DNA from: an uncultured Gammaproteobacteria bacterium
GTDB lineage: Bacteria > Pseudomonadota > Gammaproteobacteria > Steroidobacterales > Steroidobacteraceae
NCBI GenBank assembly: GCA_963707765.1
Contig: CAVPQZ010000001.1
Coordinates: forward strand, 1,346,689-1,410,688
Direction of reading: 5' to 3'
DNA length: 64,000 bases
Shown piece by piece: positions 1-64,000 of this stretch. The translations under genes and the position numbers were made by a program. The number at the start of each line of letters is the position of its first letter. Position 1 is the first letter of the stretch. The notes beneath the pieces are model-generated. The model searched no databases and was not told the DNA's origin. It saw only the letters and a list, made by a program, of their open reading frames with translations.

Positions 1-180
1 AGGGACGCTCTGCGCGATTTGATCGCCGCGCGTGAGCCATTCTTGGATTTCCTCTTGAGCCGTGTGAATTCGAACGGCTCGATGCAATGCTTTCAGGTCA
101 GCGGCCAACCCATGTTCGATCGGGCATGCCGATTCATCGGCTATCGCGGCGTCGGCATCGAATTGACCGGGCGGGCTTAG
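1..180 (+). CDS. C-terminal fragment of a PAS-type sensor protein (5' end outside the window)
   Basis: Frame 1 is open from base 1 to TAG at 178-180. The tail ...FQVSGQPMFDRACRFIGYRGVGIELTGRA resembles the last strands of a PAS fold (G-x-F-x-GYRG). Confidence 0.4.
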   Translation, partial: RDALRDLIAAREPFLDFLLSRVNSNGSMQCFQVSGQPMFDRACRFIGYRGVGIELTGRA

Positions 181-187
181 AGTTTTC

Positions 188-898
188 GTGGGCGCCGTCC
201 TCGAATCGTTCCCTGCCAAGCACAACGCCCTGCTTGCGGCGCTACCGGCAGCCGACTTTGAGCGTCTGGCTCCGCATCTCACGCGAGTTCTCATGCCGCT
301 GGGGCAAATGCTCTACGAGCCGGGTTTCGCGCTGCGGCGAGCTTACTTTCCGACTACTTCGATAGTTTCGCTACATTATGTCCTCGACTCCGGTGCATCC
401 GCGGAAAGCGCCTGGGTTGGCTATGAAGGCCTCGTCGGAATTCCGCTGTTCATGGGAGGGGAGACAACCTCCAGTTCGGCGGCTGTGCGCATCGCCGGGC
501 ATGGATACTGTCTCGACGCGACTGAGCTGAAGCGCGAGTTCCTGCGATGCGGGCCGATGCAGCGACTCCTGCTCCGTTACACGCAGACACTGATCGGACA
601 GATGGCACAGACGGCAGCGTGCAATCGTCATCATTCCGTCGATCAGCAGATCCGCCGCTGGCTCTTGGCGACCATTGACCGGATTCCGTCGCGCGAAATC
701 GTCGTGACCCAGGAAATGATCGCGAGCGTGCTCGGCGTGCGGCGCGAGAGCGTGACCGAGATCGCCGGCCAATTACAGCGTGCCGGGGCGATCTCGTATC
801 GCCGCGGGCATATTTCGGTCATGGATAGGGCCCGCCTGAGCGAAGGGGTTTGCGAGTGTTATGCCGTGGTCAGGGAGCAGATGCGCTCGCGTGCCTGA
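188..898 (+). CDS. Crp/Fnr family transcriptional regulator
   Basis: 236-aa ORF with a GTG start. It has a cNMP-binding-like N-domain (YFPTTSIVSL..VGYEGLVG) and a C-terminal HTH (VTQEMIASVLGVRRESVTEIAGQLQRAGAISY). Confidence 0.85.
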   Translation: MGAVLESFPAKHNALLAALPAADFERLAPHLTRVLMPLGQMLYEPGFALRRAYFPTTSIVSLHYVLDSGASAESAWVGYEGLVGIPLFMGGETTSSSAAVRIAGHGYCLDATELKREFLRCGPMQRLLLRYTQTLIGQMAQTAACNRHHSVDQQIRRWLLATIDRIPSREIVVTQEMIASVLGVRRESVTEIAGQLQRAGAISYRRGHISVMDRARLSEGVCECYAVVREQMRSRA

Positions 899-1024
899 GG
901 CCCTGCAATCCTGCAGATCATCGATCAGGATGGCACAATGCCGGCATCGTATCTGTACCCAAGCGAACAGACCCGGCAATTGAAAGGGGCTAATCTCGCG
1001 TCGTTCAAAGGAAAGGAGAAAACC

Positions 1025-1171
1025 ATGTTGTACCCGATTGCGGTGGTCCTGCTTGTATTGTGGCTTCTGGGTTTTGTGACCTCGTACACGATGGGCGGCT
1101 TCATTCACGTGCTGCTGGTCGTGGCCGTCGTGCTGGTTCTGGTCCAGCTCATCCAGGGTCGCCGCATCTAG
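1025..1171 (+). CDS. small membrane protein, lmo0937-like family
   Basis: Internal ATG preceded by GGAAAGGAGAAAACC. The 48-aa product MLYPIAVVLLVLWLLGFVTSYTMGGFIHVLLVVAVVLVLVQLIQGRRI has two hydrophobic helices and a GRR tail, typical of this stress-associated family. Confidence 0.65.
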   Translation: MLYPIAVVLLVLWLLGFVTSYTMGGFIHVLLVVAVVLVLVQLIQGRRI

Positions 1172-1311
1172 ATGACGGCTACGCGGTCTTCCCGGCGGTC
1201 GGCAGGGGCGGACCCGGTGCAGGCGCGAACCACGAGGACTGCAGTGGGATCATTTTGGCCCTCGCGGCCGAGGTGTTGAATGAGCAGCGAGATCTAGGCG
1301 AGGAAGCGAAC

Positions 1312-1434
1312 ATGAGATTTTTAGCAGCCCTATGCCTTTGTGTACCCGTCCTGTCAGGCTGCATCAGCAGCAGCAACCCTCCGCGTCACCTTCTGCTCCG
1401 TCAGGAGGTTGCCCTGCAGATCGAGATGATGTAA
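1312..1434 (+). CDS. putative 40-aa lipoprotein
   Basis: ATG preceded by GAGGAAG. The product MRFLAALCLCVPVLSGC... has a lipobox (LSGC). No family recognised. Confidence 0.3.
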   Translation: MRFLAALCLCVPVLSGCISSSNPPRHLLLRQEVALQIEMM

Positions 1435-1520
1435 CCGGAGAGGCTTTCCGGATCTGTGCCGGAGGGCGCCCCGGAGGCGGCCGGCCGATCGGGATTCCCC
1501 GTCATCGGCGGACCCTAATG

Positions 1521-1550
1521 CATGAGCCGGCATAGGATTGCCGGCTCATG
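1521..1550. terminator. 12-bp-stem hairpin downstream of the OmpA-family gene
   Basis: CATGAGCCGGCA-taggat-TGCCGGCTCATG has perfect 12-bp arms. A T-rich run follows only on the + strand, so orientation and function are uncertain. Confidence 0.4.
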
Positions 1551-1572
1551 TTGCTACGTCCTTGCTGCCGTG

Positions 1573-2418
1573 TCAGCTGCGGCCCGCGATCGATCCGCCA
1601 TTGTCTCCGCCGATCACGACCTCCACGCGACGATTCAACTGTCGTCCGCCCGAGTCGACGTTGTTGGCCACCGGAAAGCTTTTTCCATAGCCCTGGCTGC
1701 CAATTCGAGTAGGATCGATGCCCCGCATGATTAGGGCCGATTTCACGGCGTCCGCGCGACGCTGCGAAAGATCCTGGTTGTACGAATCCGTGCCCACGCT
1801 GTCCGTAAAGCCATCGATCTGAACGCGCCGCTCCGGATGCTCCATGAGAAACTGCGACAGTTGATCGAGCGTGCGTGCGGCTCCGGGATTCAACTCGGAT
1901 CTGCCGGTGTCGAATAGTACGTCACCAAGGGTGAGCACCAGCCCGCGCGGCGTCGGCTTCGCTTTCAGCTCGTCCACCTCCGCCTGCAGGCGAACCGCTT
2001 GTTCCGCAGCCTCATCTCGCTGCCCCAAAGCGGCATTCGTCGCCATCTTGGCATTGTCGACATCGCGGGTCCGAGCGGCCAGTTGAATTTGATCTCGCTC
2101 CGCCTGACCCGCCGCAACGCGTGCGTCATCGGCTCTCGCGGCCGCATGAGCCATCGCCAGACGAGCATTTTGCGCGGCGAGGTACGCCGGCTGCGAGATG
2201 GCGGCTTCCTGATTATGCATCGCCGCCGCATCGGCAATAGCCAGCTGATTCTTCGCCGATTCCAAATCCAGCGCCGAATATTTTTGAACATTTGGATCCG
2301 CTTCAGCCGCCTGGACGAGCGTCTGCGCATTCTGCAGCGCAGCGTTAGGCACGGGGGTCGAAGCGCAACCGGCGGCGACAAGCGCCAGACCCATTCCCAT
2401 CAGTATTTTTGCGTTCAT
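1573..2418 (-). CDS. OmpA-family lipoprotein with N-terminal DUF4398-like domain
   Basis: Lipoprotein signal (LALVAAGCAS), a coiled-coil middle region, and a C-terminal OmpA_C block (LFDTGRSELNPGAARTLDQL..IDGFTDSVGTDSYNQDLSQRRADAV..NRRVEV). Confidence 0.9.
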   Translation of the reverse strand: MNAKILMGMGLALVAAGCASTPVPNAALQNAQTLVQAAEADPNVQKYSALDLESAKNQLAIADAAAMHNQEAAISQPAYLAAQNARLAMAHAAARADDARVAAGQAERDQIQLAARTRDVDNAKMATNAALGQRDEAAEQAVRLQAEVDELKAKPTPRGLVLTLGDVLFDTGRSELNPGAARTLDQLSQFLMEHPERRVQIDGFTDSVGTDSYNQDLSQRRADAVKSALIMRGIDPTRIGSQGYGKSFPVANNVDSGGRQLNRRVEVVIGGDNGGSIAGRS

Positions 2419-2427
2419 ATCATTACC

Positions 2428-2814
2428 TCATTGAGTCGGTTGTGAGCTGCGCATCGATTCTTGGCGCAGCGCCTGCATGCTCGTATCGAATTCCGCTGCG
2501 GCCTTGTGTGATCGTTGCTTTTGCGCGGTCGCCTCGGCCAGCTCCGCGTCCACGTTGGCCTGCTCCGCCAGCATGTTCGCCGGCTGAAGCTTTCCATCCG
2601 AGTTGGCCTTTTCCGCGCTCGCAATCTTGTCGCGCGCAGCAGCCATTTCGACCGGCGCGAACTCGGGGGCCCCGGACCCTTCGGCGCGCTGCAACGATGC
2701 CTTCGCCACCGCGATTTTTGCATTCGGAACGGGAGTGCTCGCGCACGCGCCGAGCGACGTTGCCGCCACTATTGCTGCGACGCCCCCTATCAGTCTCCGT
2801 GAATCGATACGCAT
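2428..2814 (-). CDS. DUF4398-like lipoprotein (paralog of the N-domain of the neighbouring OmpA gene)
   Basis: Lipobox (SLGACAS). STPVPNAKIAVAKASLQRAEG parallels STPVPNAALQNAQTLVQAAEA in the adjacent gene. Confidence 0.75.
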   Translation of the reverse strand: MRIDSRRLIGGVAAIVAATSLGACASTPVPNAKIAVAKASLQRAEGSGAPEFAPVEMAAARDKIASAEKANSDGKLQPANMLAEQANVDAELAEATAQKQRSHKAAAEFDTSMQALRQESMRSSQPTQ

Positions 2815-2980
2815 GATGTTCTCCAGTCTTTCTGATGTCGATTAGCCGCGGTATACGGACCGGCGGCGATTCGGCGGCCGCCGGTGATGATTCTCTGCAA
2901 TCTCCGATTAATCTCTCACGATCCGATCGGGTGGTCTGTTCGCTAACGCACCCAGAGGACTCGACCGTTGATCGTCGGCG

Positions 2981-3304
2981 TTACTCCTGAATCGCGATTC
3001 TGTTGTGGACCGACTTGACGCCTTCAACGCCCTTGGCCAGCATCTCTGCGAGATCGCTGGCGTCCCGCGTCGGCGCCAGGCCGCTCAACCAAACGACCCC
3101 TTGTTCGTCGGTGTTCACTTGGATCTTGGTAAGCGTCGACAGGTGCTTTTCCGCCAACCTGACCTTCACCTTGGTGGTAATCACCGAATCCTTGACGAAC
3201 TGGCCAGCCTGCGCTGCGTCGGAGTCCATGGTTTGGTCCGCGACGGCGAATGATGCCGCAGTTCCTCCGATGATCAGTAATGCGGCCAGGGAAAGTACTT
3301 TCAT
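2981..3304 (-). CDS. BON domain-containing periplasmic protein
   Basis: Internal ATG with AAGGAG upstream, then a signal peptide (MKVLSLAALLIIGGTAASFA). BON pattern: ITTKVKVRLAEKHLSTLTKIQVNTDEQGVVWLSGLAPT..VEGVKSVHNRI. Confidence 0.85.
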   Translation of the reverse strand: MKVLSLAALLIIGGTAASFAVADQTMDSDAAQAGQFVKDSVITTKVKVRLAEKHLSTLTKIQVNTDEQGVVWLSGLAPTRDASDLAEMLAKGVEGVKSVHNRIAIQE

Positions 3305-3480
3305 TTGGGCTCCTTGTTGAGCGCGTCGCTCAAACCACCGACGGCGTTCTGAAGTTTCCCGGCGGCCTTGTTTGCCTTCCCCTTGGCCGTCAACTTGGCG
3401 TCGCCAAGCACTTTGCCGACAGCTTCCTCGACATTGCCCTTTACCTGCTTGATCGACCCGTCGATGCGATTCTTGTCCAT
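3301..3480 (-). CDS. CsbD family stress protein
   Basis: 59 aa: MDKNRIDGSIKQVKGNVEEAVGKVLGDAKLTAKGKANKAAGKLQ. Its stop overlaps the BON start by 4 nt (ATGA). Confidence 0.85.
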   Translation of the reverse strand: MDKNRIDGSIKQVKGNVEEAVGKVLGDAKLTAKGKANKAAGKLQNAVGGLSDALNKEPK

Positions 3481-3612
3481 GATGCGTTTCTCCCAGAGCT
3501 TGAATGGATATGGATGCACGTGCGTTCTTCGAATGCATTCAAGCATGGGGCGCGCCTGTGGTCTGGACGTTACCGCACAGAGCCCTTTAGCGCTCCGAGC
3601 AGCGTCGGCGCC

Positions 3613-3644
3613 GGGCGGACGGGCGGGCGGGCGGGCGGGCAGGG
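3613..3644 (+). repeat. (GGGC)n G-run tract (seven GGG runs)
   Basis: GGGCGGACGGGCGGGCGGGCGGGCGGGCAGGG, in the divergent intergenic region between csbD (start 3480) and the PPIase gene (start 3727). Confidence 0.8.
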
Positions 3645-3726
3645 CGCGAACGAACACCGAATCCCGGTCTTGCGTATCGCTGTGATCAACCAGTATGTTA
3701 TCCACGGTGCCTGCGGCGTTGTGCCG

Positions 3727-4650
3727 ATGAAGAGGGATCAACCCATGAGTCGTGCTGCTGCGGTCGTGCTCACCGGACTGCTGATGGTGCTCGGTCTCGG
3801 CACCGTGTCAGATCTCGAGGCGAAGCCCCCCACTTTTGCCGACATATTGGCGCAGTCGCCGGCCGGCGACTGGCGCATGCCCGATCCCGATGACACGCTG
3901 TACGTCGAGTTCGGTCGGGGACGAGTGGTAATTGAACTCGCGACGCAAGTCGCACCCCTGCACGTTGCAAATCTCAAGACGCTGGTGCGCAGTCGTTACT
4001 TCGATGGGATAGCGATCATTCGAGTGCAGGACAATTATGTCGTTCAATGGGGCGACCCGGATCACCGGCACACTGTTCCGGACGGGCTGAAGCCTGCCGT
4101 CGAATTCACGGCCAATACCCGCGCGGCTGCGCGATTCCAGCCCTTGCCCGACCGCGACGCCTATGCCCCGGAGATCGGCTTTCTAGACGGCTTCCCGGCG
4201 GCGCGCGACCGGCGCACGCACATGGTCTGGCTTGCGCATTGCTATGGCATGGTGGGTGCGGGCCGCGACGAGCAGCCGGAGAGCGATGCAACGGAAATGT
4301 ATGTGGTGATCGGCCATGCGCCGCGGCATCTCGATCGCAATGTCGCTTTGTTCGGGCGGGTTTTGAAGGGGATGGAGCTTCTCTCCAGCCTCCCGCGCGG
4401 GAGCGGCGAGATGGGGTTCTACGTCGCCGCGGAATCCCCCGTGCCGATCACGTCGATGCGTCTCGCCTCGGATGTACCAGCGGCGGAGCGCACGCCGATC
4501 GAGGTCCTTCGTACCGACAGCGCCACGTTCGCGTCGGTGCTCGAACAGCGGCGAAATCGGCAAGAATCGTGGTTCAAGTTCAACCCAGGGCACATCGACC
4601 TATGCAATGTGCCCCTGCCGGTCCGTGCCGCCGGCGGACTCCAAAAATAG
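3727..4650 (+). CDS. secreted cyclophilin-type peptidyl-prolyl isomerase-like protein
   Basis: Signal peptide (AAAVVLTGLLMVLGLG). Cyclophilin-like blocks: VVIELATQVAPLHVANLKTLVRSRYFDGIAIIRVQDNYVVQWG and YGMVGAGRD..MYVVIGHAPRHLDRNVALFGRV. The long 5' extension in the ORF track overlaps csbD and is unlikely to be coding. Confidence 0.75.
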   Translation: MKRDQPMSRAAAVVLTGLLMVLGLGTVSDLEAKPPTFADILAQSPAGDWRMPDPDDTLYVEFGRGRVVIELATQVAPLHVANLKTLVRSRYFDGIAIIRVQDNYVVQWGDPDHRHTVPDGLKPAVEFTANTRAAARFQPLPDRDAYAPEIGFLDGFPAARDRRTHMVWLAHCYGMVGAGRDEQPESDATEMYVVIGHAPRHLDRNVALFGRVLKGMELLSSLPRGSGEMGFYVAAESPVPITSMRLASDVPAAERTPIEVLRTDSATFASVLEQRRNRQESWFKFNPGHIDLCNVPLPVRAAGGLQK

Positions 4651-4683
4651 ACCGACCCACGGCGGGTCCGCCGACACGCGGGC

Positions 4684-5268
4684 CTATCCGAAATTCTTCT
4701 GAGCGAATTCCCAGTTGGCAACCTTGTCGATGACGGTCTCAACGAATTTCGGGCGCAGGTTGCGGTAATCGATGTAGTAGGCGTGTTCCCACACGTCCAC
4801 CGTCAGCAGCGCTTTGTCGTTGGTGGTCAGCGGTGTGCCGGCGGGGCCCATATTGACGATGTCGACGCCGCCACCGGCTTTCTTCACGAGCCAGGTCCAC
4901 CCTGAGCCGAAGTTGCCGACGGCCGATTTGACGAAGGCCTCGCGAAATGCGGCGTAGGTGCCCCACTTACTGTGGATGGCTTGAGCAAGCGCTCCGGTGG
5001 GCTCGCCACCGCCGTTGGGCTTCAAACTGTTCCAAAAGAACGTGTGGTTCCAAATCTGCGCAGCGTTGTTGTAGATGCCACCCGCGGGCGCCTTCTTCAC
5101 GACGTCTTCGAGGCCCATGTTCTCGAATTCGGTGCCCTTGATCAGGTTGTTCAGGTTCGTGACATAGGCCGCGTGGTGCTTGCCATAGTGATAGTCGAGC
5201 GTCTCCCGGCTCATGTGGGGCTCCAAGGCAGCGCGGTCGAAAGGCAGGGGAGGCAAGCTGTGTTCCAT
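4684..5268 (-). CDS. sodB: Fe superoxide dismutase
   Basis: LPPLPFDRAALEPHMSRETLDYHYGKHH..WNHTFFW..DVWEHAYYIDYRNLRP are canonical Fe/Mn-SOD motifs of Fe-type pattern. Confidence 0.95.
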   Translation of the reverse strand: MEHSLPPLPFDRAALEPHMSRETLDYHYGKHHAAYVTNLNNLIKGTEFENMGLEDVVKKAPAGGIYNNAAQIWNHTFFWNSLKPNGGGEPTGALAQAIHSKWGTYAAFREAFVKSAVGNFGSGWTWLVKKAGGGVDIVNMGPAGTPLTTNDKALLTVDVWEHAYYIDYRNLRPKFVETVIDKVANWEFAQKNFG

Positions 5269-5976
5269 GGCGAATCCTTATCTTCGTTGGCTGTTGGGTG
5301 CAGTCTATATTCGCAATCTGGGTGGGATATGTCGAGTTTCGGTTTCGTTCCAGCACGCGGATGCGGCAAGAAAGATCGCCGCGCACCACTTAGTCTGGCA
5401 TCACGAGTCAGCGCCACGTTGAGATCGTTCCAGTGATCCCACGACAACAATTCCGAAAGAAATTGTGCGCGTGATGCTTGATACCCGCAGCCGGTCCGCG
5501 GGGATTTATCGGGCTCTTCAAATGCTTGCTGGGAGCAGGGGAGGAATTGCCGAAGCCGGGCGCCGGGGCGGCACTTAACCATATATTTCATATAGTTGAG
5601 AAATATTTGAAAACATTATGGAGGATTCTGTGACGCCAGATGATCGCCACGCAGGCTCGACCGTCAAAACCTTTGGCCAATGTCCGGCGCTGGGTGCCGC
5701 GCCCGATACGCGGTCCTACCAAGCAGTGACTCGGCCGGCACCGCGATACTCATCTCGGTCTTCGAATAATGAAGCTCTGCGTCGATTCCGGCTGGGGCCG
5801 ATGTCGTCTGCACAGCATCAACTCGGCGGATCAAAACTCGCTAGCCGCCGCCGTAAGGTCGGTCGCCAGGAAGGAGCCAACCTGCCTTGCGACGTGACCT
5901 GCCCGGCGATAGAGTCGAGATGGCGGCGTTCGTTCTGCTTTTCACGGGTCCGCCTTAAAATTCCGGGGGATGCGTT

Positions 5977-8157
5977 ATGCGACCGTTCAAAGCGTCGGTG
6001 ATCCTAATCAGCGCTTTGGCGGTCTGCGCCGTGGCCGGGGCGCAACAAGCCCCGCAAGCCATCGATGATGGGGATCTGGTGACGCTCGGCGGCAACACCA
6101 GGTCCGAGGCAACGTCGGCGAATGACCGTGGCGCCGTCGATCCAGCCATGCCGTTCGAACATCTCGAGTTGCAACTGCGACGCCCGCCCGACCAGGAGCG
6201 CGAGGTCGAGACCTTCATCCGGACTCTGCACGATCCGGCCTCGCCCAGCTTCCATCGATGGCTCACCGCGGAGCAATTTGGTCAGCGGTTCGGCGCCTCC
6301 GTTCCGGCCATTGCCGCGGTCCGTGGGTGGCTGGAAAAGTACGGGTTCCGGGTCGGTCCGGTCTATCCCGGCGCCATGGTGATGGATTTTTCGGGCACGG
6401 CGGCGCAACTCTCGGCCGCATTTCACACCTCCATCCATCAACTCCGCGTCGGCGGGGAGACTCATTTTGCCAACGTGAACGATCCGCAGATTCCGCGAGC
6501 ACTGGCGCCGTGGGTCGCCGGCATCGTCAAGCTGAACGACTTTCGTCCGATGCGCAAACACCGGCCGAGCCCCCGGTATTCCGGGAGTTGCAGCGGCAGC
6601 CCGTGTTATCTCATGGCGCCGGCCGATCTGGCCACGATCTACGATTTCAATGACCTGTTCCACGGGACAAAGCCGGTCACCGGCAAGGGTCAGAGCATCG
6701 CGGTGGCCGAGGATACGAATCTGTACAACGATAGCGACTGGACCCACTTCCGCCGCATCTTCGGCCTCGACGTCTATCGAGAAGGCAGTATTTCCACCGT
6801 CCATCCGCCGCCGCCCACGCATGGAGCGCCGCCGTGTAAGGATCCGGGAGTCAACAGAAACGGCGACGACGTCGAGGCGACGCTCGACGCCGAGTGGTCC
6901 AGTGCCGCGGCGCCCGATGCCGCCATTCTGGTCGCCTCCTGCGGCGACTCCGCCACGGTAGACGGGGTCAGGCAGGCCATCCACTATCTCATCGAGAGCG
7001 CGTCGCCCCCGCCCATCATCAGTGTCAGTTATGGCATTTGCGAGACCGAGAATGGTGCCACCGCCAACGCATTCTTCTCTGCCATTTACCAACAGGCGGT
7101 GGCCGAGGGCATTTCCGTGTTCGTCGCCACCGGTGATTCAGGACCCGAGGACTGTGCACCCAATTACACGAGTCCGGCAAAATTTGGCATCGGCGTCAAT
7201 GGCTGGGCATCGACGGTGAACAACGTGGCGGTCGGGGGCACGGATTTCAGCGACACTTTTAACGGCACTAACCAGGAATATTGGGGCATCAGCCAGGGCG
7301 CGCCGTGGGGGACGGCTAAATCCTATGTTCCCGAGATGGCGTGGAACGACACCTGCGCCAGCGATCAGACCATCATCACCTTCGGATATGAGACGAGCTT
7401 TGGCGCCGATGGCTTCTGCAACAGCACCACTGCCGATCCTTATTACATCGGCACCGGCGGCGGGGAGGGAGGGCCCAGCGGTTGTGCCACGGGCACGCCG
7501 TCGATCAAAGGGGTCGTGAGCGGCACGTGTGCCGGATGGCCCAAGCCGAGCTACCAAGCGCTTTTCGGAATGCCAACGGACGGCGTGCGCGACGTTCCCG
7601 ATGTGTCGATGTTCGCCTCCGACGGGTGGGAGTGGAGGCACCAGTACCTGATTTGTTTCACCGATCCGAACCAAGGCGGGGTTGCCTGCCAAGGGAACCC
7701 GGTGAATTGGGGCCTCGGCGGCGGCGGCACGTCGTACGCCACGCCGATCGCCGCGGGCATTCAGGCGCTGGTGAACCAAAAAATGGGCGCGAAGCAGGGC
7801 AACCCGAATTATGTTTACTACGCGCTCGCCCGGCAGGAATACGGTGCCAACGGAGACGCGCATTGCGATTCCAGCTTGGGGCCGCACGGGGACTCTCGCT
7901 GTGTGTTTCACGACGTCACTCTGGGCACCGATTCGCAGGACTGCCGGGGACCTGCGAATTGCTTCCTGCCGTCGGCAACCTATGGCGTCATGTCAACGTC
8001 GGATTCGATCTACGAACCGGCCTTCAAAGCGCATCCGGGATACGACTACCCGAGCGGCATCGGCACGATCAGCGCGCGCAACCTCGTCAACGCGTGGAGT
8101 ACAGCGCTGGGCGACCGAGCGCCGGGCGGGAATGAACCCAAAGAGGGATCACCATGA
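5977..8157 (+). CDS. S53 (sedolisin/kumamolisin-like) serine peptidase with pro-domain
   Basis: Signal peptide, then a pro-kumamolisin activation-domain pattern (HDPASPSFHRWLTAEQFGQRFG..GWLEKYGF). Catalytic blocks EATLDAEW, ATGDSG and GGTSYATPIAAG. Confidence 0.85.
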   Translation: MRPFKASVILISALAVCAVAGAQQAPQAIDDGDLVTLGGNTRSEATSANDRGAVDPAMPFEHLELQLRRPPDQEREVETFIRTLHDPASPSFHRWLTAEQFGQRFGASVPAIAAVRGWLEKYGFRVGPVYPGAMVMDFSGTAAQLSAAFHTSIHQLRVGGETHFANVNDPQIPRALAPWVAGIVKLNDFRPMRKHRPSPRYSGSCSGSPCYLMAPADLATIYDFNDLFHGTKPVTGKGQSIAVAEDTNLYNDSDWTHFRRIFGLDVYREGSISTVHPPPPTHGAPPCKDPGVNRNGDDVEATLDAEWSSAAAPDAAILVASCGDSATVDGVRQAIHYLIESASPPPIISVSYGICETENGATANAFFSAIYQQAVAEGISVFVATGDSGPEDCAPNYTSPAKFGIGVNGWASTVNNVAVGGTDFSDTFNGTNQEYWGISQGAPWGTAKSYVPEMAWNDTCASDQTIITFGYETSFGADGFCNSTTADPYYIGTGGGEGGPSGCATGTPSIKGVVSGTCAGWPKPSYQALFGMPTDGVRDVPDVSMFASDGWEWRHQYLICFTDPNQGGVACQGNPVNWGLGGGGTSYATPIAAGIQALVNQKMGAKQGNPNYVYYALARQEYGANGDAHCDSSLGPHGDSRCVFHDVTLGTDSQDCRGPANCFLPSATYGVMSTSDSIYEPAFKAHPGYDYPSGIGTISARNLVNAWSTALGDRAPGGNEPKEGSP

Positions 8158-8435
8158 AGGCGATATGGAAGGGCACCGTGGTTGCGGAGTCCCCGGACAC
8201 CGTGCTTCTGGAAGGCAATCATTATTTTCCGCTGGAGTCGGTGAATGCTGCGCTTCTGGAACCAAGCACTCATACCAGCGTGTGTCCTTGGAAGGGCACG
8301 GCGAACTATTACACGCTGAGAGTCGGCGACGAACGTAACGCGAATGCCGTGTGGTACTACGCCGAACCCAAGGATGCAGCATGCCAGATCAAGGGTCGCG
8401 TGGCATTCTGGAAGGGCGTCAGCGTGGTGGCGTAG
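8154..8435 (+). CDS. DUF427 domain protein
   Basis: MKAIWKGTVVAESPDTVLLEGNHYFP..CPWKGTANYYTL..AVWYYAEP. Its start overlaps the S53 stop (ATGA). Confidence 0.8.
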   Translation: MKAIWKGTVVAESPDTVLLEGNHYFPLESVNAALLEPSTHTSVCPWKGTANYYTLRVGDERNANAVWYYAEPKDAACQIKGRVAFWKGVSVVA

Positions 8436-8521
8436 CGTGGCGCTCCGCCCGCGGCCGCTAAATCAATGGGTTAGGCGCCATTTGACAATAATCCAACAAG
8501 TCGCTGTATTACTATGAGCGG

Positions 8522-8632
8522 ATGGACGCCATGGCTGCCAAGCACAACATCACCGTGGCAATCGATCCTGCGTTGCTGAAAAAAGCACGCGCCGTTGCCG
8601 CGCGGCGCGGCCGTAGTGTCAGCGCTTTGGCG
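8522..8632 (+). pseudogene. truncated ribbon-helix-helix antitoxin-like gene (N-terminal ~37 codons only)
   Basis: MAAKHNITVAIDPALLKKARAVAARRGRSVSAL matches the start of small RHH antitoxins. Similarity then stops, and no toxin partner follows. Confidence 0.4.
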
Positions 8633-8670
8633 GTCCTAAGACTGGGGGTGGCCATTATCTTCCGCCCGGT

Positions 8671-9458
8671 ATGTACACCACCGGCGCCAGCGTCGAAATT
8701 CGAGGCGGATCCGGCGGCGAGGGGTACTACGGCGGTAACGGCGGCAGCGGCGGCAGCGGCGGCGCGCAGCGGGCGACGCAGTACTGTTCGGCAGCGTGGC
8801 GAGCACGCTCATTGTCAAGCCGGGCGCGGTGTTCCACGGCCAGGTGGCCGCCAGTGCGGCAGTCAACGACGTGCTGGAGCTTTCCGGCAGACAATCCGGC
8901 GGCACGCCGATCACCTTGGGCACGCAGTTCACGGGCTTCTCGACGCTCGAGTTTGCCTCCGGGGCGAGCGGCACGGTGGATGCGACCAAGGCGGACTTGA
9001 CTGCGCACACGCTCAGCATCGACGGCTTTGCCATTGGCGATACGCTCGACATCCAATTCAACAGCGCCTTTACGGGAGATCATTTCGCGCTCACTGCCGC
9101 CGGCAGCGGCACATATCTCACTCTGGCCTCAGGGGCTGACGCGACGCTCGCGAGCCTCGGCCATGATGTTCTGAACTTCGTGAGTGATTTCCACCGCGGA
9201 TTGACAGACGGTCGGATCATGTCAATGCATGGCCTGGCACCGAGCCTTGCGCCGGCAGCGAATGCCGCAGATCAGGACTTCGCGAGCTACGGCTTTACAT
9301 CGCACGCGTCCATTGATCACGGCACCGCGCATATCCTCATTGGCGTGTGCAAGGCGCAGCGCAGCGGCGCCACCCTGGAGGTCAGCTCACGAAACGGACC
9401 ACCACTGCGGAGTTTCTCGCACGGGATCTGTTGCGGCAACAAACATTGGATAGGATAG
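8671..9458 (+). pseudogene. frameshifted fragment of a glycine-rich / beta-helical adhesin- or autotransporter-passenger-like protein
   Basis: Frame 1 gives GGSGGEGYYGGNGGSGGSGG. After a shift near 8760-8770, frame 3 continues AGDAVLFGSVASTLIVKPGAVFHGQVAASAAVNDVLELSG..TLEFASGASGTVDA. There is no credible start or signal peptide. Confidence 0.35.
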
Positions 9459-9528
9459 CGGGAGACTACGACAAAGCAGGGGCTGATGGGGCCATTGAGG
9501 TCTCAGCCGGCGCCGACCGGTCGCGAAG

Positions 9529-11163
9529 TCAACGACTCGCCTGAAGTACCGCTCGGGGAGTGGGCAGCCATATTTGGTTGCGCGTCACCTTGCCTCCCGT
9601 CCGATTCAGCCCTGGCTGCGCGATGACGACATAAAAGTAGTCACGCTGCGACCGCTCTGCCTCCCGCAGCAGTTTGATGTAGACGTGCGTCGAGCGCCCG
9701 CCGGAGGGGAACGTCTGAATCGCCTTTTCCTGGTGAATGTAATCAATATTTTGTCTCGCCGTCGCAGGCTCGGTCCACCACACGAAGGACGAGTTGTGCA
9801 GTAAGTGATTGCGGTGGACGCGAACTTCAACGAAGCGATCGCCGACGGCCTGGTAGCCATTGACGACGATCTTGGAGGGCGCCGGCGTCGACGACGGCCT
9901 GGCTTGAAGCGCTGCCACAGACTCCTCCTGGGCGCCCGTCGTCCGGACGCCGTCGTCGACTGCCCGCACCGAGGGCGTATCCTCCGGGGGCGACCGCTCG
10001 CGAGGATCTGGGCTGGCGCTTGCCAGCGCGTCGGTCGTGCCATCACCCGGCTTTTGCGCCGGCCGGGACCAAAGTTCGCCCACGCCAATCGCGGCGATCA
10101 GAAGCAACGCGAAAAACGCTGCCACGGGTGCACCCCTCGACCGTGGCTTCGTGGTGTCGGCGGCCGCGAGGCCATGCAGCGTTGTTGACGAAGCACCCGC
10201 CGCCACGTCGCGCGTGAGGCGCTGTACCCAGGCGTGAACGGGCATCGACCGGCCCGATCGATGCCACGATAGCCCCGCCTGCAGCACACGCCATTGGTCG
10301 CCAGTGAGCCCAAGAGGGCGCTTGGCCCTGACGTCGTAATTGCGGGCCTGGTTTGCCGGCCGGCCCGCAAACGGATGAATCCCAGCCAGCAACTGAAAGC
10401 AGATGACCGCAAACGCGTACAAGTCGTCGCTGGGATCTGCGGCGCGGCCCTCCAGCTGCTCACAACTGGCATAGGCAGGAGTGCCGAAGGTCGCCAGCGT
10501 GTCGGACACGCGATCCGTCGTCGTCGGCGTTACGACTGTTTGGGCATTGCCGAAATCGAGAATACGCAGCTCGCCGTTACGGTTCAGAAACAAGTTCCGT
10601 GGTTTGAGGTCGCCATGAACGATTCCGCGCTCGTGCGCGTGCTGCAACCCCTCGCCTAGCTGCCTGATGATCCACCACGCCTGCGATCGCGGAATCGGGC
10701 CCGGCCGCATGCGGTCGATGAGGTCTTGTAGCAGCTCACCGTCGAGGAGCTCCATCGTGAAGAAGACGATATCCTGATCTCGGTCGAGTTCGTAAATTCT
10801 CACGATGTTCCGATGGGACAGGGCCCTGCCGGAGTGCAATTCGCGCGCAAGGTCCTTCATGGCCTGGTCTGGAGACTCGCTGCCGCCATGCAATACCTTC
10901 AACGCGACGTGCTGCTCTGCAACGGGAAGGGACTCACGATACCGATCGAGCGCTTTGAACACGGTCCCTGTGCCGCCCGTTCCGAGCTTTTCCACAATGA
11001 CATACCGCTCCCTCAGCAGACAGCCGGGCGCAATCCCACCGTGCGCCTTGGAATCCCCGGCGTTGCCTCGCCCAGCAACGGATCGCAGAACCACCGTCGC
11101 CCCAACGGCCTCGGTGTTCACCACTCCCCCAACGGATCGAGGCGTTTCATTTAGCTCTCTCAA
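9529..11163 (-). CDS. membrane Ser/Thr protein kinase with extracytoplasmic Calx-beta-like domain
   Basis: Hanks kinase motifs (GTGGTGTVFKA, VALK, HGDLKPRNLF, LDFG, GTPAYASCE). One TM helix (VAAFFALLLIAAIGVG). The C-terminal ~110 aa (FVEVRVHRN..FVWWTEPATARQNIDYIHQEKAIQTFPSGGRSTHVYIKL) resemble a Calx-beta fold pattern. Confidence 0.85.
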   Translation of the reverse strand: MRELNETPRSVGGVVNTEAVGATVVLRSVAGRGNAGDSKAHGGIAPGCLLRERYVIVEKLGTGGTGTVFKALDRYRESLPVAEQHVALKVLHGGSESPDQAMKDLARELHSGRALSHRNIVRIYELDRDQDIVFFTMELLDGELLQDLIDRMRPGPIPRSQAWWIIRQLGEGLQHAHERGIVHGDLKPRNLFLNRNGELRILDFGNAQTVVTPTTTDRVSDTLATFGTPAYASCEQLEGRAADPSDDLYAFAVICFQLLAGIHPFAGRPANQARNYDVRAKRPLGLTGDQWRVLQAGLSWHRSGRSMPVHAWVQRLTRDVAAGASSTTLHGLAAADTTKPRSRGAPVAAFFALLLIAAIGVGELWSRPAQKPGDGTTDALASASPDPRERSPPEDTPSVRAVDDGVRTTGAQEESVAALQARPSSTPAPSKIVVNGYQAVGDRFVEVRVHRNHLLHNSSFVWWTEPATARQNIDYIHQEKAIQTFPSGGRSTHVYIKLLREAERSQRDYFYVVIAQPGLNRTGGKVTRNQIWLPTPRAVLQASR

Positions 11164-12022
11164 CAGTGGCCACTGACCAGAACTCCCATGGCAAGCGATC
11201 GCGTGTCCAGACGCGGATGTATGTCAGACAACACCGCCAAAGCCCGATGCAGTGACCACACGGACAGTTCTCGCCACTATTTTCGTTCCTCCCTGTTCCC
11301 ATCCGGCAACAATCAGTCAACGCAACCCGCCGCGCCCTGCCCGGCGGTGCACGGACCGGCACTAACTGCGTTTGCATCGCGGATTCCTATAACAAATGGA
11401 GTTAAGACCTGCAGTTAATCAGGTCGCAGGCGCAGAGTGCTGTGCGGTACCGAACGGTCAAGACCAAGAACGTGCCCCATCGCCTTCCGCCGCTTCGATT
11501 CTGCTTCGACAACGAGCGTACGTACGGTGTCGTACAGACATCGTGTCGCGCCGCTGCGATTCTCCGTGGGCCGCTGGCAGCTGCGGCTTCGCTATTTTCT
11601 GAGAGCTTTTGGGCTAGATGACGCGCATGGCCGGAGGCGAATTGTGCGCTGCAATTCACGCTCGACGGGGCGGGCTCGCAGCGATATCGCCGGCATCGCG
11701 TGTCGAGAGAGTACACGTACTTCCGAGGAAATCTACAATGGCGACTATTTCGAAAATGCGCCACGGCGAAGGCAATCCGGGGTCCGGGAAACGATTTAAC
11801 GAGGCAGAGACCCGGTTCGTCGACTCCACGCGCGGCAAGCGGAACATTCGCGACGGGGCCAATGTTCGGCCTGATCAAGGATCCGCACTGATAGACGCCG
11901 CGCTCCTAGGTAGAACGCGCATAAAGATCTCTGATGCGCCCGTTCCGGACGTGCCAGCACAGAAGCGATAAACTGTCGTTAACACAGCGGACTCCACACG
12001 GCGCGCCAACCGGAGCGAACAA

Positions 12023-12286
12023 ATGTCATTTGCCGCCTGGATCGGCCTTGGACTGATTGCCGGGTTTGTCGGTAGCCGGATCATCAACAGAACGGGCGAC
12101 GGAAAGTTGGTCGATATTGTGCTGGGCGTCGTCGGTGCCGTGTTGGCAGGATGGCTATTCAAAATCTATGGCGGTGCCGGGGAACCCGGATTCCACATAA
12201 GTCGCCTGATCGTCCCAGTCATCGGCGCCGTCGGTTGTCTTGTCATCTACCATCTATTCTTCCGCCGCGTGGCAACTGAAGAGTAG
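12023..12286 (+). CDS. GlsB/YeaQ/YmgE family stress-response membrane protein
   Basis: MSFAAWIGLGLIAGFVGSRIINRTGDGKLVDIVLGVVGAVLAGWLF is a typical transglycosylase-associated family pattern. Confidence 0.85.
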   Translation: MSFAAWIGLGLIAGFVGSRIINRTGDGKLVDIVLGVVGAVLAGWLFKIYGGAGEPGFHISRLIVPVIGAVGCLVIYHLFFRRVATEE

Positions 12287-12659
12287 CGCCATACTGCATA
12301 GTGCGCGTCGCACACATTTTCGCCACCTGATTACCGCCTGAACGATGCCTGCAGCGCCGTCTAGGTGCGCACGGTATGTCGTACTGCGGCCCTGGATTCG
12401 GGACGGAGCGCGGTCTGGCCATGTTGTTTACGCTGCGCGGCAGGTCCGGCATGGTCCTACAGCAGTTCGGCATCTTGGCTACGTCCCAACCGTGTCGACA
12501 TCGATTTCCATTACGTTCGGAAGCGTACGGACGTCGAATCGCTACGTGATTAACCTCTTCAGTGCGATCGGTGCGTGACCACCCTGTCACGACGAATACT
12601 GGCAAGGTAACGGTAAGAGACATCACATGAAGCAGGAGGGGAGGAGTACCACACCGGGC

Positions 12660-12809
12660 ATGAGCGACATACAAACATTACGTCAGCGAGCCCGTGAACA
12701 TGTGGAGAAAGGGGCCATAACGGCGAGCTACGCGGCTGACCGTCAAACACTTCTGCGCCTTGCACAAGACGATCCCGACCGGCTAGCGCCAACAATCGGG
12801 CGAAGATGA
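12660..12809 (+). pseudogene. truncated ferritin-like (bacterioferritin-related) gene, N-terminal ~30 codons
   Basis: MSDIQTLRQRAREHVEKGAITASYAADRQTLLRL matches the start of ferritin-like proteins. The expected ..NEALATE..LRYKRH continuation is absent in every frame. Confidence 0.4.
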
Positions 12810-12917
12810 GGCGTCGAGTCGATGGGCCGAGGACCAAACCGAGGCATCCGAGGAATTTAAGGGCGACTACGAGAAGGTGTTGAGTCAGCCGGAAGATGAC
12901 GTGGACGAGGAGGGAAA

Positions 12918-14279
12918 ATGGCTACTATTCAGCAATCTAGGGTCGACACGGACGAGCCGCCGCGCGTCACGGAGTACGTTCAAACAATGGCCAACGAGGG
13001 CGCACTGCTGTTTCTGGGTAACTACAACGGTACCCTGGCGGCGGCCCGCTGTCTGGGCCGCTGCGGGATCGACGTGGCACTTGCTGACGATTCTCCCATG
13101 GCCATGGCACGCGCCTCCCGGTATGTGCGACATTTCGAGCGCTCGCCGCCGATTCGCCGCCCCGGCGATTTCATGGAGTGGCTGATCGATCGCGGACGAG
13201 GGGGCGGTCGAGGCAAGCGACGGCCGAACTACGCTGGTCGCGTTCTGTTCCCGGCAAATGACGAACAGGTGTTTCTGTTCGCCCAGCATCGACGCGAGTT
13301 GTCGCGGTACTTTCGCCTGTATCAACCGGACATTGACACCGTCTATCGGATACTCAATAAACAGCGGCTCTACGAGGCCTGCGCGCGTGTTGGGATCGAC
13401 TACCCGGTAACCTGGTATCCCCGCGGTGAGGCTGAAGTGCGAGAGCTCGCGCCGACGATTCGGGCCGACGTCATGGTCAAGCCCAAGTCGCAGATTCAAC
13501 TCGAAAGCAAGACGAAGGGCAGCGTAGTTCCCAGAACCGGCAGCGTGGTCGATTCCTACTCACGGTTCATGCGGGAAAATCGCTACGGCACCAAGATCGC
13601 CACGCATGATGCAGATGTCGTGTGGCCGATGCTACAGACGTATCACAGTAGCCAGACGCACCGCATTTACACCCTGGCCGGTTTCACCGATTTAACGGGA
13701 AACCCTCCGTTGATACGGGCAGCCACCAAGCTGATGCAGCGACCCCGAAACATGGGGATCGGCGTCTGCTTTGAGGCAGCGACCGTGGATTCCGCGCTCG
13801 TCGCACGGGTTGCAGACTTATTCCGCGATCTGAACTATTACGGCATATTTGATATCGAATTCATCGTACGCGAAGGCAAGTTCTTGCTGATCGACTTCAA
13901 TCCGCGCGGGTACGGGCAAATGGCCTTCGAGATTGCCCGCGGACTGCCGCTGCCCTACATTCAATATCTTGCGGCCATGGACGACCGATCGCGCCTGGCC
14001 GACGTGTGTCAGTTGGCCAGGGACTGGCAACCACGAGGCAACGAAGCATATTGCCACGGCTTGTTTCTCTCGTTGGTGAACACGGCGCAGCGGGCCAGTG
14101 AAGTGGTCAGCGGCTCACTGAGCGAGGACTGGGGAAGCTGGATGAGAACTCGTAAAGCGGGACTGACTGATGCCGTGCGACAGCCGAGCGATCCCGGTCC
14201 GGCGCGACTCGATGTCATACGGCACGGAGTTGAATTGATGAGACACCCACGTTCATTTCTGCGGTCCCTTATGCGCTGA
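12918..14279 (+). CDS. ATP-grasp superfamily enzyme (COG3919-like carboxylate-amine ligase)
   Basis: GAGGAGGG RBS. N-terminal pre-ATP-grasp pattern (ALLFLGNYNGTLAAARCLGRCGIDV), then KQRLYEACARVGIDYP..VMVKPK and YYGIFDIEFIVREGKFLLIDFNPR. Confidence 0.75.
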   Translation: MATIQQSRVDTDEPPRVTEYVQTMANEGALLFLGNYNGTLAAARCLGRCGIDVALADDSPMAMARASRYVRHFERSPPIRRPGDFMEWLIDRGRGGGRGKRRPNYAGRVLFPANDEQVFLFAQHRRELSRYFRLYQPDIDTVYRILNKQRLYEACARVGIDYPVTWYPRGEAEVRELAPTIRADVMVKPKSQIQLESKTKGSVVPRTGSVVDSYSRFMRENRYGTKIATHDADVVWPMLQTYHSSQTHRIYTLAGFTDLTGNPPLIRAATKLMQRPRNMGIGVCFEAATVDSALVARVADLFRDLNYYGIFDIEFIVREGKFLLIDFNPRGYGQMAFEIARGLPLPYIQYLAAMDDRSRLADVCQLARDWQPRGNEAYCHGLFLSLVNTAQRASEVVSGSLSEDWGSWMRTRKAGLTDAVRQPSDPGPARLDVIRHGVELMRHPRSFLRSLMR

Positions 14280-14405
14280 CACGGAGGCCGCCTCGCTGGC
14301 AGTCGGACTCGATTGATCCGTATTTGGCGCACCGCCGGCGGCAAATCGCAATTTACGCCGCGGCGGGTCGGTCCGGAACCGATAACGCGCCATATTGGCG
14401 GTTCC

Positions 14406-15287
14406 TTACCATGTAGCCCTTTTGACTTTGCTTTGTTCACGTAGCCGGTCAACGATGTCAATCATGCTGGCATCCGGATAGGTCTTGAGAATGTCGGTAA
14501 TTTGATCGCGATCGAGGTCCGTTGCCGTGAATATTTGCTTGAACGCCTCCCGGGTCGCGTGCTGCAGTTCCGCATCGTCGATATCCGCGAAATTGCGCAT
14601 CACTTCTAGCGGCGGACGTTTAGACATCCTCCTGATCGACTCGAGCGCTTCTCCAACGACCTTGCCGAGTTTTTCCATATCGACTCGTTCTGCATCCGCC
14701 GCAGAAGGTCGCGGCGCTCTCGGGTCATTTTCGCGACGGATCCGTCTATTGGGGAGCAATTCCAACGCATGCGCGGCTTCGAGTTCCGTATAGCTATGAA
14801 CGACGATCACCCAACGTCCATGGCTGATGGCATCAGCCACTTCCTCTTCAACAGCGGGTATTCTTTCGGCATTTCCGGAATCGCCAGTGACGGCCCCCAT
14901 CAAACTGCCGGCCAGCGACCCCATACCAAGCGCAGACATGGCGGCAACCATTGGCCCGGCCACTAGCAGCCCAACGCCACCCGTCAACGCGATGCCGGTG
15001 ACCAGCACCAGCCCCGGGATCGCGCCCATTGCTGCGCCCTCCAAAGCACCCTTTGCGGTTTTACGCCGCTCCCATTCATGTCCGGTCGTTTCCTGCCAAT
15101 GGGCCTGCTCCTGCCCGAGCAAACTAATTTGGTCATCCGAGAATCCCTCATTTTTCAATAACAAAATGGCATCGGTCACATCGGCGAACTCGGGATAGAT
15201 GGCGATGGTTTTATAAAGAAAGCCTCCGCCAAGCGGTATCGTCTCTCCGGTAGCGGAAAGGTCTTCACCAGACGTCGTGGATTTCAT
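14406..15287 (-). CDS. YflT/general-stress-protein-17M-like membrane protein with glycine-zipper segment
   Basis: AIYPEFADVTDAILLLKNEGFSDDQISLLG (YflT-like). A Gly-rich TM zipper (GAIPGLVLVTGIALTGGVGLLVAGPMVAAMSALGMGSLAGSLMGAV). A second regulatory-like domain (GRWVIVVHSYTELEAAHA). Confidence 0.65.
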   Translation of the reverse strand: MKSTTSGEDLSATGETIPLGGGFLYKTIAIYPEFADVTDAILLLKNEGFSDDQISLLGQEQAHWQETTGHEWERRKTAKGALEGAAMGAIPGLVLVTGIALTGGVGLLVAGPMVAAMSALGMGSLAGSLMGAVTGDSGNAERIPAVEEEVADAISHGRWVIVVHSYTELEAAHALELLPNRRIRRENDPRAPRPSAADAERVDMEKLGKVVGEALESIRRMSKRPPLEVMRNFADIDDAELQHATREAFKQIFTATDLDRDQITDILKTYPDASMIDIVDRLREQSKVKRATW

Positions 15288-16404
15288 GCAGTCTCCTATT
15301 GATGGGCCAATCTAATGGCAAAATAAGCGCCCCTCATCACAAGGTTTCGTGGAATTGTGGCAAGCGTGCTCCAAGGGCCATCGTGTGTCTGTACGCAAGC
15401 ACACCGCGAAGAGCATTTCGCTGCGTACCCACCGGCACCCGGTAACCTGCAGGTATTCATCGGCGGGCTTCTTGGGCTGCATTTGCGTTTTTTGATCCGG
15501 CTGGCGGTTGGGGCACAACCGCTTGAAGAGAATTCGCTGCACGACGAGTAGTGGACACCCGCACGCTGATATTGCGGCAACCGGCCGGTGCGCCAGCGCA
15601 CAGACTCAGCGCGTCATCCTGGGCTCCAATACCGGTGCCGGAAGATGATTAGCAGAGCGACTTATTTGGTTCAATAGATGGATTCGGAAGTCAATGGCCC
15701 TGTCGATTCCGATTGGTGGTGTCGGCTATGGTGGGTTTGAATGGCGGGACATGTCATGAATCAAATCAAGGTGGTTCTCTGCGTGGTGATACTGATCGCG
15801 GTATGGCCCCTGTGCGCGACCGTGTGGGTGCTCCAGTGGCCGTTCGTACGATTCCTGGACAGGTCCCCGAAAGACCTCTCGGATAAGGTGGCCGGACGCC
15901 CGGTTCGCCGCCGCACCGGGTAGCGCGACCGACAGTGCGTCCAAACAATTGTGCCGCTATAGCTATCCTTTGCCGGCGCGTCGCACATCACGGGTGAGAT
16001 CGTTCCGATCACGGCCGGAACTTGAATTTAACAGAGGTATTGAGGGAGATCGAATGACGATGAGGCGAGTGGATCCTTCTGACCACTGCCGATGACACTC
16101 ACACATTTCGCCCGTCGGACACGTGGGGGTGCTCTGCCATCATCCGCGCCGTTAGCTCCTGGACTTCCTGTCAATTCCGATCTGGTGGTTCCGTTACTCC
16201 ATCCTCTCAAGTTGCGGGATCTCCTGGAAAGTCGGGGCGGTTCAAAGGCAACATCCAGAAGAACGTCGGTTCGGTCCAGGCATCGATGGGCGATGCCAAG
16301 GATAATATCGAGAAGACCATAAAGAAGGCTTAACGGTGATGCGGCGGGGGAGCAAGGATTCAATGGTCGCCCGCCCAGCTTGAAGCCAACCAAATGGAGG
16401 GTTT

Positions 16405-16640
16405 ATGAACACCAAATTCCCAGGGACGCTGGTTTTGTTGGCAACGTTGCTCGGCCCCGTGGTTGTGTACGCCGCCGACACGTCCACGGGCACCAATGGC
16501 CAGTATCTGGACGATGGGACCATCACCACCAAGGTCTAGGCAACATTTGCCGAAGACAAGTGGGTCAAAGGGCGCGATATCAGTGTCCGTACTCACCACG
16601 GTGTCGTCGATTCAACGCCCGGTAGCAGAGAATGCGTGGA
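16405..16640 (+). pseudogene. BON-domain gene disrupted by an in-frame TAG (16537-16539) and with a degraded 3' end
   Basis: GGAGG RBS, a signal peptide (MNTKFPGTLVLLATLLGPVVVYA), then ..DDGTITTKV*ATFAEDKWVKGRDISVRTHHGVV. The stop falls inside the conserved ITTKVK-A-L BON helix. Confidence 0.55.
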
Positions 16641-16915
16641 TCTAATCATCGTCTTGATGGCAATGGTGTTGCTGTTTGGTGGCGGAGGAGGCTTGTACTG
16701 GGGCATGGGCGTAGGGTAGAGACTTGGCCCGATCGGATTGATCCTGCCCGTCGTTGTCGTCTGCTTCCTGCTATTTGCCTATCGCGGACGAAGGGGTGGC
16801 GGCCACTAGGGATAGAACCAGTGTGAAATGACGCGCCGCTATGTACGGCCCAGCACCGACAGTTCGTACCGATCATGCTTGAATAACCATCGAACACTAT
16901 CAAAAGGAGATTTCC

Positions 16916-16990
16916 ATGTACATCGGCGGCGGCATCCTCGGAACTATTCTTGTCGTCCTGCTTATAGTTTGGCTTATTCGCCGGGTCTAG
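16916..16990 (+). CDS. 24-aa hydrophobic micro-protein
   Basis: AAAGGAG 7 nt upstream of the ATG. MYIGGGILGTILVVLLIVWLIRRV is a single TM helix with a basic tail. No homology is claimed. Confidence 0.3.
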   Translation: MYIGGGILGTILVVLLIVWLIRRV

Positions 16991-17192
16991 AAACCTTTGT
17001 AGCAAGAGGCGTTCCGAACAGGCTTAGTGCTTCTGGACCCGCCCAGTCTGGAATACGACCGGGTCTACGGATTCGTGCAAATTGGTGCGGTTTATTGTGG
17101 AGTCCGCTCACGAATCGCAAACTTCTGCACGCTTAGCGCTCTGGATCGAACATTCGGAGACAATTGGCAAAGATCGGCCTACGGCTCGCCCT

Positions 17193-17561
17193 TCACCCCG
17201 GAGCGACGATCCACAGACGCGCTCGATCGGTATCTTTTGTCGAAAAAACTTTCATCGCACCCGGCATCAGGAAGCTAAAGAGTGAAATCGCATGAGCGAT
17301 CCACTGGACGTCGGTGACGACCGCGGCCCGTTCCCAGCGGGTGATGTGTTGCATTCCAATCTTGAAATCTTCCATCATCGCATCGGCGTCTATGCCAGCA
17401 AAATCGCCTCCAAGTTCGTAATAGAGACGAAGGCGATCGTGGCTGGCAAAAGCCTTTTCGACCACTGGAATGAGGGTCGAAACGTAGTCGGCCTTCGTTA
17501 CCTGCCCCCGACCCGCGAAGGCGACGACATTCTCGGGAAACCCTTGCAACTGTGCGATCAT
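17193..17561 (-). CDS. STAS/SEC14 (SpoIIAA-like, DUF3478-type) domain protein
   Basis: MIAQLQGFPENVVAFAGRGQVTKADY..RLYYELGGDFAGIDADAMMEDFKIGMQHITRWERAAVVTDVQWI. Confidence 0.8.
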   Translation of the reverse strand: MIAQLQGFPENVVAFAGRGQVTKADYVSTLIPVVEKAFASHDRLRLYYELGGDFAGIDADAMMEDFKIGMQHITRWERAAVVTDVQWIAHAISLFSFLMPGAMKVFSTKDTDRARLWIVAPG

Positions 17562-17616
17562 TTGCGTTCTCCTGCGGCCCCAATAACTAGAGCCGTCGAT
17601 AAAATCACGATATCAC

Positions 17617-17636
17617 TTGACCGATCGATCGGTCAA
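17617..17636. promoter_or_regulatory. perfect 20-bp palindrome, candidate TetR operator
   Basis: TTGACCGATCGATCGGTCAA sits 16 bp upstream of the TetR start, in the 90-bp divergent STAS-TetR intergenic region. Confidence 0.55.
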
Positions 17637-17651
17637 TAGTAAATATAACTC

Positions 17652-18254
17652 ATGGCGATCAAGGGACAGCGCACTGCGGCAGGCGAAGAAACTCGGAAGG
17701 AAATCCTGAACGCGGCGCTGAGTTTGCTCGGGCGAGGCGGCCCCGACGCGTTCAGTGCGGGTGCGCTGGCGCGAGAGGTCAACGTGAGCAAGGCGACGAT
17801 CTTTCATCACTTCGGGTCGGTCGAGGAAATCCTGCTCGCTGCGTGTGATTGGCGTCAGTCGTTGGAGCTTGAAGGACACCAATCGACGTCGGCTCGCGCC
17901 TATCTCGACGGCCTCGGCGGCCAACTCGTCCGTGCTGCGCAGGTTGATCCCGTCCTGCTTAAAGCCCAAGCGGTTTTTGTCACTAGAGCGATATTCGATC
18001 GCGAAATGAACGCCAGATTATCCGAAGGTGCTGCCAACATGCACCTCCTCGTCGTCGAGGCCCTACGCGCTCGTCTTCCTTCGGCTGTTTTGAATGCTCA
18101 GATCGAGTCGATTGCGCGGCTCGCTGAGATGGCGCTCGATGGCCTGATGATCAACTTAGTGATGCGCACCGACGAACGGAAGCAATTAAGGCGGGCCTGG
18201 AAACTGCTGGTTGACCTGCTTCTTGCCAGCGGTCGAGCGCCTCGCCCCGGGTGA
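17652..18254 (+). CDS. TetR/AcrR family transcriptional regulator
   Basis: N-terminal HTH (TRKEILNAALSLLGRGGPDAFSAGALAREVNVSKATIFHHFGS). The 3' end abuts or overlaps an ISL3 relic. Confidence 0.85.
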   Translation: MAIKGQRTAAGEETRKEILNAALSLLGRGGPDAFSAGALAREVNVSKATIFHHFGSVEEILLAACDWRQSLELEGHQSTSARAYLDGLGGQLVRAAQVDPVLLKAQAVFVTRAIFDREMNARLSEGAANMHLLVVEALRARLPSAVLNAQIESIARLAEMALDGLMINLVMRTDERKQLRRAWKLLVDLLLASGRAPRPG

Positions 18255-18382
18255 CCCATGATGTGGAATTTGTCGCACGAGATCGCCGCCAGCGGCGCAA
18301 TCCTGGTTGTCGAGATGCGGAACGACTTCCACATATCCATCACGGCGAGACGCACCGCTTTTTGGCCTCCTTTTTGCCGGGA
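18245..18382 (-). pseudogene. ISL3-family transposase relic (about 35 codons)
   Basis: The minus-strand reading VRLAVMDMWKSFRISTTRIAPLAAISCDKFHIMGH matches the conserved (A/V)xDMWxx(F/Y)...FD(K/R)FH(I/V) core of ISL3 transposases. No flanking transposase sequence or IRs are present. Confidence 0.5.
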
Positions 18383-18698
18383 TTACCATTGAACGCATCC
18401 ATGCTCTCTTCGCCATGGTCCAGACCCCCGAACCGGCGATTCGTCACAGGACTCATCCTTAATGCGATAGGCGTGTGATATCGTCAGTTGGTGAGGATAG
18501 GCGGAATGAGCGCTCACTGAGAAAATCGCTGTGGTCATTTCACCGCAATACAAGTGTTCGGCCCATTTAGGGAGGCTCCGAAAATCCTCTTCGGCGGTGA
18601 TGTGCAGGTTTATTTGGCCTATGGTGATGTCGCGCATTCCCGGCCCGACCACTTCTCCAAGAGCCCATCTTCCCGAACGGTGTGCGGACCAGCAGCCG

Positions 18699-19313
18699 AT
18701 GCACATTGAAGCGCTGCATGCGCCCCGACTGTCAGCCCTGATTCGTTGCCTTGCGACAGCCCTGTTGCTGACTCTCGCGGCTTGTAGCCAATTGAGCGAT
18801 ACCAGAAAACCCACCCCGGACAAGAACGCGCCACGCGCGCAGCTGTCCATCGGCTACAGCCTGCTTTACCAAGAGGCCGATGGGATTCCTAAGCTAAAGT
18901 GGATCTTCATGTTTAAGGACAAACCTGAAGAAATGGGGCGGGTCACTAATGATCTGATCAGCTATTACCGGCAGCTGGCCGACACCATGCAGAGGCTATC
19001 CAAGCAATATCCCGCCATGCGCATCGACGTGGCGGCAATGTCCGAGATCGAGGGCCAAGAGCGTAAAGCCATTGGCGAAGACCTAGCCAAAGACTTTGCC
19101 CCGCTCATTGGCAAGACGGGCGTTGAATTTGAGCGCGAGGCGCTACTCATGTTTTACAGCGCGCTCAACGAGCAACGTCATCTTACCGGGGTGATGGTGG
19201 GGCTCGAAACCGACCCGGCCCTGAGGAAGTTCTTGGAGACGACCAAGGCCCAGTTGGAAGCACGCTACGCGATAGTCGGGGCGCTATTGAACCGCCGCTA
19301 TTTCACTCAGTGA
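18699..19313 (+). CDS. hypothetical lipoprotein
   Basis: Internal ATG giving MHIEALHAPRLSALIRCLATALLLTLAAC (lipobox). The remainder is helical and charged. No family recognised. Confidence 0.5.
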   Translation: MHIEALHAPRLSALIRCLATALLLTLAACSQLSDTRKPTPDKNAPRAQLSIGYSLLYQEADGIPKLKWIFMFKDKPEEMGRVTNDLISYYRQLADTMQRLSKQYPAMRIDVAAMSEIEGQERKAIGEDLAKDFAPLIGKTGVEFEREALLMFYSALNEQRHLTGVMVGLETDPALRKFLETTKAQLEARYAIVGALLNRRYFTQ

Positions 19314-19484
19314 GTTGCGCCGTCTCGCATGGAGGACGCGCTCGACGTAGGAGAGTAACCATTTCCTGGGGTGTGCGATGCAACTAAAGATGACTGATCA
19401 AGACCGAAACTGCGGCCGGCCCGCGTGCCGTCGCCTGGTTTATAGTCGAGATCTCGGCGCCACGGATGCAAGGAGGGAGAGCCA

Positions 19485-19796
19485 ATGGACCTAAAGGCAA
19501 TTCGCGACCACCTATGCTTGGCCCGCTTGGCACTCGGCCCGGAGCAGCCGTTGTCGGTACGCATCAGGATGGTTGAGCGGAATCTGACGCCTGGCGATCC
19601 CTTGTGGCGCAACGACGCTATCAGCGCGCAAACTGATCTGCTCGCGATATCAACTGAGCTTGAGCAGCTGCCTAAGGTGATACCGCCGCGCGTTGGGTCG
19701 GGCGCGGAGGGAATCACCGAACGTGCTCAGGCTGAAGTTCCACCTGGTGTGAACGAAGCAATCAAACAGATCGGAGACGCGATTGAGTTGCTCTAA
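19485..19796 (+). CDS. hypothetical protein
   Basis: AAGGAGGGAG RBS and a 103-aa ORF. No family recognised. Confidence 0.35.
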   Translation: MDLKAIRDHLCLARLALGPEQPLSVRIRMVERNLTPGDPLWRNDAISAQTDLLAISTELEQLPKVIPPRVGSGAEGITERAQAEVPPGVNEAIKQIGDAIELL

Positions 19797-20212
19797 CGTT
19801 GCCAAGGTGTGCAATAGGGCGAGTAACTGGATCCGAGGGGGAGCAACGCACAATGAGAGTGGTCCATTCTGCGTGCTGGCGGCCGGTCAATAGCAGTCCG
19901 CCGGGCCGAAAACAGCTTAGCGGTTCCCGCCGATCAAAGACTTACGACGCATGTGCGAAGCGAGAAGAAGCGAAACGCAGATGCGCCAGCACCCGGAATG
20001 GACCGCTCTCCAATAAGTGTCCACTCCACAAGGAAAGAGGTGCCCCCGCCGCGCCGGTGTCCGTGCGCGGACGAACAGAACGCCGGACCATTTGGGGCTA
20101 GGCTCTCGTCAAGTCGTCGGCCTATCCCGGCGACGATTGGCGAGGGGTCGAATTACGAGGGCCTCTTCGCGGTCATCATCCCAACAAACCTTAAGAGACC
20201 CAGGAACAAACC

Positions 20213-20443
20213 ATGGAAACGAAAATTACGGCTGCTGAACATCATACGTCGGCCGCCAAGCACCACGAGTCGGCCGCCAAGCATCATCGCGAAGCGGCCA
20301 AGGCGCTCGATGCCGGCAAGCCGGAGCAGGCGGCCACTCACGCTGAGGCGGCACACGGCCATCTTGCGCACGCCACGGAGTGCGCGGCCCACGTGAGCAA
20401 GATTCAAGCAACGAAGCACGATGGAGCCGCGAAGGCCGCATAA
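20213..20443 (+). CDS. small histidine/alanine-rich protein
   Basis: METKITAAEHHTSAAKHHESAAKHHREAAKALD..HAEAAHGHLAHATECAAH has repeated AxHH motifs. This resembles small His-rich proteins of soil proteobacteria (from memory). Confidence 0.5.
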   Translation: METKITAAEHHTSAAKHHESAAKHHREAAKALDAGKPEQAATHAEAAHGHLAHATECAAHVSKIQATKHDGAAKAA

Positions 20444-20584
20444 GGGGCCCCGTCGCCTGGGTCCGCGTCGGGCGAGACAACCGGCTGAAATGCTCCCTGT
20501 TCTCAGGGCGTTTCAGTGGTCTCGCCCGATTCGCGGATGCCGGTAGCCGGCAAGGGGAATCTGCAATCGACGAGAAAAAACCAC

Positions 20585-20980
20585 ATGAACAGCTCGACAC
20601 CAGCCCGCGATCAAGAGTTTATTTCAGGTCAACGGCAAAAGCTCGTTGACGATCGCATCAGAATCACGAGTGCAATCGATCGCGGCGAGAACGAAAACCG
20701 CCTGACCGACCTGGCGGCACAGGGCCAGGCCGCCGAATCGGAGGATCGGGCGCAGGATCGGACCAATACGGAAAATAATCGGACGCTGATCGCTTCTCTG
20801 GCGCAACAGCGGCGCGCGATCGACCGTGCCCTCGCCAAGATTGACGAAGGCACCTACGGATTCTCCGATGTCTGCGGTCTACCGATACCGCTGGCTCGGC
20901 TTCTGGCATTGCCAGAAGCAGTTCGAACGACCGAGGAGGAAGCCGCTCATTGGCAGGACGAACAGCTGAATGACGGGTGA
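20585..20980 (+). CDS. DksA/TraR-family protein with degenerate (Cys-depleted) zinc finger
   Basis: The C-terminal pattern ALAKIDEGTYGFSDVCGLPIPLARLLALPEAVRT aligns to GTYGxCxxCGxxIxxxRLxAxPxAxxC, but only 1 of the 4 Cys is retained. Confidence 0.6.
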   Translation: MNSSTPARDQEFISGQRQKLVDDRIRITSAIDRGENENRLTDLAAQGQAAESEDRAQDRTNTENNRTLIASLAQQRRAIDRALAKIDEGTYGFSDVCGLPIPLARLLALPEAVRTTEEEAAHWQDEQLNDG

Positions 20981-21099
20981 TCGACCGTCTCCACAGTAAA
21001 GGCTTGGGACGCATGATTAGTTGCCGCCCGTCTCCCAGCCGGCTACCGGGGATGGCCTGGGTCGCCTCTGCGACCTGAAGCCATCCGTCCCCATCCGAG

Positions 21100-21885
21100 C
21101 TAGGCGACTGCGCGATCTCGCTGGTCCTGCCAATACCCACTGCGGCCGTAGTGCTTGTAAATCCGAAGCTCCGCATCTCGATCGAGAAGCGCGCGTTCAT
21201 CATATGCCGGAGCGTCTTTGATCGCTTGCCGATCAAGATCGATCGTGACCGTCGATTTCAACCAGCTCACGTCTTGGATCCATTCGGGAGAGATCAGTAC
21301 TTGGTGCCCGCCCCACCAGTTGCTGGTGTTCACGATCAGATACCGAACGGACCAACGGTAATCGTCGACCAAAAAGCCCGTCACATGGCCAATTTCGCCG
21401 TCGCGGGCATGAATGTGATAGCCGATGACCGCGTTACAGCTGCGCAGGTGCGCGTCTTCCCTTGGGCCAGCCGACGGCGCTCGTAGATAGCCACGAAAGT
21501 CACTGGGCTCCATGCCGGTTAGCATCGTCCGGGGATAGTTGCCTTCACCCCAGACCCCGGTTCCGCCCCAATAATTGGGATAACCGTAGTAACCCAGGTA
21601 GCTACTCTCGCACTGTCGCGATATGGGCTTGTCGGTGTCGATGCCTGGACTGTTCTTGACCTGTTCTTTGGTAATGGTGACAGGGAGTGTGTTTCCCGCC
21701 CAGTCTGCCTGACCGATCGAGTAAGGCGAAAGCAGCACTTCACGGCCGAGCCATGGGCTCGTGTTGACGACCGCGTAGCGAACGACCCACGCCTCATCAT
21801 CAAAATAGAAGTTTTTTACCTTACCGATTGTTCCGTCGGTGGCCCCGATCGAAAACCCTTCCAAACTCTTCACGCTACGTAGCAT
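21100..21885 (-). CDS. PRC-barrel domain protein (two PRC barrels)
   Basis: LEGFSIGATDGTIGKVKNFYFDDEAWVVRYAVVNT and IGYHIHARDGEIGHVTGFLVDDYRWSVRYLIVNT. Confidence 0.85.
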   Translation of the reverse strand: MLRSVKSLEGFSIGATDGTIGKVKNFYFDDEAWVVRYAVVNTSPWLGREVLLSPYSIGQADWAGNTLPVTITKEQVKNSPGIDTDKPISRQCESSYLGYYGYPNYWGGTGVWGEGNYPRTMLTGMEPSDFRGYLRAPSAGPREDAHLRSCNAVIGYHIHARDGEIGHVTGFLVDDYRWSVRYLIVNTSNWWGGHQVLISPEWIQDVSWLKSTVTIDLDRQAIKDAPAYDERALLDRDAELRIYKHYGRSGYWQDQRDRAVA

Positions 21886-22589
21886 TGTCAGATCTCCTCA
21901 TGTGAATCCATTGCGGATCGGCTGCCACGGTAAGGCGTCTACTTAGGTTCGTCCGTTCGCTGACACACAGCGGCTACGCAAAGGCGTCCAGCAGTTTCGG
22001 CGGCCGAAAGCCGCCCGACCCGTTGCAACGAGCCGCTTTTGGGGTTGGCCTCCTCGATCAAATATGCCGCTTTCTTACACGGGCCGGGTCTTGACGCATC
22101 CAATTTCGGGCGGTCTCTTTGCCCATCCAATCATTATTGCTGGCCATGGCGCGCGCGGCGACGTTTGGTGATGACTCGTATTGCGCAAATTTGCGGCTGA
22201 ATGAATCAAGGCGACGGCTCCTAAAGACGGCGGCGATGCTAGTGTGTAAATCCATAGCGAGAATTTTACGCTCGCCCGCCACTTCGGTCTGTGCGGTATC
22301 AGACGCCGGCGTCATTCTCGGGGCGACGCTAAGGCGGCGGGCCGGATGAATTTGAGCGACCCGTAGGCGATACATATCGAAGAGTCTTCATCAACAATGC
22401 CGACGTGACATTCGATCATGAAAAGATTCCCGCGTTTGTGCGGGTCCGAACGTAGTCGCGGTGGAACCTACTTAGACGAGTCTGTGATTGGAGTTCGGCA
22501 TTAACGCAAGCGGGTGTCCGATAGGTATCCGCCCATTCCGGGCACCTTCGGACGGCTGATAGAGCCGTCTGTGTGGGTGACCGCACAGA

Positions 22590-23951
22590 GATCGTGTCCC
22601 GGTTAGTGGTGTAAGAGCGGGCCGGTGATGGCGGTCATCGTGAGACTTGGTAAGGTTGAGTTACCACACTTAACATTGCCGAGGATCCCGACGATGACCA
22701 CCAAGCCAACTATGTCACTGGCCGAGCTTGCCGAGAAGGGTGCTGATACAGATTTGCTGCGTGAGATGATCCAGTTTGTCGCCCAGCGGATGATGGAGAT
22801 GGACGCTGAGAGTCTGTGCGCCGCGGCGTACGGGGAGAGAAGCCCGGATCGGGCTAATAGCCGCAACGGTTACCGGGAACGGCTGTGGGAGACGCGCTCC
22901 GGGAGCGTGGATTTGAAGATCCCGAAGCTACGTAAAGGCAGCTATTTTCCTGGTTTTTTGGAGCCGCGACGAACCGCCGAGAAGGCGCTCGCGGCCGTGA
23001 TTCAGGAAGCGTATATCCAAGGCGTCTCAACCCGCTCAGTCGATGAGCTGGTCAAGGCGATGGGCATGGGCGGCATCAGCAAGAGCCAGGTGTCGCGGCT
23101 GTGCGGGGAAATCGACGAGCGAGTGCATGCGTTCCTGGATCGTCCGATCGAAGGGGACTGGCCATATCTGTGGATTGACGCGACCTACGTGAAGGTGCGG
23201 GAGGCCGGCCGGATCGTCTCGGTGGCGGTAATAATCGCCATCGCCGTGAACACCGATGGCGTACGGGAAGTGCTGGGAATGAGCGTCGGACCCTCCGAAG
23301 CGGAGCCCTTCTGGACGAATTTCCTGCGTTCTCTGACGCGCCGAGGTCTGCGTGGCGTCAAGCTGGTGATTTCCGACGCCCACGAAGGCTTAAAAGCCGC
23401 TGCCGCCAAGGTTTTGAAGTCCACTTGGCAGCGCTGCCGCGTCCATTTCATCCGCAATGCCCTGGCGCATGCCGGAAAAGGCCAACGTCAGATGGTTCTG
23501 GCCATGATCAACACCGTTTTCGCCCAGGATACGCAGGAAGCGGCGGTCGCGCAGTGGCGTACGGTCGCGGATCAGCTGCGGGCGAAGTTCCCGAAGCTTT
23601 CCGGCTTGATGGATAAATCTGAGCCGGACGTGTTGTCCTTCCTGAGCTTTCCGAAGGCCCATCGCACGCAGATCCACAGCACCAATCCGCTCGAAAGGCT
23701 CAATGCCGAGGTCAAGCGGCGTACCGATGTCGTGGGCATCTTCCCGAACGAGGCCTCGATCACGCGGCTGGTCGGTGCGCTACTGCTCGAACAGAACGAC
23801 GAATGGCAGCTACAACGCCGATACATGCAACTTGAAGGCTTGCAGACTCTCAGCGACAATCAAACCGCTCGGTTGTCTGCAGTCGTCAACTGAGCATGAG
23901 TTCAATCGAGCCAAGACTCACGACTCATACACCACGCCCTGGGGCACGATC
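22590..23951 (+). mobile_element. IS256-family insertion sequence (1.36 kb), apparently intact
   Basis: Imperfect 28-bp terminal IRs: GATCGTGTCCCGGTTAGTGGTGTAAGAG at the left, and the reverse complement of CTCATACACCACGCCCTGGGGCACGATC at the right (22/28 match). The element is flanked by the direct repeat (C)CGCACAGA at 22582-22589 and 23952-23959. Confidence 0.9.
22694..23893 (+). CDS. IS256 family (Mutator-type) transposase
   Basis: Hallmarks: [76 protein letters not shown] and [16 protein letters not shown]. Confidence 0.95.
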
Positions 23952-24129
23952 CGCACAGATCGAAGTCCAGAGGGAACCTAGGCTATCGTTGCGTGAACGA
24001 CGGGTTAACCGTGATTGCGGCGCTATTACATCCCGATGTACTCGTGTTGTTTTGGCGACGCCCATCAGGATCCACCGCCGTAACCGGGCGCGCCGGCCGC
24101 TTGCCGATATCCATCATTAGGACTAGATC

Positions 24130-24315
24130 ATGAACATCAACAAAGACCAAGTTAAGGGCCGCGTCGAAGAGGCGACAGGTTCCGTCAAGGAAGCCACGGA
24201 AAAGCTCGTGGGCAACCCGACGCTGGAGGCAAAGGGCAACATACAAAAGAACCTTGGTAAGGTTCAATCGAAGTTGGGTGACCTCAAGGAGGACTTCAAA
24301 GAGCCCAAGAAATAG
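24130..24315 (+). CDS. CsbD family stress protein
   Basis: MNINKDQVKGRVEEATGSVKEATEKLVGNPTLEAKGNIQKNLGKVQ. Confidence 0.85.
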   Translation: MNINKDQVKGRVEEATGSVKEATEKLVGNPTLEAKGNIQKNLGKVQSKLGDLKEDFKEPKK

Positions 24316-24557
24316 CGCGATCCGCGTCGACCCATCTCGAGCGGTCAGGAGTATCACCCGGCCGCAAGCGAATTTGCGCTCCGCCTCTGACGTATGTTGC
24401 CTTCCGCTTCGCTTAACAGCGTCTCGGGGTCATCGTGGATCGCTACTCCTTCGATGTGAGACTCTTCCATTCTCTCCTTCTCGCCGGTTTATCCCTGCGT
24501 ACTAAGCGGCTGGGGAAGACACCCTTTTGCTAAACCTGGCAGCTGACTGGAGGTGCG

Positions 24558-24980
24558 TTATTGCGCCCACGGATCATAGGTCCCAAAGTCCCAGTCATTG
24601 CCTTCTGGATCGCGTGCGTTGTAGCTGCGTCCTGGATATCCCTCATTCGCGTGCGGCTCGGTTACGATGTCGGCACCGGCTGCCTTTGCCTGTTGGAAGT
24701 GGGCATCTGGATCATCGATTACGCAGCAGACGCAGGCGGTGATACCGCCGGCTTCGGACGGGGTGCGCCAGCGATAGCGTTCGGCGGCGGGGCCAGGGCT
24801 GGCCGAACTCAACATCACCAAACTGTTGCCAAGCCGAAGCTGGGCATGGTGGATTAGCGACGGGTCCGCCTCGTCGGCATATACGGCGTGACGTTCGAAC
24901 CCAAATGCGACGCAAAGGAACTCTATCGCCGCGAGTGCATCGGTGTAGCGCAGGCAAGGGATGACGGATTGCTGGGACAT
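24558..24980 (-). CDS. VOC (glyoxalase/bleomycin-resistance) family protein
   Basis: Internal ATG. MSQQSVIPCLRYTDALAAIEFLCVAFGFE..GYPGRSYNARDPEGNDWDFGTYDPW is a typical PhnB-like VOC pattern. Confidence 0.8.
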   Translation of the reverse strand: MSQQSVIPCLRYTDALAAIEFLCVAFGFERHAVYADEADPSLIHHAQLRLGNSLVMLSSASPGPAAERYRWRTPSEAGGITACVCCVIDDPDAHFQQAKAAGADIVTEPHANEGYPGRSYNARDPEGNDWDFGTYDPWAQ

Positions 24981-25220
24981 TGCGGATTCCCTATAAATTC
25001 TCGGCTGAGGCATTTTGACTAGTGGCTGAGCGTTGTAGGCTGCCGGCGGTCCGGAAGCAACTCTGCAAGTCGGCTGAGGTGGGCATGCGGATTGTTTTCG
25101 GGGCAGGGCCGTCACCATCTATTTGGGTACATCGCCAACCATCCATGGTACCGACATTGGGACACTCCCTTCGGTTCACTGCGCATTATTTGACATAATA
25201 TACATTATGCGAAGTGAGAG

Positions 25221-25243
25221 GGCGATGTTACACTTGACATACC
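25221..25243 (+). repeat. left terminal inverted repeat of the IS1595-family element
   Basis: GGCGATGTTACACTTGACATACC. Confidence 0.85.
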
Positions 25244-25284
25244 TAGGCTCCTAGCCTAGAATTCAGGCCATAGGAGATTCCGCC

Positions 25285-26196
25285 ATGGCCCAATCCGTAC
25301 TGAACGCCCCCCATTTCCAAAACGAAGCCGCTGCCTTCGCCTACGTCGAAGCGCATCTCTGGCCGAATGGTCCTGTTTGCCCGTTCTGCGGCTCTGGGGA
25401 TCGCGTAGGCCGGTTGAACGGCAAGACCACCCGTGTGGGCCTCTGCAAGTGCTACAGCTGCAAAAAGCCGTTCACTGTGCGTATGGGAACCATCTTCGAG
25501 GACAGCCATCTGGGGCTGCACCTGTGGCTCCAAGTGATTCACCTTATGTGCGCCAGCAAGAAAGGCATCAGCACCCGGCAAGTTCAGCGCATGCTGGATT
25601 GCAGCATGAAAACCGCGTGGTTCCTGACTCACCGTATCCGTGAAGCTATGAAGGACACTGGCGGCATGATTGGCGGGTTCGGCAAGACTGTCGAAGCCGA
25701 CGAAACCTATCTGTCGAAGTCTCCCAAGACCCGCAAGCCGACTGGAAGCGCCCTGAACGCCAAGCCCGCGCCGATGGTCTTCGCTTTGGTCGAGCGCGGC
25801 GGCAACATCCGTTCCATGTACCTGGACCATCGCAACGTGCGCCGCGCCATTGATGTTCATTTGCATATGGACAGCCGCTTGGTCACCGATGGCGCGCAGG
25901 CTTACAAGTTCGTGATGCCGACCCAGGATCAGCACGAATCGGTCGATCACTCCAAGTACGAATGGGTGCGCGGCGATGTTCACACCAACACCCTTGAAGG
26001 CTATTTCAGCATCTTCAAGCGCGGTCTGGTCGGCGTCTATCAGCACATGGACAAGAAGCACCTTCACCGGTACCTGTCCGAATTCGATTTCCGCATGAAT
26101 ACCCGCGTCAAGCTTGGCTTCAATGACGTACAGCGCGCTGAAATCGCACTCAAGGGCTTCGCGGGCAAGCGATTGACCTACGAAACGACTCATTAA
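25285..26196 (+). CDS. IS1595 family transposase
   Basis: N-terminal zinc ribbon (CPFCGSGDRVGRL..CKCYSCKKPFTV), an HTH (ISTRQVQRML), and catalytic blocks VEADETYL, LVTDGAQAYK and HTNTLEGYFSIFKRGLVGVYQH. Confidence 0.9.
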   Translation: MAQSVLNAPHFQNEAAAFAYVEAHLWPNGPVCPFCGSGDRVGRLNGKTTRVGLCKCYSCKKPFTVRMGTIFEDSHLGLHLWLQVIHLMCASKKGISTRQVQRMLDCSMKTAWFLTHRIREAMKDTGGMIGGFGKTVEADETYLSKSPKTRKPTGSALNAKPAPMVFALVERGGNIRSMYLDHRNVRRAIDVHLHMDSRLVTDGAQAYKFVMPTQDQHESVDHSKYEWVRGDVHTNTLEGYFSIFKRGLVGVYQHMDKKHLHRYLSEFDFRMNTRVKLGFNDVQRAEIALKGFAGKRLTYETTH

Positions 26197-26275
26197 AGGC
26201 AAGAAGCTAGCAATCATCGAACAGTTGGTATTCCATTGGCTTAAACGCGGAAATGCTGGCAAGAGAAAATAAAAA

Positions 26276-27079
26276 ATGTGGCGCCTCTTAGTGTGGTTTA
26301 AAGAGCAGAGGCGCCAGCCCGCTCTCAAAAAGCAGAACTCCAATCCCTATAGCAAACAGTGGAAACGCCAACAGTACAAAGACTACATGCAAATAGTCGC
26401 TGCGCTTGACGGCATTTCCAACCAACTTAACGCTACAAATCAACGAAGCGATTCCAACGAACGAAAGAAGCGATTTCGGGAATGGCTTACTATATGGCTC
26501 GTATTCGGCACACTTCTCGCCTCGTTCGCAGCCGATGTTGTGTTCTATCGCCAAATGAGCGAAATGCGAAACGCCAGGGATGATGGCCAATATGCTCTGA
26601 TTCAGTCGCAGCGAGCGTGGATGTCCTTCGCCAGCTTGACTGCAGACATATTTTTGGATCCGGGCCGAGTTCCCATGGGCGCTCAGGCGGTCTTTGAGTT
26701 TAGAAACGACGGCAATACTCCGGCTTTCCATGTGAGTTGCCACACGGGTAAAGGGCATACAATTGCCGAACTTGAAGCACAATCCAAAACCTCGGCTGTG
26801 CAACAGGTTTCGATCGGACCTCATGAGCCGTTGAAATGCATATATATACCCATCGATTTGCAGGAGGTGATTGACGCTTGGGAAAGGAAAGTGCCGTTGT
26901 TCGTAATGAGTCGGATTGAATACAATGATGCCTTCCCCAATACCCCAAGAAGATTCATTGAAGTATGTAGTCCAGTTGAGGTGGTTAGTGATCCAACTAA
27001 GCCGCAAGAAGCTACGCATAGCAAAATTCTTATATTCATAGGAGCCGTTCATGGCCCCCCATGTAATGATGCCAATTAG
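26276..27079 (+). CDS. cargo ORF 1: single-pass membrane protein of unknown family
   Basis: One TM helix (WLTIWLVFGTLLASFAADVVFY) followed by a beta-rich-looking domain (QRAWMSFASL..AVFEFRNDGNTPAFHV..LFVMSRIEYNDAFPNTPRRFIEVCS). Composition is more protein-like than the antisense 311-aa ORF. The start is uncertain (ATG 26276 or 26387). Confidence 0.55.
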   Translation: MWRLLVWFKEQRRQPALKKQNSNPYSKQWKRQQYKDYMQIVAALDGISNQLNATNQRSDSNERKKRFREWLTIWLVFGTLLASFAADVVFYRQMSEMRNARDDGQYALIQSQRAWMSFASLTADIFLDPGRVPMGAQAVFEFRNDGNTPAFHVSCHTGKGHTIAELEAQSKTSAVQQVSIGPHEPLKCIYIPIDLQEVIDAWERKVPLFVMSRIEYNDAFPNTPRRFIEVCSPVEVVSDPTKPQEATHSKILIFIGAVHGPPCNDAN

Positions 27080-27092
27080 GAGAAGAGCGAAT

Positions 27093-27278
27093 ATGAGTGG
27101 TAACCGCAAACAATCTCGCAAAGATACGCCCCAGAAACAACACGCGCGCTTCCTCGAGGCGTCCCGCAAAGTCGAAGCGTCAGAAGATCCAAAGGATTTC
27201 GACAATGCATTTGGCAAGGTCACGGCTAAGCCTTCGGTTCCCCGTTCTCGTCCATCCGGGAAGCGATCTTCTGCATAA
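27093..27278 (+). CDS. cargo ORF 2: small basic protein (61 aa)
   Basis: AGGAG 7 nt upstream, 13 nt after ORF 1. MSGNRKQSRKDTPQKQHARFLEASRKVEASEDPKDFDNAFGKV... Its 3' end overlaps the convergent HEPN-like gene by 53 nt, which lowers confidence. Confidence 0.35.
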   Translation: MSGNRKQSRKDTPQKQHARFLEASRKVEASEDPKDFDNAFGKVTAKPSVPRSRPSGKRSSA

Positions 27279-28032
27279 GACCCTTGACCAATTCCAAGAT
27301 ATGAAGGGCTTCGGGCGCCGTGTACGTGGCACTCAGGTGCATAGTTTCATTGCGGTAGGGATTTTGCATTCCCACAATAGCCCCATAGAGTTTGTCAAAA
27401 AGATGGCCGTCACCGCTCATTCGGCCGGTGAATGACGGCCATCGCTTATCAATAGCTGTCTTTATAGATCCACTGACACTTGACCAATTTCGCTCTTTGC
27501 CAGTGGTCGGATCTGGAATACCAAGACATCGCGTTATTGCACGAATCCCTGCTTCCAACGCCCTGACAGAGTGAAATGCGCTGGCGGTGGTTAGGTCACA
27601 TGCGTAACACTTTCCCGATTGATCTATCTCATAAGCGATACCCGGAAATTTATTGGCAACCTCTATTCCCCACAGCGGTTCGCTGGGCGCATAAAAGTCC
27701 GCGCGATTGGCATCCAGGCAAAAAACCTTTCTAATGGTCAATTCGCGTCGCAATGTGTCAGATATGCTGAGCAATAAAACTCCAAATTGCCCAAATGTAA
27801 GCTTGCCCGGCTCGAGATGCTTTAGACATTCCATAGCCGCCATTGCCGTAATAGGAACGTGTAGCGGAGCAATCGCTTGAGCCATCTTAGTTAGGAGGTT
27901 TACAGCCCAATTGATTTGCTCGGTACCCATGGAGTCGGTCTGCGAAAAACTGGCATGGCCATCTATCCTTGAAAGCGTCAGCTGCAAGGTAGTTACCACT
28001 TCGTGATAGTTAGAAGCGTTCAGTTCGTACAT
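27226..28032 (-). CDS. cargo ORF 3: HEPN-like domain protein (RNxxxH motif)
   Basis: 268 aa. The C-terminal half shows helix 1 (CYACDLTTASAFHSVRALEAGIRAI) and NPYRNETMHLSATYTAPEALHILELVKGLMQKI, which fits the Rx4-6H HEPN signature. The N-terminal ~130 aa are helical with no recognised family. Confidence 0.6.
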   Translation of the reverse strand: MYELNASNYHEVVTTLQLTLSRIDGHASFSQTDSMGTEQINWAVNLLTKMAQAIAPLHVPITAMAAMECLKHLEPGKLTFGQFGVLLLSISDTLRRELTIRKVFCLDANRADFYAPSEPLWGIEVANKFPGIAYEIDQSGKCYACDLTTASAFHSVRALEAGIRAITRCLGIPDPTTGKERNWSSVSGSIKTAIDKRWPSFTGRMSGDGHLFDKLYGAIVGMQNPYRNETMHLSATYTAPEALHILELVKGLMQKIASRMDENGEPKA

Positions 28033-28134
28033 TTACCACAGGCTCCATAGCCGGCGGCAGTCAAATGACGAAATGTCCGGGCGAAAACCGTTGCCGGCAG
28101 AAACGGCGCTCACTTACCATACCCCTTGTTGGCG

Positions 28135-28157
28135 GGTATGCCAAGTGTAACATCGCC
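28135..28157 (-). repeat. right terminal inverted repeat of the IS1595-family element
   Basis: GGTATGCCAAGTGTAACATCGCC is the reverse complement of the left IR with one mismatch. Confidence 0.85.
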
Positions 28158-28175
28158 AGTGAGAGAGTATAGGGG

Positions 28176-28221
28176 CCAAGTTAAAATGTCCGCTTTGAGC
28201 CAAGTTCAAATGTCCGCTTTG
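28176..28221 (+). repeat. two 22-bp direct repeats (subterminal repeats upstream of the ISNCY transposase gene)
   Basis: CCAAGTTAAAATGTCCGCTTTG (28176-28197) and CCAAGTTCAAATGTCCGCTTTG (28200-28221) match at 21/22 positions. Confidence 0.8.
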
Positions 28222-28297
28222 GATGCTTTAACCCGCAGTCTCTGCTGTCCTTTTTGGGACTCGGAGATTGCCAATGCGCCACGCAGCCAGGGTGACG

Positions 28298-29890
28298 ATG
28301 AGCATGCGCGAACTAGATCGGCTCAAGTGCATACAGGCAGTCGTTGACGGACAACTATGTCCCGGCATCGCTGCCGAACGGCTAGGTATCTCGACCCGGC
28401 AGCTGCGCCGGATCGCGCAACGATATCGTGCTGAGGGCCCGACCGGGCTGATTTCCAAGCACTGTAGTCGCCCCAGCAACAACCGCCTGGATGCCAGCCT
28501 GGAGGCCCAAGTCGTGAAGATTCTGAGGGAGTCATACCCCGATTTTGGTCCAACATTGGCAGCTGAGAAGCTTCAGCAGCGTCACGGCATCACGGTCGCC
28601 AAGGAGACCCTGCGGCGCGTTCAGATGGATGCTGGATTGTGGATTCCACGCAAGCTTCGGCCGCCGAAGGTCCAGCAGCCGCGGGCGCGGCGTGCGTGCT
28701 TTGGCGAGCTGATTCAGATCGACGGCTGCGAGCACCATTGGCTCGAAGAACGTGCACCGATGTGCACTGCGCTTGTTTACGTCGATGATGCCACGAGCCG
28801 ACTGATGGTCGTTCGATTCGCCGGCAGCGAGTCCACATTCGGATACTTCGAGGCCACGCTCGAGTATCTGAGGCACTTCGGCAAACCGCTCGCGTTCTAC
28901 AGCGACAAGGCCAGCATTTTCCGCATCAACCAGCCAGGCGCCGTCACGGGACCCGGATACACGCAGTTCGGACGGGCGCTTTATGAGCTCAATATTGACG
29001 GGATTTGCGCTAATACCGCCGCAGCCAAGGGTCGCGTCGAACGGGCGCACTTGACGCTGCAGGACCGCCTGGTCAAAGAGCTGAGGCTCGAGGGCATCTC
29101 GAGCATCGAGGCCGCCAATGCCTTCATGCCGCGCTTTATCAACGAGTACAACAGGCGTTTTGCGAAGGAAGCCCGCAACAGCCACAACGCGCACCGCGCC
29201 GTCAGAGACGACGAAGATCTCGGTTCCATTTTCAGCTGGCGCGAGCTGCGCAAAGTGACCAAGGCGCTCACGCTTCACTATGAGCGCAAGCTCTATATCC
29301 TAGCGGACACAGCCATCAACCGAGGTCTCATCGGCAAGTACCTCGACGTATTTCAGTTTCCCGACGGTCGCATTGAGATTCGAGCAGCAGGGGTGTCACT
29401 GCCCTACTCCGTCTACGATAAATTGGGCGCCGTTGACCAAGGAGCGATCGTCGACAGCAAACGACTTGGCCACGTCCTGCAGATCTCTCAGGAAGTTCAG
29501 TCCAAGCGCGACAACCGAGCCGTGAACGTGCCCTCGACTGCTCATCGTGCAGACGGACAGATCGTTCCGCGTCACAAGCTGGCCGGTACCAAGACGCAAC
29601 GGGAACTGTCACCCGAAGATCTTGAGATTGCAGTTCAGTCCAAGGCCGAGATTGCGCAGCAACAGCGACGACTTCGAGAATCGGGATTGCCGGCCAAGGC
29701 CGGGAAGCACAGAGCTTCTAACGCTCTGGTCCAAAAACTGCGTCCGGGCGCGGTCCTCAGAATCACGTCGAACGGCAATCCGACTATCGGTCGTCGTAGC
29801 GTCTCGGGAATAAGATGCAAAAGGTCGTTCCCACGTTTTGGACCGATTGGATCTCGATCGTCGCATCAAACATTTCGCACAAGCGCTTGA
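28298..29890 (+). CDS. ISNCY-family (IS1202-group-like) transposase; the 3' end probably runs past the element into flanking DNA
   Basis: MSMRELDRLKCIQAVVDGQL..AAERLGISTRQLRRIAQRYRAEGPTGLISKHCSRPSNNRL, LIQIDGCEHHWLE, VYVDDATS, AFYSDKASIFR and KGRVERAHLTLQDRLVKELR. The last ~107 nt overlap the convergent kinase gene. Confidence 0.8.
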   Translation: MSMRELDRLKCIQAVVDGQLCPGIAAERLGISTRQLRRIAQRYRAEGPTGLISKHCSRPSNNRLDASLEAQVVKILRESYPDFGPTLAAEKLQQRHGITVAKETLRRVQMDAGLWIPRKLRPPKVQQPRARRACFGELIQIDGCEHHWLEERAPMCTALVYVDDATSRLMVVRFAGSESTFGYFEATLEYLRHFGKPLAFYSDKASIFRINQPGAVTGPGYTQFGRALYELNIDGICANTAAAKGRVERAHLTLQDRLVKELRLEGISSIEAANAFMPRFINEYNRRFAKEARNSHNAHRAVRDDEDLGSIFSWRELRKVTKALTLHYERKLYILADTAINRGLIGKYLDVFQFPDGRIEIRAAGVSLPYSVYDKLGAVDQGAIVDSKRLGHVLQISQEVQSKRDNRAVNVPSTAHRADGQIVPRHKLAGTKTQRELSPEDLEIAVQSKAEIAQQQRRLRESGLPAKAGKHRASNALVQKLRPGAVLRITSNGNPTIGRRSVSGIRCKRSFPRFGPIGSRSSHQTFRTSA

Positions 29891-31028
29891 CGATCGACAA
29901 ACCGATTCCTTCGCCCCGCTCCCATTGATTACCAATTTGCTCTTGGGAGGTTGCAACCGATTCTGGGTTCACAGTTGTGTCACCCTGTGGATTACCGTTT
30001 GCGCCGATTATGAATCCGGGCCCAGTATCCTTGATGCACAGACGCCACCGCTTTGAATCTTTGGGGTCGCTATCTCCCCAAGTCACGACAATTCCGCCCT
30101 CTCGCGTGTACTTGAGCGCATTGAGAATAAGATTCTGGACGATACGGCGAATCTTCACCGCATCGCCGTCTACAGCCAATGTCGGCAGCCCTTCACAGCG
30201 AAGGTAGAGTTGGCGCTCCTCGGCGATTGGGCGCAATCCGTCACACAACTGCCGAACGACGGCACCTGCGTCGAGGGGTTCAATAACCGCCCGCTCTTGC
30301 CCGGCTTCCAAACGCGCAAGGTTCGTCACATCGTCGATCAGATGATGGAAGGTTGTGAGGTTGCGCATCAAAATGCGAACGAACTCGCTGCGGGACGCCT
30401 CGTCACCATGCCGCCTCAGCCCAGCAGTGACATTGGCGACAACCCCCAGATTCCCGCGAAGATCATGCGCCGCTTGCCTCCATAATTCACCGCGCTGCCG
30501 CTCCAGCTCGGCAATGTCCTTCAGTGCTTGTTCAAGCTCCTTGACGTGCCCGGCGGCCTCTTCCTGCTGGAGCGCAAAATACTCGGCAACGCTCGCTTCG
30601 ATGTCTGTCCGGCAGAGCTTCGCCCATATGCGACGCGCCGCGGTCATCGCAGTATGCGATAGGCCGGGAGCGAGGGTCGCAAACCGGTCCAATTCAGCCA
30701 CCACGCATTCATTCAGTATGCCAAGCTCGCGCGCGACCTCCCGCAAATCATAACCTTGCTTCCACCGCTCCAAGCCGTGGGCAGCGCCGGTCCGATGTTC
30801 CTCTCCTTGATCGATCGCTTCACTGGCGGCCGCCAACCGACGCAGCGCTTGCTCGAAGGTCGTCAATAATCGCGGGATATGATCGAGCAACTGTCCCTTG
30901 GGCAGAGAATGCCCAGGGGCCAGCAGGGGATCTGTTCTTATGGTGCTTTCCCACGCCTGTAACAGCGCTTCGCGCTGCTCCGTGAGGTGATCCGCGAGGC
31001 GGGCTAGCTCTGGATGGCCGTGTAGCAC
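29784..31028 (-). CDS. cytoplasmic sensor histidine kinase (HisKA + HATPase_c), no receiver domain
   Basis: H-box (LWRQAAHDLRGNLGVVANV), N-box (IVQNLILNALKYT), G-boxes (IKDTGPGF, GEGIGLSIVKRL). There is no TM segment. Confidence 0.9.
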   Translation of the reverse strand: MLHGHPELARLADHLTEQREALLQAWESTIRTDPLLAPGHSLPKGQLLDHIPRLLTTFEQALRRLAAASEAIDQGEEHRTGAAHGLERWKQGYDLREVARELGILNECVVAELDRFATLAPGLSHTAMTAARRIWAKLCRTDIEASVAEYFALQQEEAAGHVKELEQALKDIAELERQRGELWRQAAHDLRGNLGVVANVTAGLRRHGDEASRSEFVRILMRNLTTFHHLIDDVTNLARLEAGQERAVIEPLDAGAVVRQLCDGLRPIAEERQLYLRCEGLPTLAVDGDAVKIRRIVQNLILNALKYTREGGIVVTWGDSDPKDSKRWRLCIKDTGPGFIIGANGNPQGDTTVNPESVATSQEQIGNQWERGEGIGLSIVKRLCEMFDATIEIQSVQNVGTTFCILFPRRYDDR

Positions 31029-31040
31029 TTGGCTATCCCA

Positions 31041-32660
31041 TCAAGTGGGCTTTTGTTGAATATTGGCCGTCTGCGACTCCGTATATGCCGGTAAAGGCTG
31101 TCCGGCGGTCGCGCGAGCGCGCAAAGCCGTGAAAAGCAACTCGATCATCGAAATATCGACCGGCTTGGTGAGGTGCTCATCGAATCCCGCAGCTGTGGAT
31201 CGCCGCCGGTCCTCCTCGCTCCCCCAGCCGGTAATGGCCACCAAAAAAGTGGTGCGTTCAGGTCCTGGCAGCGATCGAATCGCACGGGCCACGTCATAGC
31301 CGTTCATTCCAGGCAGGCCGATATCGAGCAGCACGATGTCGGGCTTGAACTCCGGCAGCTTACCCAGAACCTCGAGGCCATTGTTCGCGATCGCGGTCGA
31401 GTGACCTTCATATTTGAGCAACAGGCTCAGGCTTTCGGCCGCATCCACATTGTCGTCCACGATGAGGGCACGAATGGCGCGTCTCGTATCAGAATTCGGA
31501 TGCGATGCTAACCGGCTCAAATCACCTGTCGCTGGCTCGGCGAGCGGTAGTTTAACGAGAAAGTGGCTGCCGTGGCCGAGTCCCTCGCTCGTAGCAATGA
31601 GAGTGCCGTCATGCAATTCGACCAAGCGCCGCGCCAGATTCAAACCAATACCCAGTCCCGCGCAGCTGCCGTCCGCAGTGCGGCCTACGGCCGTGAACAT
31701 CTCGAAGATCTGGTCAATTGCTTCCGGGCCGATGCCAATACCGCGATCGGCAATGTCCACTTGGACATGTTCTCCGTCGCTCACAGTGCGCAGGGTGATC
31801 GGGTCACCGGCGGCGGAGTACTGCGAAGCATTGGTCAAAAGGTTGGTGAACACTTGAGTGAGCCGGGTTCCGTCCGCATGAAGAAACAAAGGCTCATTCG
31901 GCATGTCGGCAGTGAGTGGATTCTTCGCTGCGGTCATCAACGCGGCGCTCGCTTCGATGGCGTTCGACAGAATTTCCTGGAGTGCGATGCGCTCCTTTTT
32001 GAGCGCGATCTTGCCGCTGGTGAGACGCGCGATATCCATCAAATCGTTCACCAAATGAACGAGGTGGCCGAGTTGGCGTTCCATCATTTCGCGCAATTGG
32101 GTCATCGATTCGTCGGCCGCGCCGGCTTTGCGCATGAGTTGCAAAGCGCTGCGAATAGGAGCCAATGGGTTTCGCAGTTCATGCGAGAGAACCGCGATGA
32201 ATTCACTTCGACGTCGCTCCGCCTCCGAGTTTTCCGCCCGTAATCTTATAATCTCATCCTCATATCGCTGTCGCTCCGAGTCATCGGCAAACGCCACCAC
32301 CGCGCCGCCGTTCGGCGATGATTTGGAGATGATAGGTACGACGGAATAGGACACGGGAAGTGTGTACCCGCTCGCATGCCAGAAAAACCCTTTGAGCGAT
32401 GGTTGAGGCTCGCGTATTTGAAGCGCCTGGCAAAGTGGGCACTGCGCGGACGATGGTCTTCGTCCATCGGCGAGAGGCGGGTGAAGGGTCTCATGCAGGG
32501 TTTTGCCGATTAAGTCGTCCGCGCTATATCCGAGGAGATGAGCGCCGCGCGTAGTGATATAGGTGCAGCACCCGGCGGCATCCACCTCACAAACACCGTC
32601 GCGCGAGGCTTCAAGCATCTGGCGACCCCGCTCTGTCAGCTGATCGCGATGGCTTGCCAT
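31041..32660 (-). CDS. hybrid sensor histidine kinase/response regulator (PAS-HisKA-HATPase-REC)
   Basis: H-box (FIAVLSHELRNPLAPI), HATPase (DRGIGIGPE, GLGIGLNLARRL), REC (ALIVDDNVD..DIVLLDIGLPGMNGYDV..ITGWG). The start chosen is ATG 32660 (GGAGAGG upstream); the alternative is 32753. Confidence 0.85.
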   Translation of the reverse strand: MASHRDQLTERGRQMLEASRDGVCEVDAAGCCTYITTRGAHLLGYSADDLIGKTLHETLHPPLADGRRPSSAQCPLCQALQIREPQPSLKGFFWHASGYTLPVSYSVVPIISKSSPNGGAVVAFADDSERQRYEDEIIRLRAENSEAERRRSEFIAVLSHELRNPLAPIRSALQLMRKAGAADESMTQLREMMERQLGHLVHLVNDLMDIARLTSGKIALKKERIALQEILSNAIEASAALMTAAKNPLTADMPNEPLFLHADGTRLTQVFTNLLTNASQYSAAGDPITLRTVSDGEHVQVDIADRGIGIGPEAIDQIFEMFTAVGRTADGSCAGLGIGLNLARRLVELHDGTLIATSEGLGHGSHFLVKLPLAEPATGDLSRLASHPNSDTRRAIRALIVDDNVDAAESLSLLLKYEGHSTAIANNGLEVLGKLPEFKPDIVLLDIGLPGMNGYDVARAIRSLPGPERTTFLVAITGWGSEEDRRRSTAAGFDEHLTKPVDISMIELLFTALRARATAGQPLPAYTESQTANIQQKPT

Positions 32661-33009
32661 AGTGACGACAACCTCTCCCTTGCCATTGACTGGTCGTGGA
32701 TACGAGCGCACCACCGTTGGTGGCATCGGTGGGAGAGCATGTCTTATATACAAACAAAGGGATGCCTACAGGTACTCCCTAAAGATTGATCGTTCTCGTA
32801 GGCAAAGGACTACGCGACCCGCATGGGCGGATTACCGACGGAAGGACTCGCAATTGAGGCGCGCCGGCTCGGTTCCCTTACGCGGGGACCGGGCTGTAGA
32901 CCCGGCTGCAGTGTCTTCTTTCACCACGCATTGCGACGTCGATCGATACCCCTTTACAATATCCGCCGCGGACGTCGTGCCGGCGACGCTGGATCTTAGG
33001 AGCGGATCA

Positions 33010-34512
33010 ATGCTTACGGCGCCACCCAATCTCGCCCGCAGCGTCCTCGATGCCGCCCCGGATGCGATGCTCGTCATCGATGGCTCGGGTATCGTTAGAT
33101 TTGCCAATCGGCAGGTCTCCGCGCTGTTCGGCTATTTGCACGACGAAATCGTCGGCCGCAATGTCGAAATTCTGATGCCGGAGCGATTTCATGCCCGTCA
33201 TGTTGCACATCGCGAGCACTACCAAAGCACGGTGCGGGTGCGTCCCATGGGGGTGGGACTCGATCTGTTTGGGCGCCGGAAAGACGGCACGGAATTTCCA
33301 GTCGAGATCAGTTTGAGCCCCGTCGATGACGGCGAGCGGACGCTGGTCGCCGCCGCCATTCGCGACGTGACCGATCGAAAGCGGGTCGAAGCCGAATTGA
33401 TCGTGGCGCGCGAGACCGCCGATCGCGCCAATCTGGGCAAAAGTCGCTTTCTCGCCACGGCCAGCCATGATCTGCGGCAGCCGCTACAGACCCTCGAATT
33501 GCTCAATGGCGCCTTGCGTCGGCGCGTGACCGATTGCGGCGCCGTCGAGGCGCTGTCGCAACAAGCCCAGGCGATTGGAGCGATGTCCAGGCTGATGAAT
33601 GCCCTCCTCGACATCAGCAAGCTGGAATCTGGAGCGATTCGACCGGAGCCCACCGATTTCAAGGTGGCCGCCATTTTTGAGGAGATGCGAATGGAATTCG
33701 CGAGCTTGGCGGCCGACAAGGGCCTCAAGTTTGAAATCGAGGCCTGCGAGGATGCCGTGCACAGCGACCCGTCGCTGGTGGAGCAGATTCTGCGGAATCT
33801 GATTTCTAATGCACTCAAGTACACGCGCGTAGGCTGCGTTCGGTTGCGCTGCATGCACGAGGCGGCGCTGGTTCGCATCGAGGTGTTGGATACGGGCGTC
33901 GGGATTCCGGCCGATCAACTTTCCTATATTTACGATGAGTTCTATCAGGTCGGGGTTCCCGCCAACAGTTCGCGCGATGGCTACGGCCTCGGACTCGCCA
34001 TTGTGCAGCGGCTCGTGAACCTGCTCACCCTCCGACTGGACGTGCGTTCCGAAGTCGGAAGAGGTTCGGCATTCTCGTTGGTCTTGCCGGCAGGAGGCGG
34101 CGACGGCAATGCGCCGCCCCCCGTGCCGTCGGGATTGCCGGTTGACGCTCAGCAGGTTATGTGCGAAGCGCGGATACTGGTGGTGGAAGACAACGCGTCC
34201 GTCCGAAGGGCAACCTGCATGCTGCTCGAGCTGGAGGGTTACCACGTCACTGCGGTCTCCTCGCTGTCTGAAGCGCTGCGGCACATCCACCAGGGCCACG
34301 GGGTTGATCTGCTGATCACGGACTATCATTTGGACGGCGGCGAAACCGGCACGCAAGTCATAACAGCGCTGCGCGATCTACTGGGTCATTCGTTCAAAGC
34401 CGTCCTCGCTACGGGCGACACCTCCACCGCAATCAAACAGCTGCCCCTTGATCCCTACCTCCGTATCACCAGCAAGCCGATCCGGGCGGACGAGTTGTTG
34501 GCGTTGCTTTGA
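33010..34512 (+). CDS. hybrid sensor histidine kinase/response regulator (PAS-HisKA-HATPase-REC)
   Basis: PAS (VLDAAPDAMLVIDGSGIVRFANRQ..RKDGTEFPVEISLSP), H-box (FLATASHDLRQPLQTL), HATPase (LDTGVGIP, GYGLGLAIVQRL), REC (ILVVEDNASV..DLLITDYHLDGG). The longer upstream ORF (32662) overlaps the divergent gene. Confidence 0.85.
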   Translation: MLTAPPNLARSVLDAAPDAMLVIDGSGIVRFANRQVSALFGYLHDEIVGRNVEILMPERFHARHVAHREHYQSTVRVRPMGVGLDLFGRRKDGTEFPVEISLSPVDDGERTLVAAAIRDVTDRKRVEAELIVARETADRANLGKSRFLATASHDLRQPLQTLELLNGALRRRVTDCGAVEALSQQAQAIGAMSRLMNALLDISKLESGAIRPEPTDFKVAAIFEEMRMEFASLAADKGLKFEIEACEDAVHSDPSLVEQILRNLISNALKYTRVGCVRLRCMHEAALVRIEVLDTGVGIPADQLSYIYDEFYQVGVPANSSRDGYGLGLAIVQRLVNLLTLRLDVRSEVGRGSAFSLVLPAGGGDGNAPPPVPSGLPVDAQQVMCEARILVVEDNASVRRATCMLLELEGYHVTAVSSLSEALRHIHQGHGVDLLITDYHLDGGETGTQVITALRDLLGHSFKAVLATGDTSTAIKQLPLDPYLRITSKPIRADELLALL

Positions 34513-34640
34513 GGGTTGCTCACCGGCTGACCGCGGGGCCGCCCGCCACCTTTGACCTTATCCGGGGAATTTGATATTAATCAGAAATCAACTTGGGCCG
34601 GCAAGTTTGCGGCGCACACCACCGTTCGACTGGGGAAATC

Positions 34641-35996
34641 ATGAGCGCCAACAAACGCCGGTTGTCCGACCATCCCGAAGCCGTATTGACTTGCGCGCTG
34701 CTGGCAAGCGCCGCGCCGGCAAGCCCGGCGGCAGCGGCCGCCTCACCCGTTATCATGAATGGGGGTGGGAGTACCTTGGGCAGCGAGGTCTTGGCTGGGT
34801 CCGGGGGCGAGTTTGCCTTGTTCAATGCACCCACCACCGACAAGGCGGTGTTCGGCACCTTCTGGGCTGCCGGAGGCGGCACGTCCCAAAAGGCGTTCAT
34901 TTACGATGACCTCACCTGCGACAGCGGCGCGGGAGCGTGTTCGGGTCCGGACGGCGGTTCGGGCAACACCGTCGATTACGCGGCGCCCGAGGACCCGCTG
35001 AACGCCTCCCAGATTTCAAGCTGGGCCACGAGTTCCTTCGGCCAAGCTAGCGCGGGGAACCTGATCCAGATTCCCGCCTTCGGCATCGCGCCCGCCATCG
35101 TCGTGAACGACGACGGCCTCACTGAAAACGGCCAGGTGGAACTCACCGACAACGACTTGTGCGGCATCTACTCGGGGCTCATCACCGATTTCAGTCAGAT
35201 CACCGACGTGAGTCCAGCGCCGGCCCCGGGTCAGTTCCAGTTGGTCTATCGCAGCGACGCCAACGGCTTGACCTCCCTGCTCACCAATCACCTGAGCGCC
35301 GTCTGCAATGTCTCAAACACTCAAGCCGGCGTTACTTTTACTGCGACCACAACCTTCGCCAGCTTGTTTCCGGGCGGGATCAATACCTACATACCGAATG
35401 CGGTCGGCGAAACCGGGGATGCTGGGGCGGCGAGTTACCTGTCGGGCCTCTCCGGGGAGGTTCCGTACGCAGTTGGCTACGTCTCGCCGGGTTGGACATC
35501 GCTGTATCCGGATGCGCAGACCGAACTGTCCAACGGCGCGCACAGCGCGCTCGGGGTGGCCGCCCTGAAAAATGGCAAGAATTTCTTCCAGCCGACCAAC
35601 GCCAACGTCGCCAAGGGGCTGCTCAACCCCGTATCCGGGTACGTCGAAAATTCGGCGCCTCCGATGAATGCGCCCGAAGGTGCCAATCCGGCTGGGTGGA
35701 TTCCCGTCATGGGGAAGGTCAAAACGGGCTATCCGATCGTCGGGTATACGGAATTCGTGGTGGCTCAGTGCTACCAGAGTGCTGCCGTGGGCAAGGGCGT
35801 GGTTTCGTTCCTGAAGGACCACTACAGCAAGGCGGCCTACCAGGCGGTCCAGAACGCCAATGGATTCGTGACGATGAAGCAGGTCACGGCCAACGCATTC
35901 CTCACGGCCATCGAGGACAATATCCTTGCCAACGACAATTTGTGGAATACGAATATACAAGACCCCACGGTTTGCGCGGGCTTGACGGGGCGCTGA
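34641..35996 (+). CDS. secreted PstS-like (PBP type 2) substrate-binding-fold protein, atypical
   Basis: Signal peptide, then NGGGSTLGS, VDYAAPEDPLN, LIQIPAFGIAPAIVVN, LTDNDLCGIYSGLITDFSQI and VYRSDANGLTSLLTNHLS, which follow the PstS block order. The RxDGSGTT phosphate-binding motif reads RSDANGLT. Confidence 0.6.
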   Translation: MSANKRRLSDHPEAVLTCALLASAAPASPAAAAASPVIMNGGGSTLGSEVLAGSGGEFALFNAPTTDKAVFGTFWAAGGGTSQKAFIYDDLTCDSGAGACSGPDGGSGNTVDYAAPEDPLNASQISSWATSSFGQASAGNLIQIPAFGIAPAIVVNDDGLTENGQVELTDNDLCGIYSGLITDFSQITDVSPAPAPGQFQLVYRSDANGLTSLLTNHLSAVCNVSNTQAGVTFTATTTFASLFPGGINTYIPNAVGETGDAGAASYLSGLSGEVPYAVGYVSPGWTSLYPDAQTELSNGAHSALGVAALKNGKNFFQPTNANVAKGLLNPVSGYVENSAPPMNAPEGANPAGWIPVMGKVKTGYPIVGYTEFVVAQCYQSAAVGKGVVSFLKDHYSKAAYQAVQNANGFVTMKQVTANAFLTAIEDNILANDNLWNTNIQDPTVCAGLTGR

Positions 35997-36021
35997 AGCG
36001 GCTGCGGATAAGCGCCGGCGC

Positions 36022-37131
36022 GTGAAATTACGGCTCATCGGCCAGCGCAATCACCTGGGTCCGGGCACGCATTTCGCCCACTTCGTCGACGCCCTCAAGA
36101 AGTTCTACTTTTTCGACACGCTAATCGAGGAGGTCGACGCGTTCAACGTAGCCGAACTCACCGCGGCCGCCCGATCGAGCACGGATTCGGATGTCAACAT
36201 CTGGTTCTGCATCGACTCGCGGATCCGGCACCTGAAGGGCAGGCACATCGTTTGGGCGATCTTCGAAGTCGAGAAGCTCCCGGCACGCTTCGTCGAATTT
36301 CTTCGTGCCCACGCGGACCTCGTATGGGTGCCAAGCCGCTGGGGATGCGGCATTCTCGAAGCGAACGGGATCGATCGTGCGATCATCGATGTCATTCCGG
36401 AGGGCGTGGCGGCCGAGACATTTCATCCCTACCTGCGCGGCGCGCTCAATCGGTCCGGCCAGCCGTTCCGATTCTTGATGCTGGGCAAGTACGAGGAACG
36501 CAAGTCGTATCCTGAGGTTTTGGACGCGTTCAAACAGGCCTTCGGAAACTCCGCGGGCGTCGAACTCGTCGTCAAGGCGGATTATTTCCTGGATTCCGAG
36601 ACCAAGAAAAAAGCGCTCGAGCAGCGGATCACGGCGCTCGGTCTGCGCAACGTCAGGCCTCAGTGGGGCAATTGGGCAAAGGAGCACGTGGCTGCCCTGT
36701 ACAACTGCTGCGACGCATTCATCCTTCCGTCACGCGCGGAAGGTTGGGGGCTGCCGCTCCTCGAGGCCGCTGCGTCTGGAATGCCGGTCATCAGCACCTA
36801 CTACAGCGGGCACACCGAATTTCTGGCGCTGACCGGGAGTTCCTTGCTAAAGGTGGATTTCACGCTGGAGCCGATCCGCGACCTCGAAATGCACCGGGCA
36901 TGGCCTTCTCCGGACGGCGACATCGGCCGCTGGGCCAAGCCGTCGATTGCCGGTCTGACTCGGTGCTTGATCGAGATGAAAGACCATTATTCGGACTATC
37001 TGGCCGAGGCGCGCAAGAACAGCATCACGATGCGTGAGCGGTTCAGCTGGGGCGCCGCCGCCGACCGGGCGCTGCAGGTGCTCGATCGGCGCAACTTGCT
37101 CAGGCTCGATTATGTCGTCAAATTCGATTAG
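36022..37131 (+). CDS. glycosyltransferase family 4 (GT-B, GT1/GT4-type)
   Basis: FRFLMLGKYEERKSYPEVLDAF..CDAFILPSRAEGWGLPLLEAAASGMPVISTYYSGHTEF (E-x7-E region). GTG start. Confidence 0.8.
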   Translation: MKLRLIGQRNHLGPGTHFAHFVDALKKFYFFDTLIEEVDAFNVAELTAAARSSTDSDVNIWFCIDSRIRHLKGRHIVWAIFEVEKLPARFVEFLRAHADLVWVPSRWGCGILEANGIDRAIIDVIPEGVAAETFHPYLRGALNRSGQPFRFLMLGKYEERKSYPEVLDAFKQAFGNSAGVELVVKADYFLDSETKKKALEQRITALGLRNVRPQWGNWAKEHVAALYNCCDAFILPSRAEGWGLPLLEAAASGMPVISTYYSGHTEFLALTGSSLLKVDFTLEPIRDLEMHRAWPSPDGDIGRWAKPSIAGLTRCLIEMKDHYSDYLAEARKNSITMRERFSWGAAADRALQVLDRRNLLRLDYVVKFD

Positions 37132-40100
37132 CGCTTGGCATCGTCATTCGCCTCCCGCCATCGGATCAAATCCGTGCCGATGCGCTTCAACACGTCCGAC
37201 CAGTCCCCGATTTCGGCTTGCCGAAAGAGCCTGACCGACCGATACCAGGGACTGTCGTCCCTGTCGGTGAGCCAACGCCAATCGGCATGGTACGGCAGCA
37301 GGACCCAAGTGCGTTTGCCCAGCGCGCCGCCGAGATGCGCCACGCTCGTATCTACGCTGACGACCACGTCCATGCATGCGCACAGGGCCGCCGTGTCGCT
37401 GAAGTCGTTGAGGCGATCGGAAAAATCCGAGACGCTCGGCGTCGATTCGAGCACGCGCCGATCGATGTCCCGCAACTCCTTCTGCAGGCTGACGTACTCG
37501 AACCCGGGCGGAAGATGTTTGAGGAACTCCGCCAAAGGAATGCTGCGGTTCTGATCGTTCTTGTGCAAGGTGCTGCCGCTCCACGCCAGACCCACTCGCA
37601 CGCCGGACTTCTGCGCAAGCGTACAGCGCCAATGCGCTGTCTTCACCGGATCGGCACGAAGATAGCCTGCCGAGACGGGAATCGTCTCCAGCGTGGTGTT
37701 GAAGGCCAACGGCAAACTCAACAACGGACAGTGACAATCGAAATCCGGCAGCGCGATTCCCCGTGTGATGAGCGTCGATACGCCCTCCAGATTGGCGAGC
37801 AATGGCGCAAGCGGGGCCGGAACCTCGAGTGTCACTCGTGCGCCCAATGCGGCGACCTCCTTCACGTAGCGGCAGAACTGCAGCGTGTCCCCCAAACCCT
37901 GCTCGGCGTGCAGCAAGACGGTCCTGCCTGCGATCGATGCATCTCCCACCCACAGGGGCCGCCTGAGATCACGCTTGTGCCGGATGTCGGCTCCATCGGC
38001 ATCCTTCCAGCGCCATTCGTAGTCAATCCATCCCCGCGCCAGATCGCCGCTCAGCAGCAGCATCCATGACCGATTCTGATGAGCTTCGGCGTACCCGGCC
38101 TTAAGCTCGATGGCGCGGTCATAACTGGCCAGCGATTCCTCTACCCGCTTCAGGTGCGCCAGCACCAGGCCGCGGTTGTAATGGGCCTCGGCAAAGTCGG
38201 CCCTGAGCGCAATGGCCCGGTCGAAACTGGCCAGCGCCGGGCCGGCCTGCTCGAGTTTTGTCAGCACCAGGCCGCGGTTGAAATGCGCCTCGGCGAACTG
38301 CGGCTTGATGGCAATCGCTTGGTCGTAGGCGGTCAGAGCGGCGTTCCAGCGGCCCAAGTGAGCAAGCACGAGGCCTCGATTGCAGTGGCCTTCTGCAAAC
38401 CCGGGCTCGAGCGAAATCGCCCGCTCATAATCCGACAACGCATCGTCCCATCGCCCAAGTTCCTTGCGGGCGACGCCGCGATTGAAATGCGCCTGCGCGA
38501 AGTCTGGCCTGATCGCCATAGCCTGGTCGTAGCTCGCGATGGCCGCATCCCAGCGCTGGAGTCCGGCCAGCACCAGGCCGCGATTGCAAAAGCCTTCTGC
38601 GTAGTCCGGCTTCAGGGCAACGGCCTGGTCGTAGCTTGCCAATGACTCGTCCGGTCGATTCAGCTGTTGCAGCACGACGCCACGGTTGAAATGGATTGCG
38701 GCATTCTGGGGATCGATCTCATTGGCTCTCCCCAGCCATTGCAGTGCCTGCTCGGGGTCGCCTCGTTGGAGCGCAATTACACCCAGCATATTCAACGCGT
38801 CGAAATGCCTGGGTTGAACCTCCAGGATTGCCTCGTACCTCCTCTGCGCCTGCGTCAATTCGCCCCTCTGGTGTAGTGCAAGAGCTTGTCGTAAGGCGGC
38901 AGACGGCAACGGGCGCGCCGGACCGGCGGCGGGTGACATCGTAGGGCCGGCCGCGGGTGACGTCGAAGGGCCGGCCTTGTCCGCCTTGAGCAACTCCGCA
39001 CCAAGGCGCTGCAAGACGCCGTTCCAGTCACCCGAGCTCTCCTGTCGGTAGAGGGTTGCCGTGGAATACCAGGGACTGTCGCTCCTGTTCAACAGCCAGC
39101 GCCAGTCGGAGTAACGGGGCAGCAGAATCCAAGTATTCCGCCCCAGCGCGGCGCTCAAATGCGCCATGCTGGTGTCCACACTGATCACGACGTCCATGCA
39201 TTCGCACAGCGCGGCCGTCTCCCAAAAGTCGTGCAGCTCTCGAGAAAAATCCGATATTTGGGGGTTGGACCGCAGGGTCTGCAGGTCCGGCTCACTCAGC
39301 TCCTTTTGGAGGCTGACGTAGTCGCATTGAGCCGGAAGGCCGGCGATCAACTGGGCCAGTGGAATACTGCGGCGATGATCGTTGCGGTGGGCTTTGTTGC
39401 CGCTCCACACCAGCCCCACCCGCAATCCGGCCTTGTTCCCCAGCCTCTTCCGCCATCGCTCCACGGCGTCGCCGGCCACGCTCAGGTACGGAGTCGGTTC
39501 GGGTATGGTATCGAGGCGGGTCCCGAACGCCAACGGCAAGCTCAACAGCGGGCACTGATAGTCGCAGTCCGGCGGCTCGCTGTCCTGGGCGACGATCTGC
39601 GACACCCCCTCCAGGGAGGACAGCAAGCGGATCAGTGGCCGCGGCACCGCCAAGATCACTCGCGCGCCGAGGGCGGCTACTCTTTTCGCGTACCGGCAGA
39701 ACTGGATCGTGTCGCCCAGCCCCTGCTCGCCATGGAGCAATATCGCCTTGCCGTGCAGGGATTCCCGGCCCAACCACAGCGGCCGGACATGATCCGGTCC
39801 GGCCCCTTTGTGGGCAGCCGGCCCGGCCTCCTTGGGAGCGCCCGGTCCGGCCCTCTTGTGGCGCCACTCATAGTCGACCCACCCGCCTTCCAGGTCTCCG
39901 AGCAGCAGTTTCAGGCATGCCTTGTTGAAGTGGGCGTCCGCAAAATCGGGTTTGATGGCCACGGCCCGTTCGTAGCTCTTCTGCGCCTCGTGCCACTGGT
40001 CGAGCGCGGTCAGCACATTGCCCCGATTGGAATGAGCCTCCGAGAGATCCGCCTTGAGGCCTATCGCCCGATCGTAGCTCGCGAGTGCCGCCTCCCACTG

Positions 40101-40721
40101 CTCCAGCGCCGTGAGCGCGTTGCCGCGGTTCGAATGCGCCTCGGCAAAATCCGCATTGATCGCCACGGCCCGATCGAAGCTGACCAGGGCCGCCTCCCAT
40201 TGCTTGAGTTCTCCTAGTGCCAGCCCTCGATTGCAGTGGGCATGGGCGTTATCGGCCTGGATCTCAATGGCCGCGTCGTAGCTCGCCAGCGCCGCGGCGG
40301 GATCCTTGAGCGCCAACATGGCGTTGCCGCGATTATAGTGCGCCTCGGCGTAGTCGGCCTTGCATGCAATCGCCCGGTCGAAGCTCGCGAGCGCCCTGCT
40401 CCATTGTTCGAGCTGCATCAGCACATTTCCGCGGTTCGAGTGGGCTTCCGCGAGGTCTGGCTTGATCGAAATGGCGCGATCGAAGCTGGCGAGCGACGCC
40501 TCCCAACGCTCGAGCGACGCCAACGCGAGGCCCCGGTTGCTGTAGGCCGCGGCATAGTCGGGCTTGGCGCTGATGGCTGCGTCGTAGCTCGCCAGCGCCC
40601 TCTCGAACTGATTGAGCGCCGACAAGAGGTTCCCGCGGTTGAAGTGAACCTTGGCGTCGACGGATTTTCCAGGCAATTCCAAGCCCCCTAGGTCTTCCCT
40701 GCCGGAACAGACGGTGGTCAA
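37128..40721 (-). CDS. internally duplicated TPR-repeat + GT9-like (heptosyltransferase-fold) glycosyltransferase, two modules
   Basis: Two consecutive units, each with ~8 TPRs (AEAHxNRGxxL..ALASxDRAIxxxPDxA) followed by a GT9-like domain (LHxEQGLGDTxQFCRY..SVDTSxAHLxxALGxxTWxLLP..DWRWLxxRxDSPWY). A PAAGP-rich linker joins them. Confidence 0.85.
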   Translation of the reverse strand: MTTVCSGREDLGGLELPGKSVDAKVHFNRGNLLSALNQFERALASYDAAISAKPDYAAAYSNRGLALASLERWEASLASFDRAISIKPDLAEAHSNRGNVLMQLEQWSRALASFDRAIACKADYAEAHYNRGNAMLALKDPAAALASYDAAIEIQADNAHAHCNRGLALGELKQWEAALVSFDRAVAINADFAEAHSNRGNALTALEQWEAALASYDRAIGLKADLSEAHSNRGNVLTALDQWHEAQKSYERAVAIKPDFADAHFNKACLKLLLGDLEGGWVDYEWRHKRAGPGAPKEAGPAAHKGAGPDHVRPLWLGRESLHGKAILLHGEQGLGDTIQFCRYAKRVAALGARVILAVPRPLIRLLSSLEGVSQIVAQDSEPPDCDYQCPLLSLPLAFGTRLDTIPEPTPYLSVAGDAVERWRKRLGNKAGLRVGLVWSGNKAHRNDHRRSIPLAQLIAGLPAQCDYVSLQKELSEPDLQTLRSNPQISDFSRELHDFWETAALCECMDVVISVDTSMAHLSAALGRNTWILLPRYSDWRWLLNRSDSPWYSTATLYRQESSGDWNGVLQRLGAELLKADKAGPSTSPAAGPTMSPAAGPARPLPSAALRQALALHQRGELTQAQRRYEAILEVQPRHFDALNMLGVIALQRGDPEQALQWLGRANEIDPQNAAIHFNRGVVLQQLNRPDESLASYDQAVALKPDYAEGFCNRGLVLAGLQRWDAAIASYDQAMAIRPDFAQAHFNRGVARKELGRWDDALSDYERAISLEPGFAEGHCNRGLVLAHLGRWNAALTAYDQAIAIKPQFAEAHFNRGLVLTKLEQAGPALASFDRAIALRADFAEAHYNRGLVLAHLKRVEESLASYDRAIELKAGYAEAHQNRSWMLLLSGDLARGWIDYEWRWKDADGADIRHKRDLRRPLWVGDASIAGRTVLLHAEQGLGDTLQFCRYVKEVAALGARVTLEVPAPLAPLLANLEGVSTLITRGIALPDFDCHCPLLSLPLAFNTTLETIPVSAGYLRADPVKTAHWRCTLAQKSGVRVGLAWSGSTLHKNDQNRSIPLAEFLKHLPPGFEYVSLQKELRDIDRRVLESTPSVSDFSDRLNDFSDTAALCACMDVVVSVDTSVAHLGGALGKRTWVLLPYHADWRWLTDRDDSPWYRSVRLFRQAEIGDWSDVLKRIGTDLIRWREANDDAKR
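38928..38975 (-). repeat. 24-bp tandem duplication in the inter-module linker
   Basis: GGGTGACATCGTAGGGCCGGCC and GGGTGACGTCGAAGGGCCGGCC, with period 24 nt, encode SPAAGPTM/SPAAGPAR on the minus strand. Confidence 0.8.
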
Positions 40722-40879
40722 TTCCGAGGATTATAGGACGCATGGCTGAGATGATCCTCAAAGACGGCTGTCTTGCCGCCCCATTTGAGTTCTTGCTTTC
40801 CCGGGAATGGTTGGATTTCAATCGGGCAACGAAAATGCTTGCAAGACCCAACGGTCGTGCACCATCGTCGCCCTGCTGA

Positions 40880-41152
40880 TCACATCGCGGGCGTAGGCGA
40901 TTTGATCATTCCGTCAAGACTGATGTTGCCATCCTTGAAGTCGCGGTCGTTGATGGCTTTGATGCAGGCGTCGATGATTTGCCGTCCTGTCAGACCCTTG
41001 TTCCGAGTCGTCTCGGCGTAGCGCGCCACGCAATCCTTCAATCGTTGTGCATTGCGCACCGGGTCTCCCACGTCATCCAATTCAGCGGCCACGACACGAG
41101 ACGTCGTCAAGGCAGCGACTGCGAGAATTATGATTCCACTCCGCGGATTCAT
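40880..41152 (-). CDS. hypothetical secreted protein (90 aa)
   Basis: GAGGAGG RBS and a signal peptide (MNPRSGIIILAVAALTTSRVVAA). No family recognised. Confidence 0.45.
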   Translation of the reverse strand: MNPRSGIIILAVAALTTSRVVAAELDDVGDPVRNAQRLKDCVARYAETTRNKGLTGRQIIDACIKAINDRDFKDGNISLDGMIKSPTPAM

Positions 41153-41636
41153 GAGGGTCCTCCTCGACTCGGTTACAGCTGAAGGCTCCCCCATCCAATT
41201 CGGCGGAAGGACGCGGCCTCCGGCGGGAGTTCACAGGCCGGAATCGATATCAGCGATTCCGTTGAGGTGAACTAGGCCCATTGGTTTCCTCAGCCCGTGA
41301 ACCCACTTAATTGGACACTTCGGCAGTCCCAATGTTCCACAACGAGCGGCGGGGCGCCCAAGCATTTCGATCGATGGCATCTAGGGCCCGCGTCAGCACC
41401 TGCTCCTCACTGTTGTCGCGGCGCGCCACCCGTCGCACGGAATCGCGAAAAATATCCATCAATGCATCGATATCATCCGGGACGACGTCGCGGAAGGTCT
41501 GTGGCGATCACCCGTGAATTAAGGACCTGTCCTGATCGAGCACGGACAATTGCGCACCGTGCGCGACGGCACGCGTGGATTCGGCGGCCGACGGCCTCTT
41601 GAAAGTGGACGTGCCGCCGCCATTTAGGGCCGATAC

Positions 41637-42107
41637 ATGAGCAGTTCGCCGACCGCCAATGGCATACACGCCACCTGCCCGGGATGTGGAAAAGTGGTGC
41701 GAATTCCGGCCATACGTCTATCGGACCGCCCCCGGTGCCCTTCCTGCAAGGCCGGCATCTTCGCAGGCGAACCTGTCGTGCTCGACGACGGGTCGTTCGG
41801 CAGTTTCCTCGCATGCAACGACCTTCCCGTGTTGGTCGATTTCTGGGCGCCCTGGTGCGCGCCCTGTCGAGCATTTGCACCCGTCATCGAGCGGGCGGCC
41901 ACGGTATTCTCACCCCAGATCATCGTCGCCAAGGTCAACAGCGACGAAGCCCCCGCCCTGTCACAGCGGCTGCAGATTCGCAGCATTCCGACCATTCTGC
42001 TCTTTAGGCAAAGTCGGGAGATCGGACGTCAAGCGGGTGCCATGCCCCTGGAAGTCTTGACACCATGGTTATCCAGTTTGGGGATCCTGGCCGCGCCGAA
42101 GCATTGA
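41637..42107 (+). CDS. trxC: thioredoxin 2 (TrxC-type, N-terminal zinc-finger extension)
   Basis: CPGCGKVVRIP..RPRCPSCKAGIF zinc finger plus the VLVDFWAPWCAPCRAF active site. Confidence 0.9.
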   Translation: MSSSPTANGIHATCPGCGKVVRIPAIRLSDRPRCPSCKAGIFAGEPVVLDDGSFGSFLACNDLPVLVDFWAPWCAPCRAFAPVIERAATVFSPQIIVAKVNSDEAPALSQRLQIRSIPTILLFRQSREIGRQAGAMPLEVLTPWLSSLGILAAPKH

Positions 42108-42117
42108 CTTGGCGACG

Positions 42118-42155
42118 TCCGGATCGCACACCGCCGCAGGCGGCGCCGATCCGGA
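42118..42155. terminator. nested GC-rich hairpin between convergent trxC and fpr
   Basis: TCCGGATCG-caca-CCGCC-gca-GGCGG-cgc-CGATCCGGA. There is no clear U-tract, so a bidirectional terminator role is inferred from position only. Confidence 0.45.
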
Positions 42156-42178
42156 CTCGATGAGTGCGATGCTCGGCG

Positions 42179-42955
42179 TCAACGCGCGACGAAGGAGCGC
42201 TCGATGACATAATCCCCGGGCTCTCCGATATGCGGGGACGCCGAGAACCCCCGGGCATCCAACAGGGCCGAGAGATCGGCGAGCATCGCGGGGCTGCCGC
42301 AGATCATGACGCGGTCGGTCTGCGGATCGAGCGGCGGCAAATGCGTCATTTCGTACAGCCGCCCCGTTTCGATGAGTTCCGTGACGCGTCCCTGATAACG
42401 GAAGCGCTCGCGCGTGACCGTCGGCACATAGATGAGCTGCTTGCGGACGCTTTCGCCGAGATACTCGTGGTTCGTCAGATCCCACTCGATGAAATCGCGG
42501 TAGGCGAGCTCGCTGCGATAGCGCACCCCGTGCACCAATACGACGTGCTCGAAGCGTTCGTAGGTCTCAGGATCCTTGATGAGGCTCATGAAGGGTGCGA
42601 GGCCGGTGCCGGATCCGAGCAGGTAGAGCCGCTTGCCGGGCTTCAAGTCGCGCAGCAGGAGCGAGCCGGTGGGCTTGCGGCTCACGAGAACCTCGTCTCC
42701 CGGCTGGATGTGCTGAAGCCGGGACGTCAACGGCCCGTCTTGGACCTTGATGCTCAGGAACTCCAGACACTCCTCATGATTCGCGCTCGCGATGCTGTAG
42801 GCGCGCATGAGAGGCTTGCCATCGATCAACAGCCCGAGCATCACGAAGTGGCCATTTTCGAAGCGCAAGCTCGGATCGCGCGTCGTGGCAAAACTGAACA
42901 CCGAATCGTTCCAGTGACGGACCGACAACACCCGCTCCTGACCCACTATCGCCAT
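42179..42955 (-). CDS. fpr: ferredoxin-NADP+ reductase
   Basis: WNDSVFSFATTRDPSLRFENGHFVMLGL..RAYSIAS, LYLLGSGTGLAPFMSLI and VMICGSPAM..GEPGDYVIERSF are bacterial Fpr hallmarks. Confidence 0.9.
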   Translation of the reverse strand: MAIVGQERVLSVRHWNDSVFSFATTRDPSLRFENGHFVMLGLLIDGKPLMRAYSIASANHEECLEFLSIKVQDGPLTSRLQHIQPGDEVLVSRKPTGSLLLRDLKPGKRLYLLGSGTGLAPFMSLIKDPETYERFEHVVLVHGVRYRSELAYRDFIEWDLTNHEYLGESVRKQLIYVPTVTRERFRYQGRVTELIETGRLYEMTHLPPLDPQTDRVMICGSPAMLADLSALLDARGFSASPHIGEPGDYVIERSFVAR

Positions 42956-43105
42956 CGATCAATGCTCTCGCCTACAGCGCCCCGTTGCGCGCGCGGATAC
43001 TCGCAGCACTCGCAGCGGGAATCAATAAGCAAATACGCATAAGCATATGCTGGTGCAGCGCAACATGGGCTGCGCTGGACTGCAACGAGAATCGGCCGCT
43101 TCCGG

Positions 43106-43783
43106 TCAGCGGCGCCGGATGGGCTCCGCTCCGGCCAGGATGCAGCTCATCGGTAGGTCGTGCGGCTGCGGAAAGATCGTCGGTATCGACGCCTCCGGGT
43201 ATCCGACGCCGATGACCAGCGGAGATCCGCCGAGGGCCGCGAGCGTACGATCGAAAAAGCCGCCCCCGTAGCCAAGCCGGTAGCAGTTTTGGTCGAAGCC
43301 CACGAGCGGCGCCAGGATCGCGGTGGGAATGACCTTGGGTCCGTCGGCCGGATAAGGGATGTTCCACAATCCGTGGGCCAGGCGTGCGCCGGGATGCCAT
43401 TCGCGAAATTCCAGCGGCTCACCCACCGCCAAAGCAACCGGCAACGCGATGCGCCCTCCGCGTTCACGCACCGCGCGCAGCCACGGCCGTAGATCCGGCT
43501 CCGCGCGGATGGGCCAATACGCGCTCACGATCGTGCCCTCCTCCCGCGGAATGATTTGCTCCAAGCGATGCACGATCTTCTCCGTGACGGCGGCGCGATA
43601 CTCCTGGGGCAGCGCACCACGGATCGCAAGAAGCCGATTGCGCTCCGCTTTGCGCCAACGAAGCACTGCCGCGTCCGGGCGCTCGGCGCACGGTCTGCCG
43701 TCCGGACTTGGATCGATGGGTGTCGTCACGGATTCTCCCGGTGGGCGCGATCGCGGCGGCATCCGCAGCGGCGTATGTCGCAT
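43106..43783 (-). CDS. 5-formyltetrahydrofolate cyclo-ligase
   Basis: IVSAYWPIRAEPDLRPW, ALPV, WNIPYP, ILAPLVGFDQNCYRLGYGGGFFDRTL. The start is uncertain: ATG 43783 gives a ~45-aa N-extension, and internal GTGs are possible. Confidence 0.8.
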   Translation of the reverse strand: MRHTPLRMPPRSRPPGESVTTPIDPSPDGRPCAERPDAAVLRWRKAERNRLLAIRGALPQEYRAAVTEKIVHRLEQIIPREEGTIVSAYWPIRAEPDLRPWLRAVRERGGRIALPVALAVGEPLEFREWHPGARLAHGLWNIPYPADGPKVIPTAILAPLVGFDQNCYRLGYGGGFFDRTLAALGGSPLVIGVGYPEASIPTIFPQPHDLPMSCILAGAEPIRRR

Positions 43784-43848
43784 TCCATATTCGACATCGA
43801 CGGCCGCTCCCGTCAAACTTCGCCGGGATCTCGCCCGCACTAAATCGG

Positions 43849-44739
43849 ATGATGGACAAGCGAAGCATCTTACACGTTGCCGATACCGCACTTTGGATGG
43901 CGAGCATCCGCGCGCGGGAATCATGCCGTCCGGACGCGGTTTTCCGCGACGCCTTGGCGGCTCATCTGAGCGGCGACGAAGGCGCACAGATCGAGCGGTC
44001 GATTCCGAATGCCACCCTTTCCGCGTGGGGCGTCGTCGTCCGGACATACGCCATCGACCGGCTGGTGGCGGCGGCGCTGCAGGAGCGCGTCGACACCGTG
44101 CTCAATCTGGGCGCGGGCTATGATACGAGACCCTATCGCTTGAGCCTGCCGCCGGATCTGCGTTGGATCGAGGTGGATTTCCCGGCTTTGATCGCGGACA
44201 AGAACTCGAAGCTTCGGGGCCGGCAGCCGGTTTGCACGGTGGAGCGCATCGGCCTGGATCTCGCCGACCGCTCAAAGCGCAGCGAGCTTTTTGCGGCGCT
44301 TGGAGTGGAGTCGGCACGCGTGCTGCTGATCACGGAAGGATTGATCCCGTATTTTTCCACCGGTCAGGTTGCCCTCCTCTCGCAGGATGCCCATGCGGTC
44401 CCCTCCCTTCGCTATTGGATCCAGGACTTCGACAATGCCGGCGAGCGGCGGACCATGCCCCGAAGTTGGGACGAGGCGTTCAAGGCGGCGCCGCTATTGT
44501 TCCAGGTCAAGGATTGGTTCAAATTCTTTCTCGCCACCGGCTGGTCGGCCAAGGAATTGATCACCAGCGGCGAGGCATCGGAATTGGTGAATAGGCCGTT
44601 TCCGCTGACTTTTCCGCTGGGCGTCCTGATGCGGATGCTTCCAATGTCCATGCGCCGCAGAATACTCGGCGCCACCGGCGCGGTCTTGATGGAAAAGCAG
44701 CAATACGCGCCGAGCGGGGCCTGCCGGCCTCCTCACTAA
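43849..44739 (+). CDS. class I SAM-dependent methyltransferase (leucine carboxyl/O-methyltransferase family)
   Basis: TALWMASIRARES..DAVFRDALA, VDTVLNLGAGYDTRPYRL, WIEVDFPALI, LLITEGLIPYF. Confidence 0.8.
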   Translation: MMDKRSILHVADTALWMASIRARESCRPDAVFRDALAAHLSGDEGAQIERSIPNATLSAWGVVVRTYAIDRLVAAALQERVDTVLNLGAGYDTRPYRLSLPPDLRWIEVDFPALIADKNSKLRGRQPVCTVERIGLDLADRSKRSELFAALGVESARVLLITEGLIPYFSTGQVALLSQDAHAVPSLRYWIQDFDNAGERRTMPRSWDEAFKAAPLLFQVKDWFKFFLATGWSAKELITSGEASELVNRPFPLTFPLGVLMRMLPMSMRRRILGATGAVLMEKQQYAPSGACRPPH

Positions 44740-45548
44740 TTCAAGTCACGGGATAGGATCAGCTTCAACACCAGGCGATCCGAGGCGCTCGTCAGCCCTA
44801 CGCCGACCCCGCCCTCGATCGACCAGGGCTTTCCGCTGAAGTCGAACACGCCGAATAGCTGATGCTGCTGGCGCGACGCCGGCAGGAATCCACGCAATGG
44901 CCCGAGGTCATCGTATTCCTCCACTGCGACAGCCCAGGTCTTGCTGAAGTTGTAGGCCGCGCGCGACTCCGGCGCGAAATCGAGCCGGGAAAAGCCTTTC
45001 CAGGAATTGTCCAGAATCGGGTTGACGATCAAATCGACGGCTCCTAAATGCCAGCCGATGATCGGGCGGATTTCTTGCGTATATCGACTGGGGTCCCAAT
45101 GAGCGGTGTTTCGGCTGAACTCGAAGTTCACGCCATAGAAAAAGGTCTGGTTCGCCGAGTCCGGCAGCACGAAGAGCGTTCGCACTTTCAAGCCGTCGTA
45201 GTTCAGGCGGCCGCTTCCGGTCAGGCTGTATAGGGGCAGATACAGGCCTGCCTCGAACCAAGGAGTCACACCGTAGGACCATTCCGGGACACCGTTCAGG
45301 GTGTGGTTGGGCACGATGCCCCCAGGAAACGTGGCCGTCGTGCGCCCATCCGGCGTGTAGTTGTCGTGCAGCGTCAGGTTGAACACTCCGGGGGCGGCGA
45401 TCTCCGCCGTGTAGATCTCGATTTCATCCGTCTGGGGCAGGGATCTCCAAGAGCAGAGGCAACCGATCACGACCACCAGCGCTGTCCAGCGGGAGGTGCG
45501 CCCCGACGAAGGGGCGCCTGCGGCATCACGGGCCAAGAACGCCGACAT
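44736..45548 (-). CDS. outer-membrane beta-barrel protein (MetA/phenol-degradation-type transporter family pattern)
   Basis: Hydrophobic signal-like segment (RWTALVVVIGCLCSW), alternating beta-strand pattern, aromatic-rich EWSYGVTPWFEAGLYLP.. and FFYGVNFEFS. It has no stop-delimited 5' end: the frame is open into the upstream ferredoxin-like gene. Confidence 0.6.
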   Translation of the reverse strand: MSAFLARDAAGAPSSGRTSRWTALVVVIGCLCSWRSLPQTDEIEIYTAEIAAPGVFNLTLHDNYTPDGRTTATFPGGIVPNHTLNGVPEWSYGVTPWFEAGLYLPLYSLTGSGRLNYDGLKVRTLFVLPDSANQTFFYGVNFEFSRNTAHWDPSRYTQEIRPIIGWHLGAVDLIVNPILDNSWKGFSRLDFAPESRAAYNFSKTWAVAVEEYDDLGPLRGFLPASRQQHQLFGVFDFSGKPWSIEGGVGVGLTSASDRLVLKLILSRDLN

Positions 45549-46202
45549 ATGAAAGACGGACTGGTCGGCGCCATAGCGGTAACCTTCGCCCACCGGACAG
45601 CTGCGCCGCGCGCGGCAGCTCTGAGCGAGGCAATCGCGGCCCGCGTCCGAGGCGACATGAGCGGCGCAGATCGATCGCTCGTACGCCCCGGCCCGGAAGG
45701 CCCCGACGGGACAAGCGTTCAAACAAGGCCGGCCGGCGCAGGTTGCGCAGGGGCTGGTTCGCCGATCGGCCTCGGGCACGCTTAAGCGGGCGCGAAATCC
45801 CAGCGCTCCGCGATACGCATGCCAGAGGCCGAATTCAGGATGAATCAACAGGCCGAGCGGCGATGGATGCACCGCTTCAGCCCGCATTCCCCATCGTTGA
45901 AAGGGATGCCAAGGCGGCCCCATCGAGGGGTACCATGCGACCGCACCGTGCCGGGCGGCCATCTCGCCGATGACCCGCTGCGACCAGCGATCCAGCGGAT
46001 CCGGCCGGCCATCCACGTATTCGGGCGAAGCGGCGAATATCGGCCACTGCACGCCGCCGACGAAACCGAACAGCACCACCGTTTGAACCGGGGTGCCGTC
46101 AGAAAAGCCGGGAACCTCGTCCTGCGTTTCCGCGTGGAACGCGCCGCGCAGCGCGAGCCCCAAGGCGCCCGCCTCCGTGGCTAGGCTTTCGAGGGTGGGC
46201 AC
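45549..46202 (-). CDS. 4Fe-4S ferredoxin-like protein (DUF1730/QueG-related type), lacking its own stop codon
   Basis: HPLDRW-type block (PDPLDRWSQRVI), SPLGLLIHPEFGLWHAYRGAL, a Cys cluster (PCATCAGRPCLNACPVGAF..CLAQSCRARRSCPVG), and ..QSVFHM. The putative GTG start at 46202 overlaps the ALDH stop. Confidence 0.55.
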
Positions 46203-47610
46203 GGTCGCCGATCCCGATACGGGAACCACCAGGGTTTGCGCGTCGCAATGTGTTGGAGTTGAGCCTGCGCGGGCGGCTGCCAGAACGGTCTGCCGCCGGC
46301 AAATGCCGCCAGAGGCCCGCTCGGCTCGTCGGGCATCCAAGATACCGCGTACCCGGACGATTCGACCGCCTGCTGTGCGCGCGACGGAGTGCTCGTGTAG
46401 ACGGAGGCGGAGACGCCACGGCCCTCCTCGAGCACCAGGCGCATCGCCTGCTCGGCGCTCGTCACCGGAATGATAAGCAGCACCGGTCCGAACATCCCCG
46501 CGCGCGCCGCGGCGCTGCCCGGACGCACGTCGGTGAGGATCGTCGGCTGGAAGAAGTGACCCGGCAAGCCCCAGGGCCGGAAGCATCTGCCGCCCAGCTT
46601 GAGGCGCGCGCCTTCCTTCGCCGCATGAGCCACCTGAGACTCGAGGCGATGCGCCGCCTCGAGGCTGATGAGCGGTCCAAGATCGGTATCCGGCTTCATG
46701 GGATCGCCGACCTCCAAGAAGGCGACGTATTCGTGAATTCGATCGGCAAATTCTGCGGCCCGCGATGCGTGCACGTAAATGCGCCGATCCGCTGCACCAT
46801 CCTGACCGCAGCGGCGCAATCGCTCCCACGCGACACCGGGAACGGCGAGTTCGAACTCGGCATCTTGCAGGACGATGGCCGGTCCGGCCGCAATGGCCTC
46901 GAGCCGAAGCTTCCCTGAACCCGCTTCCCGTAGGAGCTCGAGGCTTGCCCGCTGCGGCCCGGTCCAGGTAATGAGCGTCACCCGCGGGTCACCGGCCAGG
47001 GCTCGGTCGATCTCGGCGCCGCCGGTCGCCATATTGACAACGCCGGGCGGCAGGCCTTCGTAGGCCTCGGCCAGCCTCAGGTTCGACAGGGACGTTTCGG
47101 GCGGCGGTTTGCATACCACCGCGTTGCCCGCCGCCAGCGCCGGCGCGACGCTCGAGGCCATCAAGAGCAGCGGACAATGGAATGACCCGAGCGCGGCAAC
47201 CACGCCCGGCGTGCCGGCCCGAGACCCGGGGGCGGGACTCGCCTGTCCCGCATGGCCCTGGTCGGTACACCGGTCGGCCCGGCAAATTTCGAAGCACGCC
47301 GCGGCCCAGTTCACGCAGTCCATTGATTCGCTCAGCGGGCTGCCGGTCTCGCGGGTCATCAGCGCCGATAGTGCCGTGCAGTCCGCGCGGATGCGAGCGC
47401 CGACCGCCGCCAGAAGCCGGCTCTTATCCGCGGCGGGCAGCCGGTACCAGTCAGGCTGAGCGGCTTTGGCCGCGGCAAGGGCGCATCGAGCGTCGTCGAG
47501 CCCCCCTCGGACACGACTCCGACCGGCTCGCGCGTGGCGGGGTTGTCAATACGCCGCGTGGCGCCCGACCCGGCTTCGATCCATGCGCCGTTGATCAACA
47601 GGGTCTGCAT
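46181..47610 (-). pseudogene. aldehyde dehydrogenase family gene, frameshifted at a C6/G6 homopolymer (47501-47506)
   Basis: The N-terminal 35 codons (MQTLLINGAWIEAGSGATRRIDNPATREPVGVVSEG) are in one frame. The rest continues in the +1 frame (..LDDARCALAAAKAAQPDWYRLPAADKSRLL..MTRETGSPL.. to 46181). Adding one G/C to the run restores a ~476-aa ALDH. Confidence 0.7.
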
Positions 47611-47701
47611 GTCGTCCGTCGTCCAGCCGGCCCCGGTCTTGTAAATGGGCGATGTGGGATCATATTCTAGGAATGACCTCGCGGATGGGGTCAAGGAGAC
47701 G

Positions 47702-47971
47702 ATGATGGCGACGGGCTGGGCGGCCGAAGGGGCGGTGCAGGATCAGATCGATGCGACGGTCAAAGATGCGGTCGACCGCGCCAAGAGCCGGTTGCCGCAA
47801 GGTCCCGGTTTGACGCATTGCGCCGAATGCGGCGGCGAGATTCCCGAAGCCCGGCGCATTGCCGTCCCCGGCGTGCGGCTTTGTATCCAGTGCCAGGACG
47901 CCGAGGACCGGGACGCGTCGAAGTTTTCCGGCTATAACCGCCGCGGCAGCAAGGACAGTCAACTTCGCTGA
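47702..47971 (+). CDS. TraR/DksA family C4 zinc-finger protein
   Basis: AAGGAG RBS. CAECGGEIPEARRIAVPGVRLCIQCQ is an intact CxxC-x17-CxxC. Confidence 0.8.
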   Translation: MMATGWAAEGAVQDQIDATVKDAVDRAKSRLPQGPGLTHCAECGGEIPEARRIAVPGVRLCIQCQDAEDRDASKFSGYNRRGSKDSQLR

Positions 47972-47983
47972 CGCTCAGCGTAG

Positions 47984-48487
47984 TCACGGCGCGACCCCGT
48001 GGAAATCGGAGCCATTCACCAGCAGCTCCACGATCGCTTCAAGGCCGAGTCGGTCGTCGTCGTCGAAGCGCGAGGGTGAGGGGCTGTCGAGATCGAGTAC
48101 GCCCACCAGCCGCCCGGCACCGATGAGGGGCACGACGATTTCCGATCGAGACGCCGCGTCGCAGGCAATGTGCCCCGCAAATGCATGCACGTCGGGAACC
48201 ACAACCGTCTCCCGGCGCAGCGCTGCCGTACCGCAAACGCCGGTGCCGAGTCCAATTCGCACGCAGGCCACCTTTCCCTGGAACGGTCCCAGCACCAGTT
48301 CGCTGCCCTGCAGGAAGTAAAACCCCGCCCAATTCAGATCGGGCAGGGCCTGGAACAGGGCAGCGGCGGCATTGGCGCTGTTGGCGATCCCGTTGCGCTC
48401 GCCCGCGAACAGGGACGCGAGTTGAGCATGCAGGCTACGGTAGGCTGCGTGCTTCGATAGGCCGGACAGGGAGTCGAGCTGATGCAT
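47984..48487 (-). CDS. GAF domain protein (YebR/free methionine-(R)-sulfoxide reductase type)
   Basis: NWAGFYFLQGSELVLGPFQGKVACVRIGLGTGVCGTAA..VPDVHAFAGHIACDAASRSEIVVPL. Confidence 0.85.
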   Translation of the reverse strand: MHQLDSLSGLSKHAAYRSLHAQLASLFAGERNGIANSANAAAALFQALPDLNWAGFYFLQGSELVLGPFQGKVACVRIGLGTGVCGTAALRRETVVVPDVHAFAGHIACDAASRSEIVVPLIGAGRLVGVLDLDSPSPSRFDDDDRLGLEAIVELLVNGSDFHGVAP

Positions 48488-48747
48488 TCGGCGTGGCCGC
48501 TCCGGATTTCGTATAAGGTTGATTAATATTAGCGTTTAATAGCATGATTTATAGCTATTTAAAACCCCAACGTGCGTGCAGCAAAGAGGCCTTGCCGAGC
48601 TTGGAATGTCGGGGCCGCGCGTTGCGTGCGCGCATAGAGGCCATCAATCGGACTGATAGAGTTCATCGATTGACTTAACGGGGTCGGCAGGTCTAACGTC
48701 GCTGCCGGTAAATGAGTCGCAGCGTCAATATTTTGGAGGAGTGAGTC

Positions 48748-49161
48748 GTGCAATTAAAGGGTAGCAAGACCGAAAAGAATCTGAAGGACGCGTTCGCCGG
48801 CGAATCGCAGGCAAACCGTCGTTATTTGTACTTCGCGGCCAAGGCGGACGTCGAAGGATTCAATGATGTTTCGGCTGTGTTCCGTTCAACGGCAGAGGGC
48901 GAAACCGGGCATGCCCACGGTCACCTCGAGTATCTGGAAGTGGCCGGCGATCCGGCGACCGGATTGCCGATTGGCCCGACCGCGCAGAACCTCAAGGCCG
49001 CCATTGCCGGCGAGACCCATGAGTACACGGACATGTATCCCGGCATGGCCAAGCAGGCTCGCGACGAAGGGTTCAGCGAGATCGCCGATTGGTTCGAGAC
49101 TTTGGCCAAGGCGGAGCGCTCGCACGCGAACCGCTTCCAGAAGGCTCTGGATACACTGTAG
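48748..49161 (+). CDS. rubrerythrin-family diiron protein (no rubredoxin domain)
   Basis: GTG start with [34 protein letters not shown].. and [34 protein letters not shown] carry the ExxH motifs. Confidence 0.85.
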
Positions 49162-49247
49162 CCGAGGTCATGCCGCGCTGCCAAAGCGCGGCGCGGCAGG
49201 CGGGCTCGTGAATCCGAGCCCGCTGCCCTTTTCCCTGGGAGACACCC

Positions 49248-50597
49248 TTGTCCGACGATCCGGTGAAACCTGCCCGTGAAGGCGGCCTCGAGGCGCCGGG
49301 CCGGCACGCCCTCGGCTGGCAGGAGCCCGGGTTTTATGATGCCGAAGCGCTCGAAAAGGAGATCGAGCGGGTGTTCGACATATGCCACGGCTGTCGCCGG
49401 TGCTTCAACCTCTGCAACTCCTTTCCCACGCTGTTCGATCTGATCGATGAATCGAGCACGGGCGAACTCGACGGCGTCGACAAGCGCTCGTTTTCGAAGG
49501 TGGTCGACAATTGCTACCTTTGCGACATGTGCTACATGACCAAGTGTCCGTATGTGCCGCCGCATCCGTTCAACCTGGACTTTCCTCACCTGATGCTGCG
49601 CGCCAAGGCGGTCGAGTTTAAAAACCATGGCGCTCCGCTGCGCAACCGGATCCTGAGTTCCACGGATCTCGTGGGCAGCATTGCCGGCATACCGGTGATC
49701 GTCGATGCCGTCAACGCCGTCAATCGAAGCGCCTTGGGACGGAAGCTCCTGGATGCGGCCCTGCACGTGCATCCGGAGGCGCCCGTCCCGCCCTACACGT
49801 CGAAAACGCTGCGCAAGCAGCTCGCGCACCGTCCCGCCGCCGGCGCAGCCGCGAAGCCCGGCGAAGGAACCCTCGGCCGAGTCGCGCTGTTCGCGACCTG
49901 CTATGTCAACCGCAACGAACCGCAGATCGGGCTGGACCTCACCCGCGTATTCGAGCACAACGGCATCGAGGTCGCGCTCGCCGAGCGGGAAAACTGCTGC
50001 GGAATGCCCAAACTCGAGCTCGGCGACTTGGAATCGGTCGCGCGGCTGAAGGAAACCAACATTCCGCAGCTGCTCGCCATGATCGAGCGCGGTTACGATA
50101 TCGTCGCGCCGATCCCCTCGTGCGTGCTCATGTTCAAGCAGGAACTGCCGCTCATGTTTCCCCACGACGAAGACATCGCCAAGGTGCGGGACCACATCTT
50201 CGACCCGTTCGAATACCTCGCGTTGCGCCACAAGGCGGGACTGCTGCGCCTGGATTTTTCACGGGCGCTGGGCAAGGTGTCCTATCACGTGGCGTGCCAC
50301 CTGCGGGTTCAGAATATCGGCCTCAAGACGCGCGACGTGCTGCAGCTCATCCCGGGCACGGCTGTGGAGCCGATCGAGCGGTGCTCCGGCCACGACGGGA
50401 CCTACGGGGTCAAGCGGGAGTTTCGCGACGCGTCCATGAAGATCGGCCGGCCAGTGATGCAGCGCGTCCAGGGGGCCGGCGCGGATTTTTACGCCAGCGA
50501 TTGTCCGATGGCAGGACATCAGATCGAAAGCGGCCTCGACGGCCACCCACCGCCCACGCATCCGCTCACGCTGCTGCGGATGGCTTACGGGTTGTGA
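49248..50597 (+). CDS. (Fe-S)-binding oxidoreductase, GlpC/HdrD-like with two CCG domains
   Basis: [11 protein letters not shown] and [13 protein letters not shown] ferredoxin-type clusters. CCG-type blocks [17 protein letters not shown] and [15 protein letters not shown]. Non-ATG (TTG) start as given in the ORF track. Confidence 0.8.
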
Positions 50598-50606
50598 GGT
50601 ACCGGC

Positions 50607-51188
50607 ATGCATAAGCTCGTGCGTGGCGATCTATTGAGTCTGGAGCAATACGCGCAGGCGCGGCCGCGCATGCGCGCCGAGGTCATCGAGCACAAGAAGA
50701 GGCGCAACGTGCAGGTGGGACCCAACATGACCTGGTGCTTCGAGGATCGCCAGACGATCCGGTACCAGGTGCAGGAAATGCTGCGGGCCGAGCGGATATT
50801 CGAGGCCGAGGGGATCCAGGACGAGCTCGACACATACAATCCGCTCATTCCAGACGGCAGCAATTGGAAGGTCACGCTGCTGATCGAGTTTCCGGATCCG
50901 GAACAGCGGCGCGTGGCCCTTGAGCAAATGATCGATATCGAGGATCGCTGCTGGGTCAGGGTCGGTCCGGACCAGGTATTCGCCGTGTCGGACGAGGATC
51001 TCGAACGGGAAAATGACGAGAAGACCTCAGCAGTTCACTTCCTGCGCTTCGAACTGTCGCCGCCCATGGTGCAGGCCATCAAGGCTTCCGCGCCTATCAG
51101 TCTCGGCGTCGACCACGACGCTTACCGCCACTCGGTCGATCCTTTGCCGCCGCCCGTGCGCCAAGCGCTCGGCGCCGACCTGGACTAG
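50607..51188 (+). CDS. DUF3501 family protein
   Basis: LSLEQYAQARPRMRAEVIEHKKRRNVQVGPNMTWCFEDRQTIRYQVQEMLRAERIF..YNPLIPDGSNWKVTLLIEF. Confidence 0.8.
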   Translation: MHKLVRGDLLSLEQYAQARPRMRAEVIEHKKRRNVQVGPNMTWCFEDRQTIRYQVQEMLRAERIFEAEGIQDELDTYNPLIPDGSNWKVTLLIEFPDPEQRRVALEQMIDIEDRCWVRVGPDQVFAVSDEDLERENDEKTSAVHFLRFELSPPMVQAIKASAPISLGVDHDAYRHSVDPLPPPVRQALGADLD

Positions 51189-51228
51189 GGTCCGGTACGG
51201 CGGACCCGCGGCCGCCCCCCCGCGATCA

Positions 51229-51846
51229 CTAACGGCCATAGAGCGCGGTGAAGCTGGCCTTCGCGAGCACGTTGGCGTTGATCATGAAGCCGATCATGGC
51301 CGGGCTCGCGTCGCCCGCCACGTCGAGCTTCTCGGTCTTGAGCGCAAAAACCGTGAAGATATACCGGTGAGGTTTGTCGCCGGCGGGCGGGCACGGACCA
51401 CCGTAACCGGCCGCGCCGAAGTCCGTGCGTCCTTGCACGGCGCCCCCCGGCAGTTTGCCGTTGGCGTTGCCGGCCTTCTCGGGCAATTCGTTCACGGCCG
51501 CCGGAATGTTGAAGACCACCCAATGCCACCACCCCGACCCGGTGGGCGCGTCGGGATCGTACATGGTGACGGCGAAGCTCTTGGTGCCGGCGGGCGCACC
51601 GCTCCACCGGAGGGCGGGCGACATATTCCCACCGCTGCACCCGAACCCATCAAAGACCTGCGCATTGGGGATCTTGGCGCCCGGAGTCAACCCCGGACTT
51701 TCGAGCCTGAAAGCCCCGTCCGCCGGAGCTTCGGCCGCGTTTGACATCGCCAGTGCCGCCAGTATCGCCAAGCCACCCGACCGTATGAGCCCGGTGATTA
51801 CCATGTCCATGCCCTCCAATGTCCACATTTGCCCACTGAATGCCAC
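51229..51846 (-). CDS. YbhB/YbcL family Raf-kinase-inhibitor-like (PEBP) protein, secreted
   Basis: [60 protein letters not shown]. The start may be the internal ATG at 51810. Confidence 0.85.
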
Positions 51847-51964
51847 GCCAGTTTAGCATCGCGCGGTCAATTTACCGTTCCGCGCCCCTTTCGAGTAGAG
51901 TGGCCGCTCGCCGCGGTTGGGAGCCGGATTCCTCCGCGAGGCCGCGGCTCGAAAGCCTGGGTTT

Positions 51965-52087
51965 ATGAAAAAAATCATTTGCCTGATGATGATCGCTGCC
52001 TTGGCGGGCTGTGCCGTGTGCAAGAGCACGGACAGCCCCGATGTGTGTAGAACCAAGCAGCGCGATCACTCGCAGCCGCGGATATGA
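51965..52087 (+). CDS. 40-aa putative lipoprotein, translationally coupled to the downstream sensor kinase
   Basis: MKKIICLMMIAALAGCAVCKSTDSPDVCRTKQRDHSQPRI has a textbook lipoprotein signal with an LAGC lipobox. Its TGA overlaps the kinase ATG (ATGA at 52084-52087). It is too short for the ORF track. Confidence 0.5.
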   Translation: MKKIICLMMIAALAGCAVCKSTDSPDVCRTKQRDHSQPRI

Positions 52088-54090
52088 GCGGGCCTCCGTC
52101 CGAGATGACCGCCGATGCGCCGCCAACGCGCCTCATGTGGGGGGCCGTCCTCGGCATGGCCCTATACGCCGCGCTCGTCAGCACGGTGCTCGCGCGAAAT
52201 TGGGGCACCCCGTGGCTGATATCGGTCCTGACCAACTGGTATCTGCTGCCGCCGCAAATGGTCGCCGGCGTCCTGTTGATCGGCGCGCTGCGCACCATGC
52301 GTCCGGACCGGCGCCGGCTTGCCTGGCTCATGGTTCTCGGCGCCCTCGTAGGCGACTTGGCCGCCTCGCTGCTGCTGAACTATTTGCCGAACCCGGACGC
52401 ATCCTACGACCCATGGCCCTGCGCCCTCTTCCTGGTCTGTCTTGCCTTCTGCATGGCGTCCATCGTCGCGATGTTCCTTCATGTCGGTGGGACATTCCGC
52501 TCCTGGCGCCTATGGCTGGATGCCGCCGTGCTGGCGACGGGCTTCGGCGCGATGGCGTGGCTTTATCTGCTCGGTCCGTCGATCAACCCCGGCCTGCATG
52601 GCCTGCAGTACGTTCTCGTGACGGCCTATACCTGCGAGGATGGGTTGATCGTCGTCCTCCTCGCCTTGCTGATCATCCAGATCCAGGACTGGCGTGCGCA
52701 GTGGCCGTCGCTGTTCCTGATTTCCGGCCAGGCTCTTTTCGTGATCGGCGACATCGGGTGGCTCGCGATCCAAGCGCGCGAGCAGCTTGATGCGGACTCC
52801 TGGCTCGCCGCCGGCTGTTATTGCATGGCCTATGCCTTGCTCAGCGCGGGCGCGCTGTGCGAACGCATCAACCCGGTGCTACGGGCCGCGACTGGCGCGC
52901 GCGCGGGCGGCGTGGCGGGATTCCTCCCCGCGTTGGTGGTGTTGCTCGGGATTGCCGGCGTCATTGCCGTCGATGCGAGTCCCATCGGCGTGCGAAAGGC
53001 GGTGCTGGTGGGCGCTCTGATCTGCGTCATGACGCTGTTTGCCGCGAGGCAGTTTGCGGCGCAGCACGAGATTCGGCGGCTCTACCGCAGCCTGGCATTG
53101 AGCGAAGCGGAAGCGAAATTGACCGAACTCGTTCGGCGATCTGCGGATGTATTCGGCGTAATCAACGCCTCGGGAGAGTTGGCGTACTTGAGTCCCGCCG
53201 CCGAGGAACTGCTCGGCGTTTCGCCCCCGGGACTCGTTCGCACGCCGGCGGCACGGCTGCTAGGCCCTGCGAGCGAGGAGCGTTTTGCCCCGTTTCTGCG
53301 TAATGTGGCCGAACAGCGCGCCGCGCGCGCCGAGATGGAATTGCCGATCCACCCGCCTTCAGGCAAACGGCGCGTCGTTCACGTCATCGGGAGCGATCAG
53401 CGGGACAACCCGGCAATCCGCGGCATCACGCTCACGATTCGCGACGTCACGGAACAGCGCCGACTCGAGCGGGATCTGGTCGACGTGACTACCCGCGAGC
53501 AGCAGCGCCTGTCGACCGAAATTCACGAGGGGTTGGGGCAGGAATTGATCGGCATATCCCTGATGTTGAAGGGCCTGGAGAAGGAGTCCATTCGCAACCC
53601 CGCGGCGCTGCAAGAATCCCTTGATGTGATCGGAAACCAGATCAGCCGCACCATCGGCACCGCGCGCAGCGTGGCCACGGGGCTCGCGCCGCTGCAGCTC
53701 GCCGGAGGGTCCCTGGAGGGCGCGCTCAGGCAGCTCGCCGACCGCACGCGAGATGCCTTCGGCGTGCGCGTCGACCTGCAATTCGACATGGATGGCACGC
53801 CGGTCGGGGCATCGGAAGCGGATCACGTCTATCGCATCGTGCGCGAATCGGTCAACAATGCCACCCGGCACGGCGGCTGCTCGGTGATCGAGATCGAGCT
53901 GCGCGTCACGGAGAACAAGCTGTCGCTGTCGATTTCCGACGACGGCTTGGGATACCAGCGCGGCACGCTGGTCGGCTCGGACATCGGCCTGCGGATGATC
54001 AACCATCGCGCCCGCATGATGGGTGGGGAGATGCATTTGGAGACTCCGCGGCGGGGCGGGTCCCGCGTGGTCGTGACCACGCGCTTGTAG
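52084..54090 (+). CDS. multi-pass membrane sensor histidine kinase (PAS + HisKA_3 + HATPase_c; NarL/LuxR-partner type)
   Basis: About 8 N-terminal TM helices, a PAS domain (VFGVINASGELAYLSPAAEELLG), an H-box (RLSTEIHEGLGQELIGISL) and HATPase (ESVNNATRHG..ISDDGLGY). There is no adjacent response regulator. Confidence 0.85.
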   Translation: MSGPPSEMTADAPPTRLMWGAVLGMALYAALVSTVLARNWGTPWLISVLTNWYLLPPQMVAGVLLIGALRTMRPDRRRLAWLMVLGALVGDLAASLLLNYLPNPDASYDPWPCALFLVCLAFCMASIVAMFLHVGGTFRSWRLWLDAAVLATGFGAMAWLYLLGPSINPGLHGLQYVLVTAYTCEDGLIVVLLALLIIQIQDWRAQWPSLFLISGQALFVIGDIGWLAIQAREQLDADSWLAAGCYCMAYALLSAGALCERINPVLRAATGARAGGVAGFLPALVVLLGIAGVIAVDASPIGVRKAVLVGALICVMTLFAARQFAAQHEIRRLYRSLALSEAEAKLTELVRRSADVFGVINASGELAYLSPAAEELLGVSPPGLVRTPAARLLGPASEERFAPFLRNVAEQRAARAEMELPIHPPSGKRRVVHVIGSDQRDNPAIRGITLTIRDVTEQRRLERDLVDVTTREQQRLSTEIHEGLGQELIGISLMLKGLEKESIRNPAALQESLDVIGNQISRTIGTARSVATGLAPLQLAGGSLEGALRQLADRTRDAFGVRVDLQFDMDGTPVGASEADHVYRIVRESVNNATRHGGCSVIEIELRVTENKLSLSISDDGLGYQRGTLVGSDIGLRMINHRARMMGGEMHLETPRRGGSRVVVTTRL

Positions 54091-54101
54091 CCTCCCGGCC
54101 C

Positions 54102-55778
54102 TCAGGGATTGGCGAGGTTGCCGTTGCGGCGTATGAAGGCCGCGACGTTGTCGTGCAGGGCCCTGAGGGAGGAATCCTTCGCGTAGACCATGTGCCCTGA
54201 ATCGTAGAATTTGTATTCGATGTTGCCCTGCAGGGCGACGGGCATCGCCAGATGGTGCATTTCGTAGATGCCCTGGTAGAACGGCGTCGCCAGATCGAAA
54301 TACCCCATATTCAACTGGATCTTGAGATTGGGGTTGATCTTCATGGCATTGGCGAGATCCGGCATGACATTGCAGCCCTGTTCGGAGGACACCGGCGGCT
54401 GGCTCTGGCCCGGCAACTGGTGCAGGGTGCTCCACTGGCGGTAGATGGCGATGCTCGGCTTGAAGCTCTTGTCCTCGCCGTAGTGCAATTCCCGGCGCGC
54501 GTAGTCGTTGAATGCCGAGACGTAGGCGGAGCTCAACGCCGTGGACTGTGGATCGTAGTTCGCGCGCTGGCTCAGTGGATCGAGATCGGGGCCGGCGAAG
54601 CGGCTGTCCAGGCGCCCCGTGGTCATGTTGTCGTCGCCCTCCAGCGTCTGGCGGAATTCCCCGCTGTCGATGCGCAGTTCCGCCTTTAGTATGTAATTCA
54701 CGGGAAGCCCGGTGTACTCGCGCAGCTTCGCCGCCACGTCGTTGCGATCGGCCGCACTCAGGTCGGAGCCCGCCGCGAGCGCGTGCGCGTAGTCTCCCAC
54801 GGCGAACCGCTCGACCTCCGCGAGCAGCGCCTCCAGGTTCCCATGGTCGGCAGGCAGCTTATGGTGATACCAGGCGGTGGCGGCGTAGGTGGGCAGCACC
54901 AACTGGTACGGCAGGTCGACGCCCGGATTGGCGGTCGGCTGATCCGGGCTCAGATCGAAATTGAGGATTTGCGAGAGCAGGATCACGCCGTTGAAATCGA
55001 TCTTGCGGTCCGCCTGCAGCTGGTTGACGAGCACCGCGGACCGCGTGGTTCCGTAGCTCTCGCCGAACAAGAATTTCGGCGAATTCCAGCGTCCGTACCG
55101 GGTCAGGAACTGGGAGATGAACTCGGCGAACGCGTAGGCGTCCTGATCGACGCCGTAAAAGGCCTTCTCCTTGTCCTTGCCGGCGATGCGGCTGAAGCCC
55201 GTGCCGGGAGCGTCGATGAATACGAGGTCGGTGGCATCGAGCAGGCTGGAGCCATTGTCGACCAGGGAATAAGGCGCGGACGGGGTATGGCCGTCCGTCG
55301 CCGTGACGACGCGCCGCGGTCCGAAGGCTCCGAGATGCAGCCACATGCTCGATGAACCTGGTCCTCCGTTGTACAGGAACGTCACGGGCCGGACGCCGCC
55401 GCCGTTCTTGCCATCGCCGTTCTTGAAATAGGCCGCGTAGAACATCGACGCCTCGGCTGTGGGATTCTTGCCCTCGCCTTCCGCCGGGGCGGCGCCGTCC
55501 TTGTCGGCCTTCGGGTCCCGCGGAACATCGTCCCAGCCCTTGGGGTGCACGACGAGGGTGCCGGCGACGGCCTGATACGTGATCGATTTCCCGCCCACCG
55601 CGACGGTTCCCGTGGTGACCTGTGTCTCGGGCTTGAACGGCTCGAACTGGCCGGATTCGCCCTTGTCGGCGTCCGACGCGGCCTCCTTCGCGGGCCCCGC
55701 CTGCGCCATGGCCAGCGCACACGCCGCGGCCCCGATCCACAATCTGCATCCCCGCATGACCCACCCCACAGGCGACAA
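54102..55778 (-). CDS. S10 family serine carboxypeptidase-like peptidase, secreted
   Basis: LYNGGPGSSSMWLHLGAFGP, VFIDAPGTGFSR, LFGESYGTTRS (catalytic Ser) and ..FYDSGHMVY (His). Confidence 0.85.
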   Translation of the reverse strand: MSPVGWVMRGCRLWIGAAACALAMAQAGPAKEAASDADKGESGQFEPFKPETQVTTGTVAVGGKSITYQAVAGTLVVHPKGWDDVPRDPKADKDGAAPAEGEGKNPTAEASMFYAAYFKNGDGKNGGGVRPVTFLYNGGPGSSSMWLHLGAFGPRRVVTATDGHTPSAPYSLVDNGSSLLDATDLVFIDAPGTGFSRIAGKDKEKAFYGVDQDAYAFAEFISQFLTRYGRWNSPKFLFGESYGTTRSAVLVNQLQADRKIDFNGVILLSQILNFDLSPDQPTANPGVDLPYQLVLPTYAATAWYHHKLPADHGNLEALLAEVERFAVGDYAHALAAGSDLSAADRNDVAAKLREYTGLPVNYILKAELRIDSGEFRQTLEGDDNMTTGRLDSRFAGPDLDPLSQRANYDPQSTALSSAYVSAFNDYARRELHYGEDKSFKPSIAIYRQWSTLHQLPGQSQPPVSSEQGCNVMPDLANAMKINPNLKIQLNMGYFDLATPFYQGIYEMHHLAMPVALQGNIEYKFYDSGHMVYAKDSSLRALHDNVAAFIRRNGNLANP

Positions 55779-55881
55779 CAGCGCCTGTTATTATACTCGC
55801 CGCCTCTTCGCAAAGGCGCGCCGTCCTGTCCGACGGGCTGTCTTTCGCACAGGGAATGCTCGAACGTCCGCAGGTACCTGA

Positions 55882-57915
55882 ATGAAATTCATCGCAACCA
55901 TCCTCGCCGCGCTGGCCTGCATGTCGGCCGCAGCTCAAGCGCCGGTGGCCGACCTCGCCGTCCCCCCGCCCGAGGCCCGGCATTTCACCATCGTGTCGTC
56001 GGCGGGAAAACACGGCGATTCCGTGCGCTGGACCACCCCGGCGGGTGTCCGCATGGGCCGCGAGAGCATGAATCTGCGCGGCCAAATTTTCGAGCTGGAC
56101 AGCGCCGCGCATCTGGGCAGGGACGGCATGTTCGATGCCGTGCAAGTGCGCGGCTTCACGCCCAACGGCGATGCCGCAGAGCAGTTCAGCCTCGCCGACG
56201 GCAAGGCCGCGTGGAAGAGTCCGGTCGACGAAGGCTCCGCCCAATATGCCGCGCCGGCCATGTATGCACCCTTCGGCGGACCCATGGATTTGACGGCGCA
56301 CCTGGTCGAGAGGCTCGTCGCCGCGCCGGGTAAGACCTTGAAGCTGCTGCCGGGCGGCGAATTGCGGGCGGAGTTGCTCACCACGGTGGCGCTCGGGAAC
56401 GGCGCATCGAGGCAGCGGGTCACCGCCTATGCCGTCACGGGCCTCGCGAATACGCCGGTTCCGGTCTGGGTGGACGGGCAGGGTCGATTCTTTGCCTTGG
56501 TCGGGAGCCTTTCCTGGATGCCCGACGATCAGACCAATGCGCGGCCGTTGCTGCAAAAGGCTCAGGACGAAGCGCTGGCCAGGCGGTCGCCGGGCATCCT
56601 CAAGTCGCTGCTGAAATCTCCGTCCGGGCCGGTGGCGTTCACGCACGTGCGCGCATTCGTCGACGGCGATCGTTTTGTCGACGACGAGACGGTGATCGTC
56701 GACCACGGATTGATTGCCAGCGTCGAGCCGAGTGCCGGCGCCACCGTCCCGAAGGGAGCCCGGATCATCGACGGGGCGGGCAAGACGCTCGTGCCCGGCC
56801 TGTGGGATTCGCACATGCATTTCGGCGACGATGCGAGCGGGCCGATGCTGCTTTCGCTGGGCATCACCTCCGCCCGCGATCCGGGCAACGTCAACGAACT
56901 CACCATGTCGCGGGCCCTGCGCCGCGCCGCCAATGAACTGCTCATGCCCCATGTCTATCCCTCCGTGCTGATCGACGGCAAAGGGCCTCGTACCGCCCAG
57001 GCGGCGAGCGTCGCGACCTCCCTGCCCGAGGCGCTCGCCATCGTACGAAAAGCCAAGGCCGACGGCTTCGTGGCCATCAAGATCTACGGCACGTTCAATC
57101 CCGAATGGCTGCCCGCGACGATCGCCGAGGCCCACCGGCTGGGCCTGCACGTGCACGGGCATTTGCCGGCCGGCGTGCGGCCCATGCAGGCCATCGAAGC
57201 GGGCTACGACGAGATCACCCACATCAATTTCGTCATGATGCAGGCGATGCCCGATGCGGTGGTCGCGCAATCCAACGGCATCGCGCGATTCGAGGGACCC
57301 GGTCGGTATGCCAAGGATGTCGATCTGGACGCGGAGCCGATGAAATCGCTGATCGCGACCATGGCCCGACGCAAGATCACCGTCGACCCGACGCTGGTCG
57401 TGTACGAGGGCCTGTTCGTGCCGGAGAACGGCGACCTATCCCCCGCCTACGCGCCCTACGTGGGGACCCTGCCGCCGGCCGTCGAACGCGGGTTCCGCCA
57501 GGGCGGATTCTCGGTGCCGCCCGACTTGACCCGGGCTGACTACCGCCGCAGCTTCGCGAAGCTCGCCGACCTGGTGGGGGCCCTGCATCGCGCGGGCGTG
57601 CCCATCGTCGCCGGCACCGATGGAACGGGCCTCGAGCTGGTGCGCGAACTCGAATTGTACGTGGCGGCCGGTTTCACGACGTCGGAGGCGCTGGCAAGCG
57701 CCACCCTGGCTCCGGCCCGGCTGATAGGGGTCGACGCCCGCACCGGGTCGATCGCGCCCGGCAAGATTGCGGATCTGGTGCTGGTCGACGGAGACCCGGA
57801 ACGAGCCATCGGAGACCTGCGGCACACCCGCATCGTGGTGATGGACGGCAAGTTCATGGACGCCGATGCCTTGCGCAGCGCCGGCGGCTTTGCCGGCCGG
57901 CCCACCGCAAACTGA
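55882..57915 (+). CDS. secreted amidohydrolase family protein
   Basis: Signal peptide (MKFIATILAALACMSAAAQA). TLVPGLWDSHMHF (HxH metal site), ..HVHGHL.., EITHINF, IVAGTDG. Confidence 0.8.
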   Translation: MKFIATILAALACMSAAAQAPVADLAVPPPEARHFTIVSSAGKHGDSVRWTTPAGVRMGRESMNLRGQIFELDSAAHLGRDGMFDAVQVRGFTPNGDAAEQFSLADGKAAWKSPVDEGSAQYAAPAMYAPFGGPMDLTAHLVERLVAAPGKTLKLLPGGELRAELLTTVALGNGASRQRVTAYAVTGLANTPVPVWVDGQGRFFALVGSLSWMPDDQTNARPLLQKAQDEALARRSPGILKSLLKSPSGPVAFTHVRAFVDGDRFVDDETVIVDHGLIASVEPSAGATVPKGARIIDGAGKTLVPGLWDSHMHFGDDASGPMLLSLGITSARDPGNVNELTMSRALRRAANELLMPHVYPSVLIDGKGPRTAQAASVATSLPEALAIVRKAKADGFVAIKIYGTFNPEWLPATIAEAHRLGLHVHGHLPAGVRPMQAIEAGYDEITHINFVMMQAMPDAVVAQSNGIARFEGPGRYAKDVDLDAEPMKSLIATMARRKITVDPTLVVYEGLFVPENGDLSPAYAPYVGTLPPAVERGFRQGGFSVPPDLTRADYRRSFAKLADLVGALHRAGVPIVAGTDGTGLELVRELELYVAAGFTTSEALASATLAPARLIGVDARTGSIAPGKIADLVLVDGDPERAIGDLRHTRIVVMDGKFMDADALRSAGGFAGRPTAN

Positions 57916-57921
57916 GCCACC

Positions 57922-60258
57922 TCAGGCGTTGCCCGGATCCGGCCCCGATGGCGTCTTGTCATGGGACCGATTGGCCTCGACCACGGTGATCGCCGTCATG
58001 TTGACGATGCGGCGCACCGTGGCCGCCGGCGTCAGGATGTGGGCGGGCGCCGCGCATCCGAGCAGAATGGGACCGATGGCCACGTTCTGCCCGGCGGCAG
58101 ACTTCAGCAGGTTGTAGGCGATGTTGGCGCTGTCCAGGTTCGGGCACACCAGCAGATTGGCGCTGCCGTGCAGCGTGCTGCCGGCCAGGACGGCGCTGCG
58201 CATCCCCTCGTCCAGTGCGGCGTCGCCGTGCATCTCGCCGTCCACCTCGAGGTCCGGGCGGCGTTCGTGCAGGATTCGCAGCGCCGCCCGCATCTTCATC
58301 GCGGACGGCGCCTTGCTGCTGCCGAAATTCGAATGCGACAGGAGCGCCACCTTCGGCACGAGGCCGAAAGCGCATAGTTGGTGCGCCGCCAGTTCCACGA
58401 TCTCGGCCAGCTCCTCCGCGGTCGGCTCCAGATTGACGTGTGTGTCGACGATGAATACGTGCCGCCCCGGCAGAACGAGCCCGCTCATGGCCCCGTAGAC
58501 GCGGGCACCGGCGCGGCGGCCGATGACCTGGTCGAGATAGTACAGGTGGCGAGCCGTGGTGCTGATGGTGCCGCAGATCAGTCCGTCCGCCTCGCCTTTC
58601 CGCAGCAGCATCGAGGCGATCAGGGTCGTCCTGCGGCGCATCTCGAGCTTCGCGTATTGCGCGGTGACGCCGTCGCGGGCCGTGATCCGATGGTACTCCT
58701 GCCAGTATTCGCGATATCTCGAGTCTTGCTCGGGATTCACCACCGTCAAATGCTCACCGACGCGTATCCGCAGCCCATGGCGCTTGATGGCGCGCTCGAT
58801 CACCACCGGACGGCCGACGAGAATCGGGGTCGCCAGTCGGTCGTCCACCACGATCTGTGCGGCCCGCAGCACCCGCTCGTCCTCTCCCTCGGCGTACACG
58901 ATCCGGCTCCGCGCCGGCGTCGCGGTCCGCGCGGCCGAGAAGATCGGCTGCATGAGCGCGCCGCTGTGATAGACGAACTGCTGCAAATGCTGGACATAGG
59001 CGTCCAGATCGGCGATGGGCCTCGTCGCCACGCCCGAGTCCATCGCAGCCTTGGCGACCGCAGGCGCGACCTTCACGATGAGCCGCGGGTCGAAGGGTCG
59101 GGGGATGAGGTACTCCGGCCCGAATGCCAGGTCCTCGGAGCCGCCGTAGGCGGCCGCCGCGACGTCGCTCTGCTCCTGGCGGGCCAGCTCCGCCAACGCG
59201 TGCACCGCGGCGATTTCCATGGGCCGGGTGATCGTGGTGGCGCCCACGTCCAGCGCGCCGCGGAATATGAACGGGAAGCACAGCACGTTGTTCACCTGAT
59301 TCGGATAATCGCTGCGCCCGGTGGCGATCACGGCATCGCCGCGCACCGCCCTGACTTCGTCAGGCAATATCTCGGGCGTCGGGTTGGCCAGCGCGAATAT
59401 CAGGGGTCTCGCCGCCATGCGCAGGACCATGTCCGGCTTCAGCACGCCGCCGGCCGACAAGCCCAGAAACACGTCGGCGCCGCCGATGATGTCGTGCAAG
59501 GTCCGGGCATCGGTTGGCTGCGCAAACCGGCTCTTGTCGGGATCCATCAATTCCTGCCGCCCGACGTAGACCACGCCCACGATGTCGGCGAGCCAGACGC
59601 TCTCGCGGGGAAGCCCCAGGTCGACCAACAGGTCGACGCACGCCAGGGCGGCGGCTCCGGCGCCGCTCACCACCAGCTTGACCCGCGCGATCTCCTTGCC
59701 CACCACTTGCAGGCCGTTCAGGAATGCGGCTGCGACGATGATGGCGGTCCCGTGCTGGTCGTCGTGGAACACCGGAATTTTCATGCGCCGGCGCAAGGCG
59801 CGCTCCACGATGAAGCACTCGGGCGCCTTGATGTCCTCGAGATTGATGGCGCCGAACGTGGGCTCGAGCGCGGCGATCACCTCCACCAGCTTCAGGGGAT
59901 CGCGCTGATCGATCTCGATGTCGAACACGTCGATTCCGGCAAATTTCTTGAAGAGGACCGCCTTGCCCTCCATCACGGGCTTGCCCGCGAGCGGGCCGAT
60001 GGCGCCCAGCCCGAGCACAGCCGTGCCGTTCGTGATCACCCCCACGAGATTGCCGCGGGCAGTGAAGCGAAACACGTCCAGCGGGTTCTCGACGATGGCG
60101 TTGCACGCGGCGGCGACGCCGGGTGAATATGCCAGCGCGAGATCGCTCTGCCCGCTCAACGGCTTCGTCGGAGTGACCGACACCTTGCCGGGCGTCGGAA
60201 ACTCGTGATAATCGAGCGCGGCCTGCTTTCGGTCCTCCTTCAGGTCGGGGTTGCTCAT
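57922..60258 (-). CDS. maeB: NADP-dependent malic enzyme (malic enzyme + phosphate-acetyltransferase-like domain)
   Basis: [56 protein letters not shown], plus the C-terminal PTA-like half. 778 aa. Confidence 0.95.
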
Positions 60259-60680
60259 GCGGCCAGCAGGCCCGCGGCCTCGATGCCCGCCTTGCAGATG
60301 GCTTCGTCCTCATCCCCGGATCCGCCGCTGGCGCCCACGGCGCCCAGAATCTCACCGGCGGAATTCTTGATGAGCAAGGCCCCCGTGTGCGCGATGAACC
60401 TGCCCTGTGAAATCGCAGGCAGGCTGTTGTAGAAATTGGCGTTGTCGCGGGCGCGCTCACCCAGGGCCCGGCTGTTCGCGCCCATGCTGACCGACGCCCA
60501 TGCCTTGGCGCTCGCGATGTCGACGCGGAACGGGGTGGCCCCATCCTCGCGCTGCAGCGCCCGCACGTGGCCCGCCGCATCCAGGACCACGACAGCCATG
60601 GCGCGATAGTTGCGCTGGCGGGCGAGGTTGAGCGCGGCTTCGATGATTTGGTTGGCTTGTTTGAGCGATAAGGGGTCCAT
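60255..60680 (-). CDS. GlcG/HbpS-like heme-binding protein (DUF336)
   Basis: AVVVLDAAGHVRALQREDGA..IASAKAWASV and GAVGASGGSGDEDEAICKAG. Its stop overlaps the maeB start (ATGA). Confidence 0.8.
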   Translation of the reverse strand: MDPLSLKQANQIIEAALNLARQRNYRAMAVVVLDAAGHVRALQREDGATPFRVDIASAKAWASVSMGANSRALGERARDNANFYNSLPAISQGRFIAHTGALLIKNSAGEILGAVGASGGSGDEDEAICKAGIEAAGLLAA

Positions 60681-60787
60681 GACGATCTCGAGAATGGCTG
60701 CGAGCGGCAAAATGCGCCTGGTAGGGCGCCTGGAGCCACCTTGTATCATGTGATAGATTTTCGTGCCATGACACCCAGGCGCGCTAA

Positions 60788-61933
60788 GTGACCGGCTCGT
60801 CCGGCGTTCTCATCATCGGCGGCGGGATCGCGGGCGCGGCGGCGGCCTATGAAATCGCGGCGTTCTCGACGGTGACGCTCCTCGAGCGCGAACCTCACTG
60901 CGGCTATCATTCCACCGGACGTTCGGCCGCAAGTTTCACGGAGAATTACGGCAATCGCGTGATTCGGCGTCTTGCGATGGCGAGCCGCGCGTTCCTGGAT
61001 TCTCCCCCCGCGGGATTTTGCGAGCATGCGCTCCTGTCGCCGCGCGGGCTGCTCACCATTGCGCGCACCGACCAGTTGGGGATTCTGGACGAGCAATTGG
61101 CGGTCGCCAGCGCACTGGTTCCCTCGATTGTCCGAGTCACGCCCGGGACCGCCATCGCGCGGGCCCCGATTCTGCGGCCCGACTACGTCGCAGGGGCGAT
61201 CTACGAACCCCACTCCATGGACCTCGATGTGAGCGGCTTGCATCAGGGATTCCTGCGCGGCGCCAAGGCGCGCGGTGCCGTCATCCGAGTCGATTCCGAG
61301 GCGCTGGCCGTTGCACGCAAAAACGGCCAATGGATCGTCGAGACGCGCACCGGCGCCTATCAGGCACCGGTCATCGTGAACGCTGCGGGCGCTTGGGCCG
61401 ACACGGTGGCGTCCATGGCCGGCATCGCGCCCCTGGGGCTGGTGCCGAAGAGGCGCACGGCCTTCCTCTTGCCCGCGCCATCGGGCGTGGACATCCGCGC
61501 ATGGCCCATGGTGGGCGACGCCGGCGAGGAGTTCTATTTCAAGCCCGAGGCCGGACAAATACTCGCCTCGCCGGAGGACGCAACGCCCACGCCTCCCGTC
61601 GATGCCCAACCCGACGACTTGGACGTGGCAACCGGCGTCGACCGGTTCGAGCGCGCCACCACGGTCAATGTGACCCGGGTGTCGCGCGCCTGGGCCGGTC
61701 TGCGCACCTTCGCCCGCGACTCATCGCCAGTGGTCGGCGCCGAGGACAGCGCCGAAGGATTCGTCTGGCTCGCGGGCCAGGGCGGCTACGGCATCAAGAC
61801 TTCGCCCGCCCTTTCCCGCGCCTGCGCGTCGCTCCTGCGGGGCCAACCGCTGCCGGATGATCTCCTGCGGCTCGGCATCACCGCAGAAGAACTGTCCCCG
61901 AAGCGGCTCCGCCGGCTTTCGAATGAGAGCTGA
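60788..61933 (+). CDS. FAD-dependent oxidoreductase (DAO family)
   Basis: The GTG start gives VLIIGGGIAGAAAAYEIA (a Rossmann GxGxxG), ..NAAGAWAD.., and GQGGYGIKTSPA. Confidence 0.8.
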   Translation: MTGSSGVLIIGGGIAGAAAAYEIAAFSTVTLLEREPHCGYHSTGRSAASFTENYGNRVIRRLAMASRAFLDSPPAGFCEHALLSPRGLLTIARTDQLGILDEQLAVASALVPSIVRVTPGTAIARAPILRPDYVAGAIYEPHSMDLDVSGLHQGFLRGAKARGAVIRVDSEALAVARKNGQWIVETRTGAYQAPVIVNAAGAWADTVASMAGIAPLGLVPKRRTAFLLPAPSGVDIRAWPMVGDAGEEFYFKPEAGQILASPEDATPTPPVDAQPDDLDVATGVDRFERATTVNVTRVSRAWAGLRTFARDSSPVVGAEDSAEGFVWLAGQGGYGIKTSPALSRACASLLRGQPLPDDLLRLGITAEELSPKRLRRLSNES

Positions 61934-61956
61934 GCCGCACGGCGCGCTTGCCTTCA

Positions 61957-62136
61957 TCAGCGGCAGTATTGCCCGTTCTCCGAGCACGGATGCCAGACGC
62001 CGCCGTACCAATACCGATTGTGGTCGCGGTCCCAATATCCGTCATGGTATCTCACCGGCGTCACGATGCAGCCGGAGGCGCTTGCGAGAAATGACAGCAA
62101 GAGCGCGTAACCGGTCCAACGAACGTTTGTCTTCAT
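61957..62136 (-). CDS. 59-aa putative lipoprotein, Trp/Tyr/His-rich
   Basis: MKTNVRWTGYALLLSFLASASGCIVTPVRYHDGYWDRDHNRYWYGGVWHPC has a lipobox (SGC). It uses the internal ATG of the 102-aa ORF. Confidence 0.45.
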   Translation of the reverse strand: MKTNVRWTGYALLLSFLASASGCIVTPVRYHDGYWDRDHNRYWYGGVWHPCSENGQYCR

Positions 62137-62269
62137 GCGCCTCTCCGTTGCGGGAATGGTCTGTTCTCGGAGGCGCAGTCTAGGAAATTGCCCGGCGAAA
62201 AACTGTCGGCTGGCAGCAAGCGTGCCCGTAAGGGCGCTCCTACGCCGCCCGCCCCCGCGATCCACGAAC

Positions 62270-63421
62270 TCAGTTTCCCGTGCGAAAGCGCGTCCATTCG
62301 CGGGTCACCAGGCGCGAATAGTCCAGGGGCACGGCCTTCGGGCTGACGAGCCTCGCGCGGGTCGCTTTGCTGGGATAGATGGCTTCGTCGCTCTGGATCG
62401 ACGGCAGAACCAGGGGCCAGGAGCCGGTGTAGCCGTTGGGGTAGTGAATGTAGTTCGTGATCGACGCCATGACGTCGGGGCGCATCAGGTAGTTCATCCA
62501 AATTTGAGCATTTCGCGGATGCGGCGCGTCGGCGGGAATGGCCATCATGTCGACGGTCATGACCGCGCCCTCGCGGGGCACGAGATAGACGATGTTCACG
62601 CCGGTCTTCGCCTCGCCGGCGCGGCTGCGCGCCTGTTCGATGTCGCCGGACCACGCCAGCACCACGCAGATGCTGTTGTTGGCAAGATCCGGAATGTATT
62701 GCGCCGGGTCGATATAGCGGATGAAAGGCCGGATTCTCTGCAGCGCTTCCGAGGCGGCGGCGACGTCCGCCGGATCGAAGCGGTTCGGGTCACGCCCCAG
62801 GGCCAGCATGGCGGATTGAAATACGTCCATTTCCGAATCGACGATGGCGATGCCGCAGTCCTTTAGCTTGGCGGCATTGGCCGGATCGAAGAGCAGAGCC
62901 CAGCCGTCCGGTATGGCGGCGCCCAGGCGTGCGCGCACTTGATCGACGTTGTAGCCGATACCCGTGCTGGTGAACATGTACGGGATCGCGTACTGATTGC
63001 CCGGATCGTGCACGGCCAAGCGGCGCATGATGTCGGGATCGGCGTTCGCGAGATTCGGCAGCGCGGCCTTGTCCAGCTTCCGGTAAATGCCCGCCAGCCG
63101 CTGCCGCTCGAAGAAAGCCCCCGTCGGCAGCACCACGTCGTAGTTCGAATGGCCCGTGAGCAGCTTCGTTTCCAGCACCTCGTTGTTGTCGTACATGTCG
63201 AACCGGACCTTGATGCCGGTCTCCTTCTCGAAATTCGGCACCGTGTCCGGCGCGATGTAGTCGAGCCAGGAATACACGTTCACCACCCTCTCTTCCGCGG
63301 ACTCTGCGGAGGCGGCGTTCTGCGCGGCGGCGGGAGCTTGTCCCGGCGGCCTGCCGCCGCACGCGGCCAGCCCCAATGCCAGCACCAGCAGGGGAAGACG
63401 CCGAAATCTGCATCTGGTCAT
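62270..63421 (-). CDS. polyamine (putrescine/spermidine) ABC transporter substrate-binding protein, PotF/PotD-like
   Basis: Lipoprotein-type signal (LLVLALGLAACG). VVNVYSWLDYIAPDTVPNFEKETGIKV, AIPYMFTSTGIGYN, IPADAPHPRNAQIWMNYLMRPDV. Confidence 0.85.
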   Translation of the reverse strand: MTRCRFRRLPLLVLALGLAACGGRPPGQAPAAAQNAASAESAEERVVNVYSWLDYIAPDTVPNFEKETGIKVRFDMYDNNEVLETKLLTGHSNYDVVLPTGAFFERQRLAGIYRKLDKAALPNLANADPDIMRRLAVHDPGNQYAIPYMFTSTGIGYNVDQVRARLGAAIPDGWALLFDPANAAKLKDCGIAIVDSEMDVFQSAMLALGRDPNRFDPADVAAASEALQRIRPFIRYIDPAQYIPDLANNSICVVLAWSGDIEQARSRAGEAKTGVNIVYLVPREGAVMTVDMMAIPADAPHPRNAQIWMNYLMRPDVMASITNYIHYPNGYTGSWPLVLPSIQSDEAIYPSKATRARLVSPKAVPLDYSRLVTREWTRFRTGN

Positions 63422-63546
63422 AGTCACTTCCCGAAGCACCCCGGCCGCCGGGGTCCTGCGCCAAGACATAGGCTTTTGGGTTCACGGCCAAGACCCGGGT
63501 ATATTACGTCCGTTCTCCCTGGATCTGTTCATCGACGTCGTTCAGG

Positions 63547-64000
63547 ATGCTCATGCGGCATACGTTCCTGGTTTCGAACTTGGTTCTGGCCACGATGTGC
63601 GTCCCGGCGCACGCCACGGACTGCGGCGGGCTGTCGCACCTCAAATTCGGGCATGTGACCGTCACCGCCGCGCAGCCGCTCGCCGCCGGCTCGCCCATCT
63701 CGGCGGGCGGCGAGGAGATCGGCGCTGCGAAGTCCGACTACTGCCGCGTCCAGGGCACCTCGAAGCCCACTGCGGATTCCGACATTCGCTTCGAGTTGTG
63801 GGTGCCTTCCGGCGCCGCCTGGAACGGTAAATTCGAGCAGGTGGGCAATGGCGGGTTTGCAGGCTCCCTTCCCTACCGCTCCATGACACGGGGTTTGTCG
63901 CTCGGCTACGCGGTTGCGGGCACCGACGACGGCCATGAGTCCGGACAAGGGATCGACGCGAGCTGGGCGCTCAATCACCCAGAGAAGGTCAAGGACTACG
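63547..64000 (+). CDS. tannase/feruloyl-esterase family alpha/beta hydrolase (3' end outside the window)
   Basis: The frame is open from ATG 63547 to the window end. Signal peptide (MLMRHTFLVSNLVLATMCVPAHA), then CRVQGTSKPTADSDIRFELWVPSGAAWNGKFEQVGNGGFAGS..GYAVAGTDDGH. Not in the ORF track because no stop is reached. Confidence 0.75.
   Translation, partial: MLMRHTFLVSNLVLATMCVPAHATDCGGLSHLKFGHVTVTAAQPLAAGSPISAGGEEIGAAKSDYCRVQGTSKPTADSDIRFELWVPSGAAWNGKFEQVGNGGFAGSLPYRSMTRGLSLGYAVAGTDDGHESGQGIDASWALNHPEKVKDY

Follow-up and report, generated by a model that had tools for sequence, protein, structure and literature searches.

Integron cassettes carry defence genes and, among insertion sequences (ISs), the ISPna2 subgroup of ISfinder is characterized by GGCnnTG ends, 8-bp direct repeats, a DDNK-type catalytic signature and passenger-bearing variants. 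Tn7-like transposons also carry defence-gene cargo (PMC8649781), and toxin–antitoxin (TA) modules are integral to many Tn3-family transposons (PMC7157771). Passenger-carrying IS1595 members, mentioned in an earlier note on this DNA, are a recognized class named transporter IS (tIS), which according to TnCentral is restricted to the IS1595 and IS66 families (preprint 10.1101/2021.05.26.445724). Relevant to potential passengers, DUF3800 and HEPN are retron-associated effector domains, with a HEPN partner in retron type IX (PMC7736814). Within the window, that is, the whole 64-kb stretch of DNA analyzed here, we identified an intact, apparently single-copy tIS of the IS1595 family. Like known IS1595 tIS, it features a zinc-ribbon and DDE transposase, short inverted repeats (IRs), an 8-bp target-site duplication (TSD) and passengers inside the IRs; unlike catalogued tIS, it belongs to a clade in which the long form is normal and the modular plan is fixed. 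Our literature search returned no description of this plan (ORF3 between two variable slots, convergent cargo read from the right IR and a +1-frame tail). The ORF3 protein may be previously undescribed; tIS as a kind are already known.

The element spans 25221-28157 (2,937 bp) and is bounded by a 23-nt inverted repeat with one mismatch and a perfect 8-bp duplication. The left repeat (IRL, 25221-25243, plus strand) reads GGCGATGTTACACTTGACATACC and holds an inward-facing −35 hexamer, TTGACA, at 25234-25239; the right repeat (IRR, 28135-28157, minus strand) has one mismatch to it. The octamer AGTGAGAG was read directly on either side, at 25213-25220 and, in identical form, at 28158-28165. These features agree with the IR pair and outer octamers reported in the earlier note and bear out its proposal that the 2.9 kb moved as one unit. 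In a search of the 64-kb window allowing up to three mismatches, IRL and IRR were the only IR sites (0 expected, 100 shuffles). The element ends start with GGCGATG, which agrees with the GGCnnTG pattern of ISPna2, a possible subgroup for this element with its 8-bp TSD. Windowed GC values of 0.570 for 25221-26200 versus 0.493 for 26201-28134 (flanks 0.58) corroborated the suspected AT-richer cargo, and GC3 values were 0.74 for the transposase gene tnp and 0.51 for both ORF2 and ORF4. Further copies and empty sites of this particular element, suggested earlier as a check, were searched for and neither was found; it is known from one insertion only. The surroundings are rich in ISs, with an IS256-family element on the left and another transposase-like gene immediately on the right.

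For comparison, we delimited 38 relatives whose ends could be defined, each having a GGCGATGTTACACTTGAC-type IR pair and a transposase 59–88% identical. All measured 1.9–5.1 kb, and a perfect 8-bp TSD was present in 33. A ~1-kb IS form was absent from these 38 relatives and from about a dozen further contigs with enough flank; within the clade, the long form is standard rather than exceptional. The shared backbone runs from IRL with its promoter through tnp, a variable slot A, ORF3 and a convergent variable slot B to IRR, and ORF3 together with the convergent slot is common to elements with transposases only 47–88% identical. The earlier view of a single three-gene cargo module is not supported, because ORF3 belongs to the clade backbone and ORF2 and ORF4 occupy two separate variable slots flanking it. 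One metagenome-assembled genome contained four 2,540-bp copies of an ORF4-carrying relative that were 99.7–99.9% identical and had distinct flanks, two of them with perfect 8-bp TSDs. This relative has the same layout (tnp, ORF3 and a convergent ORF4 homolog), supports mobility of the entire unit and exhibits the tIS trait that passengers move with the element.

The first gene, tnp (25285-26196, plus strand), encodes a 303-aa transposase that Pfam and NCBIfam place in the IS1595 family; it combines a zinc ribbon with a DDE domain of the ISXO2-like type. Matches to PF12762 (4e-26) and PF12760 (2e-11), both above Pfam cut-offs, and to NCBIfam NF033547 (IS1595 family transposase; 1e-48, 166 bits, cut-off 75) substantiated the earlier description as intact and IS1595-type. 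Homologs number thousands, the nearest non-identical one at 87%. Overlapping the last tnp codons, an open +1-frame stretch at 26177-26272 (plus strand), PTKRLIKGKKLAIIEQLVFHWLKRGNAGKRK up to its stop, encodes a conserved basic tail that ends in a Q-L-x-[LF]-x-[FWL] motif. Of 98 distinct related tnp 3′ regions, 37 have this motif in frame +1, two have it in frame +2 and not one has it in frame 0, and the +1-frame peptide (…LAIIEQLVFHW…) is kept with synonymous wobble in sister elements. The stretch may either extend the transposase through a frameshift or be a coupled micro-ORF. With this conserved tail, the coding content of the element goes beyond that of a plain IS.

Promoter-like sites were detected at both ends. 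The tnp site (25234-25262, plus strand) consists of TTGACA, a 17-nt spacer and TAGAAT (11 of 12 positions, a consensus match only), ahead of a GGAG ribosome-binding site and the ATG of tnp. Of 28 related left ends, 26 have TTGACA at IR positions 14-19 and two have TTGACG there, and a −10-like hexamer at equal spacing recurs in related elements. In and beside IRR, an inward-facing site on the minus strand (28116-28144; TTGGCA, 17 nt, TATGGT, 9 of 12) is the presumed ORF4 promoter. Related right ends contain TTGGCA, TTGCCA or TTCACA, mostly followed by a TATGAT-like hexamer. Use of these candidate IR promoters is predicted.

Slot A is occupied by ORF2 (26276-27079, plus strand), encoding an orphan membrane protein of 267 aa with a basic N terminus, one hydrophobic transmembrane (TM) segment at aa 71-91, as expected for the single-pass protein previously claimed, and a ~175-aa C-terminal domain. 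Among 5.8 billion proteins, ORF2 matched only itself. A weak positional relative of the same architecture exists in the related element L048 (24% identity, pairwise E 5e-6), and TM-bearing ORFs recur in slot A. The codon-position signature of ORF2 is like that of tnp and ORF4 and stronger than that of an antisense 311-aa ORF. Since it lacks real homologs, ORF2 may be non-functional.

ORF3 (27093-27278, plus strand), counted from the ATG at 27093, encodes the 61-aa basic protein claimed before, with a pI of 10.7. Family members are basic, comprise ~55–70 aa and share, in the family alignment, the core …QHARF[VL]E.A.K.EA.E.P..FD.AF.K…. Hidden Markov model matches (E 1e-11 to 1e-25) were obtained in 32 of the 38 delimited elements, always tail-to-tail with the slot-B gene; in 28 of 28 elements with a convergent slot-B gene, the end of the match fell in a range from 112 nt beyond to 16 nt before the stop of this gene. 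The family adjoins at least five unrelated cargo families, and its antisense frame is broken in several homologs. Pfam and PDB searches with ORF3 yielded no relative and no antitoxin family match. ORF3 is part of the clade backbone rather than cargo, and any role assigned to it here is putative.

Members of the HEPN superfamily are marked by an R-x4-6-H motif, a compact all-alpha up-and-down helical bundle and metal-independent, motif-dependent RNase activity. ORF4 (27226-28032, minus strand), the 268-aa occupant of slot B, overlaps ORF3 with its 3′ end by 53 nt (27226-27278). It combines a variable helical N-terminal half with a conserved HEPN-like C-terminal domain bearing R227-N-E-T-M-H232 (RNxxxH). 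Family invariants are H154, R157, E160, R181, W183 and R227-N228-x-T230-x-H232, of which R227, N228, T230 and H232 were invariant in 60 diverse homologs and again in a second set of 50. The family is large and unannotated, with 8,008 cluster representatives at E ≤ 1e-3, and one JGI homolog carries the source label ‘HEPN domain-containing protein’. ORF4 gave no match at E ≤ 1 to Pfam, NCBIfam or PADLOC and no sequence match to the PDB. AF2 models reached pLDDT values of 92.8 and, for the C-terminal domain, 94.9. Foldseek searches with the latter returned as top matches the HEPN proteins 2hsb, AbiA, 2q00, 1ufb, 1wol and 1o3u, at TM 0.4–0.6 and weak E values of 0.2–2.3. By probability, 2hsb headed the ranking (prob 1.00, TM 0.51/0.62, weak E); generic helical bundles were interleaved, and HEPN structures made up most of the highest-probability matches, every E value being weak. 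The earlier suggestion of a HEPN-like RNxxxH protein is thus strengthened by the invariant motif and by best fold matches that are HEPN though statistically weak. The models weakly indicate a HEPN fold; ORF4 is a probable HEPN-type RNase with a putative defence or addiction role. Stand-alone or fused HEPN effectors of abortive-infection and retron systems, such as AbiA with its C-terminal HEPN domain (PDB 8oz7) and the HEPN partner of retron type IX, resemble it in an all-alpha domain (modelled for ORF4), an invariant R-x4-H motif (RNxxxH type), an N-terminal half that varies and might serve as a sensor, and an occurrence on mobile elements and in a prophage with TIR and DUF4145 genes as neighbors. 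Unlike these effectors, ORF4 matches no curated HEPN or Abi profile, has weak fold matches and possesses an extra invariant helix, H154-x2-R157-x2-E160.

ORF4 homologs occur with and without the element. Among 48 genome loci found via ORF4, 21 had an IS1595 tnp in convergent orientation no more than 3 kb away, and IRs flanked many of them; an exact homolog (P0102) adjoins tnp with at least three distinct sets of flanking sequence. Roughly half of the genome loci had no IS, no ORF3 and no conserved neighbor, and ORF4 is, therefore, independent of ORF3. Homologs were also detected near TIR and DUF4145 genes in a region resembling a prophage, in one case as an intact gene adjoining a tnp in fragments and, at locus P0081, as an ORF3–ORF4 pair with the 53-nt overlap but without tnp in a phage-like context. 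ORF2, ORF3 and ORF4 matched none of the defence-system models in PADLOC-DB v2.

Across elements, slot B contains unrelated protein families. The ORF4 family fills it in eight elements, including that of the window, and DUF3800 proteins in 15 (PF12686 above the Pfam cut-off in three of four tested). A further family with four members is unannotated, and a RelA_SpoT protein in one element (L078) matches the PADLOC candidate PDC-S33 at 2.9e-112. A PIN protein and an HNH nuclease are among the plus-strand cargo of other elements. When ten sister cargo proteins were analyzed with PADLOC, only that of L078 gave a strong match, and the label ‘defence’, therefore, rests on domain types. Pairwise comparisons revealed cassette replacement: L011 and L014 share 86% identity over positions 1-1517 with unrelated cargo beyond, and L076 and L078 share 79% identity over positions 1-1248. 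Between the two variable slots, the orf3 core forms an island of similarity.

Building on the established ends and TSD, transposase family, clade-wide architecture, multi-copy relatives, cassette replacement, and ORF4 family and motif, we favor, with some reserve, an interpretation as a tIS of a large modular clade in which ORF4 serves as a stand-alone HEPN-type RNase effector of the abortive-infection or addiction kind and cargo is swapped between elements. ORF4 would be carried because it benefits the element or the host. Slot B would be read convergently from the weaker promoter in IRR, and ORF4 expression is likely restrained by the tnp–orf3 transcript entering its 3′ end across the 53-nt overlap, by ORF3 or by both, as well as by transposase binding at the IR-embedded promoters. 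Cargo exchange between related elements would proceed by recombination between the conserved orf3 core and IRR. Tn7-like transposons and integrons resemble this arrangement in having a conserved mobility backbone, a defined cargo position and diverse defence- or toxin-type genes exchanged between relatives. Unlike them, the clade carries one or two genes in a 2–3 kb IS and the defence role of its cargo is only putative; in place of the attC/attI sites of integrons, exchange apparently uses homology in orf3 and IRR. A bolder version, which we put forward tentatively and hold to be rather less probable, sees the IS1595 clade, whose members abound in metagenomes from soil and peat as well as in Alpha-, Beta- and Gammaproteobacteria, as a cassette shuttle whose two slots take toxin or defence effectors encoded by single genes (HEPN-like, DUF3800, RelA/SpoT, PIN/HNH and others), built on a universal ORF3 and mirror-image IR promoters, with a tnp tail bearing a β-clamp-binding-type motif (QLxLxF). 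Transposase binding and convergent transcription would then govern how cargo is expressed, and the tail would reflect either programmed +1 frameshifting or a coupled micropeptide that ties transposition to replication.

ORF3 and ORF4 might alternatively constitute a TA addiction pair stabilizing the element or replicon, with ORF3 or its antisense transcript over the 53-nt overlap as the antidote. We regard this as unlikely. In its favor, the small gene always abuts the cargo gene tail-to-tail, the overlapping pair persists without tnp at P0081, and HEPN-like, PIN and RelA/SpoT proteins are typical toxin domains. Precedent exists in Tn3-family transposons (PMC7157771), which similarly place toxin-type genes close to the transposition module, plausibly for element maintenance. 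Unlike those transposons, the window element is a single-transposase IS with no resolvase and no recognized antitoxin, and its small partner gene is convergent and the same whatever the cargo family. ORF3 as a specific protein antitoxin is disfavored by its partnership with at least five unrelated cargo families; it also matches no antitoxin family and is missing from about half of the ORF4-family genome loci. Assignment as type II TA, defined by an adjacent, co-transcribed and family-specific antitoxin, was rejected, as the two genes are convergent with a 53-nt overlap, not co-transcribed, and ORF3 accompanies all these families. Lower still we rank the idea that the extra genes act in transposition, for example in choosing targets, in regulation or in recruiting host factors, with no host or defence phenotype. 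Conservation of ORF3 alongside the transposase across the clade, promoters within transposase binding sites at both ends and the conserved post-tnp tail would suit such functions, which are viable for ORF3 alone. A fixed mechanistic role is, however, hard to reconcile with a slot B filled by unrelated families in otherwise near-identical backbones, and ORF4 homologs persist without any transposase.

Two further accounts concern how the 2.9-kb unit arose, and both are highly improbable. The earlier note had suggested that a canonical ~1-kb IS captured ~1.9 kb of neighboring DNA once through a distal IRR, leaving a decayed IRR at 26227-26249. The AT-richer cargo fits this scenario, and the reported 13/23 match to IRR, 30 bp past the tnp stop, was reproduced, but not its interpretation as a relic: 82 window positions score at least 13 against IRR, three others inside the element, which places the match at chance level, the terminal GCC is missing, and the stretch falls within the conserved +1-frame peptide encoded after tnp. 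Capture is also contradicted by the absence of the ~1-kb size from the relatives and further contigs surveyed, and by the ORF3 and convergent slot shared across divergent transposases. Hardly credible at all is an outer IRR derived from a second, truncated IS copy with trapped host DNA in between. The IS-rich neighborhood, with the IS256-family element and the transposase-like gene, would accommodate it; however, identical 8-bp direct repeats flank the whole unit, no transposase fragment lies beside IRR, and dozens of unrelated contexts show the same gene order in sister elements, enclosed by IR pairs with TSDs.

If the interpretation as a modular tIS with exchangeable effector cargo is true, some of the smallest bacterial transposons would be standardized vehicles for moving and exchanging toxin or immunity effectors encoded by single genes, as opposed to bare transposase genes, offering a new route for defence-gene spread alongside Tn7-like transposons and integrons. 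The arrangement of tnp, orf3, convergent gene and IRR would provide a genomic hook for finding new effector families, the ORF4 family alone comprising more than 8,000 cluster representatives with no annotation, and ORF3, the IR promoters and the +1-frame tail would be testable regulators. The element in the window is, more modestly, a well-formed member of a recognizable class with a putative cargo function.

Inverted repeats (IRs) of 23 nt differing at one position bound the 2,937-bp unit at 25221-25243 (IRL) and 28135-28157 (IRR), and the octamer AGTGAGAG lies directly outside both arms, confirming the earlier note's reading of an IR pair with an 8-bp target-site duplication. With up to three mismatches allowed, these two were the only such IR sites in the 64-kb window, and 100 shuffles contained none. 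The 303-aa transposase gene tnp (25285-26196) matched PF12762 (4e-26), PF12760 (2e-11) and NF033547 (1e-48), identifying its product as an IS1595-family transposase. The non-tnp part of the unit is AT-richer, as had been noticed by eye (GC 0.493 vs 0.570 in the tnp part and ~0.58 in the flanks); GC3 is 0.51 in ORF2 and ORF4, 0.74 in tnp and 0.63-0.67 in host genes. All three cargo ORFs were found as described: ORF2 (26276-27079), a membrane-type ORF with one hydrophobic segment; ORF3 (ATG at 27093), encoding a basic 61-aa protein (pI 10.7); and convergent ORF4 (27226-28032, minus strand), with the RNxxxH motif RNETMH at residues 227-232. Gaps of 3-14 nt separate tnp, a +1-frame open stretch at its 3' end (the tail), ORF2 and ORF3. 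The 3' ends of ORF3 and ORF4 share 53 nt, an overlap also present in distant relatives, including the loci of the ORF4 homologs P0102 and P0081.

The earlier note had envisaged a ~1-kb IS that captured a three-gene cargo through a distal IR, leaving a degenerate IRR at 26227-26249. Eighty metagenome loci were fetched through the transposase (59-88% identity), and elements were delimited by an IR pair plus 8-bp duplication. All 38 delimited elements have GGCGATGTTACACTTGAC-type ends, 33 with a perfect duplication; their lengths span 1.9-5.1 kb, and most fall within 2.0-2.8 kb. The cargo-less versions of ~1 kb that this capture model predicts were absent from these 38, and some twelve other contigs that extend far enough past tnp likewise lacked an IRR near its stop. 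The supposed relic itself matches IRR at 13/23 positions, which is chance level, and misses the terminal bases. It falls within the +1-frame open region 26177-26272, encoding …IKGKKLAIIEQLVFHWLKRGNAGKRK, a peptide conserved in sister elements through synonymous changes. Capture through a distal IR that left a relic IRR is not supported.

The cargo is also not a single three-gene module. An ORF3-family HMM matched 32 of the 38 elements (E values of 1e-11 to 1e-25), and wherever a convergent gene lies beside IRR (28/28 elements), the end of the ORF3 match falls close to the stop of the convergent gene, at most 112 nt beyond it or 16 nt before it. This convergent position, slot B, holds the ORF4 family in eight elements, the window element included (matches to the HMM of the ORF4-family alignment, RNxxxH motif); DUF3800 proteins in 15 (PF12686 above cut-off in three of four tested); a RelA_SpoT protein in one (PF04607, with a full-length match to PADLOC PDC-S33 at 2.9e-112); an unannotated family, defined as a BLAST cluster only, in four; and another 282-aa ORF without matches in one. 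The remaining ten elements carry plus-strand cargo; examples are a PIN protein accompanied by a partner, an HNH nuclease and RNxxxH proteins of ~200 aa. A second variable region, slot A, separates tnp from ORF3 by 14 nt to >1 kb and often contains small or membrane-type ORFs. Pairwise DNA comparison gives a direct view of cassette replacement: an ORF4-type and a DUF3800 element (L011 and L014) share 86% identity over positions 1-1517 and are unrelated beyond, and an ORF4-type and a RelA/SpoT element (L076 and L078) share 79% over positions 1-1248. In other pairs, an orf3 core of ~110 nt forms an island of similarity flanked by two variable regions. ORF3 is, therefore, part of the backbone, and ORF2 and ORF4 each fill a slot of their own. 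We consider these structural conclusions on the window element and its clade solid.

Two groups of cargo deserve separate description. Members of the unannotated slot-B family (L008, L035, L039 and L053) are 164-246 aa long, start with MKFTLIYDGPLP and contain a GDIDNRxK motif reminiscent of RusA-type resolvases; a RusA-like label has neither Pfam nor PADLOC support, and the family is left unannotated. A sub-branch of five elements (L068, L069, L072, L077 and L081) has GGCGATTATATACTTGAC or GGCGATGTTACCCTTGAC ends and encodes, co-directionally with tnp, ~200-aa proteins bearing an RNxxxH motif of their own, the one in L077 showing a faint DUF4145 match. ORF3 is absent from all of these except L068. 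Their ~200-aa proteins may represent a second, unrelated HEPN-like cargo type. A search of the window element and 20 related loci with Rfam for DUF3800-associated or other RNA motifs returned only one flanking tRNA.

Several features identify ORF3 as a real small protein. Its sequence combines a basic N terminus, the conserved core …(T/P)xxE(R/Q)HARF(V/I)ExAxKxEAxExPxxFDxAFxK… and a basic, Ser-rich and Pro-rich tail, and the antisense frame with which it shares third codon positions does not stay open in several homologs. It has no Pfam relative, and its profile found nothing meaningful among PDB sequences. ORF2 matched only itself among 5.8 billion proteins. Its positional counterpart in the related locus L048 has the same architecture at 24% identity, and its codon-position signature is closer to that of real genes than is that of an antisense 311-aa ORF (26288-27223, minus strand) spanning ORF2 and part of ORF3. 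We regard ORF2 as a probable but unproven gene. The antisense ORF was itself rejected as a true gene: it has third codon positions in common with ORF2 and ORF3, several homologs break it, and its codon-position signature is weaker than that of ORF2. Its similarity to L048 is spurious, a by-product of the ORF3 and ORF2 regions encoded on the opposite strand. Such a shadow ORF could mislead annotation.

ORF4 belongs to a large, unnamed family. A word-indexed search returned 137 homologs, and a profile search at E ≤ 1e-3 recovered 8,008 cluster representatives (clustering at 50% identity), of which 1,890 reached 1e-30. The N-terminal half is variable and the C-terminal ~150 residues are conserved, with invariant H154, R157, E160, R181, W183 and R227-N228-x-T230-x-H232. 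AlphaFold models had pLDDT values of 92.8 for the full-length protein and 94.9 for the C-terminal domain. In Foldseek searches with the C-terminal domain, HEPN structures ranked highest by probability, all with weak E values (0.2-2.3): 2hsb (probability 1.00, TM 0.51/0.62), the HEPN part of AbiA, 2q00, 1ufb, 1wol and 1o3u. Full-length ORF4 gave weak matches only, AbiA first; modelling the domain alone produced the clearer HEPN ranking. Curated profiles from Pfam, NCBIfam and PADLOC did not match ORF4, its own profile found nothing meaningful among PDB sequences, and across Pfam, NCBIfam, PADLOC and PHROGs the three cargo proteins yielded only a short match to PHROG 32483, whose function is not annotated. 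We call ORF4 HEPN-like, the term that the earlier note had used for its motif, because the motif is invariant and the predicted fold is suggestive, without a match to a HEPN sequence family.

ORF4 homologs occur in varied contexts. A convergent IS1595 tnp lies within 3 kb at 21 of 48 genome loci, many with flanking IRs; about half of the 48 have no IS, ORF3 or conserved neighbor, and no conserved partner gene was found for the IS-free homologs. One homolog resides in a prophage-like region that also encodes TIR, Trypco2 and DUF4145 proteins, RecT, SSB and an integrase, another is intact next to a fragmented tnp, and viral contigs hold six relatives. At the P0081 loci (L144-L146), the ORF3-ORF4 pair retains its 53-nt overlap, no transposase accompanies it and the neighborhood is phage-like (VapE-like, GcrA, many small ORFs), with a degenerate IRR-like sequence ~95 bp upstream of ORF4. 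This pair looks like the stranded right half of an element.

Both element ends contain promoter-like signals. IRL carries TTGACA, a 17-nt spacer and TAGAAT (11/12 consensus matches), followed by GGAG and the tnp ATG; of 28 related left ends, 26 have TTGACA at this IR position and two have TTGACG. At the right end, IRR has a one-off version of the −35 hexamer, which reads TTGGCA, TTGCCA or TTCACA depending on the element; in most cases a TATGAT-like hexamer follows, and the site is directed inward toward the cargo gene. Together with the gene packing and the 53-nt overlap, these sites suggest two convergent transcription units, which would be driven from both transposase-binding ends. Across related elements, IRR almost always differs from IRL at IR positions 16-17, within the −35 hexamer: left ends have TTGACA, and right ends TTGGCA, TTGCCA, TTCACA or TTCGCA. 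Such systematic asymmetry would make the cargo-side promoter weaker or allow the transposase to tell the two ends apart.

Overlapping the final codons of tnp at its start, the tail stops 3 nt before the ORF2 ATG and encodes a basic peptide ending in QLVFHW. In 98 distinct related tnp 3' regions, we scored Q-[LIMV]-x-[LFM]-x-[FWL] near the end of the open stretch and found it in the +1 frame in 37, in +2 in two and in frame 0 in none (for example, QLVFDW, QLELPF, QLSLPF and QMRLPL). This motif resembles the β-clamp-binding consensus Q-L-S-L-F/L at the flexible C termini of several transposases, and IS1595 is not among the nine clamp-binding families of that study (PMC3971601). Of ten longer transposase homologs, nine lacked an in-frame tnp-tail fusion; the exception, P0185, ends in-frame with …RQIGLPF. 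At the conserved entry position, eight of the 37 have ATG or TTG and the others ATA, ATC, ACG, ACA or ACT; no uniform slippery site was found. The tail could be a programmed +1 frameshift extension or a coupled micro-ORF.

Mobility of the unit, proposed from its ends, is supported by relatives; for the window element itself, a single insertion was found. All public contigs with its exact ORF4 or transposase represent this one locus, in some cases from a strain of 97% identity in which the element occupies an unchanged position. A CsbD-anchored look-up found no empty site for the element, and did find one for the neighboring IS256-family element; Megablast gave no plasmid match, and a break in Logan contigs at 25197-25226 is inconsistent with an empty-site branch. 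One MAG contains four copies (99.7-99.9% identical) of a 2,540-bp unit of the same layout, with a tnp 51% identical to that of the window, ORF3 and an ORF4 homolog on board. The copies have different flanks and GGCAATGTTTCACTTG ends, with perfect 8-bp duplications in two of the four. Similarly, P0102, a single exact ORF4 homolog, adjoins its tnp in at least three distinct flank contexts.

Within the ISPna2 subgroup, whose ends read GGCnnTG, ISfinder records variants that carry passenger genes. The window element belongs to a known kind, since transporter ISs are already a recognized class, stated to occur only in the IS1595 and IS66 families (10.1101/2021.05.26.445724). In the literature searched, we found no description of a fixed plan that places two slots around ORF3, of the toxin/defense flavor of this clade's cargo, of the proposed IRR-driven convergent arrangement or of the +1-frame tail. 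The nearest analogs are Tn3-family transposons, which carry toxin-antitoxin modules, and Tn7-like transposons, which carry defense cargo. Retron systems include DUF3800 and HEPN among their effector partners (PMC7736814). For the cargo, we infer a putative toxin or defense role.

Further known or probable mobile DNA lies on both sides of the unit. An IS256-family element occupies 22590-23950 (Transposase_mut ORF at 22625-23893). In Logan contig L151, window positions 22316-22589 run straight into 23951-24659, the two parts overlapping by 9 nt, an empty site showing that this neighboring element is polymorphic between samples. Less than 10 bp past the right target-site duplication, two 23-bp direct repeats (28175-28197 and 28199-28221) that look like putative transposase binding sites precede a 540-aa ORF with HTH_32, HTH_29 and HTH_23 domains; it has no DDE-domain match and is followed by no second gene on its strand. 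The region 28166-29890 is probably another mobile element, possibly truncated, inserted back-to-back.
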